NCBI GenBank assembly: GCA_010405405.1 | Contig: MU004242.1 | Location: forward strand, 159,751 to 223,750 | DNA from: Microthyrium microscopicum | Taxonomy: Eukaryota | Reading direction: 5' to 3' | DNA length: 64,000 bases | Shown here: positions 1 to 64,000 of the stretch, in pieces | Numbering within the stretch: position 1 is the first letter of the stretch | How the letters are laid out: each line of letters opens with the position of its first letter | Position numbers and translations under genes: made by a program | Notes under the pieces: generated by a model | What the model was told of the DNA's origin: nothing | The model's input: the letters and a program-made list of their open reading frames with translations, nothing else | The model's database searches: none

Positions 1-414
1 TCGATGGGGAAGAAGATGACCAAAGTTATAATAGTGAAGCCCTCTGCCGTCCGTTCAAGAGGCAGAAGATTGGAGGTATTGATATGAACGTACTCGACTG
101 GATCTTAGGTGGTGAAATGAAATCATGAACATTAACCCGCCTGGTCGCAAATAACTGAGTATTCGAGATATTATGCACATGCCAAAGTGTTTCTTTCTTT
201 GGTAATGAATCCGAATTTTTCACAAGTGTACCGCTATAACTTACCATCTTCGTGAAGGGTGAGCATCAAGGTCATCCTTCTCTTGTCTATCCTAACTACA
301 TCACGTATTGTTAATATTTCATATCCAAAGAGCAAGTCAAACATGGCTAGTAATGTACATCTTTCAACTGACTCACATTCTATAAGTATAAACTGACCAT
401 TGCTCAACTTTTAG

Positions 415-908
415 GCTTTTCCTGAGAAATTCAGCGATCTCTTCAATGAAGACGCTTTCTACGAGGCACTACGACAGAGCCGAATCATCAACGGCACTGG
501 GCAGTCATTTATACAACGGATAGAGAAGTGTCTAGCAGATATTCAGGCAGGAATGTACGTAGCATTGCTCCCCTACATCCATCATTTCTCGTCTTGTACC
601 TATCTATAATTCCCTGGCTCACTCTTCGCAGAATACTCAAGCGTTGGGAACAAGCTAGCCAATCCGCAGACAATCTGATCAACGAAGCGCAGGCAATTGG
701 AGCACGATTACTGATGATAGCTGCAATAGATATCAGATTGTACGCATCTATGGCTCGTGAGGTCCAAAATGTCAAGAAACATATGGATGAACGGCTTGGA
801 AATCTGGTTTGCATTGAAATGCAGGAAAGGGTCGAATCTGTGAGTTCAGATGCGATAGATATCTTTCAAAACTCGAGGACCGTGCTGGTAAATATGGGAT
901 TTCTGTAG
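415..908 (+). CDS. 3' exons of a hypothetical protein; 5' part unresolved
   Basis: Exon 415-554 (AFPEKFSDLFNEDAFYEALRQ...QAG) follows CTGAC..TTTAG. Intron 555-631 (GTACGT..CAG) joins it in phase to exon 632-908 (ILKRWEQ...NMGFL*). No recognisable domain. Confidence 0.55.
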
Positions 909-1496
909 CAAACGAACGGAACTTGTTGCAAGATCGTGCTGATCAGAACAACCACTCAAAAGTCAAATAGCTGCAATGGATTCAATCTCCGAATATCTAC
1001 ACAATGATGTACAATTCCCATCACAAAGTTCATCCATCCAAGCTTCCACCACACCGATCCAACAACAACCACTCGGAAATTTCACCCTTGCACCACAACT
1101 CCACCACCATCTCGCAGCCCTGCAACCATCCCTTTGGATCCTTCCAGAACGCCCAAAAGAATATTTTTCCAAATATTTTTCCAAAGGTGCGTTTTTAACT
1201 TTTTACCCAGACAGTACAAGTAAGGTACCGTCGCGGAAGCGGGACAGACTTTCCGCTGTCTCACTATTGGCTCGCGGAAGTTTTGACAGTGGTTCCGGCA
1301 AGCCACGCTCCGGGACCGCGGGTTTGTGTTACGCTTGTTGGTTGGGGGCGTTTTGGCGATTCGGAAGGGTAAGAATCAAAATTTAAAGATTCAGACTTAA
1401 GAGTTCATGATATTGCCTGAAAGTAAGCAAAGCAACGGTCTGTCTTCAACCTCTGATACAAGATATGGAGTTGAAATTCACTGTAAAAGTGTTTGC

Positions 1497-1815
1497 GTGG
1501 GGTATCTACAAGTTCAGATTATGAAGACCAGAAGTTAAGCAATGCAAGGCTAACCGATCAAGCTTGGGGAAACTTGAAAGCAAGGCAAAGCTCTCCCCAG
1601 ACTCCAGAGTTTCCAAGATCAGCCACGAACCCCAGCAGAGTGGACACCAAAGGGGCTTTTTTTGCCTGCTTTTCCCCCAGAAAGAATCGAGACAAACCTG
1701 GCTTGCTTTCTGCCGTGTCACCCCACGCAATGAAATACAACGGTAGAGAATGTCGAGATTGTCCAAGCGTGGGGAATTTTGATGCGTTTGATGCAAGGTG
1801 GATGGAGGTGTGGAG
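1497..1815. promoter_or_regulatory. Cluster of CreA/Mig1-type SYGGRG sites
   Basis: Eight matches on either strand: 1497, 1595, 1602, 1630, 1675, 1721, 1769, 1810. Further matches at 2611, 2621, 3012, 3023, 3033 and 3411, several with an A/T-rich 5' flank. Confidence 0.5.
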
Positions 1816-3297
1816 TGCATAAGTTGGGTTTGACTTTTGGGATGGAAAGTTAATCTATGACTGCTTGCAGCTTATCCAGCTCACGAGCTTGTCTCTTTTC
1901 TCATTGTTGATGCAAACTGCTGCGAGTCGTAGATCTTGTAGTTGTTTCGCAATGTTCTATTGACTCGTTGGCGCGTTGTTGATTCAGAGTGCGACGCTGA
2001 GTGGTGAGACAATGGGTTTGTTACATAACAGTCAAATTTTAAAGTATCAAGGAGATCTGGCTTGTGAGCTGTCGTTGTGGATCTCCTTAAACCTCCTTGC
2101 AATCCATGTTTATGTGTGGTACGAAATCGATCATACATCAGTGACAGGTCGTAACGCCATCAACCCAGGCGTTGCGCAAACCATGTACAAACGATGCTAT
2201 TTCGTCCACGTATAGCAGACGACATTGAAAACCGTAGGCTGTTGCACAAGCGAAGTTTAATTGACCTAATATTTTCTAACCCGCTATTCTTCGGATCTGT
2301 CGCTGGTCTCCGTTATAATCAGCCGGGTTCATGTTGACTAGGACCGGGCCATTTGATAGAACATGATGTCTGCCAAACTTGACCAGTCGGACGTAGAGGA
2401 AGCTGGTAGAGACTGGCAGGGCCGCATCTTTCCCCTCCCGTGCGGCGTTGGCGTTCTTTACCAGAAAGCAACGCCAAAAAGGGTAGCTTTGGCTGCAAGG
2501 AGCGTGGGATGATGCGAGCAAGCCTCAAGCTCACAGCTCAGCAGTGGAAATCAATCTCGTTTGTTTGGCTGATTTTCTGAGTAGTAGCATTTGGGGGTCT
2601 GTGAGGCAACCTGGGGACATCTGGAGCGTTGAGAAAAATACAGGAATTGGAACATTAGACGAGCCAATTAGAACGCGAAGAAGGGCATTCAAACGCATGC
2701 AGCAAGGCTGCGGCAGCGCGGAAGAACAATCGATGGCTCAAATGGCTCAAATATGGCTGAATAGATTTGCATGGATTACGATGGTACCTCTACATTTCTG
2801 GTTGCAAGATTCATGGATGATGGATGATGATGGAAATGTTAATGTCGGTGAGCCGGCCCGCTGCTTCTTTCAACCATTATTCTCTCGCTTTTTCTTGCTG
2901 ACGAGTCAATAATTCGCTATCTCACCCTTCAAACGTGTACTTGCTTTCTCCAAGGGTTCCTATCCCAATCTTTTCTGTTTGTTTCTCCCGTGCTTTTAAA
3001 GACCAGGCCATCCCCACAGTTTCTCCAGTTTCCCCCAGATTTCTTGATTCTGATAAAGACCTTAATTTCCAGTCACTGCAACTCTATCCGTTTCCTCTTG
3101 ACCTTGGCAATTTACAATTACTTGTAATACTCTTGCCATTGCCACTTCTATACCATTCGAGTTTCCAATACATACCAACTTGCCACAAACTAATTCCAAA
3201 GAACCATATCTGACCCTGCAACCAACTTCGGTGTTTGTTCTAAAGACAGCAACTTTGCGACCAGATCAAACAAAGTACCATCTAAAATATTGAATTG

Positions 3298-3500
3298 GTA
3301 TGTCTATGCTTTCTCCATAGGTACCTATCCTCGTCCCTGATCGACGACACCCAACCCCAGAGCTATCCATGCTGCCCTGTGTCGCTCCACGTAGCAGATT
3401 AAAGGAAAATCCGGGGAGCCTCGGCATCTCCATTGTTGCTTCGCTACCAACTTTTGGAACTTTTTTTTATTGAAACTAGGCTGACAGCTATCCCTTCTAG
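3298..3500 (+). other. Probable 5'-UTR intron of the small ORF at 4111
   Basis: GTATGT donor at 3298, GCTGAC branch point at about 3480, CTAG acceptor ending at 3500. It contains the only ATGs found between 2845 and 4110. Confidence 0.6.
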
Positions 3501-4110
3501 CACGGATTCCCGATCAATCGTGGAGCAAGTGACAACGCACAATCCAACCATTCAATCACAACCTATCGCCCCAATCTTCCGAAGGACAAACTCTACCAAG
3601 TTACGCCCAGTTCGGTCTGGAAATCTCGCTTGCCTCGGTGCTGGATCTCTCACTTTCCGCGGTCAACTTTTGTTTGTCTAAGCTTTAGATTTCGTATCTA
3701 TATCTTCTCGGACAACATTTCCCTAAACAAAAGCGCATTCGCTACCAAAGTTCTCTCACACTTTGGCTGTTTATTTTATACTCTTGGACCCAATTTCCGA
3801 AGCCAACTTCCGTTGCCACGGCCCACTTTTGACAATCATACAATTTGCATTAGCAATTGCGAACCACGTATAGCTCTTGCTCGCCCTGTTTGGTCGCCTG
3901 CTGCTTGCCAGCTGTGCAAGTCGCCCTGCTCCTATAAGACACACCAATCTCTTCCGAAACCCACCGAGAGCCTTGCCTTCCTCAGTCTGCTACTCACCAA
4001 TACTGTTCAATCGCAAATCAACCTCAAGTCTATCAATCACTTCTCTCAACTCAAACAACAACCACTCACCACCACCAGCACACCAGCACACCACACAAAA
4101 CACAACAACA

Positions 4111-4359
4111 ATGTCTTCATCAACAACCTCTCAAATCTCCCACTCACTCCCCCGGGATCTAACACCAGCCTTCAAATCCCTCTCCATCCGCACCACAAAC
4201 CTCAACATCGCACCCACACCCGCGCCACCACCCTCGCCCGTCGAATGGTCAGCCGCCAGCTCATCCGCGCATTCCTTCGACATGAGCAGTCTGGCAGCAA
4301 TGGCTGACAACGAGGATGAATGGCGACGGAATCGCGAACAAGTTGGCGTCGGCGCATAA
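4111..4359 (+). CDS. Small 82-aa Ser/Pro-rich hypothetical protein
   Basis: Good fungal start context (CAACAACAATGTCT) after a CA-rich leader, C-ending codon bias. Sequence MSSSTTSQISHSLPRDLTPAFKSLSIRTTNLNIAPTPAPPPSPVEW...QVGVGA*. Confidence 0.6.
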   Translation: MSSSTTSQISHSLPRDLTPAFKSLSIRTTNLNIAPTPAPPPSPVEWSAASSSAHSFDMSSLAAMADNEDEWRRNREQVGVGA

Positions 4360-5249
4360 AGCGAGTTGATAAACGAGCTTCCCAAACCACTACCAACAAC
4401 TTGTTCGATCATTGAGCCAATTCCTTCTTTTGCGAGATATCCAATCTTCTGCTTTTTCCACATTGGCATCGGTACTACTTTTTTATTTTTGCACAGCGAT
4501 ACTTGCATACAACCACAACCACAACCACCTCATCAACTCACACGACACACACTCAACACATCACCCTGGTTCCTTTTGTCCTTATAGAACTCTTCTTCTT
4601 TTTTCTTCATTTGCACAACTGCCAAAGGGAACCTCACGGCCCTTGGACGTGGTAGTGGTATTTGTTGTAATAAAGTCTTACCATACCATATTGGCGGTGA
4701 AGGCATGTCTTATCTGAATTGCGAAATATACCCGGTACTTGCTTGCTTGATTGTTTTGCGAAACTTTTGTTGCTGGACGACAGTGATGGTGACTGGAGGA
4801 CTCTGGTGGATTAGTAATTCAACCATATTTGGTATATTCATTGATTTGTTCTGGTGAAGACGTGAAATAATTTAACGTATGACTGGTGACTTTGAAAACG
4901 ATCTCGATCTGATAAGGTGTTTGAAAGTCTGGGGCTGGATATGCCTGTCTTGAGAGTCAGGGTTTGGCTTGTGCATCAGCTGTCATGGCGTAATATGAAT
5001 AAGATGGACATAATTTGCGCTAGATCAAACGTCACAAAGAGAGAAATAGAGACAACCAGATATAGTAAGTTTCGCAGACCTCAAGCCGAGGTCCACTTCA
5101 TGTTCCATTCAATGCTTCTTTTTCTACTGCCCTTCTCTACCATGCAGAGCAAGCAAGGCGCAATAACTCGTACAATCGACAGTAGCCCCACAAGTCCCCT
5201 AAAGACGCCGAAAGCCCTCCGTAATACAGATGATGCTCGGGATGTCCAT

Positions 5250-6336
5250 TTAGACCTTGAAACCCTTGGACCGTCTGCGACCACGAGCCTTCTCGAACTT
5301 GCGACCCTTGCTGGCGACCTTTGGCTTCTTGTGGGAGTGAGGTCCGAAGCCGAAATGCTTGAAGGCTTCACGGGCGTTCTTTGGTCCACGGAGAAGGATG
5401 GTGTTGGCACCAGTTGGGGAGCGCTATCATGAGTTAGTACATTCAATGCAAATATGGATAGCTAGGCATACAAGAGCGAGCTCATCGAGAGTCAAGACTT
5501 CGCCGCCGGCCTTGAGGATACGGGCACGAGCGGTACGGGTGAAGCGGAGAGCAGCGATGCTGAGCTTGGGGATCTCAAGGTTGCTATGTGACAGTCAGTA
5601 TTTGTTTCCATCGATAACATTGGAGTGAAGACATACCGGACGTCATCAGTGACAGTTCCAACAACGACAATGGTCTTGCCGGTCTGCTTCTCACCCTTGG
5701 CGGGAGAGGCAACCTTTTGGATGCGCGAGATGGAGATGGGTGGGCCTATCAAAACACATGTAAGCTAAACTATCGCCCGACCAAGCGCACAGAGGCGCGG
5801 TGGACTCGCTTACGGTTGGTGCGAGACATGAAAAGTCGACGCAAGACAACCCGGTTGAAGGATGAATCGGTACCTGGAGAAAGAAGTATGGTTAGCGATT
5901 GTAAGACATCGAAAGAGGATGGAGGACGTGGCGATGGCTTACGGCGCGCAAGGAAGCGGTAGAGCTTCACGAGAAGCTTGATGTAGACATTGTCGCTGAG
6001 CAAAAAGTTAGATGTACAATATTCTCGATGCGTGGTTTGATAGAACGTACGACTTTGGAGCCTTGCGATGAGAGCTCTTCACGTGGTGGTGGTCGATGCT
6101 AAAAGTTCGATTAGTACAATGCTGTGAGTGTATCTTGCCGGCTTAGAATGAAGTTCTGCTGGTAAATTGCATCGCCTGTGCCAATTGCCTCCACGTCTGG
6201 TTGCGTTGTCTCCGCATTGAATGTGAGAGGGACCTTTCAGCGATCGCAGGCAGACATCGGGCAAGGCGATACAAAGTGGCAGCATGAACTGACATTCCTA
6301 GGCAGAAGATATAGAGTGTACGTACTCGATACCCAT
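5250..6336 (-). CDS. RPL18: 60S ribosomal protein L18 (eL18), multi-exon
   Basis: Spliced translation [62 protein letters not shown]...[19 protein letters not shown] is a typical eL18. Confidence 0.97.
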
Positions 6337-6991
6337 GGCGACGGTGTTGGGACGACTAAGCGGGTTGGTGGTTGAAGAGGTGAAGTTGAAGTGGGAGAGA
6401 TTTTCGAAGATGGATTTTGGAGTGGAGGATTGTGGGAGGCACTAGTCCCAAAATGTAGACTTTAGCCGACCTCTGAACAACCGCGCGCTTTTCTGATTTG
6501 ACTGCTATCACCAGTTTATCACCATATAAGGTAGAATTAAGGATGAAGTAGTTTCTCATACCACGTCATGATTCAATTCATGCATTGAGAACAGCTATCT
6601 GGCTGGCGCGACAGCAGTAAATATAAAATACACGGAAAATATCTATCCCAAATGCTCCAAGTCCATAACAGCAAATCTATTTGATGCGTTTTGTAAAAAG
6701 AAGAAGCTTCTCTTACCCCTTTTGACAAATGCCTTCCCAGACCACTAGTAATAAGTATAATGAGAATACAAGATGAAATACATTGCAAAAATGCGAGCAA
6801 ATAGGAGGAGCATTGGCCTAGTCCAGGATATCATTTAGTCTATATGTCTTGGTAATCGGGAGGGCACTGAGAAACAATAAGTTAGCAAGGAATGCCAGGG
6901 GGTTTGGTGATAGAAACGATCATGATATTGACGCAATTGCTCTTTTTCCAGGGGGTATTTTTCAATGGGTTAAGAATGTTGAACTCGCTTG

Positions 6992-8220
6992 CTAGAGCGG
7001 ATCAGGATTGAGACTGACAAAAAAGTCCCGAGCCATTTCGAAGCTTAGCCAGTTGGCTGCCATGCTTGGTGCCACTTTGAGGAGATTGGGCGTCAACCCT
7101 TTGTAGAAGCCTTTTATTCCTTCTTGTTTGGCGATTTGTGATATGGCACCCCATACTGATTTGTATTGGTAGCCCATGCCAGGCATTGTGTTGACCTGGA
7201 ACCGTCTTCGTAACACGTCGCTGAGAATAAGAATTAGCTTTCTTCCCTCCATGATAAGAATCTTGACTTACAGTGGGTATGTGCAAGTTTGAGCAAGGGC
7301 ACCAGATAGAGCTCCGGATACCAATTTTGCCATAGAGCCTGGATCTGTTTGACCTTCTGGGGTCAGGTACGTCCTTATTCCTTCGTAAATCATGAAGTTC
7401 AAGCCGACCTTTTCATGTTAGGAGGAGAAACTGGGTAGACCTGCAGCATGCTTACATATGGCGCAACGCCTGCTATAGTGGGTACTATTCCTCTGTAAAG
7501 TGCGCTCCATCCACCTTCCGTCTTGTACATCGTAATCAGAAGCTCAAACATGCCCGGTAGCTTTTTGCGAGTCTTATTTTCCGCGAGTTCTGCAAAGGAG
7601 GCCGATTGAATTGATAATCTCGTCCGAACAATGTCCAGGGGATATGTAAAGGTTACGGAGGTAATACCTGCGAGGCCACCACAGATCAATCGTTGTCCGG
7701 AGTCCAGTGGTGCGCCAGGCGTCGATGCAAAGTACTGTAATCTCATTAGCCTACTCATCCTTTCTTTCAATACGTCCACATACTGGCTTGTATAGGTTGT
7801 ATGCGCCAAACTGCACGGCCGAGTACGGCACTATCCGTATGCAATTTGTACCGTTGCCTGCCATGAAACCTCTCCAACCTTCTTCTTTCCACATTTTTGC
7901 CAATGCCTTTCCGATGGACATCTTATATGCATCGCGACCAACATTTTGTACTTGGAAAAGAATTTTTAAGCGCTCGAGTGGTGAGACGACAGTTCGAGAC
8001 ACAGCCCCTGCTATTCCACCAGCCATGAATGACGCGACCACTGGTTGCGCTGTGTACTGGCGCATTTTGACGAATCGTCGTGAAGGGGGTTCTTTGTCGT
8101 CCATGAGTGCAGGCGGAGGGATCTGTCAAAAGTAAGCTTCAAATGCCAAGTGCAGCTCCTGCTGAGCTTGAAGTTAGAACTTTGACATACCTGCGCTGTT
8201 TTACTAAGTTCTGAAGACAT
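6992..8220 (-). CDS. Mitochondrial carrier family protein (SLC25A42/YPR011C-like), multi-exon
   Basis: Carrier signature repeats SPLERLKILFQ, YPLDIVRTRLS and (TYP)..DVLRRRFQ; also GNGTNCIRIVPYSAVQF and FYKGLTPNLLKVAPSMA. Confidence 0.93.
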
Positions 8221-9259
8221 TTTCTCCCGAAATGAAGAGGTTTGTGTTCGACTGGCTACTGACGCCAGGCTGGAAAGTAATCGAGATTTTGGCCGAGGTT
8301 TCGTAGGAAGTGGGAGAAGCTGTCTCGGCGCAAGATTCGAGTATTATGGACGGCCGAAGCCTGATTGAAGGTTTATCGGTGAGGAAGTATAGCTGTAGGT
8401 GCTCGCATATCTCTTTGGAAAGATGTATGAAGTTGTGGTTGTCTGGACGGGCGGAGGTGTATAGGGGTCAATGGCGAGCTGGGGCAAGCCATTCACAAGC
8501 TAGACTCATTCGCGATCAACAAAGGGTCGAAATAAGGTGTATTAGGTGGTGTATAACAATGGCGCGGACCGGTAGAATGGATTGTAGTAGTATCGGACGA
8601 TGGGGGGTGTGAAGAGCGGAAGCAGGATCCAGATCTGCAAAGCTGCAGGTGTCGGCTCCAGGGTACGTACTTGGCTAGTCGCAGGAGGTTTTAGAAGCTG
8701 AAGCAACGCGCGCTAGGAAAGATGAATAGGTAGAGTAGCAAGACTAGAGAAAATCAAGAGGTTGTCTTTGTTGCCTTGATATCGAGATATATTGAAAAGA
8801 TTGGGCGGAAAGAAGTGATGCTGAACTGGGCAGGTGCGACTGGGCGTAAAGAGTCGTTACTTCTCTTGGACGCGCTCGGCAAAATTTGCTTGACTCTTCT
8901 TTTTTAACAATCCCTACGAGTCTGCCAATCCTCTGTCGATACTCTCACCGACTCGCCGACTCTATCCATTCAGCCGCCCTATTATTTCTAGTATCTTACC
9001 CCGGATTTGCTCTCGTATTTCAACACTACCATGCTTACCATCATCCACGTCCCCATTGGTTCATGAAACATATCAAAACATCAAGTTACAGGTACCTCGT
9101 AGTGCGACTGATCATATGCCATATTATACTCTACTATATTTCATAAACGTTTCCTTCATAACATTCACACATTACTTCTATTTTCCTTCTTCTCAGTAAT
9201 TACTAAACAATGGGGTATCTTAACATGACAAAAAACCACACCCAACGCCCAACATAATC

Positions 9260-9960
9260 CTAACACGCTTCAAAGCACGCACAACAAGCCAAACAACACT
9301 CTAGACAGGCCCCACAGTCTGCCATCTGTCCACACGCCTCACAGCACGATCCACATCCTTCACCAATACCTGCGCAACACTGATTGCAACACTCGCCATA
9401 ATCTCCCCAGCCGCCAAACGAGCCGCTCCACCACATGAGCGACCAGCCGTCGCAGCAGGTCCAGCTGGATGGGCCGTACCAGTTGGAGCGACCGCGGTAT
9501 TTTGGCGGTGGATCTTCTTGGTTTCTTTGCTGTTCATGTTCTTGCTGTTCTCTGCATGGATATTAGTATTGGATATTTCGTAGACGAGTAAGTTTGCTTG
9601 TGGTACGTACCTTTCTTCGGCGCTGAGGAGCTCGATGCCACTAGCATCGTCGCCATACACCGGCCGTGAATCTCCAGGTACATCTTTCTCCAGCGGTTGT
9701 TTTTCTTGCTTGTTATCATTGAAATTGCTTGACGAGTAATATCGTGGTGAGTTTGACACTTTGCTGGGAATCACATCGACGGGTAGGTGGTCGTCGTCGT
9801 CGATGGACATGCGTTCGTTGTTGGAATATTGCTGAGCATTCAATCGTGGACTGGGACTGGCATATGTTGGCGCAGGTAATATTATCCCTTCTTGATTATT
9901 TTTCTTCGGTTTGTCGACTTCTTCTGGCGCGTCCGGTTCGAAAGAGAATTGTCGCTCCAT
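9260..9960 (-). CDS. Protein with disordered N-terminus and Cys-rich C-terminal tail (CYSTM-like)
   Basis: Intron 9552-9610 (GTACGT..CTAAT..CAG) shifts the frame into ...WTCCDGWSLMWWSGSFGGWGDYGECCNQCCAGIGEGCGSCCEACGQMADCGACLECCLACCACFEAC*. Confidence 0.75.
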
Positions 9961-10596
9961 TGTGGTTGTTGTGTTGTGGGAAGTTGCGATTCAGCTGTTG
10001 TCAGCTGGAGTTTTATTGTGGTTGAAGTTGGGCGGCACTGCTCCGTCCTTCCTTCACTGCTGACTGCACAATTGCCAACCACGCCGCCTGACCACGTTGC
10101 AGCTTGGCCTATCTCGATCCAACGCAGATGCAGATCTCAGGAATAATGTAAGAGGCAGTGATCGTGAAGACGGGTTGTGGTTGTTTTTAAGCCAGCGGCA
10201 TGGCCAGCATTTTGAGGCTGCAAGGCGCAGCGGCCTGGACCTTTGACGGATTTCAATTTTCAACTGAGCCTCAACTGGCGTGAGGCTGACTCGCGAATCA
10301 GCCATACTGATACTGAGTTCAGCGTTTGCTTTCAACGATAAAAGCACGCGCTGTAGCTATTTTAAGAGCATGGATCCATAATCTGGTGTACTGGTCACAA
10401 TGGGGCTGCAGTTCTCAACTGATCGGTGGGTCCGGTTCTGACTTGAGTCCTTGACCACGGTCCACAAAGCTTCATTCACTTTTCGAATCAGAAAGTACTA
10501 TACCATATCATCAAAGAGTACCAAAGAATCCTTCAAGACTATCCAAAATCCCCATCCAATCCTCATAGACTCCCATTCAATACATCCCGTCATAAC

Positions 10597-11316
10597 CTAC
10601 AAACTCAGCGCATAAGCACCAACCACAGTCCCCATAACCAACACCACACATCTCAACGCATTATACTGCTTCCACCTAATCGCCAACTCCTTCGTCGAGC
10701 AACTCTCCTCTAGCTTCTTCGTGCCCTTATCTGCCAGGCTATATCTGATCACATAGCTCTGTTTCTCCGAACCGCCGGCCAATTTGTCTGCTTTGATAGA
10801 GAGTGCGCCGTTGATGTAGCGGAGGGCTGTCCAGGCGAATGCTGTGCCGCAGCCGGTCATTAGGGTGGCGGCGATGAAGAGCTTTTGAACGAAGGAGGTT
10901 TTTGCTGTGGAGGATGTTAGTTGGGGATGGGAGTGGTAGGGATGAGAGGAACGGACCGGTGTAGGCGAGGTAGGACCAGCTGAGGATGTTGATGATTGTT
11001 GCTGGCATGGCGATCTATGGGTTTGTTAGTTTTGTGCACTAAAAGGTCGCGGTAGGCTGATGGATTGTTGGGTGGGAGACGTACTTGGAAGCCTTTCAAA
11101 AATTGTATTCGCCATTGTTTTGCCATGGTTGCTTCATCTGGCGCCATGAGGATGGCCGTCAGAGCTGCGTCTGATAGTGCCGATGCATATCCTGTCCAGA
11201 TAGTTAGACGTGGTTTTGTGAGCCTCAACTGCCTGGTGTGTCATTATACCGGCAAATATTCCTGAGCTCGAAATACTGGCCACTTTAGCCAATGAGGTGA
11301 GTGAAGGTAAAGCCAT
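10597..11316 (-). CDS. Small multi-pass membrane protein, DUF1772/anthrone-oxygenase-like, copy A
   Basis: MALPSLTSLAKVASISSSGIFAG / ...AKQWRIQFLKGFQ / ...INGALSIKA...ELAIRWKQYNALRCVVLVMGTVVGAYALSL. The terminal W...N..R motif is typical of DUF1772. Three introns. Confidence 0.7.
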
Positions 11317-12283
11317 GATGATAGCCTTATGGATAAACAACTATTCTGGAAAATATATCACTTGTAAATCTGAAGCTAACAAATTTGCTTATAGCTACAA
11401 TCAAGTGCAACCGGCATTTATAAGAACACGGCATAGCGCCCAAGAGCTGGCCCGATTACGCACCTAAACAGGCAATTGGGACATGATTTAGTTGCTGTGT
11501 TGGACGATTCGCAGCTCATCAAATGGACCAGTTGCAGAAGCATGATTTGAAATGGTTCGTTGGACGGCTCGGAGCTACCGAATCAACCAGTTATGTATAC
11601 GCAACTCTGGGCCCAATTAGGACCTGACTGTCAAAGTAGGTTCGAGACTCTCTACTGCGCAGGAGATGGCGAAGAGGAAAGGAAATAAGATGATATACAT
11701 TTGTCTGGTTTTAGTTCCTTGCTTTTGTACGATACGGCAATAAATTGTGGTAAGATATCGTACATCAGATTGGTAGCGATAGCTTATAGCAGCGTGATCT
11801 TCCACCCTCAGACATGTTGAAGCAGACATATGTTTCCACCCCAAGTACCTGAGAGGTGACAAACTATGCCCATATCGTTTTTATCTGATGTGGAATATGC
11901 TATATGCTAATTGACTTGCTACATATAGACCACACATAACTGTTATATTGCCTTTAGATCGCTCTGCTCGCTGTTGACTAGGTTCTCATGAGTTGCATTT
12001 CATGTGTTATACTTTACAGTGTCTCTCGACGGACAGAATAAGTGAGCCGTTTCGACGACTACTCCCACTGACTGCAATGGCTGCCATAACACTTCTTAAA
12101 GAGGGGCTGCTCTAATTACCATCATATTTGATAATCAGATTTAATGTAACTTTTACGACGCTGATAGGAATGAAAGCAATCACCCTTTAAGAAGTAATGA
12201 TAGCGTTTGAACTTTTCGCCTTCCATCAATGCTGGCTTCCGAGTAGGCTCTGACGCTGCTACGTGGTTGACTTTCCACGTTAT

Positions 12284-12790
12284 CTACTGCGTATCTGCTG
12301 CAGCAAACTTTGCTGCTCTAAGCTTGCTTTCTTTGCACTGATGAAAATTGCCTAGATATCGGAACAAGGCATTGCGTGAATCAAAAGTTGTGCGGCAACT
12401 TCTGCATTCATGAACTCGCGGAGCATCTGTATTTGTCATCCAAGATACAAAGTTTACGTAGTAGCCTCCAGATTGATCCAGTCTCTCCTTGGGCTCCCTG
12501 GTCGAGCACATCAGTCTCTTTGTCTCCAAATCCAGCAAAGCTCCAATTGGTTCCAACATGTCCATTGCAATCAGAGGAGGTCCATCCGAATCCTCCACAA
12601 CCTGGAACTCCGCTTCAAAGTATAGCAGAGCCTTGGCTCCTTAATGATCGTAACCGTGGATGTAGATTGGTAGTTTGACATATGACCTTACCTGTATTGG
12701 CTTATCGTATGCACGGAAGGTCAATGGAGAACCTCGCGTCATGACGGCAGCGTTATGGTAGCCATCGCAATCGATGGGAGTAGATGTCGA
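12284..12790 (-). pseudogene. Decayed retropepsin-like (LTR-retroelement protease) fragment plus degenerate C2H2-like finger
   Basis: One frame reads SPLTFRAYDKPIQVRSYVKLPIYIHGYDH*GAKALLYFEAEFQVVEDSDGPPLIAMDMLEPIGALLDLETKRL...CRSCRTTFDSRNALFRYL, with an in-frame TAA at 12641-12643. No catalytic DTG/DSG motif seen. Confidence 0.5.
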
Positions 12791-12869
12791 GACGGCTCAA
12801 TTATTTTGTCCACGAAGAGAGTGTATTGTGAGAAGTGTTTAGTTCTATCGACGAATTCCTTCATCTTGT

Positions 12870-13561
12870 CTACAAGGCCAAAGCATAAGCACCCACGACC
12901 GTACCAAGAAGCAAGATCACCGATCTAAACGCATTATACTGCTTCCACTTAGCCGCCAATTCCTGCGTTGAGTGTCCTGCTTCCAAGTTCTTCGTCCCGC
13001 TTTCCTTACGGCTGTAGTTCAGCGCAATACTCTGTTGCGGACCTGCCGATTTGTCTGCCTTGATCGCCAATGCACCGTTGATGTAGCGTAAAGCTGTCCA
13101 GGCAAATACTGTGCCAGAGCCGGTGGTTACGGCTGCTGTCACGAACAATTGGCGAGCGAATGTGTCCGAGGCTAGAGAAGGTTAGTCATGGTAAAAGCAT
13201 GATGGGAATTACTGATAGAGAGACGGACTAATGTAGGCAAGGTAGGACCAGCTAAGGATGTTGATGACTGTTGCGGGCATGGCGATCTAAACAATCAGTT
13301 TCTGTATAGGTGAATCTCATTGCTGGAGGAGACGAACAAGGAAGCCTTTGAGATATTGGATTCGCCATTGTCGAGCTACTGTCACTTCGTCGGAAGCGGC
13401 GATTATCGCGGGCATAGCTGCGTCTGATAGTGCCCAAGTATATCCTTGAACTGTCAATTATGACTTTCTATTTATCCTTGGAGAAATATCTTACCTGCAA
13501 ATATTCCTGAACTCGATATACCCGCAACTTTGGCTAAGGAGGTGAGTGTGGGTAGTGCCAT
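12870..13561 (-). CDS. Small multi-pass membrane protein, DUF1772-like, copy B (tandem paralog)
   Basis: Closely similar to 10597-11316 (FAWTALRYINGAL.IKADK; W KQYNA.R; GTVVGAYALAL) with the same intron layout. Confidence 0.72.
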
Positions 13562-14154
13562 AATGATAGATAATAGAAATTCACATGCAACAAATATTAG
13601 AAATCTCAAAAACTGTCAAGTGAACGAGAGATCGTAGGGTCTATTCAAGTGAAAACCGATCAGTATTTATCAAAAATGGATACATTATCAGGGCTGACCG
13701 ATTGCGCAGTCATTGGGGACGTTTCGGCCGCTTTGTTGGAGAATTCCAGAACTCGGCGAATCAGCATTAAATAGTTCTTACATGTGCATGTGTTGGCCCC
13801 ATCTTCAGCCTGATTGTCATTTACACCAAGTCTCGCCGCCGTCTTGGAACACAATTAGTGAAATAAGCAGAAAAAATAAAGACAAATAGATTGGATGGGG
13901 GCTGGGAAAGGAGTTTGCATTCCGCTACCTCTGGATTTCGGCGGAGATGAGACATATTTGGATCATAGGTTGCGATTGACCTCTTGAAAATCGACAGTGG
14001 AGTTCTGACAATGAGGATAATAATGCAGAGTATGGTTGGCGGGAGGTTACGAAATTGAAGGCAGAAGAGGAATGTTCTATAAGAATTACAATTCGCTTCT
14101 CGATAGTTGAAATTGATGAACAAAAGGAAGTCAAAGAGCTAATATACACAACAA

Positions 14155-17100
14155 CTACCACCCCTCAAATATCGAATCCATCTTCTTCAGCAACTCCTCC
14201 TCCTTGACTTTACGTGACTTGGACAAATCATCCGGCGAAGGAGTGGGCTTCAACTGATTTAAGCTTGTCGATGAATTGGATACAGTCCCTTCCAATACCG
14301 CCAAACCGGCAAACACTGTTTGCGAAATGTCCCTCGATATGATCCGTGGCTGCTTTTGGGTGAAGGAAGCAGAACCAGGTTTCTTCTTCCGTTCCAATTT
14401 CGCTGCATTCAACAACGCATCCAAATCATCATCGTCAGTTCTCTGTGCCCTTTTTGCCGACACATCAGTATGCGGCTCCTTGACCAGGTGTCCCAGCTGC
14501 GCAATAGCCTCACTACGAGCACCCCAATCGACGTCTGCCTCTGATTCAGGAGCTTCACGAAGCAGCGACTCCAGATCATCTTCCCACTCAGCAAGCCTGT
14601 GGCCAGCTTTGGTTCGGACAGGGCGGGCCTTGGGCAGTGTACCTGCCGAGAGCAGGAATCTCAACATCCACGGATTCTTTATCGCTTGGTGAGCTGCTGC
14701 AGCGAGTTGCAGCTGTTGAGAACTTTCACGGTAGTCGGGCCGAACGGTTGGATATTGCACCATTCGCAGTTTGTGCGATAGCTTCAAGGCTTTATCTCTA
14801 GCAGCTCTGTATGCTTGTTCGCGGGAGCGAGACCTCATCATACCAACGACATGTCGTCGGATAGGAGGGCCTCTTGGGCTGAGATCAGAATTCACGCGAT
14901 TTAATACAGGAGACGTAAGTACAGGAGTAAACCCATACTTGAGCATGCTGTGGTTCTGTTGCCACGGATTTTGATGCTTCGCCAATGATCGGAAACCCCT
15001 GGTCTTGCTCTTAAATCGTCGAACTTGGATGCTCAGCTTCGACCGTGGAGCAGTTCGCTCACGTCGAACTTTTATGCGTATCATCTGGCTTACAGAGGGG
15101 CCATTGCCGCGAACGACTAGCCTCACTGTGGGATCTGGGGAGGCAGTGCTGGCAAAATACTTCCGTGAGAGACTGCCATCTTGCTCCTGCTTGCGTCGCT
15201 TTGACCATGATCTGGTAAGTATAGCCTCGTCCGATAGAAGCTTATCATATGCGTGTTGGAACAAGATTCTGGCTTTTTTATAATAAGACTGCAGATGTTG
15301 CTTCGCGGCTGCTTGATATCGGCGGCGTCTGAGGTGCCGATCTGGCATTTTCCTGGAGACGATTGGCGGTCTGTGTATGGGATCGTACTTTGACAGAAGA
15401 CTATTAACCTGCCTTATTGTGGTATGCTTACTCTCGGAATGGACAGAGGTGTGACGTGTGATTGACAGGAACTTGCCGGAACTGGGTGATGGCTTACTAT
15501 CGGATAGGCGTTTTGTTAGGTAACTGCCAGCTTGCCTTGGACTAGGAGACTCGGCATAGACAGAAGGTTCCTCTTTGTTTGTGTTGTGAAGGGAGATCCG
15601 AGCTTTGGGTACCTTGTACATGGTTAAGGCAGGCTTAGAGGATGTATCAGGCCATGTGCGGTGCCTCCGGATGGTGTGAAATTTCGAGAGCGTCCGCGAG
15701 ATCCGAAGTCTGGGTGCCTCATACATGGCAAGACCAGGCTTAGGAGACTTAGCAGGCCGTCTGCGTTGCTTCTGGATAGTGGGAGATGTCGGGAACTTCC
15801 GCACAGGGGGTTTCCCCAGGCCTGATGGTACTTTGCGTTGCAAAAGAGCGGAAAAGATATGCTCTTTCAGCTTGGGATGGGAGGCTGGCCAAAGAACAGA
15901 AGCCGCATCAACGAATCGGCTATCAACAACAGCTTCGTGTTTTTCAATAATTCGCACAAAAGGCATAACTGTGATTTCGGTGACCCAGGCCTTTGCGTTG
16001 CTGCTGGGTGGAAAGCTGCCAATAACAAGATCTTCTGTATTCTGTTGATTCCACGAATTATCAAGCGGGAACCAGTTAAGATCGAAGTTCTTAGAATAAA
16101 ACGGGTCGTTGAAGAAAGCTATGCTCTCAGGCTTCAATGGTTTGAAATTCGAATCCTGGGTATCAATCTCTTGAGTTATATCCAAATTTTGGGCAGAAGA
16201 AGATGAAGGACTATCCATCGTAATATCTTTGCCAAGATGAAGCATGTTGCCCAGACTACACTGTCTCCAGGATAGATCTGCCGTCTTGTCGAGAAAGGAT
16301 GTGTCATTCTTTGGTAGAGCAGGCTGTGATAGTTGCGAATGAAATTCTAAAGGCATGTCCTGTCCCTTTTTAATCGGTGAGCCTTTTGAGATGGAAAACT
16401 GTGTCTTCCGTTTCTCGATATTTTCAACCAGCGTATGTTTACGCAAGACCAGATGAGTAAGACCTTTTTTTATGATCATGCGCCTTGGTTGTTCAAAGAG
16501 CTCCAGATGTGGAATTATTGGTTCCTGAGTGTTGGGTTGATTCTTAGTTGCCTTCAACGCTTTTCGCATCTCCTTCCGCATCTTATTCCGTTCCTTGAGT
16601 CTTTCGAATCTCTGTTCCATTAACTGTGGCACCGGCCTTTTCCACATGGCCATATTGTGCTCTGTTGCACGGGGTGCACGTGGTTTTCTGATCTCCAAAA
16701 GATTTGTTGTCGTTGAAATTTTGAACCGCTCCGATGGTCGCTGCTGACCGAGTTGGTATTGACTTCCATTTGCAATCAACGACTGTTTCTCAAGCGCTTC
16801 GACGCGCAATTCCGTGCCTTCTCCTTCCTCGTGTTTTTCAAAGAGCTCACGTTTCTCTGCCACGGATGGTTTTGCTGCCTTCTTAAGCGCATGGTTAAAC
16901 AAATGTGCAGTCCGGGTGGGCATTTCAGCTGTTGCATGTCGTATGATGTTCACGACTGGCACTTCGACTTGTCCTGAATTCAATTCGTGGCTTTCAACGG
17001 CAGAGAAACCATGCTGCTTTGTCGGCAGGTTTTTTGTGGACCACTTGGAAATCTTAGGAGTTGGGTTGGCAGTTGTGTTGACTACTTCAATAAAACTGTC

Positions 17101-17289
17101 AAGCCCTCTCCAAGCTTCCAGTGACCTTCTCGCTGCAGCCGCATTTTGACTGTCGGGTTTCTTCTCGATCATTTGACTTGAATGCTTGAGCGACTTCATG
17201 ATCCAAGATTGCCACCGTTGCTTGATTTTATCCCTTTCAGACTGCAGGTCATTAGATGGTGAGTCCTTAGACACCAAGTCCTTAGACAT
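14155..17289 (-). CDS. 1044-aa basic low-complexity ORF; probably a readthrough extension of the upstream polymerase gene
   Basis: Uninterrupted 3.1-kb ORF, in frame with the upstream ORF and only 24 nt past its stop, leaving no room for its own intergenic promoter. K/R/S/P-rich with no recognisable domain. Confidence 0.7.
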   Translation of the reverse strand: MSKDLVSKDSPSNDLQSERDKIKQRWQSWIMKSLKHSSQMIEKKPDSQNAAAARRSLEAWRGLDSFIEVVNTTANPTPKISKWSTKNLPTKQHGFSAVESHELNSGQVEVPVVNIIRHATAEMPTRTAHLFNHALKKAAKPSVAEKRELFEKHEEGEGTELRVEALEKQSLIANGSQYQLGQQRPSERFKISTTTNLLEIRKPRAPRATEHNMAMWKRPVPQLMEQRFERLKERNKMRKEMRKALKATKNQPNTQEPIIPHLELFEQPRRMIIKKGLTHLVLRKHTLVENIEKRKTQFSISKGSPIKKGQDMPLEFHSQLSQPALPKNDTSFLDKTADLSWRQCSLGNMLHLGKDITMDSPSSSSAQNLDITQEIDTQDSNFKPLKPESIAFFNDPFYSKNFDLNWFPLDNSWNQQNTEDLVIGSFPPSSNAKAWVTEITVMPFVRIIEKHEAVVDSRFVDAASVLWPASHPKLKEHIFSALLQRKVPSGLGKPPVRKFPTSPTIQKQRRRPAKSPKPGLAMYEAPRLRISRTLSKFHTIRRHRTWPDTSSKPALTMYKVPKARISLHNTNKEEPSVYAESPSPRQAGSYLTKRLSDSKPSPSSGKFLSITRHTSVHSESKHTTIRQVNSLLSKYDPIHRPPIVSRKMPDRHLRRRRYQAAAKQHLQSYYKKARILFQHAYDKLLSDEAILTRSWSKRRKQEQDGSLSRKYFASTASPDPTVRLVVRGNGPSVSQMIRIKVRRERTAPRSKLSIQVRRFKSKTRGFRSLAKHQNPWQQNHSMLKYGFTPVLTSPVLNRVNSDLSPRGPPIRRHVVGMMRSRSREQAYRAARDKALKLSHKLRMVQYPTVRPDYRESSQQLQLAAAAHQAIKNPWMLRFLLSAGTLPKARPVRTKAGHRLAEWEDDLESLLREAPESEADVDWGARSEAIAQLGHLVKEPHTDVSAKRAQRTDDDDLDALLNAAKLERKKKPGSASFTQKQPRIISRDISQTVFAGLAVLEGTVSNSSTSLNQLKPTPSPDDLSKSRKVKEEELLKKMDSIFEGW

Positions 17290-17313
17290 CGAGTCCTCAT
17301 CACCATCACCTAG

Positions 17314-19974
17314 TCACGGACTTTGCGGCGATTCGTCCGACAGGGCTGAAGATTGCTGTGTTTTGGAGGTAGCAGTGTTGTTATTTGAACCATTCTTGCT
17401 GGAAAGATCGGAATCCTTGAACCGAAGCCCGCCCTTTTCATTGCTGAATCGAATAAGACTGCGAGCAATGCGGGCTCTTCGTCGTTGGCCTTGATGATTG
17501 CGTGTCCACGGCGACGATGAAAACTGCCGTCGCTGCTCTATCGAACCAGTCACCTGCGATTGTGTGCTCGCAGATTGTGTACTTGTCGGCGGTGCTTGAA
17601 ACGGGTCCGGCACAATTTCCAACAATGAGGTGTCTGTCAGCTCTTCAGGATTGTCAATCGTCTCCAAATCTTGGAAGCCATCATCCGGCACCTGACTAGC
17701 TACGCTGGTTTTGTCCTCTGGTATATCCTCAAGTGAGAGAATTCGTTCGTTTGTCTTCAACTTTCCATCGTGCACGAGTCCCCGCCCATACTCCTGGCCA
17801 CGCTGACGATCTTTCGAGAAAGTGGCATGATAATCGCCTAAAGCTGTATCCAAGAAAGTTTGTAGGCCATCACCCTGCTCTGAGAGTTCCAATTTTCCAG
17901 TAAGGTCCTTGTGCAGAAATCTGAAAGTGGCAGCGATGTGTTTCCATTCAAAGGTCTTGTGGCCCAGATCGTTGTGTTTGTCGGCCGGATCTTGGATGCA
18001 AGGCAGAAATTGCATAGTTGGATTGGCCAAAGTAAGCTCAGCGAGAGCATGTTCATAGCGCTGCTCGTTTGTGTTTGGGTAAGGTAGGGGTGGAATGTCG
18101 GTGACTTGCTTCAACTTTGGTCTCAGAGTTCCTAGCGGAGAAGCACAAACTGCCAGATGGTAAGTATCGAGATTGCCCCAGTAATCCAGATATTTCAGCA
18201 AGTTTTGTGTGAGACCAGTATTTGCCGAATCCTGGAGTTTGAGAGTGGTAGCAACCATTACGACCAAAGGATACGAACCAAGGCCCCCAGAGAAAACATC
18301 GGTCAGACCACGGATATGGAGCATAGACTTGATGAAAGCATACATGGGTCGAAAATGTGCATGTTTTTGATAGCCCTTGACCAGAGAAATTGGGATTTTA
18401 CTGGTGTTGCATGCGACAACCTGAACAAGAACCCCGGAACGCTTATGCACAGTCGTAATCAATGGGTATCTGGCATACACAAGTTTTGGCCAAGTGAATC
18501 CTTGTTTAGGCAAATTGGTTCCGATAGCACGTAGCAATTTGAAGGCTTTGAGTTTGGCAGCCCTGCTGGGAGACCACCATGTCTCGGAATTATTCTTGTC
18601 GTAAACTCGGATATCAACATCGGATGTCGCAAGTGCAGTACCAGTGACAGTAGACCCAAATATTTGAGACTTGTACTGTCCACCTGAAGCATATATCTTT
18701 TTGGAAACCAGGCTGACAGTTGTCTTGATTATGTTGGCGACTACCAGCCGACTAGCAGCTTCTTCAGTGGTTGGGTACGCATACTGGGAGAATTGTTCGA
18801 TTTCAGCCTCCAGCCCGGCAGTCCCTTTGAGAGGACTGTCGTCTGTAAGCCAAGGATATTGAGGGAGATCTTCAGTGACTGCATCGGGCAATGCGCGTGG
18901 CTGTACGGCAAGTCCAGTATAATCCAACTGGCTATTGTTTTCTTCTGAATTGCTAACTGTTGCAACAATTTTCGAGGCGTCGATATCGCCATAGAAGCTG
19001 AGATGACCAAACACGGCCTGCCCCTTCTTGAATTTTGCAAAAGGGGATTTTATATGGCTTTGCCCACTATCATCTCGAGATATAGTTCTGTACGATATAG
19101 GCACTCGTTGTGTCTGAATTTTCGACCCGTTGAACAGCGCTTCTGATGGAGGACCAAGAGCGGCGTTGCCATCAGTCTGGTCGAGGAGCTTTGATATTTT
19201 CGAAGGCGCCCCAGGTACTGTCGGAGTAGTATCAAGGGTTTCATTACGACCATACTCGTTGTGATTGGTATAGTATAGTACTCGCTTCATAGGACTTTCA
19301 GGATTCTTGGGTCTCGTATTTCCATTAAGAGGTCTTATAACTCCATACGAGCTTTTGGCACCTCGCGCGGGAGGTGAAGCAGGTTGGTTGTCGGGTTCGA
19401 TAATACTTCGCATAGACTGTGACGGCTGGTTCCAGAAAAGTGAGAATTGATCAGTCTTCCCATCTAAGAGTTTTGCACGCATAGGTACAGTTTGAGCCGT
19501 GGAGCCTTCATCTTTTGGTAAAAGAAGTTTGCGCACTGGTTTCTTTACATGAATTGATGATTTGCCCAACAAGAGCTTACGATCAAAAGTGTTCTTCACG
19601 CTGCCATCTGATGGGCTCTGGTGAATTGGGGATGACAAATGCCGCTCGGATGATGTAGCATATTTCTTCTTCCGTGTCTCTGTAGACCCCCTTGCAGTTG
19701 ATAATCTTGTGCTTTCCCGTTTTTCTTTGGGCGCGGGTTGACTGAGCCGGTTTTTCTGTCGCAGTTCTTGAAGAGCTTGGAGGAGTCGACCGCCCGTGGC
19801 AGTACTTGCTACCTGTGTATCGTCGCTGCCTTGAACATGAGTCGCCGACTGGGAGGCATAGTAACGAGCGAATGATAGGGGTTTGGGATTGTGTATGAAG
19901 ATATCACGAAGGGCGTGATGAAGGCTAAAGGCATTGATGGACAGGCAAGCCGCCTGGTGGCGAGCAAGCGGCAT
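17314..19974 (-). CDS. Non-canonical poly(A) polymerase / terminal nucleotidyltransferase (Trf4/PAPD5/Cid family), predicted mitochondrial
   Basis: IFGSTVTGTALATSDVDIRV (GS...DxD), YARYPLI, GGLGSYPLVVMV, and CIQDPADKHNDLG (PAP-associated motif). Presequence-like N-terminus ending ARYYAS. Confidence 0.88.
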   Translation of the reverse strand: MPLARHQAACLSINAFSLHHALRDIFIHNPKPLSFARYYASQSATHVQGSDDTQVASTATGGRLLQALQELRQKNRLSQPAPKEKRESTRLSTARGSTETRKKKYATSSERHLSSPIHQSPSDGSVKNTFDRKLLLGKSSIHVKKPVRKLLLPKDEGSTAQTVPMRAKLLDGKTDQFSLFWNQPSQSMRSIIEPDNQPASPPARGAKSSYGVIRPLNGNTRPKNPESPMKRVLYYTNHNEYGRNETLDTTPTVPGAPSKISKLLDQTDGNAALGPPSEALFNGSKIQTQRVPISYRTISRDDSGQSHIKSPFAKFKKGQAVFGHLSFYGDIDASKIVATVSNSEENNSQLDYTGLAVQPRALPDAVTEDLPQYPWLTDDSPLKGTAGLEAEIEQFSQYAYPTTEEAASRLVVANIIKTTVSLVSKKIYASGGQYKSQIFGSTVTGTALATSDVDIRVYDKNNSETWWSPSRAAKLKAFKLLRAIGTNLPKQGFTWPKLVYARYPLITTVHKRSGVLVQVVACNTSKIPISLVKGYQKHAHFRPMYAFIKSMLHIRGLTDVFSGGLGSYPLVVMVATTLKLQDSANTGLTQNLLKYLDYWGNLDTYHLAVCASPLGTLRPKLKQVTDIPPLPYPNTNEQRYEHALAELTLANPTMQFLPCIQDPADKHNDLGHKTFEWKHIAATFRFLHKDLTGKLELSEQGDGLQTFLDTALGDYHATFSKDRQRGQEYGRGLVHDGKLKTNERILSLEDIPEDKTSVASQVPDDGFQDLETIDNPEELTDTSLLEIVPDPFQAPPTSTQSASTQSQVTGSIEQRRQFSSSPWTRNHQGQRRRARIARSLIRFSNEKGGLRFKDSDLSSKNGSNNNTATSKTQQSSALSDESPQSP

Positions 19975-20563
19975 ATAGATAATGAAAAGAAGATCAGCAA
20001 CGCAGTGCCATGACCCAACAAAAGAATTGATGCTCTACTACCGCGCTGTGCTTGTCAAGGAGGAATCAGAAAATTTGGATATGTACTCGGTAGTCCAGTC
20101 GCTGAACTTGGAGCTTGAGAAAAGATTTAGGAGAGCTTGGGCTAGTGAGCTAGTCTGAATACGCTCTAGCGCAAAGTATTGTAAAATATAGACCAAAGGG
20201 TACTAGTACGACATATGCCAACTCACTCAGATGTCCAACACCATCTCTTGCTTCACCACTACTGCATCAATAATGCTCTCGCCAGCCCGTTTAGCCTATC
20301 TCGTTAGACTAAACCCAACCTACGCTCTGACTTGCTGCCGTTGCGCCTCAAATATCTGACTGGGCGACTTTGAGCCGCCTGTCAGCCAATTGGACTGGCC
20401 ATCTTAAGCAGCCTGTCATTTCCCCTGACTGGGTGTATAACTGTAGATTTATTTTCTCATTTCAGTACAAAAGACTACCTTGACTGCTTGAAAAGCCCTC
20501 GTAGCGCTTTCATGTTTTTTACCAATTTCATACAAGTCTTGGAAAGTCTCCAAATTACGTTTC

Positions 20564-22399
20564 ATGGCCGATATTCAAACTCTCAATGGAAAATACTCTC
20601 AGTCCACTTTACGGCAGTGGATTCTTTGTTTGTATGCTAGCTTCAACATCGACACGCTGATGCACCTGCTTACTTGTAATTATTAGTGTAGTATGCAACT
20701 TCAACGTCGATATTGGTAGGTTGTTCCTTGATACAATAATGGTATCTGTAACAATTTTCCCCATCTACCTCCATAATATTTCTACGTAGACCAAACTAAC
20801 TTCATAGCAGGACCTGAAGTTGAAGTCGTATATCCCTCTGACACACCATTTTCAGCTGTAGACCTTTCTACTATATGTTTCGACAGTTTTCCTGAACGGC
20901 ACGATGGCGAAATCACTGAAGACATGTACTATAATTTCACATTGAGAAACAACTCGCCTGATATCAATTTGACTTCACCATCACCACCCTACGGAAGTCC
21001 TGAATCATTCCATGGCGTTACAGTCTTTAGACAAGAGTATGATGGCTCTAGCAAGAGACGGTTCAATCAAAAGAGCCTGGTCATAATATCCAACCACGAA
21101 TTCTCTTCATTCTTTATGAACCTCCTAAGAGTCATCGTCACTGGAAGTAATATCGGCGACATCACGAGGCTCGAGTCTGCTTGTGCCCAGATTGAAGGAT
21201 GGCCACCTCCAAGAATCGGAACTCAAGAACTCCCTTTTCTTGGGGGTAAGATGGTTCTCGAAATGTACGTCTATTCTACTTACCCCTATATCCAACTAAC
21301 AAGTTTCAGCCCACCATATCAATCATTTCCCCTCTCAGGGCTCCCGTCTCCATTATCAGCAAGCACTTCACTCCTTTCTCATGTATCTGCCTACGAGCCA
21401 ACCGAGAACTGGCCCTCTCTACTCCCGCTCCTGCACTCCCCAGCAACTCTCTACATCCTCTACGAACGCCTCCTTCTCGGCGACCCCATTATTGTCCTCG
21501 GCACGTCCCCATCCCACGTCTCCGCCATCATAACCGCCCTCACCGACCTAATCCGCCCCATCCCCTACGCCGGCACCATACGCCCCTATCTACCCATGCA
21601 GTCCACGGGCCTCATGGGTGAAGCCGCTCTCTTCGACCCATCAGCCTACACCACCCCTTACATCGCCGGCATAACGAACCCGTTCCTTCTCCAACGCCTC
21701 TCCACACCCAATATACCAAACATCAGCACACCATACATCCTCGCACTATCCTCGCCACCAACCGCACCCAATCTCAATGCACCAAACACAACCACGCCAT
21801 CCAGCGGCTACTCCATTCTCCATCCCTCACGCAGTCTACGCCACCGCCATTCTTCTAGGAGGATAGACGTCCCAGGCACACCGATAAAAAGCCAACCAAA
21901 ACCAATCCACCACCTAAAAGCAGACCGCACATTCCTCACCGCTCTATCCGACGCACACTCCGGCGATGCCAGTGCAGCGCTAGGAGTACGCAGACATTTC
22001 GCTGATTTGACAGCGAAGTTACTCGCGCCCGCGAACCGGTTCCTTGCGACGGGGGCGGATGCTAGTGCCGCAATCGCAGTCAGCCAAGCGAGCGGAGCGA
22101 GTCAAGTGAGAGGAGTGAAAGTAGTGAACAATGAGGGTGAAGCGATGGGCTATGAAAGCAAAGTAGAGATTCAAATGGCAGTTGAGGCAGGCGAAGTCTC
22201 AAATTTCAGCGTCGATGCCTTTCTCCTCGCTCTTGAATCCCAAGTGCCAGCACCATTTGTGGGGCAGACAGTACGCGGACGGCAGCGGTCGCGGGATGCG
22301 TTTTATGCGCGGTTTTGTGCGAGTGGGAACTTTGAGGCGTGGTTGGAGTTGAGGAGGGCTAATGAGCGGTTGGGAGGAGCTGGGTTGTTGGGTGGATGA
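20564..22399 (+). CDS. DENN-domain protein (DENND6/FAM116-like), multi-exon
   Basis: Spliced N-terminus WILCFVVCNFNVDIGPEVEVVYP...ICFDSFPE; also FRQEYD...RRFNQKSLVIIS, LLLGDPIIV, IAGITNPF and RRHFADLT..LLAP. Confidence 0.85.
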
Positions 22400-22826
22400 A
22401 CTGGATAGTTTGATGTCAAAGAATTATAGGGGGAGGATGTGTCTGGGTAATGGGGTTGTACAAGGAAGAGGTGATGGATTTAATGCAAGAAGGGATACTA
22501 CGTTACGCTGTGCCTGATGATTATGAGTTATGATTTACGTTTTTGCACGGATGGAGATGGGCATGTCGTGTGTAGATCATGGAGTAATGACATTTTCCCT
22601 GATCTACTGAAGAAAGCTGTATAGAGGAGTGTCTTGTGAAAAATTGCAACGTTCTTCCAGCAGTCGTGGAACTTGGTCATGGACATTGATATGAATAGAC
22701 TATAGGTACTAGTAGTTCAGGAATTAATTTATGAGATACCTCTTATCGTATCAAAAGTCGATGGAGGTAAAAGTACTATTTATACTAATCAAGCGTACAG
22801 TGCTATGAACAGAATATTCAGGGTAT

Positions 22827-24389
22827 CTATGCCGATGAAGTCTTAGCCAAAGTCCACAAATGTTCCATCTTGAACCGAGAAAGAACATCTTTCGCCTGCG
22901 AATCAGACTCTACATCCCGAAAAGATCCCCATTTCTTGATCGTCCGATTTCGAATGAGTCCCTGATGTAGTAAAGTGCAAGTATTATCCTGCTCTTTTTC
23001 ATCATCTGGGAACGCATCGTTCTGGACTTCTCCCTCCCCTCTAAGAATAGCCTGCCACTTGGTCCGATTAAGTAGAAGATGCTTTAGCTTCCGCGTTGAG
23101 TGATCACCACCTTGTATGACACAGAGGGTGAGACTCGGAGCGACTATGCAAACTCCTGTGACATCGCTATACTGCTTGGCGTTCATATCGATCTTGAACT
23201 TGTGTTTCCCAAGTAACTGATCTTTGCCGAGCGCGATCTTGTATACTGAAACGTTGAGACCCATGGCGGCATTCTCCTTTGCCTTCTGTGCGATCTTCGC
23301 GGCCTTTTCCTCCTTTGTGAGCTGGCGGGACGCATTTGCTTCCAGATGAGTGTCTTTGCGTTCTGCGACCTGCTTGTTTACCATTGCCTCCACCGCAGTT
23401 GGATCTTTGACAGCCATATCGCCGTATACCCTCATGACATTGCTGTGCTTGATCTTGGGTGCCGGTGTAGGCATGAGACCTAACCGAATCTTTGCTTGCT
23501 CTTCTCGATGTTCCTCGGCTCTTCGTATCCGTCTCATCTTCTTCGTCTCTTTCTTCGTTAGCTTCAAAGCAGCCGGTTTTAGTGTGATATATTTCTCCTG
23601 TGGAGGTTCAATCATAATAGGATGAACCACCAGCTTGGATATGAACTCGTTGTTTTCGATGCCAGCTTGCAGACCTTCATCCCAGAACTCGACTTCCGGG
23701 GGCATTGCGACAGTAAAAGCCTGTATTTCAGCACTTTCATCAACACCAGCCTTGGTGACTGATGCTTGAATGCGCTTTTTCATAGCATCAATTGCAGCCT
23801 TCCTCCGCATCTCGTTTGCAGCTTGCATCGCAGGTCTAGCATGCAAATTGTGATTAAAATGGAGCGTTCGCTTGGTTCTTCCACCTGGTCCGGGTCCGAC
23901 TTCGCTAAGATATGGATTTGATCTCTCATCCTCCTTTGCCTGTGGTTTCGGTTTCGCATCGTATCTAGCCGTCTTGGCACCATCTTGTGTATCTGCCAAC
24001 AACCGCGGATGTATGCCAATAGACAAGCCTCCTCTGCCTCCCGATCTCGAAATGTCATCCGTTTCTGGCGGTGGTGGAGGAGGTTGTGCGCCCCATGAAT
24101 TTGGTTGTGCAGCTGGTCTTGGGGGAGGGTCATCTCCTTTCGCTCTGGCAGTCGCTGCCGCAACTCTAGCCTTTAGTGCTTCTACGCGTTCGCGGGCTAG
24201 TTCAGCTGCGGTCTTGGGTGGTGCGGGAGCGGCGGCTCCATTCGAACCGTTTGCGCCATTTGCGAGTCCTTTAGCAGCTTTTTGTGCTTCGAGACGGGCC
24301 TTGACTTCCTCGGCGCGTTTGCGGGCTTCGGCGATTTGTTGTTGGATATCTACTGGCGCCGGTCTTTTACTCGGGACTGCGGAAGACAT
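22827..24389 (-). CDS. PRP3: U4/U6 snRNP protein Prp3
   Basis: PPEVEFWD, HPIMIEPP, LTKKETKKMRRIRR...QAKIRLGLMPTPAPKIKHSNVMRV...DPTAVE, and HKFKIDMNAKQ. Likely start MSSAVPSKR at 24389. Confidence 0.95.
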   Translation of the reverse strand: MSSAVPSKRPAPVDIQQQIAEARKRAEEVKARLEAQKAAKGLANGANGSNGAAAPAPPKTAAELARERVEALKARVAAATARAKGDDPPPRPAAQPNSWGAQPPPPPPETDDISRSGGRGGLSIGIHPRLLADTQDGAKTARYDAKPKPQAKEDERSNPYLSEVGPGPGGRTKRTLHFNHNLHARPAMQAANEMRRKAAIDAMKKRIQASVTKAGVDESAEIQAFTVAMPPEVEFWDEGLQAGIENNEFISKLVVHPIMIEPPQEKYITLKPAALKLTKKETKKMRRIRRAEEHREEQAKIRLGLMPTPAPKIKHSNVMRVYGDMAVKDPTAVEAMVNKQVAERKDTHLEANASRQLTKEEKAAKIAQKAKENAAMGLNVSVYKIALGKDQLLGKHKFKIDMNAKQYSDVTGVCIVAPSLTLCVIQGGDHSTRKLKHLLLNRTKWQAILRGEGEVQNDAFPDDEKEQDNTCTLLHQGLIRNRTIKKWGSFRDVESDSQAKDVLSRFKMEHLWTLAKTSSA

Positions 24390-24866
24390 CTTGGCGGTTA
24401 AATGGAGGAGGGGATGGATGGATGGGAAGGGCGGTACGACTTTGGTGTTGGATGTTTTCACAGAACATTCAGCTTTTGGTTCCAACACTGAATTACAGGC
24501 AGAAAGTCACGAGGCACGTGATTGGGTCGGGCTCAGTACATAATGTTAGCGCGAAATAAGCGACAGGGATGTGGTGGCCAGAAAGCAAGAGCTTAAGGAA
24601 AGAACGTTTGGTGACCAGGGGATTTAGGGAAAGAACAACTCGACATTTAGCTGACCCTCCTTTTGATATCGCCAACTGGCCAACTTGTATCCGACAACAT
24701 CTTCAAGCTCAGTCTCCATTACCCCCATAGCCCACGAATACCATGCCTCCTTTATTCTCCCAACATCTCATATAACCGCTGCCTTTGACAGTTCGCACAC
24801 GTTGCCAAATTCGCGACCCCATATTCATCAAGCCATCTGGCCCTCCAGACACCGTACATACTCGCC

Positions 24867-27800
24867 ATGGCCGATTACAATATGTATCATTCTATGGGAG
24901 GTAATCAACCAGGCCAGAACCCCCAACAACAACAACCTCCTCAGAATTTCCGTCCTCCTGTTGCGCCCGGTCCTGCAGGATATCAACAAAGTGGCACACC
25001 TGGTAATCCCCCAGTCCAAGGCGGTACTCCATATGGCGCATACCAGCAACAAGATCAAGGATACTTCCAGCAAGGACCACAAGCACCACAAGCAACACCG
25101 ACTCCTCAAGACGGAATGGGTGGGCTGGCTCAACAGATGGGCGGTATGGCCATTGGTGGTGATGGAAGTGGAACTGTGCGAAAGAAGCGGGATAGACACG
25201 CACATCATGTTATACAATCCGCTGGAAGCTCACAGCCATACAATGGGATGCCCCAAGGCAACGTCCAGCCCAGTCAATTCTTAAACCAACCTAGTCAATC
25301 ACCTCATCCTTTTACTGGAGAACAAGCTACTCCAGCCATGGCACAATTCCCTGCCCAACCAAACCAATTCACTGTAGGGCCAGGTGCTCTAGGCGTCCCA
25401 CCATCTAACCAGCCAGCAGCAAGTGGAGTATCTACTCAAGGAAATGTTGATCCCGAACAACTGCCTAGTGTGCCCCAGATTCGCGATCAACCGGCTCAAT
25501 TCTATCTCGAAAATCTATTTCCAACTATGGAACCCAATCTCATACCTCCTCCTGCGGCAGTACCCTTTGTTTCTGTCGATCAAGGAAACTCGTCCCCGAG
25601 ATTTGCTAGACTCACTCTAACGCATATTCCAGCTTCGCAAGAAGTTTTGACCTCGACTGGCTTGCCGCTCGGTCTGGTGATTCAGCCTTTGGCGCCACTA
25701 CAGGAAGGCGAAAAGGAAATACCTGTACTAGACTTCGGTGATACAGGCCCTCCTAGATGTCGTCGATGTCGAGCTTATATAAATCCATTCATGACCTTCA
25801 AGTCCGGAGGAAACAAGTTCGTTTGCAATATGTGCACTTTTCCAAATGACACACCAATGGACTACTTCTCGCCCACAGATCCTTCTGGAACTCGAGTAGA
25901 TCGACCACAAAGACCGGAGCTATGCCTAGGAACCGTCGAGTTCGTTGTGCCCAAGGAGTATTGGTCAAAACCACCCGTACCAATCAGAATCCTTTTTCTC
26001 ATCGATGTCACTGAGGAATCAGTCAACAAAGGCTTCCTCACGGCCTTTTCTGATGGCATCATGAATGCCTTGTATGGCGGTACCAGCGATGGTGATGATG
26101 AGAAGACATCTCTACCAAAAGGCGCTAAAGTGGGCATTGTGACATATGACAAGGCCATGCATTTTTATAACATTAGTCATACACTGGATCACGCGCAAAT
26201 GATGGTCATGTCGGATCTTGAGGATCCATTCGTTCCTTTGAGTGATGGACTTTTCGTTGATCCCGAGGAAAGCAAAGGCGTCATCACATCTCTCCTTAAT
26301 CAACTACCGCAAATGTTCTCCCCAGACATCACAGTTGGACTAAAAAACCCAGAACCTGCGCTACTGCCCGCTCTCAATGCTGCCACCCAGGCGTTGCTCG
26401 CAACTGGCGGCAAGATTATATGTTCGCTAGGTGCGTTACCAACTTGGGGCCCCGGCCGACTTTTCCTGCGAGACGACAATAGCTCTGTAGCAGGGACTGA
26501 TGCTGAAAAGAAGCTCCTCACTACTGAGCATCCAGGCTTCATGAAGGCTGCCGGGAAAATGACTGAAGCTGGTATTGGTATTGATTTCTTCCTCGCCGCA
26601 CCAAGTGGAGGATATTTGGATATCGCGACCGTTGGCCACGTTTCGAGCAAGACTGGGGGAGAAACATATTACTATCCCAATTTCCATTCACCTAGAGATG
26701 ACCTAAGACTGTCAAAAGAGATCAAACACACCGTTACCCGAGCCACTGGATTCCAGGCCCTCATGAAAGTCAGATGCTCTAATGGTCTTCAAGTCTCAGC
26801 ATACCATGGGAACTTTACCCATCACACATTTGGCGCTGACCTTGAATTTGGCGTCATCGATGCCGACAAAGCCATTGCGGTCATGTTCAGCTATGATGGC
26901 AAACTCGACCCCAAACTTGATGCTCATTTCCAAAGCGCCATCCTCTACACATCCGCGTCCGGCGAACGCAGAGTGAGATGTCACAACTTGGTAGCCAGTG
27001 TCGCAGAGCGAGGAGAAGAAGCACTTCGCTTTGTCGACGAAGATGCAATTATAAGCGCAATCGCGAAAGAAGCAGCGTGTAGAATACCTGAACGATCCGC
27101 GAAAGACATGCGCAATGCCATCACTGAAAAGACCGTCGATGTACTGGCGGCTTATCGCAAAAACTTTTCCACTCACCATCCAACTGGCCAATTGGTTATT
27201 CCCGAACACCTTCGAGCTTTCAACATGTACATGCTTAGCATGATCAAGTGCAGAGCGTTCAAGGGCGGTCGAGAACCGACTGATCGTCGCGTCTATGATC
27301 TACGACAACTGCGAGGTATGGGTCCGATGGAAATCTCGCTCTACCTTTATCCACGGATCATCTCATTACATAACCTTGAGGAGGGCGATGGCTTCCCCAA
27401 CGAAAAAGGCCACTTGAGGATGCCTGCTATGCTACGAGCCAGCTTCTCACGTATAGAAGAAGGAGGTGTTTATCTTGTCGACAACGGTCAAATATGCCTT
27501 CTGTGGATTCATAGCCAGGTGTCACCCAACCTACTGGAGGATCTCTTTGGTGCCGGCTCCAACAGTCTACAGCAACTTGATCCATTCATGAATCATTTGC
27601 CTGTATTGGAAACTCATCTTAACGCCCAGGTGCGGAATATTCTGCAATACCTTGAAATCGCACGAGGATCGAAAGCTCTTACTATTCAGCTTGCGCGTCA
27701 AGGCTTTGATGGCGCCGAGTATGAGTTTGCACGCTTGTTATTCGAGGATCGCAATAATGAGGCACAAAGCTACGTCGATTGGCTAGTGCATGTACATCGG

Positions 27801-28019
27801 TTGATACAACTAGAAGTAAGTAATTCATAGATCACTCATGGAAGGACAGGAATATCTAGTTCACGTTACTAACGTAAAGCTAAGCTTTCGGGGCAACGGA
27901 AAAAGGAAGACACGGGAGACAGCGGACTGGCACAGAATCTCATTCCACTACGGTAAATTTTGATAACGCAAGCTTTTCTATTCCCTGCTAATGGTTCTAG
28001 TCAAATGTGGACTAACTAA
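24867..28019 (+). CDS. SEC24: COPII coat Sec24-family subunit (Sec24C/D, Sfb3/Lst1-like)
   Basis: P/Q-rich N-terminus, DQGNSSPRFARLT, zinc finger PPRCRRCRAYINPF...CNMC, trunk domain, KVRCSNGL, and a gelsolin repeat. Two 3' introns give the end LSGQRKKED...RQMWTN*. Confidence 0.95.
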
Positions 28020-28160
28020 GAGTAATCGAGTTGAAAATATCAAATTCATTGCCTTGTCCAAACCCTTTATCTTATCTTTTTGTGAAGAATATGTAGGTAA
28101 TGAGATATTCGCAACTAACTAGTATGCCATCGTATACGGCCGATACTGTCAGAATACCGA

Positions 28161-29168
28161 CTACATGGAGCAGCCTCCTGCAGCGCCCTTGCCTTTGCAC
28201 TTGGGGCAAAAGCCATCCATCTGCATTTGAATGACTGCCGGAGTCTTTTCCGTACGAGCCATCTGACTGTCCACGACGAGCCAATGCTTGCAGCTAGTAT
28301 AGAAGATCATACGCTCAAGAGTTGGCTTGGTGAGATCAGCTTCTGGCCGTGACGGAATCTCATCTTCGTCCTCTCCTTCTCCTTGCCCTTCCTCAACCTC
28401 CTCCTCATCGGCCACTTGTCCGTCTTCAGCCTCGTCCACAACTGGCTCCGGTGCAGGTGCTGGCGTTAGGGGAGCGCCGCCAGCACCACTGCCACTGCCG
28501 CTGCCGCTAGCTTGTGGGTTGATCGAGCCATCCGGTCTTCGTCCCGTGCGTCCTCCCCCGGAACGCTCAAACATCTCCGGACTCAAATAATCACCAATAT
28601 CACCCGGATTCAGCGCCCGCATAGACGCCTCAATCGCAGCGCGCATCATCTGCGACTCATTCTCGCGTGCATGCAAACTCGACTCACGCATAGCTTTGAG
28701 CATCATCTCCTCCTCATCTTCATCCTAGAAAATGTTAGAGAAATGATAAATCAGGCCGCCAACAGCCTTTCACGAAATAATCGCAAGGCGAGGAAGAAAG
28801 ACGTACCGTCACTGCAGCGCCAGTGGAGCGCAGGAAAGCTTCGTGCTCGGCGCGCGTGGACTCGAGGAGAGCGTTGGTGGTTTCGTCGGTGAAGGCGTCG
28901 GCGCAGTCCATGCACAGGTTTGGGTCTGGGATGACTTGGATTGTTGGGTCGGGACATTCTTCGTTGGACTCCTAGGTGCGTTTATCAGTATACATGGGAT
29001 TGTAGAGCTTTGTAATGGTGGAGTGAGGCAATTCTCAAACAGCAGTTTTTTTAGGTTGGATATGGGGAGTATGCTTACTTCGGCGAGTTCGCATTGGGTT
29101 TGGATGCCCATGTCCTGCTCATGATCGCATTGAAACTTGATATGGACTTCTTGGCATTGGCACGGCAT
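28161..29168 (-). CDS. Hypothetical protein with two UIM-like helices flanked by Cys/His modules; three exons
   Basis: Spliced: MPCQCQEVHIKFQCDHEQ...QCELAE / ESNEECPDP...LCMDCAD...AVT / DEDEEEMMLKAMRESSL..ENESQMMRAAIEASMR...YTSCKHW...GFCPKCKG. Confidence 0.7.
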
Positions 29169-29990
29169 CTTGGTGGTTGTTTGGGCTTGTTTGTGTATGG
29201 CTTTTGGGGTATAGTGTTTGTTGGGGTTTGTGGTATTTGCGATAGATGCTGGGAATGGTATTGCGATTGGCGATGGCTAACTTAAATATAGGGATGATAG
29301 GGTGACATACTTTCCGAAATGTGATCTTTGGATCGTTACGAGATTTGTATGGGTTACTCAAGCATAGTTGCTGGACACAGATGACTTCCTTGTAAGAGAA
29401 CTTATTTCTGGAACGAGTGGCAAGCATGACTTTGTGATGTATATACTGGGGACAATCCTTTGTCTATGGCGTTCAGGCCAAGCAAACGTTGTTGTCTTTG
29501 TTGATCTTCTTATTTGAATGCAAGATATCACTTATCCTCAAAGTCAGTATTCCTCATCACTTTATGCAAACAATTACTTACCAAGTTGTAGTAAAGTCAA
29601 ATATATATATCAATCACCCATATTTACATCACTTTAAAATCACGAAGTTAAGGAGAAGGAAGGTATGCATCAACTGGTATGGGTACCAGTATATTATTTG
29701 TAAGTATATTCTAAGTACATGATTGCTGTATTTGTGACCCAAGAGTGGTCACTATGCTTATATCCACGGAGTCTGATCTGATTCTGTAACCGCACATCCA
29801 ATGCCCTTCCTAATATCACTAACAACCCAGTCAAACCGCCAACGCCAGTGCAAAGGGGGTATCATAAAGCAATGGTCGTCATCAATATCGTAATAGTAAG
29901 TGCCCATCATCAATCACTACTCCTGCCCGATTTTGATATCCCTAACCAGAAATGTCGAACAAAACTTCCCCTATTGCTGAGAGAACGCGA

Positions 29991-31898
29991 TCAGAGAGAG
30001 GGGACAGAATGTGAGTAGAGAAGCGAGCGTCCAGTGGCCTCGTCGATGTTGTTGCGGAACTCTTGAACATATTCCTCCAGGAGGCGAGCCATTGCAGGCT
30101 GGAAAGCCAGAGGATTGTCTGACCATCGGAGACTATGCTCGTCCAGAACAGTTCGAAGAGCCAGTAGTCGGGTATGATTGGTCCACATACCGCTTCGAAG
30201 CGACCGATCCATTGAATCCCATGCCTCCGCGTAATAAACCAGTCGGAAATCATTGAATTCGACCCGAGCCGCGTACTGGTTCACTTCCTGTAGCAGAACA
30301 TAGAAGTCTCCTGGGAGCATGTTCGGAACTATGATTTCGGCCCACTGCGCTTCGGAATCATTGTCAGTCTCGAAGTCGAGGTTTCCGAGGTCCAAATTGA
30401 CTTTGTTGACAGATGAAGATTCGGCCTGAGCGGAAGGCCCTGGGGCCGTAGCCTCATGCGCTGTATTGTTCTCTGAAGGGACGATTCCCAGGGTATCGGC
30501 CACATGTCCATGGATTTCGGTTAGCTTTTCTTCGGTTGCATTACCCACCACAATCGGGGCTACTAGGGGAAGTTGGGCCACTTCATCCAGCCAAGAGTTG
30601 TCATCATCCACGTCCATGAATTGTGGCTGTTGGGCGACTGGTGCGTTGCAGGTCGTCACTGGTGCAACTTGGAAGAGAGGTTGTTGTGCCTGGGTCATCC
30701 ATCGCTGCTGTGGAATTGGGAGATCCAGGAGATCGCTCAAGATGTCAATGATCTCGTCGGACCACGGTGGAGCTATGGTCGGCAATCCATTGGCGAAGGT
30801 ACAACCCCAAGCAAAGAAGTCTTCTGAAAGCTTATTGAATCGTCGGAAACAAGATTTTGGGCTTCGATGACTGAAAATTGTGTCGACTGCGTCCCAATCA
30901 ACCTCCTCTACCACAAAGGTTGGATCCACGGCCTTTTTGGCATCGACCTGCTCTTTGACCACTTGAAGAAGCATGAAAGACTCTTGATCCTGCCAGATTC
31001 CACTGCTTCCAGCTATCAGCTTCGCCTGTTCGCCGTATAGCTTTCGATGCATATCATCACTATGCACCGCTAGCTTTTGTTGCTCACTTAGGGTCGGATG
31101 ACTTAGGATACCAATTCGAACACCGATAAGATCATGTGCACGAACAGCGTCCGCACAGTTATTACGAATCCACTGTATCATCTGGCCATCTAGAGGAAGT
31201 CGCGGTCCCATGAAGAAACGTTGAACTTTGCTCTGTATCTTGCGGCGCACATTCGTGGTTTTACATCGCGAAGGAATTGCCTCTTGGATGAGATGCAACA
31301 AAACAGCCCAGACGTCCTTGTCTCCTTCGCTCGTCATTGTCAAAGATGGATCCAGGTCGCGCAATTTACGCTGGTGCTGTGGCAATGTGGATAAGATCCG
31401 ATACATCTCGATAGACGTCAAGCGGTACTGGGCCATGAAGCCATTGATGGTATTGCACACTTGACGCAATTCCCAGTTGTTGTATTTGCCTGAGACTTGT
31501 GGTCCAGTAGTACTGATCCGTCCCTGAACTGCAATTGGGCGGATATACTGATCAGGACCGAGAGATGCTAAGAGCTGCGCGTCGTAAGGCTCCGGGTCCA
31601 AGTTGGCGCCTTCGGTTACTGATTGTTGCTGCTGAAATTTTTGTGGCTGAGCGACGACTTGGGGCTGCTGTGCTTGCAAGCCTTGATTGTGTGAGGCATG
31701 GGTCTGGTGTATCTGCATAGGAACCGTATTTTGCACGTTCGAGGCTGGAAGCTGCTGGGAGTCTAGGACAACTGAAGTGGTTTGTTGGTGCAAAAAAGCA
31801 TCAGTTTGCTGGTTCGTTACGAAACCGTTAAGCTGATAGTATAGGCTCATGTCGTCTTGCGACAAGGAAATGGATGGAGCGTCATATGATGTGTTCAT
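29991..31898 (-). CDS. Myb/SANT-domain protein, Reb1/TTF1/DMTF1-like, paralog 1
   Basis: 635-aa ORF with a Q-rich N-terminus; GKYNNWELRQV..F...LT..E and the Myb repeat GIWQDQESFMLLQVV...VDWDAV...RSPKSCFRRF. Confidence 0.75.
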   Translation of the reverse strand: MNTSYDAPSISLSQDDMSLYYQLNGFVTNQQTDAFLHQQTTSVVLDSQQLPASNVQNTVPMQIHQTHASHNQGLQAQQPQVVAQPQKFQQQQSVTEGANLDPEPYDAQLLASLGPDQYIRPIAVQGRISTTGPQVSGKYNNWELRQVCNTINGFMAQYRLTSIEMYRILSTLPQHQRKLRDLDPSLTMTSEGDKDVWAVLLHLIQEAIPSRCKTTNVRRKIQSKVQRFFMGPRLPLDGQMIQWIRNNCADAVRAHDLIGVRIGILSHPTLSEQQKLAVHSDDMHRKLYGEQAKLIAGSSGIWQDQESFMLLQVVKEQVDAKKAVDPTFVVEEVDWDAVDTIFSHRSPKSCFRRFNKLSEDFFAWGCTFANGLPTIAPPWSDEIIDILSDLLDLPIPQQRWMTQAQQPLFQVAPVTTCNAPVAQQPQFMDVDDDNSWLDEVAQLPLVAPIVVGNATEEKLTEIHGHVADTLGIVPSENNTAHEATAPGPSAQAESSSVNKVNLDLGNLDFETDNDSEAQWAEIIVPNMLPGDFYVLLQEVNQYAARVEFNDFRLVYYAEAWDSMDRSLRSGMWTNHTRLLALRTVLDEHSLRWSDNPLAFQPAMARLLEEYVQEFRNNIDEATGRSLLYSHSVPSL

Positions 31899-32673
31899 TA
31901 TGTTTTCTCGAGTCGTTTGGGAGTTGAAAATGCGATTGGTTATGTTGAAAGTGTGGAGGAGGTTTCACGAGTGTGGACGGGGGTAAGTTGATGGACGAAG
32001 ATTGAATAAGCCTCAAGGGCTTAAAGGGTCTGAGAAAACGAAATAATCACCTACCTCAGTGACTTCTGTTGAGCTGAAGCTGTATTGATGTTGTTTGATG
32101 TCTTTGTTGTCAGATTCATACGCGCCTATGCCACCTCAACATCAGCTAAGTGCTCAGTGACTGCCGGTCAGCTGAGGATATATCAATACCGCATTGATAT
32201 CGATTGATGTCTTTGTTGACAGGCTCAAGCGTGCCTATGGCACCTCATCAGTGCTTCCAGAATAGGCCTATTGCGGCTCATCATAGCTAATCACACGATC
32301 TCAGGGCTGTTGGGAAACTCACGGGCGCGTACGGATCATAGTGACTGAAGTAAGTATTGAAAGCTACATATATGATTGGGACGTTCAGTATCAAGGCATA
32401 TTTGCTATGTCTCCATATGCGGTACAGGAAAAGTACTAACAGGGCCAGTAAGACCACCAACGCCTTCGCTAAAGGGAAATGGGGTATATCGTGAGAAACG
32501 AACCGTGAGAAATGGGAAACCCCATGAGAACTGGGAAAGACCATGAGCAAGAAGGAAAATCATGGGGAAGGCGCCAGATCAGGGGAAAAGGGGTTTATAT
32601 ACGGTGAGTAAACGCCATCTTCAAGATCCGAGCTGTAAGTGAACTCCTCAAGTGTTTACTTTCGCTGACGATC

Positions 32674-34458
32674 CTAATTAGATTCGACGAAAGTTTCCGC
32701 CGCGAGCTTCGCCACAACACGCGCAAGGGCCTCAGGGAAAGTTGCTACATCAGCCCACTCATCACAGTGTTCATTCATCACGTCGTGAAGAGCCTGTTGT
32801 CGAGCAGTATTCGACCAGATGCCGTTCCGGAAATAATCACCAACCATATTCCAAGCGTCTGGATAGTACATCAATCTAGAATCCAGTAGGTTGACCTGGA
32901 ACGCGAAGGCTAAAGTATCCGACACGAGAACTTGAATGTCGTAAGGAGTCATTGCTGCACATTCATCTTCGGCCAACCGGTCGTTGAGATTTGCGTCGTT
33001 TTCGTGCTTAGTTCGCTCGGAATTCGAATTTGCATGAATCACTGTGGAGGACTCAAAGCCCATGCGGAGACCATGCTGTGAGTTTGAACCAAAGCCTTTG
33101 GTGGCATCTGGATGTCCAGTCATTTGAAGGGCCATGGAGGCATCCGACTTAACGTGCCAGTCAAAGACCAACATCGAATCAGCGCTCATGTAGTGCCCGA
33201 GGCCAGGCTCTGTATCCAGCGGGATCGCAGAGCTATCATCATAGAAAAGCCCTGGCAGCTCGGATCGTAGGTCCGGGAGAGTTGAGACAATGGATTGAAG
33301 CGGAGCTTGCTGTGGTGGACGGGCGGCTTGGTTGGTGGTGGAAAAAACGACAATAATCTGACCCAAGAGAGTGAGGGCTTCATCGCACTGAGGTTTCCCA
33401 GCAACAGGAGACCCACCCTTATACCACTGCATATACTCTTTGACAAGCTGCGTGAAGCGACGGGAGCATGCTCGCTCGCTTCGGTGCTGGAATTCGTTCT
33501 CGATTTCGGCCCAGTCAATGGTTTTGATGCCTCTATAAGTCCCTTGAGCGGTCTCTGCTGCAACATATGACTGGACGGTCTGTAGTAGCTGGACTGTCTC
33601 CGCATCCGCCCATTTGCCAGTACGACCGGCGATGGCTGGCTTGCCGATGATGTCCTTGGCGATTTCGTCTCCATGTACTGCGAGCTTTTGTTGCTCGTTG
33701 AGCGTTGGATGACTCAATAGCCCGACTCGAACTGCTACTATGTTTCGAGTTTGAAGAGCGTCCGCACAGTAGTGTCGAATCCATTGGATCAATTCTGGAG
33801 TTAATGGAGTCCGTGGACCCATGAATGTTCGCTGAATCTTGGGCTGAATAGCTCTACGGGAGCTGGTATCGGCAGAGCGCAGAGGAACGGCATTTTGAAT
33901 CTCCCGATAGATGACGCGCCACGCGTTCTCGTCACCCCCATTGTCGCTGTTGAGAGATGTATCAAGCTGGCTCATCTTCTTCTTTAGCGGAGGAAGACAA
34001 GATATAATTCGATACATCTCAATCGTGGTCAAGCTGTACCGAGTCATGAAGCGATTGAGAGCATCAGTGGCTTGTCGAATCTCCCATTTGGTCCCTAGCT
34101 TTGTTAGTGGACGATTACATTACAGTGTTGCGGTCAACTTACACATTCCAGAAGACACTGGTCCTGGCTTTTGCCCGTAGCCTTGTCGACGATTCTCAAT
34201 GGGCTTGATATAGTGATTTGGGCCTAGCATGGCCTCGGCATGGGCATCGAAAAGCTCGGGGTTCAGATTTGTAGTGTCAGTGGCAGCTTGTGGGAGAGAA
34301 ACTGGCGTCGCAATCTGCTGCTGGCTCATGAGCGAGGCATTTTGCTGGCCATTCACCGTATTACCACGCTGACCCAATGTGCCATTGCTGGCGCTAGGGT
34401 CAAAGAGAGCCCAAGAGAGCGAACCAGAGAGCGAACCAGTAAGGGAAAGGTGAGACAT
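32674..34458 (-). CDS. Myb/SANT-domain protein, paralog 2 (one intron, 34095-34142)
   Basis: Splicing gives PGPVSSGMWTKWEIRQATDALNRFMT, collinear with paralog 3. Myb repeat GKWADAETVQLL...IDWAEI...RSERACSRRF. Start codon uncertain. Confidence 0.75.
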
Positions 34459-34878
34459 GTTGTTCTCAATGACAGTAGACAGACAAATTTTTGAGATGTG
34501 ATGTCCAGATCTCAGTGCACCCTCGGGGATGGTAAAGGAAGTCTGTCGAAGATGGGCTTGTTGTGATGGTTTTGGATTAAGTTGACAGTATAGATTTCTA
34601 CACAGCAACGAAAGCTTAAAAGAATTGCTTAGATGGCCCGCCATTAACATTTCAGTCACTTCTAGTAAGTGGAAGCCGTGATACTGCATCCATAGTGAAA
34701 CTGACTTTGTTGTCATACTCAAAGGCATCATTGAAACCCCTGGGTTGCCATAAGACAACCCGTCACTACTATCACCACGTCAGGAAGATAGCAATAGGTT
34801 ACAAACGCATATATATCATTGTCAAGTGATAGTGGATTAACAATATATTGTTCTTTCAGTCGCTACGGATGCAGGTAC

Positions 34879-34907
34879 GCTATGCTATGCTATGCTATGC
34901 TATGCTA
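34879..34907 (+). repeat. (GCTAT)n microsatellite, about 5.8 units
   Basis: gctatgctatgctatgctatgctatgcta seen directly. Confidence 0.9.
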
Positions 34908-35106
34908 AATCAAATAATGCTATAAGTGTGACTCGATGGTCGGAGCAATCTTCCTGTCCAAACTGTTCAGACTAACAATATGACAGTTAATTGAGTCCTG
35001 CTTTCCAAAATCATTCATAAAAGCCATTCACTTTTTCCACGCGAGCGAGGTCCTCAAACCAGGCAGGGAGAATCAAGCTCCCAATGGGCACACACTCGGG
35101 AGGCGT

Positions 35107-37380
35107 CTAGGCGTCGGGAAGAATTGATATGACACGGCCCAGTGCATCTGGAAAGGGCATATCATAGGTCCATTCGAACTTGTTCTCGTTCATAACCTTC
35201 GAGATTGTCATATGTCGAGCACGATTCGACCAAGTAGTGCCGTTTCGCCAATAACCGCCAAAGAGTTCCCAAGCTGCCAGATCCTGCATCATGCGGAAGT
35301 CGGATATTTCGAATCGCGACGCATAGTCGAAGACTTGCTGGCAGATAACACGAATATCTTGCGACGTCAGGGCCGCACACTCATCTAAGGGAGGCATGAT
35401 CTCGAACTCATGGATCATATTGTCGTTCGACATATGAAAACCCGCACTGAATTTGAAGGAAGACAACATTCCCTCCATGCTCGCGTTGTTTTGTATATCA
35501 TTCCCGCTTACTGCCGGCTGAACTGCTTGATTGACTAAAGTCGAGTCTGGATTTGCTGTTGGAATAGGTTGAGCCATAGCTCCTTGCACCACCGGGGCCG
35601 ACATAATGGACGCTGTGAGGTTCGCGTCTGTAAACCCATCCAGGAGGAAGCCGTCGTCGAAATTCTGCTGTTGGATGCCGTAGGTTGATGGTGGCTCGAG
35701 CAAGTAGCTCAAGATATTCATAATCTCGTCACCATATGGCTGGACCTTTGCATCTAATGGATCGTCTCGCCATTGTTCCCATTGAGTTTGAAGATGGATG
35801 AACCGACGGCGGCTTGAACGCTCGCTCCGATGACTAAAAGTCTCCTCAATCTTGTTCCAATCAATTTCCTTCACTGTCTTCGGGGTCCCATGAGATTCCT
35901 GAGTGCCCAAATATTCTTGAACAGTTTCGAGCAGAAAAAGATGTTCTTGATCGGTCCACTTGCCCGCGCGACCAGCCATGGTATTCGCAATTTGTCGATA
36001 CAATACGTTGTGTATCTCATCCCCATGAACCGCCAATTTCTCTTCCTCGGACAGAGTGGGGTGAGACAACAGGGCAGTACGGATTGCTATCATGTCACGG
36101 TCGTCAACGGCTGCCGCGCAGTTGTGACGAATCCATTGCAGCAATGAGGCGGTGATCCCCGTCCGCGGACCCATAAACGTCTTCTGTATCTTTGCCTGCA
36201 TAGTCCGACGTGACTTGATGTTGGCATTACGAAGCGGCACTGATTGCTGTACTAGGCGTAAAATGACAAGCCAAGCGTCTTTTCCGCCCTGAGGAGTGTT
36301 GGCTAGCGATGGGTTTATTTGGCCCATAGTGCGTTTCAATTGTGGTAGGCAGGATATGATTCGATACATTTCCAGTGTAGTCAAGCTATGGGTGGTCATG
36401 AAGGCGTTCAGTGTGTCTGTTACTTGGCGGATCTCCCACTTGGTCCATTGCCCATCCCGCGCTGGGCCTGGAGTCTTGCCATAGATTTGACGATTGCTAC
36501 TCACAGGGGTGATATAATGGTTTGCACCCAGCGCGGACAAGGCCTGGACATCGTAGAGCTCAGGACTCAGGTCAGCGCTTCCGGGGACCGGCTGTGGTAC
36601 TATTTGAGGCTGAAAATATTGTTGTGTGTTTTGCTGGCCCACAGCGACAGCGAGGTTCTGAGTTTGTGAAATATGAGGGAGCGAAGGATAGCCTTGACTT
36701 ATATACATTGGACCGGCATTCGTTACATGCAATGGAGCGGGATATTGCTGCTTCATCTGCGCCTTGGGGATAGCATATTGCTGATACTGGGCCACATTGG
36801 GCAATGGAGCAGAGCCTTGATTCATATGCACTGGAACGGCATTTGGTCCTTGCGACGGAGCTTGATGTCGCTGCTCCATCTGTGCCATGGGTAGAGCAAG
36901 TTGATGAGTCTGTGTAGCATAGGACGATGAGGCGTGGCCTTGGCCCCATTGTATTTGAGAGACATTTGGTCCACGCGACGAAGCTTGATATGGCTGCGCC
37001 ATCTCTGGCACGGCGACAGCGAGATGCTGAGTCTGTGTAGCATAGGACGATGAGGCATGGCCTTGGTTCCATTGTATTTGAGAGACATCTGGTCCACGCG
37101 ACGAAGCTTGATATGGCTGCGCCATCTCTGGCACTGGGACGGCGAGTTGCTGATTTTGTGTACCATAGGAGTGTGAGGCATGGCCTTGGTTCCATTGCAT
37201 TTGGGGGGCATCTATTCCATGCGGCTGAGCTTGATCAGACTGCGTCTCTTGAGATGCGTCTTGTTGGTCCATGGGAAAGTTGTTCTGTTGATCCACTGGG
37301 GGGAGCTCAGGTTGGTCTCCAGCGTTGAATGACATTAGGATCGATACATTGGTGGGATCCATTTGATAGTTCGGGTCCAT
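35107..37380 (-). CDS. Myb/SANT-domain protein, paralog 3
   Basis: GQWTKWEIRQVTDTLNAFMTTHSLTTLEMYRIISCLP and GKWTDQEHLFLLETV...IDWNKI...RSERSSRRRF. Likely start MDPNYQ at 37380; the ORF stays open to 37665. Confidence 0.78.
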   Translation of the reverse strand: MDPNYQMDPTNVSILMSFNAGDQPELPPVDQQNNFPMDQQDASQETQSDQAQPHGIDAPQMQWNQGHASHSYGTQNQQLAVPVPEMAQPYQASSRGPDVSQIQWNQGHASSSYATQTQHLAVAVPEMAQPYQASSRGPNVSQIQWGQGHASSSYATQTHQLALPMAQMEQRHQAPSQGPNAVPVHMNQGSAPLPNVAQYQQYAIPKAQMKQQYPAPLHVTNAGPMYISQGYPSLPHISQTQNLAVAVGQQNTQQYFQPQIVPQPVPGSADLSPELYDVQALSALGANHYITPVSSNRQIYGKTPGPARDGQWTKWEIRQVTDTLNAFMTTHSLTTLEMYRIISCLPQLKRTMGQINPSLANTPQGGKDAWLVILRLVQQSVPLRNANIKSRRTMQAKIQKTFMGPRTGITASLLQWIRHNCAAAVDDRDMIAIRTALLSHPTLSEEEKLAVHGDEIHNVLYRQIANTMAGRAGKWTDQEHLFLLETVQEYLGTQESHGTPKTVKEIDWNKIEETFSHRSERSSRRRFIHLQTQWEQWRDDPLDAKVQPYGDEIMNILSYLLEPPSTYGIQQQNFDDGFLLDGFTDANLTASIMSAPVVQGAMAQPIPTANPDSTLVNQAVQPAVSGNDIQNNASMEGMLSSFKFSAGFHMSNDNMIHEFEIMPPLDECAALTSQDIRVICQQVFDYASRFEISDFRMMQDLAAWELFGGYWRNGTTWSNRARHMTISKVMNENKFEWTYDMPFPDALGRVISILPDA
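36640..37200 (-). repeat. Coding 123-bp (41-aa) tandem repeat, about 4.5 units, in paralog 3
   Basis: Unit QWNQGHAS.SY.TQ...LAV.VPEMAQPYQASSRGP.VSQI; CCATTG anchors at 36946, 37069 and 37192 are 123 nt apart. Confidence 0.9.
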
Positions 37381-37444
37381 CTGGAATGGTCGAGGTTCGT
37401 TTGGAGGGTCGTCTCTGTGACTTATTGTACGCTCAGAGGAATTG

Positions 37445-37526
37445 AAAGAAGTATTTGGGTGATTGGTGTGGGAAGTGGCTTTAAAAGAAGTATTTGGGTG
37501 ATTGGTGTGGGAAGTTGCTTTGAAAG
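37445..37526 (+). repeat. 39-bp tandem duplication upstream of paralog 3
   Basis: aaagaagtatttgggtgattggtgtgggaagt(g/t)gcttt occurs twice. Confidence 0.9.
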
Positions 37527-38829
37527 ATTGGGTTGGAGAGTGGGATTGGAGTAAGTTGACAGAACAGAGTTCACTGAGCAACAAAAGCTTAAGAAGATGC
37601 TGAGAGGACCTGCCATCAACAGTCCAGTCACTTCTGGTGAGCTGAAGCCGTGATGCTGTATCCATAGTGATCGATATATGCCTTTGTTGTCGTGTCTATA
37701 AGCATCAATGGAACCTTAGGGGTTGCCATATGACAACCGGTCACTGCTATCACCACCTCAAAAAGATGGAGATAGGTTATAGAAGCGTATATCACGGTCA
37801 AATGATAGGGGTCAACAAAGGCATTGTTCTCTCACTATACATGAGCGCGATCATAATAAGGACTTAGGTGCTGAAGGTTGATTGTTGATAGCTGCTGAAT
37901 AGCAATAGAGTCACTACCCGTTTCTACAGCCGCGAATTCACCTCGACCTCGAAGCAACTGTACACGCAAATTTTGAAAGCGCGTCAACATTGGAAACATG
38001 TCGCAGAGAATCTGAACTGGGAAGCATCCATTGAACAAGTAATAGCGTATCAAGTAATAGCGTCAAACTACTCCACCTCTCTTTTCTCAAAGATTGTGAT
38101 TTTGCAAGCCGGCAAGAGTCATTCTGGCGCATAACAGCGATGTCCTATTCTACCCGAGTAGGACCTTGGTTTTGTGCCTATTATGTCTTCGCAGATAGTC
38201 GGCAACCCTCTAATGCTTTGACGTGAAGATTGAGCACTGCAATTGTCAGCTTCTCTGTGCACTTTAACAGCTCCAAGAGAGTTTCTGATGATATTGATCT
38301 TCTACCATTCGCGTGATGGCTGACCAGATCTCAATGTGCGAGTGGAAGTGCTCAGAACGGCTCGTTGATCAATTTCCATCCCGTGTCAGATGCCAAATCT
38401 GCGCCACCCCCTGCACGACTTGAGGTTGTGGCGATGAAGTATTTAGGATGTACAAACAAAGGGATTCACAGCTACTTTGTTCTCTCGACTCCATCTTTGA
38501 GCCAAGGAGGATCATTGTCTCCGAGTGGTTTTAACGTCTTTGTTGTTATACTGTCTCGATTATGTGTCCTCCCATATTGTCTCACTTTTCTGACTATAAA
38601 GACTTTAATAGTGGGAAGAAGAGAAAAGTATACAGCAGTTCAACGACATACTCCGTTTCTATCAGACTACAATCCTTTTATATATTCACCTTATAGTGCA
38701 TTATCTTCTGATAATCTCGTTGCCATCTTCACACCAGTATATACTCAAAATACATTTATAGCCAATTCATCATGGCTCTAAACTCATCATTTCAAGCCAC
38801 ACAATCAGCATACCTCTACCACAAGGAAT

Positions 38830-39564
38830 ATGCCAAACAACGGATTGCCTCTGACTCCGACTTCTAGCCAGGTGTCCAGCCGAACTCCATCTCCCAGACC
38901 AATCCCTATGGTCGAAGATTCCGGGCGTCTATACCCAGACGCCAGACCAACCTACGACATTCCACGTAGGCCAGTCCCCATCCCGGATTGCCCAAGCAAT
39001 CCATGCTCTCACCAGGGCGAGGCCATCATGTCTCGCCCGCAAACCAGCCGCCCACATACCAGCGGCATGCGAAGCTGGGTTTCCCTCAAGAGAAACGTCT
39101 CACTTCGCAGTGTCGCTGCACCTCTGCGCAGGAAAGTCTCGGACGCAACTCGTCCACTACGCGCAGAAGCAAAGGTTCGGGCAAAAGCCGCCCTACAATC
39201 CCTCGTATATCCCAGATGCGCGTTCGAGGACGTGGAAGACTGGGATACCTATATCGGTAATTACTACCGACATGAGTGTCCAAAGTGTCCCATCCAAAAG
39301 CGAGCCGCATTCAAGCGCTTGTCAGACAAGGAGAAGGAAGAAGACCTTGATATCGAGCGACGCAAGCGTCACGTTGCGTTCCTGCAAGCCAAGGTCAACA
39401 AGCCAGACCACGTGGCACTCCCGTTCACCTTGGAGTGCCTAGCAAAGGCTCTTCGCGAGCTGGAGGTTCTGGAGGGCAAGCGGGCAGCGAGACGAGAGCG
39501 ATTGAATCCTCCTGTCGTCAACGACGGGGACATTCGCGACCGCCTTGGTGCTCTGCGCGACTAG
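38830..39564 (+). CDS. Hypothetical 244-aa basic protein
   Basis: Intronless ORF with coding-like GC and codon bias against AT-rich flanks; S/P-rich N-terminus, HECPKCP motif, helical C-terminus. Confidence 0.65.
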   Translation: MPNNGLPLTPTSSQVSSRTPSPRPIPMVEDSGRLYPDARPTYDIPRRPVPIPDCPSNPCSHQGEAIMSRPQTSRPHTSGMRSWVSLKRNVSLRSVAAPLRRKVSDATRPLRAEAKVRAKAALQSLVYPRCAFEDVEDWDTYIGNYYRHECPKCPIQKRAAFKRLSDKEKEEDLDIERRKRHVAFLQAKVNKPDHVALPFTLECLAKALRELEVLEGKRAARRERLNPPVVNDGDIRDRLGALRD

Positions 39565-39811
39565 GCTAGCCTTTGGGCAAGTACCAAATCCAATTACCTT
39601 CTTGGCATCCCTACGGTGAGGTATGGATGTCGCTGCGGCCTGATAAAGGCTAAAGCATTTAAAATATCAATATCAATATAACTTTTTCTTCTAGAATCAA
39701 TTATCTTCTGTATCAAATTCTTTTTTTGTGAAATTATCGGTCTTCGCTTTCTACCGACTAACCATCTTATCGAGCATTCACAGTGAATCAAAAAGAAAGC
39801 TTTTACCAGCT

Positions 39812-40500
39812 ATGGACTTCTCGAAAACGACCGCCGTCATGGACCCAAAAGAACACCCCAAACTGACTGAAGATAAGATAATAAACATTTTCATTCATCG
39901 TGTCGACCGCCATCCTTCCAACATAACAGTTCAGGGACACCTGATTTTTGATGAAAGATAGAAGTTTTTGTTCTAACAAATCGATGATAGAATGGTGCTA
40001 ATTAACATAATAGCGTACTTACATGCCTGCCATTAAAGCTAAAGTACGGTAATTCTGAACAAAGAAAAGGTATTTCCAGGTATCGACGGACACGAAAACA
40101 TGGTGACGTTTGGCAAATTACTAGTTCGAATATAGATGACCTCTCCTCTCGTTACTTTAGTCAGTTTCTTCTGATACAGCTTTGTTGTTAGCACCACCCA
40201 TACTATTTGTATATATCTCGTTTGTATTCCCCTATTATCCTCCTGTAACAAAAATAATATCGAACAACCACGGAACTACTCCAATCACCACAGCTCGGAA
40301 AATCCACATGTACCTGTATCATAATAATTCCCCGGCACTTGTATTTCTAGCGCTTAAGGGCATCCATCTTCTACCCACAGAGCCTCCAAAGCTTAAACCA
40401 CGACATCAGTACTACAAAGACCTATCAAAATGTTTCATGTAGAATTGATTATCCTATAGACCTAATTGAAAAACTACTAAATACCAATACTCCGAACTCA
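39812..40500 (+). pseudogene. Possible RIP-degraded coding remnant
   Basis: AT/TpA-rich. The frame from the ATG at 39812 reads protein-like but is interrupted by five stops, all TAA/TAG, in about 110 codons. Confidence 0.25.
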
Positions 40501-40695
40501 CTATTAACTTAAACAACTTAACTTCACTTTGAGGCTCCGCAACTTCGCCTCGTCGTTATGTAGTACCAGCGACTAATCTATGGTTGTCTAAAACGATAGT
40601 TCATCTAGTGTTGTGACTTTTTCAACTTCTTGCTTTAATATTTGCCAACATCTCTCTCGATGTCCTAAAACACTTTCTTGGAGACTATCTTCAAA

Positions 40696-43270
40696 ATGCG
40701 TATCCACCACGCCCTTCGATGGGTTCCCCTCTGGGCAGCGCCCACAGTCCTCGCCGCCAAACCATGGAATTCAACAAACGAAGCCACCGGAGAAGGCGAT
40801 GACTGGACATCCCCAATCGTTGCGCCCCGTACGTATATACTTTTACCTTATCCTCCTCCCTCCTACCACAGCTACACCACCTCCATTCCTCCATCCACTA
40901 ACATGAACCGCAGCAATCCACAGCGCCACAGGCCCCTGGGCCACCTCCCTAACCCGCGCCGCCAACATAATCTCCAAAATGACCAACCCCCAAAAAGCCG
41001 CCCTCGCCCTCCCGCACTCCACATCCCTCCTCGCCATGATCCCCGGCATGGGCGCAACCGGCTGTTCAGGAATCTCCGGCTCCGGCTCCCTAGAAACCAG
41101 CGGCTACCACGGCATGTGCCTAACCGACGGGCCAGCCGGCGTACGCGGAACCGAAGGCGTAAGCGGTTTCCCAGCCGGTCTACACATCGGCGCGACCTGG
41201 AACAAGCTTCTAGCCCATGACATAGCGACAGCAATGGGCTTAGAGTTCAAACGAAAGGGCGTACACGTAGCCTTAGGCCCAGTAGCAGGTCCACTAGGAC
41301 GGGTAGTGAAGGGTGGAAGAAATTGGGAAGGGTTTAGCGTAGATCCGTATTTAAGCGGGAAGATGGTGGGGGAGTATGTGGCGGGGATGCAGAGGAGTGT
41401 TATTGCGTGTGTGAAGCATTTTGTCGGCAATGAGCAGGAGACGCACAGAAATCCGAGCGGGTTGGTGAGTGCGGTGAGCAGTGATGTCGATGATCGGACG
41501 ATGCATGAGGTGTATTTGTGGCCGTTTCAGGATGCGGTTCGGGCGGGGGTGGGGAGTGTGATGTGTTCGTATAATAAGATTAATAATACGTATGGGTGCG
41601 AGAATAGTAAGGTGTTGAATGGGTTGCTTAAGACGGAGTTGGGGTTTCGGGGGTTTGTGGTTTCTGATTGGGGTGCGCAGCATAGTGGGTTGAATAGTGC
41701 GGTTAATGGGTTGGATATGGTTATGCCTGATGCGGGTGGTTGGCGAGCTGATGCGCTGGTTACTGGTATTACCAACGGCACTGGAAATGGGACTTTTACG
41801 CAGGCTAGACTGGACGATATGGCGACGCGGATTCTGGCGACGTATTATCAGCTCAAACTCGACGTCCCAGACTTTCCGGCTCCTGGCGCGGGAATGCCAG
41901 CGAGTTTGACGAAACCGCACACATTTGTCGACGCCCGCGATCCAAAATACCGCAAGACCATCTTCCAAGCCGCCGTCGAAGGCCACGTCCTCGTCAAAAA
42001 CGTCAACAACGCCCTGCCCCTAAAATCCCCCAAACTCCTCTCCCTCTTCGGCTACGACGCCTACGCCCCTCTCGAAAACAACCCTTCCGACGGCGTAATA
42101 GGAAAATGGGCAATCGGCATGGAATCCGTCGGCGGAGACCTAACCAGCCTAGCATCCATCCTAACCGGCGCCCCCCAACCAAGCAGCGCCAACAACGGCA
42201 CTCTAATATCCGGCGGAGGCAGCGGAAGCATCACCGGTCCGTACTACTCCACGCCACACCACGCATTTGAGCAGCAAGCCTGGGAAGATGGCACATATCT
42301 ACACTGGGATTTCAAATCGATTGCGCCAGCCGTGAATGCGGCGAGTGAGGCGTGTATCGTGTTCATCAATGAGTTTGCGGGGGAAGGATCTGATCGGACG
42401 ACGTTGGCTGATAAGGATAGTGATACGCTTGTCAAGAATGTGGCGGGGAGGTGTAGGAATACGATGGTGGTGGTGCATAATGCTGGGGTTAGGTTGGTGG
42501 ATGCGTGGATTGAGAATGTGAATGTTACGGCGGTGATATATGCACATTTGCCGGGGCAGGATAGTGGGAGGGCGTTGGTGGAGGTTATGTATGGGAAGCA
42601 GGCGCCGAGTGGAAGATTGCCGTATACTGTGGCCAAGAAGGAGGAGGATTATGGTGAGTTGCTGAATCCGAGTGTGGCCAGGGTTTTGAGCAACAGTCCG
42701 CAAAGTAAGTCCTGAGCATGAAAGCTAGAGGGACGATGCTGACGTGAAATAGGTATTTTCAAGGAAGGCAGTTCCATTGACTATCGTCACTTCATTGAGA
42801 AGAAGATTGTGCCACGGTATCCATTTGGTTATGGTTTGACATACACAACATTCAACTACACATCCCTCGAAATCAGCACGAACGTCAAAACAATCTCGCG
42901 CCTCTCCACCACTGCATTGAACTCTACGGCCACAGAACCGCTACCACCAGGAGGAGATCCCTCGCTCTTTGATGTCCTAGTAGAAGTAACATGCTCAGTC
43001 ACCAACTCCGGCAAAGTCGCCGCAGCAGCAGTACCTCAGCTATACGTTGGCATACCAAATGCAGCGAAATGGCAACTACGTGGCTTTGACAAGATGGTGA
43101 TTGAGCCAGGCCGAACTCAATCGTTCAAATTCCCGCTCACACGTCGTGACTTGAGCGTGTGGAACACGGTTGTGCAGCAGTGGGAAGTACAGAAGGGATC
43201 ATACTCGATATCAGTTGGTGATAATGTTGAGGATCTGCAAGTTCAGAAGACTTTGGAGGTTGAATATTGA
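40696..43270 (+). CDS. Secreted GH3 beta-glucosidase, two introns
   Basis: Signal peptide MRIHHALRWVPLWAAPTVLA; TDGPAGVR, GGRNWEGFSVDPYL, KHFVGNEQE, LLKTELGFRGFVVSDW (nucleophile Asp), PFGYGLTYT, and an Fn3-like C-terminus. Confidence 0.96.
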
Positions 43271-44614
43271 GCTTAGTAATTCATACAGTGGCCATCGATT
43301 CAAGTATGCCTCGTGTCTCCTCAGGTCGTCCCGCGATGGTGCGAAGCCTCGGCATAGTTGTCGATTGATAGAATGATGTAAGAGTGGCCAGAATTGCAGA
43401 ATTGAGACATTTGAAGAGGTAATGGAACCCCTGTACAAACGATGAAGAAAAGGTGCCTTAGCAGTTGTCGTTCATCATCAATCAACCAGGGTCCAAGACG
43501 GCGTTGATGCCGATAGGTTGGTCAAATTCACAAAAATAGGCGGATTGTATGGCATGCAGTAGCTGGAACGTAACGAGCCCTAGCTTGGAAGTTAGCCAGT
43601 TCAAACTTGATCTAAACAAGTATAAATTACAGATTAGTTGAAAAAGTTGGTACAGGTTGGTTAGTAGTTAAAGGTTTCAAGGAATCAGGATGGAAAAGTC
43701 GCATTTGCCATGTGTTTTCTCGTTGATCGAGATTCCAGTGCCAATCATAGTACGTCACCTTTGTTATGCGCCAATCAGAGGCAAGAACAGAGCAAGGATG
43801 TAGAATGGAAGCAAGGAGTTGTGGCCGTTTTGAGTTCTTTGATCGACTTTGCAGTGTATTTTTACTTAACTTCTCATCTTTACCTGTCATACTACGCCCA
43901 GAGGAGAAGGCTTGATACTGGTATCAACTTCATTTCGTCTGTTTCCCGTCGTTCCTTCTTTTTTTTCAAGAAACTAGGCTGCTCCTTCTCACCTTATCCA
44001 TCAGCTCCTTCCCTTTGATAGTGGGCTGGAGCTTCCTTTTCTACACCGCTTACCCTCTACGTCATTTGGCCAGGGCAGCAACTTCCCGTACCTCAGCCTC
44101 TCTACCGTCTTTATCTGTTTGTTTAATTGCTAATCCTATACGATACACGGATCAAGTACTTGTGCATCTTGTACCTGTTCCGCCCAGTGTCACCCGCGGG
44201 GTACTTCCTGTCCTCGTACCAGTTCCTGTGCCATGACCAACTTGTCAAACTAGCTGCCAACCTCCAAGCTTTAACTCGTGATTTTCCCCCAATTCGCTCT
44301 ATTCTCTACCCAACCATATCCCGTTGCCTATTCACGCCTTCGCCCTATTCGCCCTGCTATATCCTCTACCAATAGCTCCACGTCTCCTTATTCTGCTCTC
44401 GTCACCTCAATATCCTCAAGCTACGCCGCAAAAACTCCCAGTAACGCCTGCCAACTGGCTCTCGACCTTTTGCTCCTTCCTTCCTCCATCTACGACATCT
44501 CGATCCTCAACCAATACCGCAAAAAATAGCTGTTCCTCAAATCTCCAACTCAATCACACAAACCCCCGCTTCCGATTCTTACACTCAATTTGTCTATACA
44601 AGAGCTAGAGCAAT

Positions 44615-46455
44615 ATGGGTGAATCCGTGACTGTCCCTAAGCTGGACGGCCGTCTATTGCTGATTTCCAATCGACTTCCTGTTACAATGAAACGAAATGA
44701 CGACGGTCGTTATGACATGTCAATGTCCTCCGGTGGTCTAGTCAGTGGATTGAGCGGAATGAAGAAGACTACCGTTTTCCAATGGTATGGCTGGCCAGGC
44801 ATGGAGGTACCCGAAAAAGAGATTCCAGCACTCAACGAACAACTACTCAAAGAATACAATGCAATTCCAATCTTCATGGACGACAAACTGGCTGATAAGC
44901 ATTACAATGGCTTCTCAAGTACGTCTCATTTCTTGTTCATCCAAGCTTCGCTAACCATTCGTAGACGAAATCCTCTGGCCTCTGTTCCACTACCATCCCG
45001 GCGAGATTACATTTGACGAATCTGCTTGGGAAGCCTATACCACCGTGAACCGCATGTTCGCAAAAGCCATCGCCAAAGATGTCAAGGATGGTGATACTGT
45101 CTGGGTACACGACTACCATCTCATGCTCATGCCTGCAATGCTCCGAGAAGAACTTGGTGATCGCAGAGACAAGATTCAAATTGGCTTCTTCCTTCACACA
45201 CCCTTTCCCTCCAGCGAAATATATCGAATCCTTCCAGTTCGTAATGAGATCTTGCTGGGCGTGTTATCTTGCGATCTGATTGGATTTCACACATACGACT
45301 ACGCACGACATTTCTTGAGCAGTTGTTCGAGAATATTGTAAGTTAAGCTGTGACTCTAAGAAATATGTCACTGACAATTCATCAAGAAACCTTCCAACTA
45401 CTCCCAACGGAGTTGAGTACGAAGGCAAAACAGTCTCCGTCGGCGCTTTCCCTATTGGCATTGACCCAGAAAAGTTCGATGAAGGTCTACAAAAACCAAA
45501 AGTGATAGAACGCATCGCAACACTCAAGGAGAAATTCAAGGGTGTAAAGCTCATGGTTGGTGTTGATCGACTCGACTACATCAAAGGTGTACCTCAAAAA
45601 CTTCACGCTCTCGAAGTATTTCTCAGTGATCATCCTGAATGGATTGGAAAGGTGGTCTTGGTGCAAGTCGCTGTTCCAAGTCGTTCTGATGTTGAAGAAT
45701 ATCAAAACCTTCGCCAAGTCGTCAATGAATTGGTTGGAAGAATCAATGGAAAATTTGGTATGACTAAATTCTCCTCTTTAAGCTTATCCGTCTAACAAAT
45801 TACTTAGGAACCATCGAATTTATGCCAATTCACTTCATGCACAAATCAGTGTCGTTTGATGAGCTCATCGCTCTATATGCGGTCTCTGATGTCTGCTTGG
45901 TCTCCTCGACTAGAGACGGCATGAATCTAGTTTCCTACGAATACATTGCATCCCAGGAAAAGAACCATGGTGTCATGGTTCTCAGCGAGTTCACTGGAGC
46001 AGCGCAAAGCCTAAACGGCAGCATTATTGTCAATCCATGGAATACCGAAGAGTTGGCGGATGCAATCCATGATGCAGTTACCATGAGCGATGAGCAACGC
46101 GCTGCAAACTACGTCAAACTGTCCAAATATGTACGCCGATATACCAGGTAAGTCATCTGATCTGCGCAGGACAACAGTAACTAATCAATCCAGTGCTTGG
46201 TGGGGAAACTCATTCGTAGCAGAGTTACAACGAGTATGCCACAACCACTCCCAAAAATCACCAAATCTCAAGCCCAATACATCAGAAGGCCACAAAGCAC
46301 AACGATTCGAAGCACCGCAAGAGGAGAATGGAGGAGTCAAAACACCCACTGGTCATCCTGTTGATGTCCAGCCTACTCCGGAAAGCTCTCCTCCTCAAGA
46401 TTTCGCATCCGATACCACATTGGCCACTCCACAAGAGAAATCCCCTCGGGCATGA
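44615..46455 (+). CDS. TPS1: Alpha,alpha-trehalose-phosphate synthase catalytic subunit, four introns
   Basis: RLLLISNRLPVT, SSGGLVSGL, WVHDYHLML, GFFLHTPFPSSE, GVDRLDYIKGVPQK, RDGMNLVSYEY, LSEFTGAAQSL. Confidence 0.97.
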
Positions 46456-46708
46456 AAAACGAGCACATCCCCTAAAAGAAGCATACTTGACCGTCGTTGG
46501 GCGCAAGGTATTTATTTTTGTAATTGTCTTTCAGTACTCCTGCGACTCTAGATATCCCCTGCAGTGCATCATGTAGCAAATGCTTACCATGAACAAAATA
46601 CAATGGCATTAGAACCTCCACATATCAAACATCGCTTCATACAATCTTGCACCACCATTGTGCCTTATATTAACTCCAGATCCTGTACACATATACCCAT
46701 GAACGCAC

Positions 46709-48265
46709 CTATTGCTGCATAGGCTTAAGATCCTCCGAAACTTCAAATGGCGCTTGCGTCTTACTCTTAATCTCCTCCACACTAACTCCCTCCGCATGCT
46801 CAATCAGCGTCAATCCCTTGCTGAAATCCACATCAAACACCGCCAACTCCGTAATAATTCTGCTCACACACGCTTTGCCCGTCAACGGAAACTGACACTG
46901 ATCTAGAATCTTCGGCCGTCCTTTCTTATCCGTATGCTCCATCGTAACCACCACCTTCGTACTCTCCGGATTGGAAACCAAATCCATCGCGCCCCCAAAA
47001 CCCTTCAATTTCCCAGGCAACATCCAATTCGCCAGATCGCCATGCGCGCTCACCTGCATAGCGCCCAAGATCGTAAGGTCAATTTTCCCCGCCCGTATCA
47101 TCCCAAACGATTCCTCACTCCCAAACGTCGCAGCACCAGGCAGGAGCGTAACAGTCTCTTTGCCCGCATTTATAAGATCTGCATCTTCCTGGCCTGGCTG
47201 TGGATACGGACCCAGACCAAGGATACCGTTCTCAGATTGTAATTGGACTTCGACGCTTGGATCTACGAAAGATGGCGCAAGCATTGGCATACCGATTCCT
47301 AGGTTCGCATACATGCCGTGTTTAAACTCCTTTGCTGCACGTCGTACGATACGTTCGCGTTTCGCTTCCTTCTCGCCACCGCCGGATATACTTTTGATAG
47401 CCTCGTCTTTTGATTTTGCGTGCACGGTTTTCTCGATGCGTTTTTCGGCGTGGCTTTGTACGATGCGGTCGACGTAGATGCCTGGTACGTGGACATTGCC
47501 TGGCTCAATTTCACCTGGCTCGACGATATGTTCAGCCTCAACGATAGTGACTTTTGCATTACGCGCCATTGCGCCGTTGAAGTTTTGCGCGGTTAGTCGG
47601 AAGGCGACGTTGCCGAGCCGGTCTGCTTTCCACGCTTTTATGAGCGCATAGTCGCCTTTGATGGCTTCTTCCAGGACGTATGTCTTTCCGTTGAATACCC
47701 TACTGTCTCGCGCGGTGGCTTTGATGGATATGGTTTTTCCGTCGGGGGCTAGTCGGACTGCCATGTCGCCGGTTTGGACGACGGTGCCGACGGCGGCGGG
47801 CGTGTAGAAGGCGGGGATGCCGGCGCCGCCGGCGCGGCAGCGTTCGGCGAGGGTGCCTTGGGGGGTGAGTTCGACTTCTAGTTCGCCTTTGAAGTACATT
47901 GATTCGAAGACTTTGTTTTCGCCGACATAGCTTGCTACCATGCGTTTGATTTGTTTGCTCTCTAAGAGTAAACCGAGGCCGGAGCCAGGTACGCCGGCGT
48001 TATTCGAGACTGCGGTTAGGCCTGTGATGTCTGGCCGGTCTTTGACGGCTGTGATGAGTGTATCTGGTACGCCGGAGAGACCGAAGCCTCCGCAGAGAAC
48101 TGTGCTGTTTGACCGCATGTCTTTTATAGCGTCTGCTGCGGAGTTGAAGACTTTGGAAAGTTTGGGTGGTGCGCCGGCTGTTGTTGTTGAGGAGTGTCGT
48201 TTTGCGATTATGGAGGAGGGGAGGGGACGCCATGAGAGGCGCAGGCGGATTGTTAGGGAGGACAT
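46709..48265 (-). CDS. Succinyl-CoA:3-oxoacid CoA-transferase (SCOT), mitochondrial
   Basis: [44 protein letters not shown] (catalytic Glu), GGAMDLV; Arg-rich presequence. Confidence 0.96.
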
Positions 48266-48557
48266 GATTGCGGTGTTCGAGGGAGGGTGAGGCCGCGAAC
48301 AATTGGCGATGTGAGGCACTGTATAAGTTATTTGTTGTTGTTATTTTATCATGGGGGATAAATGTTTAGACGGGAGATCACGATGCCGATGCCGCAGCCG
48401 AATGGTTGAGATGTGGAGATCAATGGGGTTGGGGGACGGCTAGTGCCGGGAGGTCGGTATTGGCGTCGGGAGATGTTGTTCAGGGGCTCAGGGGGAAACT
48501 CAACACCATGGGTATCGTGAGATTTGATATACTAGTCATGTCTTGTAAGTCTAATTT

Positions 48558-48701
48558 CTGTACATGATTATTGCTGTACATGATTATTGCTGTATATGGT
48601 TGTTGCTGTATATGGTTATTGCTGTATATGGTTATTGCTGTATATGGTTATTGCTGTATATGGTTATTGATGTACATGGTTTTCGCTGTACAGCGTTATT
48701 G
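48558..48701 (+). repeat. 16-bp minisatellite, nine units (CTGTAYATGRTTATTG)
   Basis: Direct tandem array without spacers, abutting the oxoprolinase stop codon. Confidence 0.93.
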
Positions 48702-48702
48702 A

Positions 48703-51700
48703 TCAAGCTGATGCTTCAGCTGTTGCCTGTCTCGAAGCAATACTTCCACCACGCCACGCCTGCTTCGGATCTTTTCTAGAAACCGCAGCACTTTCATCAC
48801 CAGACTTTCCCCAAGCACCACCACCCGGCGTCATCACAATGATACGCTCACCTGGTTTCATCTCCGCCGTATTCTTGCCTCCCAGATTAACAAATCCATA
48901 TTGTGTCTGGTCTTCCTCTCCATATGCCTCAACTTTCACACCGCCCAGCTCTTGGACCTTGTCATTCTCGTCTTTACTGGCATCCGAATTAGCATCTGGC
49001 TTCGGCACCTTCCGCACCCAAGTATTAAGCCCACACTCCCCATCCCCTCCACCCTCCAATCCATACGGATGATACACCCGTCTTTCACTCAGTATACTGA
49101 CAGTAACTGGGATTCGAAACTCGATATCCCTGATCACTCCTTCACCACCCTTGTGTTGACCCTTCCCACCACTCCCACTCCTCAACCCAAACTCCCTCAA
49201 GATAACCGGATATCGTCTCTCAAATACCTCCGCATCTGTAATTCTCGTATTCGTCATATGTGTATGCACACCACTCTCCCCTTCCCACGTCGGACCCGCG
49301 CCCGCACCACCTGCGATCGTCTCATAGTAGCCGAAGCCTTTGACTTCCTCTTCGCCGGTCTTGTTGCCGCCAAATCCAAAGGTCAGATTATTGCAGTCTC
49401 CCTGGGACGCAGCGCAAGCGTGGAAAGCTTTCAGGACGACGTCCGTGACGCGCTGGGAGGTGAGTACATTGCCGCCAACGACGGCAGCGTGGTCGGAGGG
49501 ACTGAGGAAGGAATGTGGTGGAATGCGGACGTGGATGGGCGCAAGACAGCCTTGGTTTAGGGGAATGTCTTGCGAGATTAAGCAGCGGAGGCAGTAGATT
49601 ATTGCCGAGTAGGTTACTGCTTCTGGCGCATTTGTGTTTGCTATGAATCGTCAGTACCTATATGCGCAAAGGGTTGATGGGAGGACTCACCGTATACTTC
49701 GCCACCGGTACCCTCAAAGTCAAAAACCGCTTCACCCTTCTCAGCATCGATTTCGACGCGCAGACAGATCGGACTGCCATCATCCATGTAATCTACAGCT
49801 CGCAAATCGCGGCCCTCAAACTTTTTGCTAACATCTTTGAGGAGTTTGCGCACACTCTGCTCCGCATTATCTTGTATGGCATGCATGTAGAACTGCACCA
49901 CATCCTCTCCATAATCCCCAATAAGCGTGCTGATAAGGTTGATACCCTTCTGGTTCGCCGCAACCTGCGCCTTAAGATCATTAATATTATCCGCCAAACA
50001 CCTCGTCCCCGAACATCCCGGATACTGCGCCGGTTCATCTTTCAACAGGAACGTAATCCTCTCCTCGTTAAATTTGCCTTCAGACACCAACTTCTCACTC
50101 TTAATCGCCGCGCCCTCCTGATAAAGTTCGCGGCTATTTGGCGGCATTGACCCGGGCAAGATACCACCAATATCAGCATGATGAGCCCGACTAGCAACAT
50201 AAAACACAATGGTATCCCCACTAAACGCCGGCGTAATGACTGTGATATCAGGTAAATGTGTGCCACCAAACATCGGATGATTCGACACCAACACATCGCC
50301 CTTCTTCAGTTTACCACGCCATATCTCAGCCTGTTTCTTGACGCACGTACTCATACTGCCCAAATGTACCGGCAAATGCGGCGCATTAGCGACGAGTCCA
50401 CCATCAGCATCGAAGAGTGCGCATGAGTAGTCGAGACGTTCTTTGACGTTTGTGGAGACGGAAGTCTTTTGAAGCGCGCGCCCCATTTGTTCGGCAATGG
50501 CCATGAAGCGGTGGGCGAAGATGGAGAGCATTATGGGATCGAGATGGCTTGTATCTATCTTTGTGTCGTGGGTGGAAGAGTCGCCTATGTTGATTACGAC
50601 GTGGGTGTCTATTATTAGGGCGGAGGCGTCGGGTGTTATTACGATGGTTTGTGTACCGTCTGCGAGGATTGCTGGGCCGGTTATGCGTGTGCCTACGTCT
50701 AGCTGTTCGATTTTGTAGATTGGTGTATCCAGTCTGCCACCCTCGAAGTAGACTTTCCGCGTTGCGTATGCCTCGGGTGTGCTGTCGACTGGTTTTATGG
50801 ACTGGAGTTGTTGGTCGACGGTCTTTTCGAGGCCGTTGAAGGATTTGCCGATGCCGCGGACGCGCACATCGTCGACGACTATGTCACGGTCGGGAAGGGT
50901 GAAGCCGAATTCTTGGTCGTGTTGTTTGACAAAGGCTTTTCCGAATGCCCAGTCGTCGTTGTCATATTCTTTGGCGTCTTCTTGAGAGGGTTTGACGACC
51001 ATGAGAGCTGATTCTGTGCCACGGTATCGCATGTTGAGGTATTCTTCGAATGCGATTTTGTCTTCGGGGAAGCCTTGCTCTGTCAAGGACTCAGTAGCCT
51101 TTTGTTTGAGATCAGACATCTTTGATTGAAGATATTCCTTCGTTTCGCCATCATCATCTGTCCATATTTTGGAATCAGGTTCTTGACGCTCATCTACGAC
51201 ATCTGCTAATGCCATTCCATAAGCAGAGAGTACTGATGAATATCGGTGCACCAGGATCTGGCGAATGCCTAAAGCTTCTGCAATAGCGACAGCGTGCTGT
51301 CCGCCGGCTCCTCCAAAGGTTGCAAGCCTATGTTTTGAAGTATCATGTCCTCGAGCCTCTGTCAACGACCTTATAGGTCTCGTCATGGTCTCGTTGGCAA
51401 TCTTGATGAATCCATAGGCAACCTCGTCCAGGCTCATTTCTTTTCCAGACTCTTGCTTGATATCCTTATTGATTTGCTCAGCTAGTTCTCCAAAGAGTTT
51501 CTTGCTCGCTTCTTCATCCAGCCCCTGATCTTCGTTTTCACCGAAGATCTTCGGAAAGAAATCCGGAAGCAACCGACCAAGAAACAAGTTTGCATCAGTA
51601 ATGGTTAGTGGCCCATCCTTTCGATAACAAGCAGGTCCAGGATGCGCTCCAGCAGATTCCGGCCCAACAACGAAAAGTCCATTCTTCCAGAACAATCGCG

Positions 51701-52877
51701 ATCCACCACCAGCAGCCACAGTATTGATATCCAATTGTGGACTTTGAATTGTGACACCAGCAGTAGTAGTCTCAAATACATGATCGTATCGACCAGCACC
51801 ATATCGGCTAACGTCCGTACTCGTTCCACCCATATCAAAGCCTATCACTGGAATTTTTGTTTCCGGATCATAGCTTGTCAAAGCATAGCCGACAACACCC
51901 CCAGCCGGTCCGGAAAGAATGGCGCGCAGTCCAGAGAAGCCAGCTACATCCACAAGCCCACCATCACTCTGCATAAACTCGCAACGCGCTCCCTTATTAC
52001 CCTCCTCCTTTTGCACACTCTTCGTGCCCAAGCCACCCTCGAAACCTTGACTAAAGCCATCAATGTACTTCCGGATCGCGGGTGTAAGATACGCATCCGC
52101 GCATGCGCTGGTGGCCCGCGGAACTAGTTTAATCATAGGCATCAACTCACTCGACAAACTAACATGCCCGAATCCAATGTCCCTCGCCACCTTCCCCACA
52201 ATATTCTCATGTTCAGGAAACGTGTAGCTGTGCATCAAACATACAGCCACACTCTTGATGCCAGCATCAAATACTTCCTGTAACTGTTTTCTCAAGCCAT
52301 CCTCGTCAAGAGTCTTAAGTATCCGCACCGCTTCCCCTGACAGTCCCTTTACCACTTTGGCATCTTTTGCTTTTGCCGAGTCTATCGACGGCGCATCAGT
52401 CTGCGACCGCTCAGGATCCTCCGCATAATCCTCCAACGTAACCCTCTCCTCAACCTCCACAACCCTCTTATACAACACCTCTGGTTTCCGAATATCCAGA
52501 TCAAAGATATTTGGCCTGCTCTGATTACCAATAACCAAACAATCCTTAAACCCTTTCGTAACCACCAGCGCACAATCCTCGCCTTTCCGTTCCAACAACG
52601 CGTTCGTCGCCACCGTAGTACCCATGCGAATCGACTCTATCTTACTAGTGTCTAGAGGGTCGCCGCGCGGGATTTCAGTGCCGGCGAAATTAGAGAGGAG
52701 ACGCCGGATGCCTTCGAGGGGCGCGTCGGGGTAGTTCGTTGGGTCGACGGAGAGGAGTTTTATGACGACGTCGTCGGACATGTGGCCGGTGCCGGGGTTG
52801 CCGATACAGTCGGTGAATGTGCCGCCGCGATCTATGGCTATGCGGATGCCGGTTGATTGTGGTTTGTCGTTGGCCAT
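48703..52877 (-). CDS. OXP1: 5-oxoprolinase (ATP-hydrolysing), intron 49641-49690
   Basis: [50 protein letters not shown]...[23 protein letters not shown]. Confidence 0.97.
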
Positions 52878-54294
52878 TGTCCTAGAATGTTCCAGTGTTG
52901 GGTTTTGGCAACAGCAGGATATGTATGTATGCGGGAAGGGGTCAATTGAATGTGTTAACGGATATAGATCTTTCTGATGAAGGTATAGTTGGACAAATTC
53001 AAGGATTCAATATTCCTAACAGAATTATAAGATCCAACTTGATCTTTTTCCCCCAGAAATGGACTTGGGAGCGCAAAACGCATCAGATACTGATATCATT
53101 CTCTTGAATAGGTACCCCACGTCAACCAATGAGCGGGGTCAATGACGACAATGGGTCGTCAAATCTTATCTTATCGTTGGCGATTCACGATCAGTTCCAA
53201 CTTCATGTCCTCTTCAAGGGAGACATATATATCCAGCATCTACTCCGCTTCTCTCCTATCCTCCGGACTCTATCAAATTCTAAAGTACTCTTTCTTCCAA
53301 ACTATTCACCGTGTCTTTCTGCCCCTTAGAGTACTGCAGCTCCGTCAAGTTAGCTTGGTAACCTTACCACTCCCGTACTCGTATGTCTCCCGCCATCAGG
53401 CCAAGTCGCAGAACTTAGCACTCCCACGATCCATGGTTCGAGCTTTCCAGCATCAAACTTCAAATCATGATTCTATTGATGGCCACACACAATGGGCCCC
53501 GCTAGCACTTTATGCGCTAGTCAACATCACGTCTGCCATTTGGATTCTATAAAGCCTCTGCATCCCTCCCCAATTTCTCTTCGCTCTCCAGCTTTTTCTT
53601 TGTCTAACCTATGACCCTTTGTCAAACCACTGCCAAGACTTTATTGTCATAGAACTCTCGTCAAAGAACTTTCAACATACAGCAAAACACCAGATCAACT
53701 TCTATCACGGATCATCTATCTTGATCAGCTTGACAGACTCCGTTTGTTCATCTCAGCGATCACAGCGGCCTCAAGACAAATCATCTTCTCGCAGCAAGAA
53801 CTTATTGCAGCAGAATTTCCAGCTCCGAGTTCTCAGGCTAGCTATTGTTCCATCATTGACAATACCAAAATCTGAATCTTGGTCCTGTCCTTGAACTAGC
53901 CACTAGTCAACCAAACCACCTCAATAAGGTCCCGCCACACCAATCAATACCGACCTCAATACACAATATCCTGCCAATAATCACTGAACCTGGTGCACCA
54001 TCAACCAAGTCACTCTTCACAACCACGAATATCCACGGCAGTCATTGTCATTGATCCTCAATAAAAATTTGGGTCGCCAATTCGCTTATTGAACGCTTTT
54101 TCCAACTTACCACCTTTGGATACTGACTTGACCAACACTACTTCGCTACCATCAACATTTACTCCAACAACTCTTTTCCTCTCAAACATTTCGCACTTCT
54201 TGAGTCTTGCGACAATTTCGAGATTTACCAGCAACTTTTCGACTACCCTGTCAACGTCAAACGCCATCAAACTTTTCCGACAAACCATTTCATC

Positions 54295-55497
54295 ATGTCT
54301 TCCACTCGACAGATCCCTTCTATCTTTGGATATCCAGAAGACGCTGACTCTGTCTCCAACAGCACTTCCGCATCTCCGGAGGCTCATGATCCAGTGGACG
54401 ATCTGTTCGAAACCGACGAGTCCATGGACAATCTATTCAAGGAGCCAGCACAAGCCAAGTCTCGTGCCGCTGACTCTCGTCCCGTCAAGGACGTAGCCAC
54501 CAAAACACCAACTGGCGCTCGCAAACTCACGGATTTGGCCTACGCAACGCTCAAAAAGAATGTCCATCTACTATGGGAAGCTCCAGCCATGCCAGAGAAC
54601 ATGCTTCTCCCACTCTGCCGTCTAGTCACCTCCGCTGACCAGCTCGAGTCCCTTGAGAAATCCAACCCCCTTCTTCAAGGCCAACTCGGCGATTGCTGGC
54701 TCAAGTTCATGAAGCGCGACATTCTCGGTTGGTACAAAATGCTCGTCGCCGTTCAAAAGGATAAGAGCAAGAAGCTCACCGAAGCGGACATTGCATTCAA
54801 CGCAACCCATCGCACTTATCGCCGTCTCCAGCAACGCATGGTCCACGAGGAAGAAAAGGCCATCAAGCAACTCCAAGCCGCCCGAGTCAAGGAGGAAGCT
54901 GCCCGCGATGCCAAGCAGACCCGCGTCGTCGCTATTCCTCTCAAGAAGGGCCGCCTGGCTGGCAAGTATGCAGGCGTGTCTGATGGACTTGGTCAGTCTC
55001 AAAGCGCCGATGGTAGCTTACGCTTTGCGGGTGGCTCTCGCACAAAGGCCAACACAGGCAAAGGCGCCCTCCTCAAGATGCAGCGTCAATGCAACGAGGA
55101 GCGTCTTCAGCGTCGTGGTCCTCTAGCCACACCACTCCACCTGCGCAAACCAGCAGCGCAAGCTGCCCCAAAGCCTGATGCGCGCTTCTCTCCTCCCCAG
55201 ACATCATATACGCCACGCAAGGAAAGAACCGGCGTCGCGTACTCCGAAGCGAATACTCGCCCTGTACCTACCCCCAAGATAGCTCCGTCCACCAAGATCG
55301 AGCCCCAGCAAACGGCAGTCAAACGCAAAGCTGACGATGCCGACCTTGAGGCTGCCATTCTAGCCAAGCGTAACCGCGTTGGCGTCTTTGAGGACAAAAC
55401 GGGCCCTTATGCGGGCATGAGAGTTCGACGACTTGCGGCTCGCAAACCACCACAGGTTCTGATTATGAAGAAGCCAACGCCTAAGCGAGTAGTGTGA
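54295..55497 (+). CDS. Elongin A (SIII subunit A)-like protein, divergent
   Basis: LTDLAYATLKKNV..L..(APA)MPENMLLPLCRLVTSADQLESLEKSNPLLQG....WLKFMKRDI follows the fungal Elongin A pattern; followed by a coiled coil and a basic tail. Confidence 0.75.
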   Translation: MSSTRQIPSIFGYPEDADSVSNSTSASPEAHDPVDDLFETDESMDNLFKEPAQAKSRAADSRPVKDVATKTPTGARKLTDLAYATLKKNVHLLWEAPAMPENMLLPLCRLVTSADQLESLEKSNPLLQGQLGDCWLKFMKRDILGWYKMLVAVQKDKSKKLTEADIAFNATHRTYRRLQQRMVHEEEKAIKQLQAARVKEEAARDAKQTRVVAIPLKKGRLAGKYAGVSDGLGQSQSADGSLRFAGGSRTKANTGKGALLKMQRQCNEERLQRRGPLATPLHLRKPAAQAAPKPDARFSPPQTSYTPRKERTGVAYSEANTRPVPTPKIAPSTKIEPQQTAVKRKADDADLEAAILAKRNRVGVFEDKTGPYAGMRVRRLAARKPPQVLIMKKPTPKRVV

Positions 55498-56365
55498 TGA
55501 GCTATGATTTGATTTTGATTGATTTTGAGCATGGTGTTGGATAGGATTGGGACTCATTGCATGGCATGGTTTGGGGTGGATGGCATCAAAGGCACTTATG
55601 GTATTATGATTTGTAGAAGTAATTGATTGACATGAACACTTGAAACTTGGCTCTTATATGTGATTTGCCCGGACTCTCTCATTCAGTGTTCTACCGTCCA
55701 AGAACTATGAAATTCATTGACGGGCGTTCTCATTGATTGCTCTACGCCGACATGTAGCAGAAAACTTGGCTGCTTTAAACCTCTCTTTTTCATAGGCATA
55801 CACACCTTTTCTGTATGCTTTGCGATGACGGCTACCGTAGGCGTGCGAATATGGCACTGTTCAGCCCATGCTTATTGTAGGTCGTCTTTTTCAATAAGCT
55901 CACAAGCTCCAAACGTCATCCGCGACGAATGTGCTAGCATGTGCCGTACGTTTGATTTCTTCATCATGATACGTACTACGTCAATATTTTCTGGCCGATT
56001 ACTGTAGTCTTCAGGGAACAAGCATACTGTTTTGATCAATTGCCCTTTTCTCTATCAAATAATGCCAATTGATCACTTGACTATTTACTGAAAGTTTGTC
56101 TGTGCCAGCAATTTCTTCAAGGCTTTATATGCCACAGGTAGCGATTGAACAGTGTGTATACTATAACAATTCCTTGTACGATGTTGAGGCGAGTGGTTAG
56201 ACTGTAGAGATCGAATGGTACAAATACAGAATAGATTTCTTTGGCAGTTCGTTAATTCGTTGCATATATTTATCTTTAATGCATATATAATGCTTTAGTC
56301 TTGCAAGCTCATTTTCTCAACTCAAAAGCTGCCGCCCTACCCTCAAACCTGCTCTATACGGTAGC

Positions 56366-57235
56366 TCATTCATCGTCCTCGTCGTCCAAGCCAAAGCCTT
56401 GAAAAGCCGTCTTCTTCGGCCTCTCCATGGAACCGACCACCTGCGCACGCTCTCTCGGTATCGCACTCAATGGCGCAATATCTTCCATCGCAGTCTCCGG
56501 TCGTTGTTCCGTCTGTATTGTCAATTCTTCTACTGGCGCGACCTTTGGAATCAGGCCCAGATCAGCTGGTAAGAGGCCCTCGTTGACCTGTTTTGTGATA
56601 GCGGACAGTGCGCTTGCCTGAATTTCATCGGCATTGGGAAACGGAAGGAAGAGAGCGCGCTGGTTCGCCTGTAGCATTTCTTGCTCAGCAGATGGTAAGT
56701 TTGACCAGGCAAAATCGTCTTTTTTCGTTGCTCCCTCGCTTGTATCCGTCTGCGCTGGTTCTAGCACGTCTGGAATCGCCGCTGCTTCCGTCGCTGGTGC
56801 ATCCTCTGGTACTGGCTCCTCCACCTTGCGCTCATCCGGCATGGTATGTGGTACCGTAAAGCGGCTGATATTCTTTGCAAATCTCAATAACTCCGCAACA
56901 CCGACTTCCCGTCCCTTGGTGCTGACTTCTGTCCATTCTAAATCGACCAATTGACTTCTCAGATCAGCGATAGTCCGAACGCTCTCTTTGACCTGGTTGT
57001 CCAAGCTGTCGGCGAGCGCGCGTAGTTGCAGAAGGCGGGCGTAGTTATCCTGGTGCTCGCGCAGAGTCGCGAGGCAGGCAATGAAGGTATCTTCGGCGTC
57101 CATGAGTGAGTGAATAGCTGGTATTGAAGGGGTATATTTTGTGATGGAGGTCAAAAGCGCGTTGGTTTGGGACTCGAGGGCAGCGAGGGCGGATGTTGTT
57201 TGTAGGCCCATTGTTTTGGCGGGGGTTCGCGCCAT
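56366..57235 (-). CDS. MED4: Mediator complex subunit 4
   Basis: Coiled coil L..L.EHQDNYARLLQLR, then VAELLRFAKNISRFTVP, LPFPNADEI, and an acidic end FGLDDEDDE. Confidence 0.88.
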   Translation of the reverse strand: MARTPAKTMGLQTTSALAALESQTNALLTSITKYTPSIPAIHSLMDAEDTFIACLATLREHQDNYARLLQLRALADSLDNQVKESVRTIADLRSQLVDLEWTEVSTKGREVGVAELLRFAKNISRFTVPHTMPDERKVEEPVPEDAPATEAAAIPDVLEPAQTDTSEGATKKDDFAWSNLPSAEQEMLQANQRALFLPFPNADEIQASALSAITKQVNEGLLPADLGLIPKVAPVEELTIQTEQRPETAMEDIAPLSAIPRERAQVVGSMERPKKTAFQGFGLDDEDDE

Positions 57236-57901
57236 CTTGATGTTGTGATAGTGGTTCTGGTGGATGATTGAGGATTGATTGATTTACGAATGGATGCTTG
57301 GATGTATCACGCCCGGATGCCTGGAATGGGTGAATGTCAATATAATTACGGCGGGTCGCTAGCTCGGTATACGCTGGGTTTGAAGTTTGTGGGGAAGTTG
57401 AGATTCTATCGAATGATGTAGTTCTTTGTCCCATTCATGTCTGGGCTGGATTTGAGGTGAGATGCAAATACAAAGTGTAGGGCTTTATCGTAAGATGCAA
57501 TATATAAGAAAAAACGAAACGAACAAAGAATCTAACAGAGTATGAGATATGATCTTGTTGAAAAAGGAAGGAAGGATCGACAAACTCCAAGCGGGAAGCT
57601 GCAAGGCAAGAAGAGTGCATTAGCTTGATTTAAAGCACAGGCCAGAGCGATGGGCCAGCTCGAGCTCGACACGACTGCTCTTTCTCTTTGCAGTCAAGTG
57701 CTCCTTCTTTGCTTGGCCGGTTGATGGACGTGCCTACCGCTGCCAACGACTTCGTACTTGGTTGTCCCATCGCTCTTGCTCTTTGCGCCCGCATCACCAC
57801 CTAAAGCTCCTTCCTTCTCCCAATCCCAACCTGCCACTCTCATTCTTCCATATACAAACACCCATCAGGCCATGCTCTAAACTGACCGCAGCTTCAAAGC
57901 C

Positions 57902-60900
57902 ATGGATCTTCAACGCCAAGAGTACCCGTCTATGCTGGTCCGTCATCCTATCGTCATAAACATATCCGCCAAAACCACTTTCTTCAATACTGACATTATC
58001 ACCATCTAGAAATCCCTCCAGCCTACCCAAGCAGTAACTCTATTAAATGGTAGACTGAACCATATTCGAGCCATCAATTCCGACGTCGCCGAATGGCTTC
58101 TAGTGCGTTTTTACCCATTCCCAGCCTCAGCCTTGGTCGCTACAATTTGCTGACCGCGTACCTGCAGGAACGACGGCGCATTGAAGAACAATATGCCATT
58201 TCATTGCGCAAACTATCCAAGAAGCCATTGAGTCAGGATCAGCTCGATTTGGGGTATGTTATACAATCCCGTCCATCGGTGCCACTCTAATAAGCTTTAG
58301 CATATTTACCACGCCATGGCAGAAAATCGTCGAGTCTACCGAGACGCTAGCCAATTCCCATCACACATTCGCCCGTAATATCGAAGGCGAAGTCGAAAAG
58401 CCATTGCGCAATTTTCCCCAGACAAGTCGAGAAATGGCCAATATGGAAAACATCCAAGGCAACATTGGTGCACTCGCCAGAGATTTTGATAACGCCAATA
58501 AGAAGGTCGAAAAGCTCAATCAAAAAGGTGGCAAAGCTCCAGCAGATAAAGTCGCAAGTGCAGCTACCGAAGTTGAAGATTCAAAAAGTTCATGGGATTC
58601 GCAAGCCCCATATGTCTTTGAAAAACTACAAGAGGTCGACGAAATGCGATTGGAATTGCTGCAAAAATGTTTGACGCAGTTCTTGACGTTTACTGATGAA
58701 ACCAAGAACTCGTCGAGTGCTAGTGTCGAGCAATGTTTAAATTCTTTACTAAATGTTCAGGTGTCGGATGAAATTCAGCACTTCTCGATGAAGGCGCCAG
58801 GGTCAATTCCTGCTGTTAGGGAACGGAGAATGAGTCGTCCGCAGGCTCCTCCTTCCTTTGCAGAGACTAGCAGTCTGGCACCGCCTTCCATACCCGCTGA
58901 CGCCGCTAGTATGCGTTCAGACTCTTGTAAGTCTTGATCTTGACTCTTTTGTCCAAGTCAAAATACTCGCTCAAGCCCAATACTGATCATGACCAGTTCA
59001 AGACATTCCCACACCAATGCAGGAAAAGCGTCAGAGCAAATTTGGTGGTGGCTTAAAGAGACTTGGAACTGTAATCAAAGGTCGGCGGAATAGCACACAT
59101 CCATATAGCCAACCGTTGCAGTCGCCAGAAAAGAAGAGGTCTTCAACCAATATAGCTTCGAAATTCTCATCGTTTGGCAAAAGAACCAAAGATACACCCG
59201 ACGCGTTGTCGCCACAAGCAACGGGAAATTCTCGTCGATCAGATGGTCAGGGTTCAACGACTCCAAGACCATCTGACCTTGATCCACCAAGTTTGGACCG
59301 GGCTATATCTTCACATTCAAACGCACCACCAATCGAAAGTCCTTCGGAGTTCGCACCAGTTTTACCTGTTATCGCATCGTCAGCTCCTCTCACGAATGGA
59401 AATCACACACCCGTGCAAAGAGAAGTTGAACAACTTCAACCTCCTTTGGAACCTACAACATCCGTTCCGGCGAACATACCGGCACCAGTAAGGCATGGGC
59501 TCGTTTTGCAAAACGGTAGCGCTGACATTTCGCAGGTGATAGAAGAGCCAGAACCAGAACCAGCTCCGCTCTCCGGTCCAGATGCCATTACTCAAGCTAT
59601 GAACGAAGCAGCCATGTAAGCAAGTTGACTGGTCTGTTATAGAAAATGCTGACTGTTCAGGTTAAATCCCGATGGGTCTCAAGCGCAATTCAAGGTTGAT
59701 ATAAAAAATGCACCAATTCAGGAAGAAGATGGTGATGCTACAGCCGCTTTAGCAAGTGTAGCAAATGCTCTTCGATCGGTAAGCTTCATTTAGTCGGGTT
59801 GAACTATTCGCTGATCCTTTATAGCAAGCAACTCCACGACGTAATCCAACTCTTCGAGGACGAAGAGATCGTAATACTATTATCGTACCTAGTCCTTCCG
59901 TTCCAGAGCTTCCCACGGTGTCAGCACTTGCATCGACATCAGCCTCTTCACTTCCAACCTCTCCTAATCCCAATACACAAAGCCCGACGCCACCTTTGGC
60001 TGCAACACCATTCAAATTGGCCCATCGATCTACTCTTGGAACAGATGATGGTGCAGCTTCAGATACCCACTCCATCCGATCTGGAAGGTCACTAAGCAGT
60101 ACCATGAGCAATACCGTTCGTCATCCAGACATGCATTCGCCCGGTCTCAACGCATCAATCGTCGAAACAGTAAGCGCATGGTTCGTAGGCGGTGAATGCA
60201 CAAAAGCCGTAGAAATCGGAGAAGTCGCCCTAGTCTTTAATTCCCACGATTCCGCGGAACCATCCGGCACCGAAACCATTCGATTCGACCACTTCAACAC
60301 ATTAGAAAAGGTTGCTCCTAATCCCGTCTTCATCGACCCCGTAGCCAACAAAGATGGCAACTACACAGTAAATCTTTCCCACATCGCACGCACTTCCGTC
60401 GCATTCAAATATCAAGTACATCTAGACGCCTCCAGCGCCTCAACTTCTGCTCCCCTTCGCCTTATCCCAGCATGGAAGGTTGGCGCTGAACAAACACTTC
60501 TTATGTTGACCTACTCCCTCAACCCCTCTTTCACCCCCAAAATCGCATCCGGCGTCTCGGCTGTCCATCTCACCAACGTCGTTCTCATAGCACATCTCGA
60601 TCCTGGTGCAGGCAAAATATCCCGCTGCCAGGCCCAAGGTGGTGGTGTCTATGATCGTCAGCGCAACATCGTCTATTGGCGCCTCAACGAAATCACACTC
60701 ACCAAAGATGCGCCTGCCCAAGCGCTGCGCGCACGCTTCTTTACGGAAGGCGAGGCGAAGCCGGGCCATGCAGAAGCAAGATGGGAGCTGGCGGGCGAGC
60801 AACTAGCAATGATGGGCAGTGGGATTGGACTAAGTCGCATGGACGCAGTGACACCTAAGCCAGCAGTGGAAGGTGAGGAGGCGGATCCATTTGCTGATGC

Positions 60901-61015
60901 TGATGCAGAGGAGAGTGGTGTGCCTACGCCGACGGTGAGTTGGACCGATGTTGCGACGGTGCGAAAGTTGAGGAGTGGGACGTATTCAGCAGAGGCCGCG
61001 CCTGTCAGTCCGTGA
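57902..61015 (+). CDS. SYP1: Muniscin endocytic adaptor (F-BAR plus mu-homology domain), multi-exon
   Basis: MDLQRQEYPSML..., ERRRIEEQYAISLRKL, WDSQAPYVFEKLQEVDEMRL; C-terminal PGLNASIVETVSAWF...GEVAL...LEKVAPNP. Confidence 0.9.
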
Positions 61016-61653
61016 TAATTGTCTCGAAGATGGGTTCATTAGATTGAGGCGGTTAATGTGCTCGAAAGCGTTTTCAGAGACAGAGACTGGTGCAATCGGC
61101 CGTGTATATAGCACAAAGATGTGGTAATCAAATCTTTCTTGACCCTAGTATTCATACCATCGCCAATTCACCTGGGCCTTGAATATTTTATACTTTATAT
61201 AAACGCAGCATCGATTCAGCGCTAGGCCAGATCGTCTCTGAAGGAACCAAGTCTCATTACTTGGCGCCAATCAGGGCAAAGCCATTCTAGTCTAGCGCCC
61301 TTGCGGCTAACCACCACGACACAGATCCGACCCAACGTACTCATCAGCTTACATACATGCAAACCATCTGACCTCCGTTTCACACATCCTACATTTCCTC
61401 CTCTCCTGCTTTTCTTTTTTTGTTCCATTCTCGTGTTTGTTTGCGACTGTGAACCGCATATTTGTATATACACTCCCTCGACAACTTCCTACCGCACGCG
61501 ACTTTTCCGACCCCTTATTACATATCTGTCGAACAACATACGAACTATTCCTCCGCTGACGAGCTGCTACGATACACGAACCTCGAATACACACGATTTG
61601 TTCCAGTTGCATGGCACCCTCATAGCCCACCGCTCCTTTCTTCCTTCCGCGGC

Positions 61654-63223
61654 ATGCCCGCTAATGATAATCACTTGGAGATGAGCGACCTTCTCTCCAA
61701 CAGCCCGAGTCCGCGACCGGAAGGACAATCAAATGGTAGCACGCACAACAATAACACTGCACGACGGCGCAGTGTGGGAACGAATGCAGTACTCGATGCA
61801 GCGACGCAAGCACAGTTGACAGGCATGGAGCAAAAGGCGGCAGACCGCAAATTTTGGCGGCAGACGGTTGTGAATGCGACGTTGATTGGGTTGTGGTATT
61901 TGTTTAGTATTAGTATTACTGTTGTAAGTCACGACACCCCAAGAATACGAGAGTGTGTTGCTGATGAGAGGATACAGTATAACAAGTGGATGTTTACGGA
62001 CGAACCGGATAATCCAGAGACGATTGTGTTTCCGTTTCCGCTGTTTACGACGTGTGTACACATGTTGGTGCAGTTTTGTCTGGCGAGTCTGGTGTTGTAC
62101 TTTATGCCGGATTTCAGACCTACGAATGGAGAGGTCTTTGATCCGACGAGTCAGAAGCCGATTATGACGAGGATGTTTTATCTTACGAGGATAGGGCCTT
62201 GTGGTGCTGCGACGAGTTTGGATATTGGGTTGGGGAATATGAGCTTTAAGTTCATTACGTTGACGTTTTATAGTATGTTGGCACGTCCTATTTTCCAAGA
62301 CTGACCACTGACTGTTGTTTCTAGCAATGTGTAAATCCTCCGTACTCGGATTCGTCCTACTCTTCGCCTTCATCTTCAAACTCGAAAAACCATCCTGGAA
62401 ACTCGGCGGTATAATAACAATGATGACTGTCGGCGTTGTCATGATGGTCGCTGGCGAAGCAGCCTTCAACCTCATCGGCTTTCTCCTCATCATGTCTTCC
62501 GCTGCGTCCTCCGGCTTCCGCTGGTCTCTCACACAAATCCTCCTAATCCGCCATCCTGCAACATCGAACCCCTTTTCCTCCATATTCTTCCTCGCGCCCG
62601 TCATGTTCATCACACTCCTCGTAATCGCCATCCCCATCGAAGGCTTCTCCGGCCTCGCAGCAGCATTTAGCGCACTCGTATCCGCAAAGGGACCTATACT
62701 GGCTCCACTCATCCTCCTATTCCCTGGAATATTAGCATTTTGCATGACAGCTTCAGAATTCGCACTCCTGCAGAGAACATCCGTAGTAACGCTGAGCATC
62801 TGCGGCATCTTCAAAGAAGTTCTCACCATCAGCACAGCCAGCCTCGTATTCGGCGACCAACTCACCCCCATCAACAGCGTCGGTCTCGTCGTCACCATCG
62901 GCACAATCGGCGTTTACAACTATATGAAAATCAAGGCCATGCGCGAAGGCACGCGTGCGCAAATTCATGACTCCTATGAGCATGGGGAGTACACGCCCGT
63001 CGCTGGGTTGGACGACGATGATCTGGAGAGTATGGTGGGCGACAGTCCGGCTGAGGATGGGGGTCTGCTGGAGGGAAGGAAACGGGCCGCTACGGGCAGT
63101 GGGCTTAAGCCGGCGGGACTTATGGCGAAGAGCTTGAGTGTTTCGACGGGTGGTGGTGGTGGGAGGGGTTTGGATAGTCCGACGAAGACGTCGCCGCTTA
63201 AAAGGCCCGAGGATCTGGAATAA
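61654..63223 (+). CDS. Triose-phosphate/nucleotide-sugar transporter family protein (SLC35C2/Ymd8-like), two introns
   Basis: WYLFSISIT.YNKWMF, FPFPLFTTCVHMLVQF, ATSLDIGLGNMS, MCKSSVLGFVLLFA, SGFRWSLTQILL, TLSICGIFKEVLTI. Confidence 0.93.
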
Positions 63224-63783
63224 AGCGCAATCACTCGCCTGGGAATACTGGGCAATGTGTAAACAGTACCGAAAGGCCTGATCTAATAGTCCATCGGTTG
63301 GCTGTAGTTCATAGATACGAAACTTTTATATTCACAAGAACATGCGAAAACTTGCTGCTCTGAGTAGAAGCATCACACATTTCGTGTGTACATATTTTTC
63401 TAACATCGCATTTACACCAGTATACCATGCTCATCAAACAATATAAAACCATACCCCATCTGTCTCGGACTCCATTTCCCATGTGCAACTCTGTACCCTC
63501 TGCAAAAAAAAAGTCTCCGACACGCGTTTGTGGCGGCTTTGGCGTCTACTAGCTTCACGGCTGTTCTTTCTTAGCGCGTGCAACTAAACCCCTTTTGTTC
63601 TCACACCGTTCTGCCAATGCGACACTGATTCAACAACAAAGTCTCGGACTTTCGGCTGGTTGGAGAAATATCTCTCTTACGGTTCAATACTTTCTTTACC
63701 CCTTTCTGAGCTGTTGATATGAACGGCACTTTTGTTCGCTCGATATTCTTTCTGGATAATCTGCAGCGCTCAAAGGCCGCAAA

Positions 63784-63824
63784 CTCGCAAGGAAGCTCGC
63801 AGGCTCGCAGGCTCGCAGGCTCGC
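63784..63824 (+). repeat. Short 8-bp tandem repeat (GCTCGCAG), three to four units
   Basis: ctcgcaaggaa followed by gctcgcag gctcgcag gctcgcag gctcgc seen directly. Confidence 0.7.
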
Positions 63825-64000
63825 TGACGGTCGGAGCGGATTGTGAGCAGTCAATCAGCCTGGAAGTGACCACGCATTGACGACACGGATAATCTGGATT
63901 GATCATAACTCCCTCCTCCAAACGGCGCAGAAAGAATTTCTCTGTTCTCTTTCTTCCTCAACCTCTTCTCCGAACACGATGGCGAAACCAACACAATCCC

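Follow-up and report, generated by a model that had tools for sequence, protein, structure and literature searches.

A UGA-CUAG stop codon between a Trf4/Cid1-type nucleotidyltransferase and a long orphan frame in Microthyrium microscopicum: a candidate for translational readthrough

The minus strand of the studied window, a stretch of 64,000 nucleotides from Microthyrium microscopicum contig MU004242.1, contains 5820 nt (14155-19974) whose translation in one frame presents a single internal stop and a terminal TAG. The upstream part, ORF1 (17314-19974), has 886 codons plus TGA and encodes a protein of approximately 98 kDa which, judged by its sequence, is a Trf4/Cid1-type noncanonical poly(A) polymerase (terminal nucleotidyltransferase). 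The downstream part, ORF2 (14155-17313), has 1052 sense codons plus TAG (14157-14155) and encodes an orphan product of approximately 120 kDa. The stop between them, read directly from the sequence, is a TGA (17316-17314) immediately followed by CTAG (17313-17310). We favour, with somewhat less than even confidence, the reading in which readthrough of this stop yields isoforms of 98 and 218 kDa from one gene and one translational unit. The more specific claim, that programmed readthrough adds a lineage-specific, basic and disordered tail of 120 kDa to a fraction of the Trf4/Cid1-like enzyme, is put forward tentatively.

In the proposed mechanism, ORF1 and ORF2 would share one mRNA and be translated as a single unit. 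Most ribosomes would terminate at the UGA and release the 886-aa (98 kDa) nucleotidyltransferase, and in a minority of cases a near-cognate tRNA would decode the UGA, UGA-CUAG being probably a poor terminator. The ribosomes that read through would continue for 1052 codons and produce an isoform of 1939 aa (approximately 218 kDa), whose basic and mostly disordered tail may bind RNA or partner proteins.

The minus-strand letters at the junction are CAA AGT CCG TGA CTA GGT GAT GGT GAT GAG GAC TCG ATG TCT. A spacer of 24 nt, equivalent to eight sense codons (17290-17313), leads from the TGA to the first in-frame ATG of ORF2 (17289-17287), and the ORF counted from that ATG (14155-17289) encodes 1044 aa. 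An earlier note on this DNA had described 886 and 1052 sense codons around one internal stop, with which both the ORF list and the translation agree, and a gap of 24 nt before the first ATG of ORF2, which is found in the sequence. With the ORF2 ATG only 24 nt away from the stop, a terminator and a promoter could not be accommodated in between. The same note had anticipated that annotation pipelines would split the locus, and databases do store an 886-aa and a 1044-aa protein.

The TGA is real rather than an assembly error, since contigs from two studies carry it unchanged. A check of the TGA had been called for earlier, and the contigs of runs X4 and X5 bridge it with no other letters and no gaps. 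Run X4 has a depth of approximately 995 and is possibly the source of the assembly; run X5, with a depth of approximately 310, comes from another study, though possibly from the same strain. X5 presents no differences over 6563 bases, and the pieces from runs X6 and X7 (same species, depth 2-4, with 17244-17477 uncovered) present one difference in eight pieces.

The open frame past the TGA is beyond chance. Among the 23 long ORFs of the window, a median of 9 codons stay open past the stop, and more than 53 do so in only two: ORF1 (1052) and the ORF at 34120-34731 (481), whose stop sits inside an ordinary 48-nt in-frame intron (34142-34095). By simple arithmetic, the chance of 1052 open codons is (61/64)^1052, or approximately 1e-22. 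ORF2 is also coding-like in the frame of ORF1: codon log-likelihood favoured frame 0 in 12 of 12 segments of 450 nt taken from both ORFs, and the translation of ORF2 presents no decay. Given the open frame is non-random and would decay fast if untranslated, ORF2 is translated in frame or was so until very recently.

The sequence context of the stop is the second element of the argument. The earlier note had singled out TGA-CTA-G, which is indeed present at 17316-17310, and had called UGA-CUA(G) leaky in fungi and animals, in agreement with PMC4207609 as regards Ustilago maydis and HeLa cells. In that report, UGA CU(A)(G) is described as a weak termination context in both systems, UGA-CUA-G is sufficient for readthrough in the reporters used, and UGA performs better than UAG or UAA (PMC4207609). 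From base composition, CTAG is expected after a given triplet in approximately 0.4% of cases, and it is observed at approximately 0.2% of positions (278 seen against 499 expected over 128,000 positions). Since CTAG is this rare by chance, UGA-CTAG would seldom result from a nonsense mutation at random or stand between unrelated genes.

In comparison with the genes described with this context, namely the Tpi1/Pgk1-type genes of Ustilago maydis with a cryptic PTS1 and human LDHB and MDH1, the stop and the next four bases are identical (PMC4207609), and two isoforms from one mRNA are proposed here as they are there. The extensions differ: those genes add a very short stretch with a peroxisomal signal at its end, whereas the present extension has 1052 residues and its C-terminal end (...EGW) is not PTS1-like. 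Those genes are also backed by cross-species conservation and reporter proof, whereas the present case is a candidate proposed from sequence. That the known fungal extensions, as presented in PMC4207609, are short peroxisomal signals is an observation against readthrough.

A recent nonsense allele could produce the same layout: a single base change would have turned one ORF of 1939 codons into the present pair, leaving ORF2 as an undecayed relic which is either untranslated or accidentally translated. We consider this explanation unlikely, yet a serious contender. Single isolates commonly carry loss-of-function alleles, and the genetic code places TGG, CGA, GGA, AGA, TCA, TTA and TGY one base away from TGA. 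The absence of decay in ORF2 fits a very young event, and the data all come from near-identical DNA, as the comparisons with X5, X6 and X7 indicate. The exact CTAG context is harder to reconcile with such an event, and two studies agree on the TGA, though they may share a strain. The relatives of ORF1 lack the tail, which fits a lineage-specific addition no better than a loss. As a point against readthrough, a very recent nonsense mutation before CTAG would look identical.

The short spacer brings up a further possibility, in which ORF2 is expressed separately, either from an internal start in the 3' part of ORF1 or by bicistronic reinitiation at 17289, and the common frame is accidental. We hold this to be decidedly unlikely. 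Two ORFs fall in the same frame by chance in one case in three, the 1044-aa protein in the databases is called from the ATG at 17289, and ascomycete bicistrons with very short spacers, both natural and engineered, have been reported to be read by reinitiation (PMC10352335). Among them, IGG1/IGG6 of Glarea lozoyensis was tested in yeasts and Aspergillus, and resembles the present locus in having same-strand ORFs whose spacer ranges from a few to tens of bases (PMC10352335). It yields two proteins via reinitiation with the frame being irrelevant, whereas here the frame is shared and a readthrough motif is present. Moreover, unlike in a reinitiation bicistron, the ORF2 ATG is not the first AUG after the stop: two out-of-frame ATGs, at 17306 and 17300, precede it in the spacer, and it has T at -3. 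Reinitiation after an ORF of 886 codons is generally very inefficient. For separate expression, the CTAG context would have to be an accident in addition to the common frame and, given a promoter does not fit into 24 nt, the start site would have to lie within the ORF1 coding sequence.

Readthrough would not be needed if the stop were removed in the RNA, by an unconventional intron or by stage-specific A-to-I editing (UGA to UGG); both together appear quite improbable. Ten ORF-joining introns of 46-70 nt, picked by eye in the window, served as the reference, and all ten have a GT[AG]NG[ACT] donor. This consensus donor is found in none of the 429 in-frame GT..AG pairs spanning the stop, and in none of the 32 pairs of at most 150 nt, in any frame, that remove it, so that the earlier view that no convincing intron exists was sustained. 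One in-frame pair of 84 nt (17317 to 17234) does have a CTAAT branch-like site, which speaks for an intron. It was rejected on three grounds: its donor has C at +5, compared with G in 10 of 10 window introns; it exceeds nine of the ten reference introns (46-52 nt, the tenth having 70 nt); and the first AG past the branch site would give an intron of 76 nt, which is out of frame.

As for editing, there is a precedent in filamentous ascomycetes, in which stage-specific A-to-I editing corrects premature stops, those of approximately 70 genes in Fusarium graminearum (PMC11156358). The F. graminearum genes PUK1, AMD1 and DBF2 resemble the present locus in that an in-frame stop lies in a seemingly single long coding region of a filamentous-ascomycete-type gene and the full-length protein needs a bypass. 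In fungal editing, however, the edited stops are UAG, with a strong preference for U at -1 and for hairpin loops, and UGA is described as staying a termination signal. Here the stop is UGA, with G at -1 of the A, and the A is paired in the minimum-energy fold, unlike the fungal A-to-I sites. No joint and no other letter was observed at the TGA in the contigs of runs X4-X7, of which X6 and X7 have no cover there, and contigs drop rare forms.

It is barely conceivable that the UGA specifies selenocysteine, or that a variant genetic code gives it a sense meaning. Although UGA is the selenocysteine codon and some early-diverging fungi have selenocysteine machinery, no Rfam family, SECIS included, was found in 12900-20400 at E up to 1, and the TGA sits within a low-complexity linker rather than a redox motif. 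TGA is a normal stop in the neighbouring genes of the window, where several other ORFs end in it, including ORFs with Pfam-supported ends (e.g., 60104-61015 and 56366-57235). Hence, the organism does not generally read TGA as sense. No tRNA genes were found within the 64-kb window.

Returning to readthrough, the 151 nt around the stop were folded and presented no stimulatory structure (z-score of -0.03, with 97 of 200 shuffles folding at least as well), an observation against readthrough. Basal readthrough of the UGA-CU(A)(G) genes, as described in PMC4207609, needs no downstream structure either. For an extension of comparable scale, the closest case is Drosophila kelch, in which UGA readthrough is reported to yield a 160-kDa protein from ORF1 and ORF2 together, beside the 77-kDa product of ORF1 (bioRxiv 10.1101/2020.06.22.165522). 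As in the present locus, the UGA of kelch lies between two long ORFs, and the function of its ORF2 is likewise unassigned. However, kelch is an animal gene with a reported stem-loop enhancer and tissue regulation, whereas the present locus is fungal and has no structure signal. Flies share a conserved kelch extension, whereas the present ORF2 has no known relative. A limited literature search returned no report of readthrough in Trf4/Cid1-type genes, nor of long extensions in filamentous fungi.

The family assignment of ORF1 comes from its central palm (nucleotidyltransferase) domain at aa 389-522 (18409-18810, minus strand), a Pfam stretch matching profile PF22600 with 31.2 bits against a cut-off of 27. 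ORF1 also aligns over aa 372-582 to yeast Trf4/Pap2 (3nyb_A), its sole solved relative, with an E-value of 5.6e-7. In this alignment 'fgs...sdvd' stands opposite 'fgs...sdid', i.e., the G-S and D-x-D motifs are aligned and in place, as expected of the Trf4/Pap2 and Cid1/Cid14-type enzymes. In one column ORF1 has Q opposite A of the 3nyb_A chain; this column may be that of the third catalytic carboxylate (Asp), presumably mutated in the 3nyb_A crystal construct. The earlier note had called the protein mitochondrial poly(A)-polymerase-like. The type of enzyme is upheld by PF22600 and 3nyb_A, but the word "mitochondrial" is not, being part of the name of PF22600.

The nearest Atlas clusters to ORF1 are Ascomycota PF22600/PF03828 proteins of 350-680 aa, and the Atlas model of ORF1 aligns to family members over approximately aa 383-730. 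PF03828 (the PAP-associated domain) was not detected in ORF1 at E up to 0.1, and the corresponding region, up to approximately aa 730, may be a diverged copy. ORF1 also has an N-terminal region of 380 aa and an acidic tail of 156 aa, both of which the nearest clusters lack. The protein search with ORF1 yielded itself and a protein of 747 aa (P0003; 27% identity over 44% of the query), and no longer relative was found among 7993 candidates of 1552-4430 aa, which is weak evidence. Given the relatives of ORF1 are short (350-680 aa and 747 aa) and none longer was found, the tail of 1052 aa is, on these comparisons, no family trait.

The tail itself was described in the earlier note as large, basic and disordered. 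Its pI is 10.24, and in a single-sequence AlphaFold2 model 842 of its 1052 residues have a pLDDT below 50, with a mean of 41.7; ORF2 is hence predicted to be mostly disordered, with scattered helices. Among 7818 candidate relatives the one match was ORF2 itself, a search against 1.84 billion proteins yielded itself and one marginal match of 27 residues, and the Atlas yielded zero matches. A metagenome scan with a peptide pattern matched 119 stretches, none of which was confirmed, and a second scan, with a pattern of 31 letters that spans the stop but leaves its three letters free, matched none. The absence of ORF2 orthologues in the libraries searched is an observation against readthrough. ORF1 and ORF2 present no similarity to each other (best E of 0.40), and the comparison of ORF2 with itself gave the identity alignment alone.

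Taken as a whole, the reading in the earlier note stood as regards the anatomy of the locus, the stop context, the lack of an intron, the split annotation and the tail. Its remaining part, readthrough from one mRNA, is what we infer from these elements, together with the rate of readthrough and selection for the arrangement. If the proposal is true, fungal UGA-CUAG readthrough goes beyond short targeting signals and, as with kelch, could make a protein twice as large. No other readthrough extension reported for a fungal cellular gene would come near it in length, and it would rank with the longest reported for cellular genes of any kind. The tail would then offer a clean case of a young, disordered orphan domain that arose and persists with a leaky stop as its sole means of expression, which bears on the birth of new protein sequences. 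For annotation, the locus would represent a class that pipelines split in two, both halves being stored here as separate proteins. If the TGA is instead a strain-specific nonsense allele, the case is an ordinary one.

Hints about the transcript come from an X5 contig of 7119 letters, which is colinear with 13500-20062; that the run is of RNA is a guess, and one contig over two ORFs is compatible with more than one transcript. The contig ends at 20060-20062 on the minus strand, 86-88 nt upstream of the ORF1 ATG, and has 22 loose letters past that end, which presumably are sequencing adapter. This end is a candidate transcript 5' end, a weak reading because the kind of run X5 is a guess. Between 20063 and 20326 there is no X5 cover while the DNA run X4 goes on, and the next X5 contig starts at 20327; this gap is a weak hint of an RNA origin for X5, with start sites diverging across it. 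In the leader from the X5 contig end to the ORF1 ATG lies an upstream ORF of five codons plus TGA (19994-20011, minus strand).

Translating 14155-19974 (minus strand) in a single frame yields one internal stop and a terminal TAG, which confirms the earlier note's claim of a lone stop within one frame. The upstream frame, ORF1 (17314..19974, minus strand, 886 aa in the ORF list), ends in TGA (17316-17314), followed by CTA (17313-17311) and G (17310), so that the minus-strand junction reads ...CAA AGT CCG TGA CTA GGT GAT GGT GAT GAG GAC TCG ATG TCT... The downstream frame, ORF2, is listed from its first ATG as 14155..17289 (minus strand, 1044 aa). Across the window's 23 long ORFs, a median of 9 codons stay open past the stop, and more than 53 are found only after ORF1 (1052, with a calculated chance of about 1e-22) and after 34120..34731 (481). 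The latter value is explained by an ordinary 48-nt intron at 34142-34095 (minus strand; GTAAGT donor, CTAAC branch site, TAG end), whose length is a multiple of three, which contains a TAA, and which links ORFs of 203 and 457 aa in frame. This intron is a mundane cause of a readthrough-like signature, and hence a useful control for the Microthyrium microscopicum genome. In terms of codon usage, the ORF frame beats both other frames in all twelve 450-nt windows of ORF1 and ORF2.

The TGA is spanned by contigs of two sequencing runs, X4 (depth ~995, possibly the assembly's own source) and X5 (another study, depth ~310), with no other letters and no gaps. This excludes an assembly error. Runs X6 and X7, of the same species, have a depth of 2-4 and cover positions outside the TGA site. 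Given that all run data are near-identical, a strain-specific allele is compatible with them, and a recent nonsense allele, which accounts for everything except the stop context, is a possible but unlikely reading. What it leaves unexplained is the CTAG, which occupies ~0.2% of window positions versus 0.4% expected from composition; a random nonsense mutation, or a chance abutment of genes, would therefore seldom carry it.

It is mainly this rarity under chance that ranks readthrough-coupled expression of ORF1 and ORF2 first, as a tentative reading that falls somewhat short of an even chance. The leakiness attributed to UGA-CUA(G) in fungi and animals agrees with one study (PMC4207609), which describes UGA CUA (G) as terminating weakly in both fungi and mammals; in its Ustilago maydis reporters, CUA after UGA was enough for efficient readthrough, and swapping UGA for UAG or UAA lowered it. 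The mechanism would be the one used by the fungal and animal UGA-CUAG genes. ORF1-ORF2 would give products of 98 and 218 kDa, on a scale similar to the 77 and 160 kDa of Drosophila kelch (bioRxiv 10.1101/2020.06.22.165522). The literature search returned no reported readthrough in a Trf4/Cid1-type gene, and no reported long readthrough extensions in filamentous fungi. If true, this is readthrough of known mechanism but unusual size; if the stop is a nonsense allele, the locus is ordinary. No stimulatory RNA structure was found around the stop (z = -0.03).

The spacer between the TGA and the ORF2 ATG is 24 nt, which, as previously argued, excludes a conventional terminator and promoter. Separate expression of ORF2, from a start site within ORF1 or by reinitiation, has an ascomycete precedent for the latter (PMC10352335), yet the ORF2 ATG has a poor context and is preceded by out-of-frame ATGs at 17306 and 17300, and this reading requires the CTAG, as well as the frame shared with ORF1, to have arisen by accident. 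We consider it rather unlikely.

Removal of the stop at the RNA level is improbable. Ten ORF-joining introns of 46-70 nt, chosen by eye as references, present GT[AG]NG[ACT] donors and CTAAC/CTGAC-type branch sites. This donor occurs in 0 of 429 in-frame GT..AG pairs removing the TGA and in 0 of 32 pairs of at most 150 nt in any frame, which bears out the view that no convincing intron removes the stop. The strongest of these pairs, 17317-17234 (84 nt), carries a C at donor position +5, and the first AG past its branch site gives a 76-nt, out-of-frame intron. Fungal A-to-I editing, according to two papers (PMC11156358, PMC13123824), strongly prefers U at -1 and converts UAG to UGG, while UGA stays a stop; here the edited A would be preceded by G. 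Recoding is the most improbable of the readings named: TGA terminates other window ORFs with Pfam-supported ends, against a variant code, and an Rfam search of 12900-20400 (E up to 1) returned nothing, against selenocysteine. The remaining probability belongs to explanations we have not considered.

ORF1 matches PF22600, which describes the central palm of "mitochondrial-like" poly(A) polymerases, at aa 389-522 (31.2 bits versus a Pfam cut-off of 27). This supports the poly(A)-polymerase-like label of the earlier note, "mitochondrial" being merely part of the domain name. The only solved relative found is yeast Trf4/Pap2 (3nyb_A), aligned over aa 372-582 at E 5.6e-7 with the G-S and D-x-D in register. 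In the Atlas of predicted structures, the closest clusters are nucleotidyltransferases from Ascomycota, 350-680 aa long, with models that align over ~aa 383-730, from which ORF1 is predicted to be a complete Trf4/Cid1-type enzyme with additional N- and C-terminal regions. At ~aa 515 (~18430-18445, minus strand), ORF1 has Q in "lvqvv" where 3nyb_A has A. We take this column to hold Trf4's third catalytic aspartate, replaced in the construct that was crystallised. If that is right, the third carboxylate may be missing from ORF1, which could then be a weak or inactive enzyme.

ORF2 (120 kDa) has no Pfam family. A word-indexed search returned one of 7818 candidates, ORF2 itself; phmmer against 1.84 billion representatives returned itself and one marginal 27-residue match, and the Atlas search zero matches. 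Regarding the proposed "very large basic disordered tail", size and basicity hold (1052 residues, pI 10.24, and pI 11.7 for residues 501-850). Single-sequence AlphaFold2 gave pLDDT below 50 in 842 of 1052 residues, with scattered long helices, and since such models are poor, ORF2 only leans to disorder. Within ORF2, the X4 contig is broken at 14461-14551 by minor contigs of 60 letters with one other letter each (depth 9-27, with the main path at ~900), which reflect either errors or a low-frequency variant. X6 presents C>T at 14450 (depth 2.6), by our own count the middle base of an arginine codon.

A single 7119-letter X5 contig is colinear with 13500-20062; none of the runs containing this locus is recorded as RNA, and that X5 is RNA is a guess. 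If it is, the RNA from this locus would be unspliced, and 20062, where the contig stops in 22 extra letters that are presumably sequencing adapter, would mark a 5' end, with 86-88 nt between it and the ORF1 ATG downstream. Given that the contig also extends into the next downstream gene, a single mRNA cannot be read from it. Between its end (~20060) and the ORF1 ATG (19974) lies a 5-codon upstream ORF (19994-20011, minus strand, ATG ... TGA), and a T occupies -3 of that ATG; both may bear on translational control of ORF1. Downstream are two tandem paralogous small genes (~10597-11340 and ~12870-13470, minus strand) with very similar last-exon peptides; the contig starts within the second, at ~12966 if colinear, where the assembly probably broke at the repeat. 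The next X5 contig starts at 20327 (plus strand), ~600 nt before the ATG listed for a DENN-domain ORF (20924), and two short candidate introns (20632-20686, 20691-20789) suggest further exons of this gene upstream that the ORF list lacks.
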